DNA from: Chiloscyllium plagiosum
Taxonomy: Eukaryota
Length of the DNA stretch: 21,753 bases
Assembly: GCF_004010195.1 (NCBI RefSeq)
Contig: NC_057719.1
Coordinates: 44,124,475 to 44,146,227, forward strand
Direction: 5' to 3'
The notes below the pieces were generated by a model that had not been told where the DNA came from, ran no database searches, and worked only from the letters and a program-made list of their open reading frames with translations. This document shows, piece by piece, positions 1 to 21,753 of the stretch (the first letter of the stretch is position 1; each line of letters starts with the position of its first letter). A program made the position numbers and the translations under genes.

Positions 1-370
1 GTCTTCACTAACCCTTTTCTCTTCACATACAGATAGAAGCTTTTGCAATCAGTTTGTGTATTTCCCACACTTTCATACTTTAATTGCCCCCTTTTAATCA
101 ATGCCATTGTCCTCCTCTGATGAAATTCAAACTGCTCGAATTCTCAGGTCTGCTGTTTTTGGACCAATTTGTATGCCCCTTCCTTGAATCTAATTCATTT
201 CCTATTTCCAATGTTACATTTTTTTTTCTTTTTGACTAAATTCACAACTTGAGGACTCTAGTCTTACAATCAACTACATTTCTCCGCACCTTTACGAAGA
301 ATTCTATCATATTATGGTCACTATTCCCCAAAAAGCCTTGTGCAGCTAGATTGCCAATTATTCCTTCAAT
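1..370 (-). mobile_element. CR1-type LINE ORF2 fragment (endonuclease end and linker), degenerate, internally deleted, runs off window start
   Basis: Minus strand reads GNSDHNMIEF (endonuclease SDH motif, ~300-330) and TDCKSFYLYVKRK-like linker text (~10-55), typical of CR1 ORF2. Confidence 0.8.
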
Positions 371-1285
371 TATTCTTGCAGTAATTGCAAAATTACTTTA
401 TTAAATTTAAATAATATTAAAAATCGAGCAAACACAAAAATAGAAAATGCCTTCTTATAAAAAAGTTGTTGTTATAGTACCCACGTGCAAACTTGAAAAA
501 TATCAAGGTGAGGACCCACAGTTGGAACTTATCATTGACCACTGACACCAGTAGTACACTCTGTTAATTGAGCAACTCTTTCCAAAAACTAGTACTGATA
601 AAATGAAGTGAATGGCTTCCTCTGTATTTTATCATCCTTTATCTATAAATGGGTCTAAATCAGTAAAATAGGATCACATATTAAAAGCAATTTGTCGACC
701 AAATGTTCATTTGCTATGATTCACAAGAGATTTTATTTACAATTAGAAACAGTTTGTGTGTACAATATTAAATTGCATGGCAAATATAATTGTCTTACTT
801 TATTTATGGATATAAGTATTACTAATTCACAAGTCAACAAGGCACTTCTGCACTTCAGAAATTAAAACAAGCTGTCACATACCATTCCCACAGAGAATTA
901 AGTTTAACAAAATTTTACGTTAAATAACCACAACCATTTCAAAACATTCACTGCATCTTGAGTCATTAATAATACTTTCATTAATCACTATGCAATTGTT
1001 GCAGATTACAATTTGGTTGCAACAAGGTAAGACTTCAAAGTTAGGATAACACCATGAAATGCAGCATCTACAGCTGAAAATATGTTCACTATCACTATTT
1101 AATAGAATGTCAATTACTTACACATGAAATGTCAGTTGCTTTTTACAGGTTGTTGTTATGACTAGAAAGGTTTGGTAATTTCCACAGTTGTTTGAAATTG
1201 CCAGAGTTTACACTGAGTGCTGTAGCAAATAATGTGGGATTTGGTCCTGATGTCAAGCATGCTGTGCAAACCATTCACTCCCTAA

Positions 1286-2100
1286 TGTGAGTGCAGTAGC
1301 TTGTATACCTTTTGGATAAGAGAGAATAAGCAGCCATGATGCAGATCAAGACATGCTGGTGAGAAAGGAAAGAGGAAGGGCTGATGAGTTTTAGCAAAGA
1401 GATATTTCCACTAGAGTGTTCAGGAAGCAGTCCTCCTTCCTGAACCTTAGCAACGCATCAAATGTGTCTGGTGTCTCTGATTCAAATGAGGTCAGCACAC
1501 TATAATCTTCCATCTCCTGCAGCTATAACCGCAGCTCAGAGCAGGGTGAGGATGACACTGCCAGTGATGTGAAGGAGACATTGGCTGTGAATGGTTATTT
1601 GGGTCCCTGTCCCAACATGACCAAGTGATACTTGCAACATCTCCCAGTTTGCGATAGGAGGTGTGGGGAATCTGTACATTCTAAGGGAATATGTTTCATT
1701 CTCTTTTGCCAGAGAGAAACAGGCAGAGCAAGCATGAAATTTTGTGAGGGTTGTAGGCTCCATATAGTGCAGGGTACCACTCACAATGGAGTCTTTGTTT
1801 TGCTGGTGCTGCAAACCAACTCTGAGATGTCCCCCCAATTGAAAAGGATTCCAATCTCGATATCCTACTGATGTGTTACCATACACAGAGTATTGTGAAT
1901 GTCAAGGTCCATTATCGTCCCAGTGTGATCCTTCTTGCCATCAGTACATTGAGCAGTGTACAAAGCTAATGGTACAAGTGATAGGATATATTATTTTTGG
2001 ATGCAATTGCTTGAGTAGCACTGCACCCAGGTCTTTGGGGCTAGACTTTTGGCATTGATCACTGCAGTTATCTGTTCCTCACAACCTTTATGGAGTTTGT
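1286..2100 (+). pseudogene. Degenerate PIF/Harbinger (HARBI1-like) DDE transposase relic
   Basis: Frame-shifted peptides in Harbinger order: RVFRKQSSFLNLS (~1413), DTCNISQFA (~1627), SFSFAREKQAEQA (~1696), IVQGTT (~1763, VQGAIDCTH-like), N*KGFQSLDILLMCYHTQSIVNV (~1837, NRKGFHSLNVQLVCD-like), IEQ (~1948), HNL (~2080). Many stops and indels. Confidence 0.72.
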
Positions 2101-2814
2101 CTGCAGGACTTCCTGTCGTTATGTGGATCAAGGACCTCTCTTCTCCTGCCCACCACCTCCACCAGGGGGTCCAGAGCAGAAGCAGTGAATCTTGAATCAA
2201 GCTTTTCACTCTACTGTGTCATAACTCAAAGTTCTACTTGCACTCACTCATTTCTGCAACTAGTTGCAGCACCTACTCCAGTACAGCAGAATGCACCCCT
2301 GTAAGAGGGGATAGCAGCTAACGTAGTGTCGTGCTGATATTATACAAAATCTATACCCCTGGCTGAGAGGTGAAGTCACTCAGCAGCACGTTTAACTTTG
2401 CACAGTTATTTTGCAAATTAGCTGCATCAGAAGCAAGCAGCATTCATCAGTTTTTCATTATTACACCCACACGCATTTTCAGGCCCATCCAATTTCAGGA
2501 TCAAGCTTTTTTTTGCACCAGTTCCAATTTATTCAGAGAACTCCATAAATAAAGCAATACTTTTAAAACTCTTTCTCATTTTAACATTCAAAAACGGTTG
2601 CAACATTAACATCAGTATTGATACAGTGTAATTTTTGAAAATTAATCAAACGTCAGTAAATTGAGAATTAATTTTTTTTTGCTAAAACTAAACTGTATGG
2701 ATGTGAACTTTGAGTTGATGCCTTTACAATACACCCCTGGTTACCTTTACAGAAAAAGGTAAAACTGCCACATTAGAAAGAAGAAAAACTTGTACTATTA
2801 TAACTAAAGAAAGA

Positions 2815-3210
2815 AACAGATACAGTAAGTGCTGGAAAAGCTCAGCAACTCTGACAGCATCTGTAGACAAAATAACAGAGTTAGTTTTGAACAATTCTGA
2901 TGAAGGATCACTTTACAGTCAGTTTGTCTATAATGCGATGGTTGCTTTCTTGTGCAACACCATGTTATAGGAAAATCACACTTTAGAAACAGCGCTTAAA
3001 GAGTAGACACTTTAATCACATTACAGCCAACACATATTTTAAAAGTTTGTGCCGTAGAAACAGCGTCTGCAATTTGTCAATTCTGCAATTATAGCAAATT
3101 TGCAATGACAAAGTGCGCTTTATGGCCTATACTCGAAACATTAACTCAAGCTATTCGCTTTACAGATGCTGCTGGACCTGCTGGGTTTCTCTGGTTTTGT
3201 GTTTCTACTG
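2815..3210. mobile_element. Penelope-derived palindromic repeat with hammerhead-like core, split by a MITE
   Basis: Left arm GCTGGAAAAGCTCAGCAACTCTGACAGCATCTGTAGA...CTGATGAAGGATCACTT; after the insertion it resumes CTCGAAACATTAACTC...ACAGATGCTGCTGGACCTGCTGGGTTTCTC, roughly complementary to the left arm. Confidence 0.75.
2916..3129. mobile_element. Tc1/mariner (Tigger/pogo-like) non-autonomous MITE
   Basis: Starts TA|CAGTCAGTTTGTCTATAATGCG and ends ...GCGCTTTATGGCCTA|TA (degraded right TIR). TA on both sides (2914-2915, 3130-3131); removing it rejoins the interrupted repeat. Confidence 0.65.
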
Positions 3211-3227
3211 CATTTTTCACAAACTCA

Positions 3228-3340
3228 GGACTACAGTGGCCAAGAAGGCAGTTCACCAACACCTTCTTGAGGGCAATCAGGGCTGAGCAACAAAAGCTGG
3301 CTTTGCCAATTACATTCACATCCCACAAAAGAATAAAGAA
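3228..3340 (+). mobile_element. 3' tail of an old CR1/L2-group LINE
   Basis: CAAGAAGGCAGTTCACCAACACCTTCTTGAGGGCAATCAGGG...CACATCCCACAAAAGAATAAA; same tail family as 3675-3918 (-), 19790-19870 and 20955-21023. Confidence 0.7.
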
Positions 3341-3672
3341 GGAATATCCTAAAGACTGTAAAGCCAACTAAGTACTTTTGAGTATAGTTACTGTTACAAT
3401 GTAATTTGTGGCAGCCAATTTGCACACAAACTGCCACAAATGGTGATGCTATCTTTATGTTTTTGTGATCTTTTGTAAGTGATAAGTATTGATAAGAAGA
3501 TCAAGAATAGCACCCCTACTCTTCAAAATCTTTCATCTGGATTCTAGTCAACATATTGGGTCTTGGTTTAATATCTTTTATGAAAGATAGAAACAGTAGC
3601 TTATGCCTAGTGCTGTATTAGAGTGTCAGCCAAGAATTTTGTGCTCAATTCACTGGAGTAGTTCTTGAACCA
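3341..3672 (-). mobile_element. Deu-domain SINE (SacSINE1/AmnSINE1-like), degenerate
   Basis: AAGTACTTTTGAGTATAGTTACTGTT...GCAGCCAATTTGCACACA...GAGTGTCAGCC...TTTTGTGCTCAA...CTTGAACC matches the reverse complement of the DeuSINE body, ending at a B-box-like GGTTCAAG. Family recognised from memory. Confidence 0.65.
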
Positions 3673-3674
3673 GC

Positions 3675-3918
3675 ATTTGTGGGATGTGGGCAATGCTGAC
3701 AGGCCAGCACTTACAGTCTGTCCCTAGTTGCCCTTGAGAAGGTGGTGGCGAGCTGCCTTTGTGGACTGCAGTAGTCCACCTGTTGTGGGTTAACCCACAG
3801 TACCATTAGAGAGGGAATTCCAGGATTTTGATGCAGCAACAGTGAAGGAACAGCAGTATATTTCCAAGTCAAAATGGTGATGGCTTGAAGGGGAACTCGA
3901 AGGTCATGGTGCTCCCAG
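3675..3918 (-). mobile_element. 3' end of old CR1/L2-group LINE
   Basis: GGGATGTGGGC...CCCTAGTTGCCCTTGAGAAGGTGGTGGCGAGCTGCC...GAATTCCAGGATTTTGA...TATATTTCCAAGTCA is the reverse complement of the family at 19545-19890. Confidence 0.75.
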
Positions 3919-5764
3919 TTAACTTAGTGATAAGTCTTTTGAGCCATAGTTAGTTATAACCGTTTATATCTGGTGGCAAAGATGACATCAATTTATGTAA
4001 ATCTTACTTTCACTGTGCATAAACTATTTTATATACAGTGAGAACAAGCAAATTGGATTTTGACCACTTTGAACACTACATAATAAAACTGGAAAGAAAT
4101 TTTAGTGAATCACAATTTTGAAAACCATTGCTGTTAAGCAATGACTAACTGAGGCCATTTTAAAGGTCTGTTATCCTTGGGCAGTCACAGTTTTTAAAAA
4201 ATGTGATTATCTTGACATCCATTATGATGCCAAACAAAGAAGCTTTGATTTAGTGTGCTTGTTCAATCCATCCGCAATTCTGCTACCAAAATGAATATGG
4301 CCCCCAATTCAGAAAGATTACCATTTGATGGGTTTAAATAAGGGAGGGTGGCAGCTTCCTTTAATTTGTTACAAAAAAATCTCTAGGCTCTGCATAATTT
4401 TGTTTTGATATACAATGTACATCCAAGGCTAGCATCTAGCATCAATTTACATTTATTATTCCATCTCTGCAGGAAAGTTGAATTTTGTCATTGATGTTTT
4501 CACCTACTAAACAGCAGGTAGTAACTACACCAGAGAGGTTGTCAGCAATCTTTTGTTGTCAGATGATGGCATTTTGTTTTTGACTAAAATGACGAGAAAA
4601 CTAGGTCTACTTCAAGGTTTTTTTTTCCTGTGAACAAAATGACACTTTACTTGCAATTAATTAAAAGAGGCATTTTGTCTTTCAGGTCAGACTATTTTAG
4701 TTCCTGAGTTCCCTTTAACCAGTATTAGATTTAAAAAAAAGAGGAAGAGCTACCCTATAGATATTTGTTTAGAACAGTTTGGAATGTCTAACAACTCTCT
4801 CGAATTGTAACTTCATGGGGCAACAATTCAAAGCTGTTATGTCTGCTGGATATTTCAAACAGCAGGCTACCATACATGATTTGATGACAAAAGACTGCAG
4901 GGTAAATTGACCAATTGGCAATATTTTCACAACAGAGGCAAAAGTGATCAATGTTGTAAGACTAGGCCCTGTACCCAAAGGGAGCTGAAAAAGGTTTAAT
5001 ATATGAATGGCCTTGGACAACTTGCTGATGTCTGGCACTTGCAAATGCTAAAGGTATACCAAATGAATGTCTCTTGCACTCCTGAGAAACTGGGCTATTC
5101 TGACTGCAGACCTTCTCCTCCCCTTCCATTATGTTAGAGCCACTACTAGCAAGGCAAGCAGCCCAAAGTTTATTATTTTAATTGGGAGAGTTACCAGGCC
5201 TCAGTAGCTCATCTAAGTTATTAAAATGAAATTTAAGTCCATCTTAGTTCAGTTTTAATTGGGTCTCCACCAGGGTACAGTACATGCTATCTGTGTGGAT
5301 CAGATTAAAGCAATTGAGCCAGCTCCAGTTTCCACAGGTCTATTATTCACCAACATAAGCAAACTGAATTGACAATCACTGGGAAATATTTTATGAAGCC
5401 ATTCTGCCAATATAATAACATCAAAGCTAGGCTCTCTGGTTAACAATGACTTAATACAGATAATAGCACTTGTCAACTGAGTACATTATATAATCTTTAT
5501 GTGCGTTGTGCCCTGATTTAACTGCTGCACACGTCCACATGTGGAGGTTCCCTCTCTCTGTCCCTGATTGGATTAGTAGAGCATATGATTCCTCCCTCAA
5601 AGATCTTCTCTTAAATGGGTCAACTACTATACACAGAACCTGGCCTAAACATCTAAACATAAAAGCTAGTTTCATTTTTTTTCTAGCCCTCCTTCCCTGA
5701 ACATGACAGCATGCTGAGGTATGATTTGTTGAATGCCAGTAGCTATCAAGCACCTTCTTCTGCA

Positions 5765-5982
5765 AGAGTGTGGGACTGGAAAAGCACAGCCGGTCAGTCA
5801 GCATTCAAGGAGCAGGAGAGTCGAGGTTTCAAGCATTAGCCCTTCAAAAGGAAGACCTCATTCCTGATGAAGAGCTTATGCTCAAAATGTCGATTTTCCT
5901 GCTCCTCAAATGCTGCCTGACCTGCTGTGCTTTTCAGTGCCACACTCTCGACTCTGATCTCCAGCAGTTCCACTTTCGCCTA
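5765..5982. mobile_element. Penelope-derived palindromic element (inverted pLTR pair) with decayed hammerhead core
   Basis: Arms ~5765-5853 and ~5861-5948 are reverse complements (GAAAAGCACAGC / GCTGTGCTTTTC; GGAGCAGG / CCTGCTCC). CTGATGA at 5864-5870 is followed by AGAGCTTATGCTCAAAATGTC. Confidence 0.8.
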
Positions 5983-6904
5983 TCTTTTTCTGCAAGCCAA
6001 CACTCTGAGGGTGATATTTAATGGCGGTCTTGTCTGTCACTGGTGAGTCAACAAAAGTCCATATCACTTCCTTTCAGAAATGTCTGCTGAATTGGGTTAA
6101 TCAGGCACTTAACTGGGCAGCTAGTGGTCTCTCTCAACATCAAGCATTCCAGGAGTGGGTGCAAGCCCCACCAACTAAAAGCAAAGACTAATCAAAGGCT
6201 GGCAGTTCATCACTGAGCAGTAGTAATGGTGGCGGCAGGGCAGGGGGGGTGGGTAACACTTGACAATGAACAAAGTAGAGCACCATTTTAAATTACACAA
6301 GATGAGAAGAACTAGTATGCATCATTGACAATTGTTACTATTTTATTCGTGCGATGCTATGCTCAAACAAGGTCCATGCTCCCTAAGGGATCCAGATATC
6401 ATCGAGTGATAGTAGGATAGGGTTTACAGGAAGGAGTAAGAAGGTGAACAGCAAATAAATGGGATTGGCTTTCAGCAGTTGCCTCAGTCCTGATGCCAAG
6501 CTGATGGGGACTACGAATCCTGGCTTTGCAAGGACAGTCATTGTTTTCCATTAAATTTCCCAGTGGACTTCAAAATAGTCGAACTGTCCAAATTTTCATC
6601 TTTATATCAAATATTAACTGGACATAGTGGGGAAAAGTCTTTCATCCTTTTTCCTGTAAATATAATCAGACAGAGCAAGCGTAATCATTGTGTCAGACTA
6701 AATGTTTATTTTCTACAAATTTAATTTAGACTGTAGTTAGTATTAAATTGAAGTTTACTGTGTTTGCAGTTGCCAACTTTAAGCAGGGCTTTAACAAATC
6801 TTGCAGTGAAAGATCAGATTAATTAAGAGTCAGTTCAAATCAGATCTTCATTAAGTGAGTCACACGGGCCTTTTGTCTGAAGTGCTGAATGGGATACTTT
6901 GGAT

Positions 6905-7010
6905 TTTTTTAACCAAACTGCTCAGAGATGCTACATCACATCTTTGGAGCAGGTGAGACGTCAATACGGACCTTCTCATTCAGAAGTCGGGACATACCAG
7001 AACTACAAAG
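6905..7010 (-). mobile_element. Possible degenerate tRNA-derived SINE head
   Basis: TGGAGCAGGTGAGACGTCAATACGGACCTTCTCATTCAGAAGTCGGGACA resembles a decayed reverse-complement tRNA-like head. Confidence 0.35.
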
Positions 7011-7060
7011 AATTGAAGTTTCAGTGGGCTCATGCTTAGGTGTACAGCCAGTGGGCTGGT

Positions 7061-7360
7061 TTAGATTAGATTACCTATAGTATAGAAACAGGTGCTTCAG
7101 CCCAACAAATTCACACCGACCCTCCAAAGAGTAACCCAGCCGGACCCATTCCCCTACCCTGTATTTATCCCTGACAAATGCACCGATCACTATGGGCAAT
7201 TTAGCATGGACAATTCACCTGGCTTACACATCTTTGGATTGTGGGAGGAAACCAGAGCACCCGGAGGAAACCCACACAGGCAGTCATCATGGCGGGAATC
7301 GAACCCGGGTCCCTGCTGCTGTGAGGCAGCGCTGCTAACCACTGAGCCACCGTGCCACCC
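7061..7360 (-). mobile_element. HE1-type V-SINE (tRNA head, V domain, CR1-like tail)
   Basis: Minus strand: A box TGGCTCAGTGG, B box GGTTCGATTCC, V-domain GTGGGTTTCCTCCGGGTGCTCTGGTTTCCTCCCA, tail ending (AATCT)n. Confidence 0.9.
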
Positions 7361-7504
7361 CATTGTTATTGTGCACTCACGGTTCCACTGGGTGCAGTCT
7401 ATTCCCACTTTGCCAGTTATTCATGTTCCCCATCTTCAATTCAGCAGGCCTGCTCTAAAATCCATGTATTCTACAGGCTTCCTTACTTGTTTCACTTAAT
7501 TTCT

Positions 7505-8018
7505 TTCATTGGTCAGGCCATTTTTATAATACTGCATTCAATTCCGGTTGCCCTTCTATAGGAAATATGTTGTTAAACTTGAGTGGATGCAGAAAACATT
7601 TACAAAGAAGTTGCTGGGACTGGAGGGTATGAGTTATAGGGAAATGCTGAAGAGGCTGGGGCTTTTTCCCCTACAGCATCAGAGGCTGAGGGGTGATTTT
7701 ATAAAGGTTTAGACAGGGTGAATAGTCAAGATTTTTTTTCCCAGTGTAGGGCAATCCAAAACTAAAGGGCATGATTTCAGGTGAGAGGGGCAACATTTTC
7801 ACACAGGGAGTGATGTGTGTATGAAACCAAGCTGCCAGGGGAAGTGGTGGAGGTGGGTACAACTACAACGTTTAAAAGGCATCTTGATGGGTATATGAAT
7901 AGGAAGGGCTTGGAGGGTTATGGGCCGGGTGCTGGCAGATGGAACTAGATTGGGTTGGGATATCTGGTCAGCATGGACGGGCTGGACTGAAGGGTCTGTT
8001 TCCATGCTGTACATCTCT
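7505..8018 (+). mobile_element. CR1 (HER1-like) LINE 3' fragment
   Basis: Homologous to 11890-12435, including the 3' UTR CTAGATTGGGTTGGGATATCTGGTC...GTTTCCATGCTGTA; has internal deletions. Confidence 0.9.
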
Positions 8019-9342
8019 GCTTGGGAGGATTTAAACTATGAAGGTGATGGGGAGGGGTCAGGAATCCAGGGAGATAGTGAAGAAAGAGATAAATCTAATA
8101 CTGGTATAGTTGAGAAAAGAAGCGAGTCAAACAGTCAGGACAGGCAGGAACAAAGCACAGTACAAAGTAGGACTGATAAATTAAACTGCATTTATTTCAA
8201 TGCAAGAGGTCTAACAGGGAAGGCAGATAAACTCAGGGCATGGTTAGGAACATGAGACTGGGATATCATAGCAATTACAGAAACATGGTTCAGGGATGCT
8301 CAGGACTGGCAGCTTCATGTTCCAGGACAGAACAAGAACAGAAAGGGAGGCAAGAGAGGAGGGGGAATGGTGTATTTGATAAAGGATAGCATTACAGCTG
8401 TACTGAGGGAGGATATTCCTGGAAATAATACAGGGAAGCTAGTTGGGTGGAACTGAGAAATAAGAAAGGCATGATCACCTTATTGGGATTGTATTATAGA
8501 CCCCCTAATAGTCAGTGGGAAATTGAGAAACAAATTTGTTAGGAGATCTCAGTTATCCCAAATAATAATAGGGTGGTTATGGTAGGGGATTTTAACTTTC
8601 CAAACATAGACTGGGACTGCCATAGTGTTAAGGGTTTAGATGAAGGGGAATTTGTTAAGTGTGTACAAGAAAATTTTCTGATTCAGTATGTGGATGTACC
8701 TACTAGAGAAGGTGCAAAACTTGACCTACTCTTGGGAAATAAGGCAAGGCAGGTGACTGAGGTGTCAGTGGGGGAGCACTTTGGGGCCAGCGACCATAAT
8801 TCTATTAGATTTAAAATATGATGGAAAAAGATAGACCAAATCGAAAAATTAAATTGGGGAAAGGCCAATTTTGACGGTATTAGGCAAAAACTTTCAAAAG
8901 CTGATTGAGGACAGATGTTTGCACGTAAAGGGATGGCTGGAAAATGGGAAGCCTTAAGAAATGAGATAACGAGAGTCCAGAGAAAGTTTATTCCTGTTGG
9001 GGTGAAAGGAAAGGCTGGTATGTATAGGGAATGCTGGATGACTACAGAAATTAAGAGTTTGGTTAAGAAAAAGAAGGAAGCATATGTCAGGTATCGACAG
9101 GATAGATCAAGTGAATCCTTCGAAGAGTAAAAATGCAGTAGGAGTATACTTAAGAGGGAAATCAGGAGGGCAAAAAGGGAACATGAGATGGCTTTGGCAA
9201 ATAGAGTTAAGGAGAACTCAAAGGATTTTTACAAATACATTAAGGACAAAACGGTAACTAGGAAGAGAATAGGGCCTCTCAAAGATCAGCAAGGCGGCCT
9301 TTGTGTGGAGCCGCACGAGATAGGGAAGATACTAAACGAGTA

Positions 9343-10110
9343 CAAATGAACATCGATTATCCAAATATCAATTATATGAATTTCGGATTATCCGAAGAAG
9401 ATCTCAAGGTCCCGAAAGAAACATTACATCAAAGAGGTGTTTCAATACTGATTGTGTCTTTTGTTTACAATGTTTAAAAATGAACCCGGCTTCCTGAAAT
9501 GCTGCCGAGAACAGTGCTGGACATCGATGGGAGCCCAGTTACCGTCTCCAAATGACTGACCTCCCACCCTCTCTCTCCACACACTTTCCCTGGAGTTCTA
9601 CACAGAGCTGTACCCTGAATATCCCCCTTCTCCAGATAATTTCTCTAACATTGTCCTGTACAGGGCAGAGGTTGAACTTATCAAAAAGTTGCAGTAAAAT
9701 GTTTTGTGTGTGTGGTTGCATGTGTGCGCTATTTTGAGATTCACCCCGCAAAGGCAGCAGCAGTCTTGCTGTTGGTTCCAGTCCAGCTGCCTGGGGGGGA
9801 TGGGGGGGTCACTGGGGCAGACGGGGTGCTCGCTGTGTCAATCTCATTGAACTGATGAGGGGAGGTGGGAGTGGGGGGGGCGGGGTTGGTGGTGGGAGGC
9901 TTCAGCAATGCTGCAGGTCCCTTACACATGAGTATGTGTGTGCTCAGAAACAAACCCTGAGACAAAGAGAGGGAGCAAGGCAGGCAGAGTGAGGAAAAAG
10001 GAAACTTCAGAAAACTCCCCAGAGGAGGTGTTGAATCGATTAACCAAATAATCAATTATCCGAACAAAATATTGCCCGCCTAGCTTGTTCAGATAATTGA
10101 GGTTCCTCTG
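9343..10110. mobile_element. Tc1/mariner (Tigger/pogo-like) non-autonomous DNA transposon, 768 bp
   Basis: TA TSD at 9341-9342 and 10111-10112. TIRs CAAATGAACATCGATTATCCAAA vs rc CAGAGGAACCTCAATTATCTGAA (17/23 match). Subterminal (G/A)ATTATCCGAA-like repeats. Excision restores CR1 codons L-N-E-Y-F-A-S-V. Confidence 0.9.
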
Positions 10111-10574
10111 TATTTTGCATCAGTGTTTACTGTGGAAAAGGACATGGAAGACATAGAATGAAGGGAAATAGATGATGACATCTTGAAAAATGTCCATGTT
10201 ACAGAGGAGGAAGTGCTGGATGTCTTGAAATGATTAAAAGTGGATAAATCCCCAGGACCTGATCAGGTGTATCCTAGAGCTCTGTGGGAAGCTAAGGAAG
10301 TGATTGCTGGGTCTCTTGCTGAGATATTTGTATCATCGGGAGTCATAGGTGAAGTGCCAGAAGACTAGAAGTTGGCTAATGTGGTGCTACTGTTTAAAAA
10401 GGGTGTAAGGACAAGCCAGGGAACTATAGACTGGTGGGCCTGACATTGGTGGTAGCCAAGTTGTTGGAGGAAATCCTGAGGAACAGGATGTACATGTATT
10501 TGGAAAGGCAAGGACTGATTAGGGATAGTCAACATGGCAATGTGCGTGGGAAATCATGTCTCACAAACTTGATT

Positions 10575-10898
10575 GGGCGGCACGGTGGCACAGTGGTTAG
10601 CACTGCTGCCACAGCGTCAGAGACCCGGGTTCAATTCCCGCCTCAGGCGACTGACTGTATGGAGTTTGCACGTTCTCACCGTGTCTGCGTGGGTTTCCTC
10701 CGGGTGCTCCGGTTTACTCCCACAGCCACAAAGATGTGCAGGGTCAGGTGAATTGGCCATGCTAAATTGCCCGTAGTGTTAGGTAAGGGGTAAATGTAGG
10801 GGTATGGGTGGGTTTCGCTTCGGCGGGTCGGTGTGGACTTGTTGGGCCGAAGGGCCTGTTTCCACACTGTAATCTAATCTAATCTAAAAAAAATCTAA
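10575..10898 (+). mobile_element. HE1-type V-SINE, young, inserted in CR1 RT
   Basis: GGGCGGCACGGTGGCACAGTGGTTAGC A box, GGTTCAATTCC B box, V domain, (AATCT)n tail; CpGs retained. Interrupts LTNLI|FEEVT. Confidence 0.93.
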
Positions 10899-11225
10899 TT
10901 TTTGAAGAAGTAACAAAGAGAATTGATGAGGACAGAGCAGTGGACTTGATCTATTTGGACCTCAGTAAGGTGTTCAACAAGGTTGCCCATGGGAGACGGG
11001 TTAGCAAGGTTAGATCTCATGGAATACAGGGAGAACTAGCTATTTGGATACAGAGTTGGCTCAAAGGTAGAAGACAGAGGCTGGTGGTGGAGGATTGTTT
11101 TTCAGACTGGAGGCCTGTGAGCAGTGGAGTGCCACAAGGCTCGGTGCTGGGTCCATTACTTTTCGTCATTTATACAAATGATTTTGATGTGAGCTTAAGA
11201 GGTATAGTTAGTAAGTTTGCAGATG

Positions 11226-11543
11226 TTTTGGGTGGCACAGTGGTTAGCACTGCTGCCTCACAGCGCCGGAGACTCGGGTTCAATTCCCGCCTCAGGCGAC
11301 TGACTGTGTGGAGTTTGCACGTTCTCCCCGTGTCTGCGTGGGTTTCCTCCGGGTGCTCCGGTTTCTTCCCACAGTCCAAAGATGTGCAGATCAGGTGAAT
11401 TGGCCATGCTAAATTGCACGTAGTGTTAGGTAAATGGTAAATGTAGGGGTATGGGTGGGTTGCGCTTCGGCGGGTCGGTGTGGACATATTGGGCCAAAGG
11501 GCCTGTTTCCACACTGTAATGTAATGTAATCTAATCTAATCTA
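11226..11543 (+). mobile_element. HE1-type V-SINE, young, inserted in the CR1 RT FADD motif
   Basis: Same subfamily as 10575-10898. ATG duplicated at 11223-11225 and 11544-11546; removal restores TTT GCA GAT GAC ACC AAA. Confidence 0.93.
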
Positions 11544-12435
11544 ATGACACCAAAATTGGAGGTGTAGTGGACAGCAAAGAAGGTTACTTCAGAATACAAC
11601 GGGATCTTGATCAGATGGGTCAATGAGCTGAGAAGTGACAAATGGAGTTTAACTTAGATTAATGCGAGGTGCTGCATGTTGGGAAAGCAAATCTTGGCAG
11701 GACTTATACACTTTAATGGTAAGGTCCGAGGGAATGTTGCTGAACAAAGAGACCTTGGAGTGCAGGTTCATAGTTCCTTGAAAGTGGAGTCGCAGGTAGA
11801 TAGGATAGTGAAGGCAGCGTTTGGTATGCTTTCCTTTATTGGTCAGAGTATTGAGTACAGGAGTTGGGAGGTCATGTTGTGGCTGTACAGGACATTGGTT
11901 AGGCCACTTTTGGAAAATTGCGTGTAATTCTGGTTTCCTCCCTATTGGAAGGATGTTGTGAAACTTGAAAGGGTTCAGAAAAGATTTACAAGGATGTTGC
12001 CAGGGTTGGAGTATTTGAGCTATAGGGAGAGGTTGAATAGACTGGGCCTGTTTCCCTGGAGCATCGGAGGCTAAGGGATGACTTTATAAATGTTTATAAA
12101 GTCATGAGGGGCATGGATAAGATAAATAGGCATAGTCTCTTCCCTCTCCACAACTAGAGGGCATAGATTTAGGGTGAGAGGGGAAAAATATAAAAGGGAC
12201 CTGAGGAGCAACTTTTTCACACAGAGCATGGTACGTGTATGGAATGAGCTGCCAGAGGAAGTGGTGGAGGCTGGTACAATTGTAATATTTAAGAGGCATT
12301 TGGATAGGTATATGAATAGGAAGGGTTTGGAGGGATATGGGCCTGATGCTGGCAAGTGGGACTAGATTGGGTTGGGATATCTGGTCGGCATGGACGAGTT
12401 GGACCGAAGGGTTTGTTTCCATGCTCTATGACTCT

Positions 12436-12930
12436 ACCAGAAAGATGTGAATGCTTTGGCGAGGTACCGGGAAAGGTTTACTTGGTAAGGGGGATTTTCG
12501 TTGTGAAGGAAGGTTGGCTAGACTGGATTTATTTTCACTGGAACGCACAAGGTTGAGGGGTGATCTGATAGACGTTTAAAAGTTTGTGAATGCCATGGAT
12601 AGAGTGGAATGCATGAGACTTTTTCACAGGGTGGAGGGGTCAATTACTGGGGGGATCCTGTTAAAGGTGTGAGGGGGCAAGTTTAAAAGAGATGGGCAAG
12701 GCATGTTTTCATACAAAGGGTGGTGAGTACCTGGAACAGAGGAGATGGTGGAAACAGACACAACAGCAGCATTCAAGAAACACCTGGATGAATGTATGAA
12801 CAGGAAGGGAATTATAGGATACAGACCCTGTAAGTGAAGACAACTTTAGTATGGAAGGGCAAAATGTGGCGGTGCAAGCTTGGAGGGCCAAAGGGCGTGT
12901 TCCTGTGTTGTACTGTTTTTTTGTTCTTTA
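12436..12930 (+). mobile_element. CR1 LINE 3' fragment, different and older subfamily
   Basis: GGTTGAGGGGTGATCTGATAGA (RLRGDLI), CATTCAAGAAACACCTGGATGAA, tail GGGCCAAAGGGCGTGTTCCTGTGTTGTACTGTT. Confidence 0.85.
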
Positions 12931-13313
12931 CTAATAATACAGATTTAGGGACTGGACCTTCTTGATCAGTATGGCCATGTACTACAACATTTAATTTAGC
13001 TATCCAAAGATTCCTTGGATGAAACTTAAAACTAGGATTATAATATCACATAATTCTGGCATTTCCATCAAAAGAATAATTTTAAAACATAAATTTATGT
13101 GGATCCAAGGGGAGCATACATGTTCCCGCTGACTCCATAACTTTCTTCTCCTCCCATTCCCTCCATGCACCACCACTGCATCGACCCAGTGAACCGCCGG
13201 AATAGCATGTGAAAATAAAATATAAATATCAGCAAGTAAATCTGTGCAGCAATGAATCCAGCTTTTCAATAGCTGGCCTTTCGGGCAACTTTTTCAGTGT
13301 TGTGTATAATGGA

Positions 13314-13514
13314 CTGAGTTGGCAGAGGAAGTGGTAGAGATGAGTACAATTACAACATCGAAAAGACATTTGGTCCGGTACATGGATAAGAAAGGTTTAG
13401 AGGGCTATGGGCCAAATGCAGGCAATTTCAATTCAGTTCAGTTTAAGAAACTTTGTTAGCATTGATGAGTTGGGACGAAGGGGCTGTTTCTGTGCTCTGT
13501 ACCTCCATGACTCT
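13314..13514 (+). mobile_element. CR1 LINE 3' terminal fragment
   Basis: GAGTTGGCAGAGGAAGTGGTAGAG...AAAGGTTTAGAGGGCTATGGGCC...CCATGACTCTA is homologous to 12245-12435. Confidence 0.85.
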
Positions 13515-14356
13515 AAGCATGAGCAATTGAATCAATATAATCTAAATAAAAAGCAGCCTCGCAGTGACAGATTACAGCTCATGCTCACATTGTGCAAGTC
13601 CCAGTATCAGACCCCACCATCATCTGAAAGTGTTCCCCTTTTACAACTTTCTAGGTTTGACACAAAATCATCAGATACAGTATTATGTGTTAAATGGAGA
13701 AGCAGATCTCAGGGAAAGAAATATCTTGTAAGTAACATTTTGTCCAATAAAAAGGCAGTTCTTTATGGTTAATATGATGCAACATTGAAGGCAGACATGA
13801 GGAAAGCCATGACTCGGTTGTGTCTTACCTTGCCTGAGAGGAAAGTGACGAAACATGGGAGGAACACTGGTTAATTTGTAAATAGCTAATGACTTCCACT
13901 TTTATGCTCAATTTTATTTTTCTTCATTTGAAAAAATGAATCATAAATGATACACTATGGATTCAGATGCAATATGTACAATGTGCAAAAGTTCAGATCA
14001 TTCTCATTACGTAAAAAAATTCATTTGGAAGTAGCAAACCAGTAACAATGTCCTCACAGACACACTAAACAGAGCTATGAGGGCATAGATTTTATTTATT
14101 AAGACAACAACAAACTAACCTTAGAGAATGTGCAAGAGGGTTGTGAATAAATGTACTCAGACAGCAAAATGTCCGCAGGTCAAAATATTAACTCTGGGGA
14201 AGGGTGTGGACCAAGAAGGGAATTTTTGAACAAAGGAATAGAAGGGAAATAGGACTGAGAAGAATGGTTGAGCCAGAATTACTTGTTGATATGCAAACAT
14301 GAACATAAAGTACAAAAAGTAAATAAACTAGATGATTTTAATGGACACATAACTAT

Positions 14357-15075
14357 TAGCAAGTTTTGAGAAAATTTGTAGCTCATGCTGGGGTTCTGGA
14401 TGTAAGTTTGCTTGCAAAGCTGGAAGGTTCATTTTTAGACATTTCATCACCATGCTAGGTAACATCACCAGTGAGCCTCCGGTGAAACACTGGTGTTATG
14501 TCCTGCTTGCAATTTGTGTGTTTCGATTTCCTTGGGTTAGTGATGTCATTTCCTGTTCTTTTTCTCAGAAGGAGGTAAATGGGATCTAAATCAATATGTT
14601 TGTTGACAGAGTTTGGTTGGAATGCCACTCTTCTAGAAATTCTCAGTGTGTCTCTGTTTGGCTTGTCCTAGGATGGATGTGTTGTCCCAGTGAAAGTGGT
14701 GTCCTTCCACATCTGTATGTAAGGATACTAGTGAGAGTTGGTCATGTCTTTTTGTGGCTGGCTGATGCTCGTGTATCCTGCTAGCTAGTTTTCTGTCTGT
14801 TTGTCCAATGTAGTGTTTGTTACAGTTTTTGCAAAGAATGTAAATGACGTTTGTTTTGCTTGTTGTCTGTATGGGTCTTTTAAGCTTGTTAGCTGCTGTT
14901 TCAGTATGTTGGTGGATTTGTGGGCGACCATGATGTCAAAAGGTGATCTAAACACATAAATAACAAGCAGGACATAACGCCAGCACTTCACTGGAGGCTC
15001 ACTGATGATGTTACCTAGCATGGTGATGAAACATCTGAAAACAAACTTTCCAACTCAGTGAGCAAATTTACATTC
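14357..15075 (-). mobile_element. Penelope-like element (Penelope/Poseidon type): GIY-YIG remnant, 3' pLTR and inverted pLTR, 12-bp TSD
   Basis: Minus strand NVIYILCKNCNKHYIGQTDRKLASRIHEH...HHFHWDNTSILG (GIY-YIG). pLTR ~14357-14530 with an inverted copy ~14945-15075. TSD ACACATAACTAT at 14345-14356 and 15076-15087. Confidence 0.92.
14991..15052 (+). ncRNA. Minimal type I hammerhead ribozyme motif in PLE pLTR
   Basis: CTGATGA (15002-15008), stem II GTTACC-TAGCAT-GGTGAT, GAAA (15028-15031), C-ATC site, stem I TCA/TGA with possible distal pairing TGGAGG/TTTCCA. Matches the known PLE minimal hammerhead layout; CpG-decay changes present. Confidence 0.7.
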
Positions 15076-15269
15076 ACACATAACTATGTTACAGCATGAA
15101 CATTAATCAGATTTTGTCTACAGCAAGAATGGAAACTAAGTGTTACCAGGCATAAAGTTTACATGGAAAGTGAAGGAAGCAAATGGCAAATTTGCAGATC
15201 CATTTTTATTCAACGTAGGGCTTGAAACAACAAGTTAGAATTTGTGTACACATCCATTTGCTTCACATC

Positions 15270-15505
15270 TCATGACATCAAAGGCTTTAAAGCACTTCAC
15301 AGACAATAAAGTACTTTTAAAAGATAATCATTTTTGTAATGAAGGGTGATGTGGTACCCCATTTATAAACAATAAGGTCTCACAAAGAAAACTGAAATAA
15401 ATGTGCTTGGTTTATTTTCATTATATTGACTAAGGGATAAATTTTGACTCAGACAATGGAACTTCTGCATTGAAGCAAAAGAGTGGACCTATTGGAATTT
15501 TCAAA
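15270..15505 (-). mobile_element. Highly degenerate Deu-domain SINE fragment
   Basis: AAAGCACTTCACAGACAATAAAGTACTTTT...TGTAATG...AGGGATAAAT is similar to 3341-3672. Confidence 0.5.
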
Positions 15506-15559
15506 ATTCTGAGGAGACTAGAAGAGAAAGATTATTTTCATTAGTTTGCAGTTTGTTTG

Positions 15560-15900
15560 TCTTTATTCTCCCATGGATGTGGACATCACCACCAAGACAG
15601 CATTTCTTGATCAGTTTTAATTACCCTTGAACTGGTTGATTTGCTATGGCAGTTAGGAGTCAATCACATTGCAGTGCATCTGGAGTCACATCGAGACCAA
15701 TTAAGGACTGCAGATTTCCACCCCTAGATGAAATTAGTGAATCAGAGGGTTTTGCAACAATCAGATTTTTCAGTAATTTCAGGTGTATTCATTTTAAGAT
15801 TTTATATTCTAGGAGCTGCTGTAGTACAATTTGCATCTGCATCCTGTAGCATTAGCCTGGGTCTCTGGATTTCAGGTCTACTGATGTTACCACTTTGTCG
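15560..15900 (-). mobile_element. tRNA-derived SINE with CR1/L2-group LINE-like tail, degenerate
   Basis: GGATGTGGACATC...GGCAGTTAGGAGTCAATCACATTGC...CTGGAGTCACAT...CATTAGCCTGGGTCTCTGGATT; related to the SINE pieces at 20340-20377 and 20936-21023. Confidence 0.65.
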
Positions 15901-16240
15901 CTGAGGAATCTGGGATTGATTAAAGACTAGAAAGTGCACAGTAATCTTTCTTCCTGTCCACAATCTGACAGAGGGATTATCATAAGAGATCACATCTATA
16001 CAATTTACATTTATTTAGCAATTATAAACAAAACACTGACACAGTGAGAGGAGGGATATGCTTTTGTAATCTCTCTTTAGTGTGATTTTTAATAATTAAA
16101 TCAGTAATACTTTTTTTCCCAGTTTTGATCTTGAACAGGTCAATTAAAAGCTTGAAGCACTGTATCGATCAAAATGTTTCCCATCACTGGTGAAGAAACA
16201 TGATGTTTTTTAATATTACATCATTTAAGATTATAATTTT

Positions 16241-16362
16241 AAAGTTTGTTTTCAGATGTTTCATCACCATGCTAGGTAACATCATCAGTGAGCCTCCAGT
16301 GAAGTGCTGGCGTTATGTCCTGCTTGTTATTTATGTGTTTAGATCACCTTTTGACATCATGG
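16241..16362 (+). repeat. 122-bp exact inverted duplicate of 14928-15049 (hammerhead motif on minus strand)
   Basis: Base-by-base comparison with the reverse complement of 14928-15049 shows no differences; the same peptide MLGNIISEPPVKCWRYVLLVIYVFRSPFDIM appears in both ORF-track entries. Confidence 0.95.
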
Positions 16363-16664
16363 CATGTTCTAAGAAGAGGCAGATTAACCTACAGGCTTTT
16401 GAACTCTTATGAGGTGCCCAGAAAAACTTCCATTCTTGGTAAAGCTCAGCATGGCGGAGATAAATGAAACTTATCTAATAACTGAAAGTAGTTTAAGTGT
16501 AACATATTTAACATGATTCATTTCATTAATACCATAACATTCTATAACAACTATCTACATTTATATAGTACTCCAGTTACAGTGAATCATCCCATGACAT
16601 TTTGCCAGAAACTTATTAAAACATAACACTAAGCCACATAAAGCATTTTTAGGAGAGCTGACCA

Positions 16665-17065
16665 AAAGCTTGATTGGTCTCTCTTCACAACTAAACCTTT
16701 CCAGTCCAGGCACATCCTGGAACATATATGACAAGCCTTTCACCCCAGAATCATTCTTGTAAACCTCTTCTGGACCCCTCCAACACCTGCACATCTTCCT
16801 TAGATATGGGACCCAAAACTACTTGCAAAATTCCAATTTATACAGCCTCAGCAATATCTCTCTGCTCTTGTGTTTGCGTCTTCACAAAATGAATGCTAAT
16901 ATTGCATTTGTCTTCCTAACTTTCATCAAATATCCCTTTCTTTGTTTATCCTGCTAAGTGCATCACCGCAGACTGATTTCTATTTGTCACTGATCAGCTC
17001 ATCTGTATTGTACTGTAATGTATGGCCTCATTATTTACCACTCCTCCAATTTTCCTATCAATCTA
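16665..17065 (-). mobile_element. Degenerate CR1 LINE RT C-terminal fragment(s)
   Basis: ATCATTCTTGTAAACCTCTTCTGGACCCCTCC...CTTCCTTAGATATGGGACCCAAAACT (rc of QFWVPYLRK..QKRFTRMI) and TGCTAATATTGCATTTG. Confidence 0.75.
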
Positions 17066-17933
17066 CTGATCGACCCTCTTATATTCAAGTCTAATATTGT
17101 TTATTACCATGAGAATACAGAAAGTAATTGCCTTTGCAAAACAGATACACAAGATTAAATTAATGCTGATATGCCTGGACATTGTTATTTGCATAACTTA
17201 CACATATTGTATTCATAATATATTACATCCATCAGGATGGAAGCAACATTGAGATAAGCAAATACTTGCATATCGCATCAGTCATAGTCCACAAGGACGA
17301 AGTGATAAACTATTACAAATTAGGAACTTGATCAAATCTCTTGGCCGTTATTGTATACAATGTGGAATTTGAACTTGGTCACAGAACAAAACAGAACGCA
17401 ACTGTTTTTAATCTGAATGAATGTTATCAGACAGTATGAACAGGATTCCGCTTCTAGAAGTTGACGCTTGCCACACAAAGACACTGGCAAACACCAAGCC
17501 CGGCAACAACCACACACACCGGGAATGGGGAATCTCAGCGGCTCCGGAGCTCAGTGCAAGGGCAGCCAAGGAAACTGGCTCATTCTAAAACTCAGCCTCC
17601 AAATCTGCCATCTTCCTACTCAAACAAGAAAATCACCAAAACCCATCCTTCAGGCACACACCCAGTAAATTGGAATCTCAACTAGGAAATCAAAAATAAA
17701 TGCTCATTATAAAATCAATGTAAACATCATATCCAATAAAATGTCAGCAACTTTAAGGCTGAACATGTTTTTTGGAGGTGATTGGAGAGAAACGTCTGCC
17801 TTGCCCTTGAGGATCACCCCTACCGAACAGTAACTTCAAACGAGTGCTTCCTGCAACTGTTGGCCGTTGGTGACAAGGTACAATCGGAGTCTGTGCACTT
17901 TCAATCTCATTGAACAGCTGAAACAGAGCTTAC

Positions 17934-18265
17934 CAACTGCGGCTGGGTTTCTCGCCGCTTCCCGGCCTCCGCTCGGTTTGGCCAGAGATCCCGCTTGCAG
18001 CTCACAGAGAGTCGATCCTGACGCCACACATCCCCCCGAACATCGGTAAAAGCTCAGGCAGGTCAGAAGAGTGGAGAGGAAAGGGGGAAAAGAACTGCTC
18101 TCCCTACTTCTGCCCGCGTTCCCTTCCGCGATCTGCCACTTGCATTGCTCAAGTGCGGCTTTTTCAACAGCTTCTGTCAGAGGAGGCGCCTCATGCTGCA
18201 TCCTCTGCGCATTAAAACGTAAGAGGTCAGGACTGAGCACTGAGCCATGTGACACTCTCCCAGAT
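17934..18265 (-). other. Candidate CpG-enriched first exon of an unidentified host gene (5' UTR and/or N-terminal coding)
   Basis: Non-repetitive, locally GC/CpG-rich. Ends at donor TTG|GTAAGC (GT at 17933-17932). Putative start at a CA dinucleotide 31 nt downstream of a TATA box. Frame open from ATG 18201 to the donor, product not recognised. Confidence 0.5.
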
Positions 18266-18354
18266 GGGCTCGTCCAAGCGAACGGTTTGCTTTATAAAAC
18301 ATCTCACAATCTCTCCAGCCTTTACCACAGACGCAAAATCAGGGCTCTGACTCA
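18266..18354 (-). promoter_or_regulatory. Candidate Pol II core promoter: TATA box and AP-1 site
   Basis: Minus-strand TATAAAG beginning 18296; TGACTCA at 18348-18354; adjacent to the CpG-rich exon candidate. Confidence 0.45.
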
Positions 18355-18467
18355 AAGGGAATAACTATAGTTAGACTGTTTAGCCTCCTTTTGTTCATGT
18401 CTCTATTTTCCACGTTGTAAAGACAAATAAAATCAATTGTAATCGAGCAGTTAACGATCATTTTTGG

Positions 18468-18587
18468 AAAAATACTGCGGATGCTGGAAATCTGAAACAG
18501 AAAATTCTGAAGAAACTCAGCACGTCTGGCAGAATCTGTGGAGAGAGAAGCAGGGTTAACGTTTCCAGTCCGCTGTGACTCATTCAC
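18468..18587 (-). mobile_element. Penelope-derived pLTR end fragment
   Basis: ACTGCGGATGCTGGAAATCTGAAACAGAAA...AAACTCAGCACGTCTGGCAGAATCTGTGGAGAGAGAAGCAGGGTTAACGTTTC is reverse-complementary to the family at 19440-19543. Confidence 0.8.
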
Positions 18588-18873
18588 GCCAGACTATGAC
18601 CATCTCCAACAAAAAAAATCCAGTCATTCTTCGTTGACATTCAAATTCATCAACAACGCCATTCTCCACTTTCAAAAAAAATATGCTGCGGGTCATAATT
18701 GATAGTACTGGACCAACACAACATATTATCGTGACTAGGAATTCTAGACAAGTAACAATTCCTGACTTCTCAAGGTTTTTTTTCCCTCACTTTCTACAAG
18801 GTAATCTGTGATGGAATAGTTTCACTTGCTATGAATGCCAATTTAACAACACTCAGAAAATCAAAATTTTCAA

Positions 18874-19543
18874 GGGTTAGTTGCAGACCACCTACACTCT
18901 GTCCGCAAAAATGACCGAGTTTCCAGTGCACTGCCACTTCCCTGTCCGACATTATCGGAGTCCTGGTGCATTGTCGAAGAACAACTGCTTGGGACCCTGA
19001 AGCCTATAGGACTTAACATCGAATTAAATACTTCCACCTTTTATATCCACCTCATATCTGGCCCTGTTATGACATGGGTTGCTTTAGCACAGTCACTTAT
19101 TCCCACAGGTAAATACAATGACTGCAGATGCTGGAAACCAGATTCTGGATTAGTGGTACGGGAAGAGCACAGCAGTTTAGGCAGCATCCGAGGAGCAGTA
19201 AAATCGACGTTTCGGCCCATTATCAAATAATATGGGCTCCATTTAGCACAGCTAACGCATTTTCTCACTCTTAGCTCTTATCTCTTATTCAGCTTCTGTC
19301 CTGTCTGCTATCCATTATCTCCTTGTTTACCTAACCATTTCTCTAGCTGGGATCTGTCTCCACACATCTGCTCACCTTCCCTTCCACCCCACCCCAACTT
19401 TGGCTTCAGCATAAATACCCAGCTTTTCCACCTAGTAACAGTTCTGATAATGAGCCACTAGACCCAAACTGTTAACTCTGTTTTCTTCCCACAGATACTG
19501 CCAGACCTGCTGAGTTTCTCCAGCAATTTCTGTTTTTGTTTCA
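18874..19543 (+). mobile_element. Penelope-like (Neptune-type) element 3' portion: GIY-YIG C-terminus remnant, pyrimidine-rich UTR, pLTR
   Basis: Peptide remnants ADHLHSVRKND and LGTLKPIGLNIE. End CTGATAATGAGCCACTAGACCCAAACTGTTAACTCTG...GACCTGCTGAGTTTCTCCAGCAATTTCTGTTTTTG has a decayed hammerhead core. Confidence 0.7.
19107..19216 (-). mobile_element. Second PLE-derived pLTR fragment nested in the Neptune-like element
   Basis: GACTGCAGATGCTGGAAACCAG...AGCACAGCAGTTTAGGCAGCATCCGAGGAGCAGTAAAATCGACGTTTCGG; same family as 5765-5982. Confidence 0.75.
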
Positions 19544-20461
19544 CTTGTCCAGCACTTCATTAACCACTTTAAACATTCAACCATCCATAAAATATGGTGT
19601 GAGAACTCCCAAAGCTTCTTCAACAACATTTCCCAAACTTGCAGCAAGAAGTTGAACACCACCACCTCCAAAACGCTCCCTGTCACACACCATCCTGGCT
19701 TTGAAATATATTGTATTCTTTCAACTATTATGTCAGAATCCTGAAAAATTCCTCCTTAACAGCATTGTAGGTATACTTAAACCACATAACATGTATCAGT
19801 TCAAGATGGCAGCTCGTCACAATCTTGCCAAGAGCATTCAGGGATAGGCAATAAATGCTGGCTTTCTCAATTATGTGAAATAATTTTTTAAAAAGGACCT
19901 TTGTACTTTCATTTATAAAATAGATGATCGTAACTGTGAGTATGATACATTTTAAGAACTATTTCCTTTCATGGGTGTGAGGACATAACATTACATTCAT
20001 TAAAAAGTCACAGGTTCAACTTCTAGCCTATTTTGAATTATCAGATAAAGCCAGGGTAATAGTAGAGTTATTACAATTAACCTCATACCCCCATAATAGA
20101 TTGTGTAATTCTGCTAATGTAAATACATGTGATTGCAGCCTCATGATTCCTACTGGAGGGTTGCATGTTCAAACATCAGGTTTTGACTGTGATGATGCTT
20201 ACGGTTAAATAGCTCATTCATAAATAATTGCCTTTTGAATAAATAAAACAGCAATGTTGCCAGTGGAATCCTATTCCCTGTAAGGAGTTAATACTTTGAA
20301 AAAAGGGAAAATATAGATATTGTAATACATTAAGGAAAGATGAAGGCCTAGTGGTACTGTCACTAGACTACAAATCCTGTGATACTGTAAAGTTCAAAAT
20401 TTGAATAACTATTCAGAGATTGAAAGCAGTAGCGATAACTCTTTCTAAAATAAATTGTTTA

Positions 20462-20936
20462 CAGAGATGAAAGGTACAAGGAGAAACTGTTATAAAGGAA
20501 TTAAAAGTGACATACTGGTTAACCATTCCTGGGAAGAAGGAGTCAAACCAACATAAACAAGCTGTTTTCTGGGAGAGAAGGTAACACTGCTTGATAATCT
20601 GCTGCCTCATGACAGATTGACAATTAAGATTGCCCGCAAAAGGAATGTCCTGAGGTAAAGGGGTTAACTGCAGGAAGATTGTGATTTCAAACAGTTAATG
20701 CCAAATGCAACAAGGAACAGGGAAGTTACAAAAACAGAAATTGCTGAAAAAGCTCAGCAGGTCAGGCAGCATCTGTGGAGAGAAATCATGAAATGCAGAT
20801 TATCAAGCAGTGTTACCTTCCCTCTCCCAGAAAACAGCTTGTTTATGTTGCTTGGACTCCTTCTTCCCAGGAATGGTTAATCAACTTATCACTTTTATTC
20901 CTTTGTAACAGTTTCGCCTTGTACTTTTCATCTCTG
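20462..20936. repeat. Inverted repeat (foldback): arms ~20462-20602 and ~20795-20936, about 90% identical; spacer holds a PLE pLTR fragment (~20728-20785)
   Basis: CAGAGATGAAAGGTACAAGG...GTAACACTGCTTGATAATCTGC vs GCAGATTATCAAGCAGTGTTAC...CCTTGTACTTTTCATCTCTG; about 12 differences by hand count. Confidence 0.9.
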
Positions 20937-21023
20937 CAATGTGGCTGACTCTTAACAATTAGGGATGGGCAATAAATGCTGGCCTAGTCAGCAATGTCCA
21001 CATCCTGTGAATGAATAAAAAAA
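20936..21023 (+). mobile_element. 3' part of tRNA-derived SINE (its likely head lies at ~20340-20377)
   Basis: GCAATGTGGCTGACTCTTAAC-AATTAGGGATGGGCAATAAATGCTGGCC...TGAATGAATAAAAAAA; head GGCCTAGTGGTACTGTCACTAGACTA. Confidence 0.7.
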
Positions 21024-21543
21024 TTGCAAATAGAGGTTGCACTTTATCTAACTATTTTTCCAGCAACATGGTCCAATGCCAACTCATTCCAGAGTGCAAT
21101 GGATATTTCTTACAAGAAAGATAAAGACACTTATTGAAAGTAATGATCTCTAAAGGATGTAAACTTGACTTTCTTAGTCCGTGATTGGTGATACAGAATA
21201 TAAAGTCAGGGCCTTGGTGACTTTATATTGGTAAACCTTAAAAAAGACTTTATCAATTTACATGTTTGTATTGTTATTCACAAAAAAATTGGTAGAATCC
21301 CAAGATTTCTTTTTGCTGGGGGAGATAGCATCTATGACCAACAGAATGCTCTTGGTTGATGAGAATGACAGTCGGTAATAAATTGCAAATGAATAGGCTT
21401 TTGTCTTCTGCATGAAGTCTTTACACTAGATAAAAGAAATCTCGCCCGGGGTTCTTTATCTAGACCAAAATCTCCAAAATTAATAAAGTATTTAAAATAA
21501 AATGCAGCAGAAATATTATAAGTATATCAAATGAAGTTTTTAA

Positions 21544-21753
21544 TATAGAACATAGAACAATACAGCACAGAACAGGCCCTTCGGCCCACGATGTTGTGCC
21601 GAACATTTGTCCTAGCTTAAGCACCCATCCATGTACCTATCCAATTGCTGCTTAAAGGTCGCCAATGATTCTGACTCTGCCACTCCCACAGGCAGCGCAT
21701 TCCATGCCCCCACCACTGTCTGGGTAAAGAACCTACCCCTGACATCCCCCCAT
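21544..21753 (-). mobile_element. CR1 LINE 3' end, relatively young, continues beyond window
   Basis: (TAGAACA)n tail, ACAGGCCCTTCGGCCCAC 3' stem, minus-strand FFTQTVVGAWNALP motif. Confidence 0.88.

Follow-up and report, generated by a model that had tools for sequence, protein, structure and literature searches.

How does part of a transposable element come to lie, letter for letter and in the opposite orientation, 1.2 kb from the element itself? The question is raised by a stretch of 21,753 nucleotides of the Chiloscyllium plagiosum genome (hereafter the window), in which a first-pass annotation had described an exact inverted copy of part of a Penelope-like insertion. A comparison of the window with itself bore out this description: positions 16241–16362 are the reverse complement of 14928–15049, with identity at 122 of 122 bases. 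The correspondence is broken by a mismatch immediately outside it on both sides, the spacer between the two arms measures 1191 nt, and no other pair in the list of the window's 25 longest inverted repeats reaches 100% identity.

The Donor Element and the Copied Tract

The left arm of the pair lies within a Penelope-like insertion that occupies positions 14357–15075 on the minus strand and is composed of a GIY-YIG remnant, an inverted pLTR and a tail. We recognized this insertion by a Pfam match, by its protein relatives, by its inverted repeat and by its TSD, a 12-bp direct repeat found at 14345–14356 on the left and at 15076–15087 on the right. A stop-free frame on the minus strand (14645–14881) matched the Pfam GIY-YIG domain with E = 1.4e-4 and 22.5 bits, just below the cut-off of 22.6, and had 1554 relatives at E <= 0.001; RVT_1 (the reverse transcriptase domain) was detected in six of ten selected long relatives. 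The tail is 40 nt long (14357–14396) and present at one end only. Because a GIY-YIG frame (C-terminal in RT-bearing relatives), an inverted pLTR, a one-sided tail and a TSD make up the standard architecture of Penelope-like elements (PLEs), the donor is a canonical EN+ element truncated at its 5' end, and it is dead, with stops, a frameshift and mutated cores in its putative ribozymes. The excerpts available from published accounts of EN+ Penelope-like insertions (PMC8557442, PMC3846280) describe the same 5'-truncated GIY-YIG body, inverted pLTR, one-sided tail of 30–40 bp and TSD, as well as a minimal hammerhead, which in the pLTR of the donor is a degenerate and predicted one; against these excerpts the donor, although dead, showed no notable difference.

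The donor tract (14928–15049, plus strand) includes about 16 nt of the ORF body, the inversion junction (14943–14946) and about 104 nt of the inverted pLTR. In four out of 40 aligned relatives, PLE protein homology on the minus strand extends as far as 14943, and contigs of the pLTR family end no later than 16344, which corresponds to donor position 14946; the copy therefore spans the junction between the GIY-YIG body and the inverted pLTR, as had been proposed. We found no TSD in the flanks of the copy, where the longest direct repeat is only 7 nt long and lies within the copied tract, and the copy is also without a tail, in agreement with what had been read from the sequence before.

The letters of the copy point to the neighbouring element as its source. 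The copy has no difference from the donor's inverted pLTR and 16 differences, over the 102 copied pLTR positions, from the donor's 3' pLTR. The two pLTRs of the donor are 82% alike over 137 nt, so the first-pass annotation was right in describing them as diverged from each other. At position 16311, T makes up 93–99% of the family depth in the four sequencing runs introduced below, and donor and copy both have C. At four further listed sites, 48–95% of the family depth has another letter, in contigs selected by an 88% likeness filter that favours look-alikes. All 14 family pieces listed in the interval end at the junction (16344) or before it, and the summed depth of the family drops 300- to 1000-fold across this point, from 9e4–2.6e5 at 16270–16330 to 1e2–8e2 at 16331–16391. 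Junction copies in run X2 amount to at most ~30 copy-equivalents, a depth sum that is no copy number. These depths suggest that the junction is present in no more than a few dozen copies, whereas pLTR cores number in the tens of thousands, with the proviso that near-identical copies would collapse in contigs. Since the copy has the donor's own letters together with the donor's own inversion junction, we conclude that it was derived from this locus.

The Empty Allele

The first-pass annotation had proposed a search of orthologous loci and other individuals for an empty allele and for microhomology at the breakpoints, and both were found in all four runs that we compared. These runs, out of 24 public runs listed, were compared over positions 15050–16850 as Logan contigs, which are described, in the part of the documentation available, as a 31-mer graph. 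Two of the samples belong to organism A, the closest organism to the window (zero or one differing letter per long single-copy contig), and one each to the related organisms B and C. In four of four runs, a count to be read with the reservation that the runs may not be independent of the source of the assembly, position 16242 is joined to 16360 with 117 letters skipped and with an identical set of 10 letters (TAGCATTATT) in between. The site is traversed unbroken, with the empty allele, by a contig of 880 nt in run X1 (depth 10.6) and by one of 358 nt in run X7 (depth 10.8).

The event is therefore an insertion of 117 nt at 16243–16359, an inverted copy (minus strand) of 14931–15047, combined with the deletion of 10 target bases, the flanks being collinear. 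Two letters at the left junction (AA, 16241–16242) are common to the target and to donor positions 15048–15049, and three at the right junction (TGG, 16360–16362) are common to the target and to donor positions 14928–14930. The copy had been described as 122 bp long; all 122 bases do match, but only 117 of them are new. The other five are microhomology that already existed in the target, from which 10 ancestral bases disappeared. A simple composition model puts the chance of such microhomologies at 0.18 and 0.06 for the two ends, jointly ~0.01. The collinear empty allele and a donor that is continuous between both of its 12-bp TSDs agree with the earlier statement that this is not an inversion breakpoint, and they rule out an inversion with staggered-break duplication as well.

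Between organism B and the window, ~41 of 1400 letters differ, a split of ~3%. The sequence of B includes the right end of the donor, in a contig that starts at 15054, and lacks the copy; for this reason the donor must be older than the split and the copy younger. The filled state is derived, because the outgroups B and C carry the empty allele. For a copy as old as the split from B, zero differences over 117 positions would have a probability of ~0.03, and the same count caps the divergence between donor and copy at 2.5% (95%). The copy is thus derived, younger than the species split of ~3%, and unfixed.

A few other irregularities were seen in the compared interval. The joints 15340 to 16249, 15676 to 15850 and 15753 to 15850, with sides of 21–22 letters, were discarded as repeat-derived. 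One-letter differences from the window at 15215 in run X1 and at 15581 in run X2, and small insertions near 15745–15749 in extra contigs, are likely alleles or repeat copies.

The Filled Allele

No contig with the filled allele was present among those listed for the four runs. In run X2, the empty allele lies on a contig that runs as far as 16389, and the contig that follows has its first base exactly at 16360, so that the two overlap by 30 nt. As the contigs are built on 31-mers, this overlap indicates a fork of the graph at 16360, which is the first base common to the filled and the empty alleles and a point where X1 and X7 are unbroken. The remaining breaks of X2 fall in high-depth repeats, and the fork at 16360 lies in otherwise unique sequence. 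There was no fork at the left breakpoint in X2, though a heterozygote should give one; the left branch enters a repeat of very high depth, and it is plausible that it was pruned by graph cleaning. The fork suggests that sample S2, the source of run X2, carries both alleles, and the insertion is most likely a real segregating allele.

Hammerhead Motifs

A pattern search predicted a degenerate minimal hammerhead motif in the inverted pLTR of the donor at 15002–15035 (plus strand), with an expected cut at 15035/15036, within the copied tract. The copied motif is found at 16255–16288 (minus strand), and a further one, with a mutated core (CTGGTGA), at 14438–14471 (minus strand) in the 3' pLTR. The core motifs and helix II of the donor motif match our custom pattern, with a G-U as the first pair of helix II and with the 15.2–16.2 palindrome broken; relative to the minimal PLE hammerhead architecture given in the accessible part of PMC4209133, this predicted motif is degenerate. 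Rfam returned no matches at E <= 1, and thus no hammerhead, between 13.5 and 17.5 kb, and a search of 14940–15090 gave seven unrelated sub-threshold matches and no hammerhead. RNA folds of the motif in four donor stretches were no better than those of shuffles (z-scores of -0.2 to -1.4).

The copied hammerhead is best read as a passenger, and junction and hammerhead alike mark the donor without being the cause of the event. One or other of the two donor cores detected would fall in about 2% of random 117-nt tracts within 5 kb, but as it was this very content that led to the choice of the finding, the figure is no evidence of targeting. A hammerhead-cleaved RNA was considered as the template and rejected, as the expected cut site falls inside the copied tract. 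We also rejected a new dimeric hammerhead on the minus strand made up of the copy and the 3' pLTR: the halves of helix III are complementary, but the core in the pLTR is mutated, helix I mispairs and the two parts are 1.8 kb apart.

Origin of the Insertion

The empty allele, the microhomology and the collinear flanks support the earlier proposal of recent copying from the locus 1.2 kb away instead of an independent transposition. In our view, the insertion was probably templated locally on DNA: a recent and non-fixed inverted insertion that arose when, in the course of replication or of the repair of a break, synthesis switched template through microhomology. A break or stalled fork at 16242 (or, on the opposite strand, at 16360) would offer a free 3' end, which would anneal through two or three bases to single-stranded DNA of the donor on the same chromatid, bared by resection or by fork uncoupling. 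A polymerase would then copy 117 nt in reverse, and the extended end would rejoin the target through the second microhomology, with the loss of 10 bases. In four-point notation, the event would have the order 3-2-1-4 and a range of 1.2 kb, with point 1 at 16242, point 2 at 15047, point 3 at 14931 and point 4 at 16360 (10 ancestral bases on). Candidate enzymologies, which are indistinguishable here, include Pol theta end joining, Pol delta fold-back followed by end joining, and fork stalling and template switching, and the Penelope junction with its hammerhead would simply have been present at the landing place. Some weight is taken from this reading by the shortness of the microhomologies (2–3 nt) and by the AT-richness of the site.

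The left flank of the break (16200–16242) is AT-rich and has a 7-bp inverted repeat (16200–16224) as well as an 18-nt quasi-palindrome (16225–16242) that ends at the breakpoint. A hairpin-prone target was nevertheless rejected: the 43 nt of this flank have a folding energy of -3.5 kcal/mol, a value matched by 178 of 2000 shuffles and by 5 of 20 windows of like composition, which is not significant.

Junctions by themselves cannot tell a DNA template from an RNA template. Repair templated by RNA in cis, in which the nicked or broken end would start synthesis on a nascent transcript crossing the donor, with Penelope, LINE or Pol theta as the reverse transcriptase, would likewise yield an inverted copy when priming takes place on the transcript of the same locus. 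We regard this explanation as improbable, and as slightly less probable still the more specific form in which an ATT-rich nick served as the primer for Penelope endonuclease/RT, or for Pol theta, to write the insert from a nascent transcript still tethered 1.2 kb away. According to the available part of PMC11167929, a PLE protein cleaves ATT-rich DNA on both strands and begins reverse transcription internally. The 10 lost target bases do contain ATT twice, but of 1469 ten-base windows taken from the flanks, 640 have ATT on one strand or the other. A CpG-rich interval at 17801–18300, with a splice-donor motif on the minus strand, hints at transcription; however, no host gene was detected, and a Pfam scan of 93 of the 137 stop-free frames matched only three frames, of LINE endonuclease/RT, and none of the other 90. 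Class 2 TSIPs were proposed to be RNA-derived (PMC5110952, as excerpted). Short local inverted duplications like the present one are described for humans, in the part of PMC4617611 at hand, as not usually connected with retrotransposition. The copy itself is devoid of TSD and tail and stops 26–28 nt before the pLTR end that the donor used, and the hammerhead cut site lies 12–14 nt inside it, which means that it does not end at a cleaved RNA end. If writing from RNA in cis were true, it could point to an RT-driven route for local inverted duplications in PLE-rich genomes, seen here while the allele still segregates.

An independent retrotransposition seems to us the least likely origin, whether the mobile unit was a short Penelope subfamily bearing the junction or a donor transcript acting in trans, with a chance landing 1.2 kb away. 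The pLTR family is indeed enormous, with a summed depth of up to 2.6e5 against 3–17 for single-copy DNA, and PLE insertions without TSDs exist (PMC3846280, in the portion available), but such an origin is hard to reconcile with an exact match to the neighbour that includes its rare letters, when 14 of 14 listed family pieces end at the junction. Moreover, the target lost 10 nt where a duplication would be expected, the normal 3' end is absent (the copy ends at donor 15047–15049, the pLTR ends at 15075 and the family contigs continue beyond), and a chance landing ~1 kb from the source would happen, by our estimate, about once in a million in a gigabase genome. An artefact of assembly or library private to this assembly, such as a chimeric molecule, gap filling or a polishing error, has in our opinion as small a chance as RNA-templated repair. 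It would account for the perfect identity of copy and donor and for an empty allele in four of four runs with the filled one in none among the contigs listed. It would not account for the X2 fork placed exactly at 16360, a point at which the sequence is otherwise unique and the contigs of X1 and X7 run on, nor for two clean junctions with a 10-base loss; homology of 2–3 nt is too short for a graph mis-join, and a chimera, we reason, would need two switches and would then have to win the consensus.

Comparison with Known Systems

The event is a further instance of a structural variant class already described, probably an ordinary slip of DNA repair or replication. In the 1000 Genomes phase 3 data, inverted duplications account for 54% of 229 resolved human inversion sites; nearly all are shorter than 1 kb, are inserted at most 5 kb from the other copy and are not usually linked to retrotransposition (PMC4617611, from the part available). 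The copy resembles this 'Inverted Dup' class in being an inverted duplicate below 1 kb (117 new nt) with its source intact within 5 kb (1191 nt), in having an empty allele with collinear flanks in four of four runs, and in being polymorphic and free of retrotransposition marks. It differs in that the genome is non-mammalian and the tract happens to hold a Penelope junction and a hammerhead. The portion of that paper used here gives no figures for breakpoint microhomology, and the comparison leaves this feature aside.

The orders 3-2-1-4 and 1-4-3-2 are, in the accessible part of PMC7954356, the two majority orders of four-point template switches and can arise within or between strands. Our case shares with such switches the reverse-complemented fragment, the return near the point of departure and the perfect inverted repeat, but the surveyed range was tens to hundreds of nucleotides, against ~1.2 kb here. 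Class 2 TSIPs, as described in the excerpt of PMC5110952, likewise combine the absence of TSD and poly(A) with a microdeletion (10 nt here), junction microhomology and an intact donor, and the experimental inserts of 73–414 bp are comparable to our 117 nt; their donors, however, are distant, whereas ours is 1.2 kb away. At yeast DSBs, the resected end folds back, is extended by a polymerase and is captured by the other end via 0–5 nt of microhomology (PMC11724301, in part). Fold-back synthesis and microhomology end joining are common to those insertions and to the event proposed here, though they measure 5–34 bp with a 41-nt loop, against 117 nt with a 1.2-kb loop. When the literature was searched for such events in connection with sharks or Penelope, the nine of 11 entries listed, as titles and abstract openings, included none of direct relevance, which is weak evidence of absence.

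At this locus a known class of mutation is seen outside mammals, cleanly and resolved to the base, and outgroups fix the direction of the change. The case also shows that what looks like a short Penelope copy carrying a hammerhead need not come from retrotransposition, which calls for caution in counts of solo pLTRs and ribozymes. The perfect 122-bp inverted repeat around 1.2 kb is a possible substrate for a later inversion. Such inserts would gain greater weight only if they proved to be biased genome-wide toward transcribed or Penelope donors.

Neighbouring Observations

The interval 17801–18300 is CpG-rich and GC-rich and lies outside the SINE copies, and splice-donor motifs occur on the minus strand at 17933 and at 13828; a gene transcribed leftward across donor and copy may have its first exon here, although the Pfam scan gave no support for one. 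Inverted arms at 20459–20602 and 20795–20939 (83, 47 and 30 nt, 88–97% complementary) surround ~190 nt and are possibly a fold-back element. A 75-nt near-perfect hairpin at 5779–5935 (81%, 7-nt spacer), with a hammerhead-like centre, probably represents the fold-back stub of a different Penelope-like family. Finally, two SINE-like copies at 10584–10887 and 11231–11534, ~94% identical and 647 nt apart, lie within a LINE remnant that has endonuclease and RT frames.
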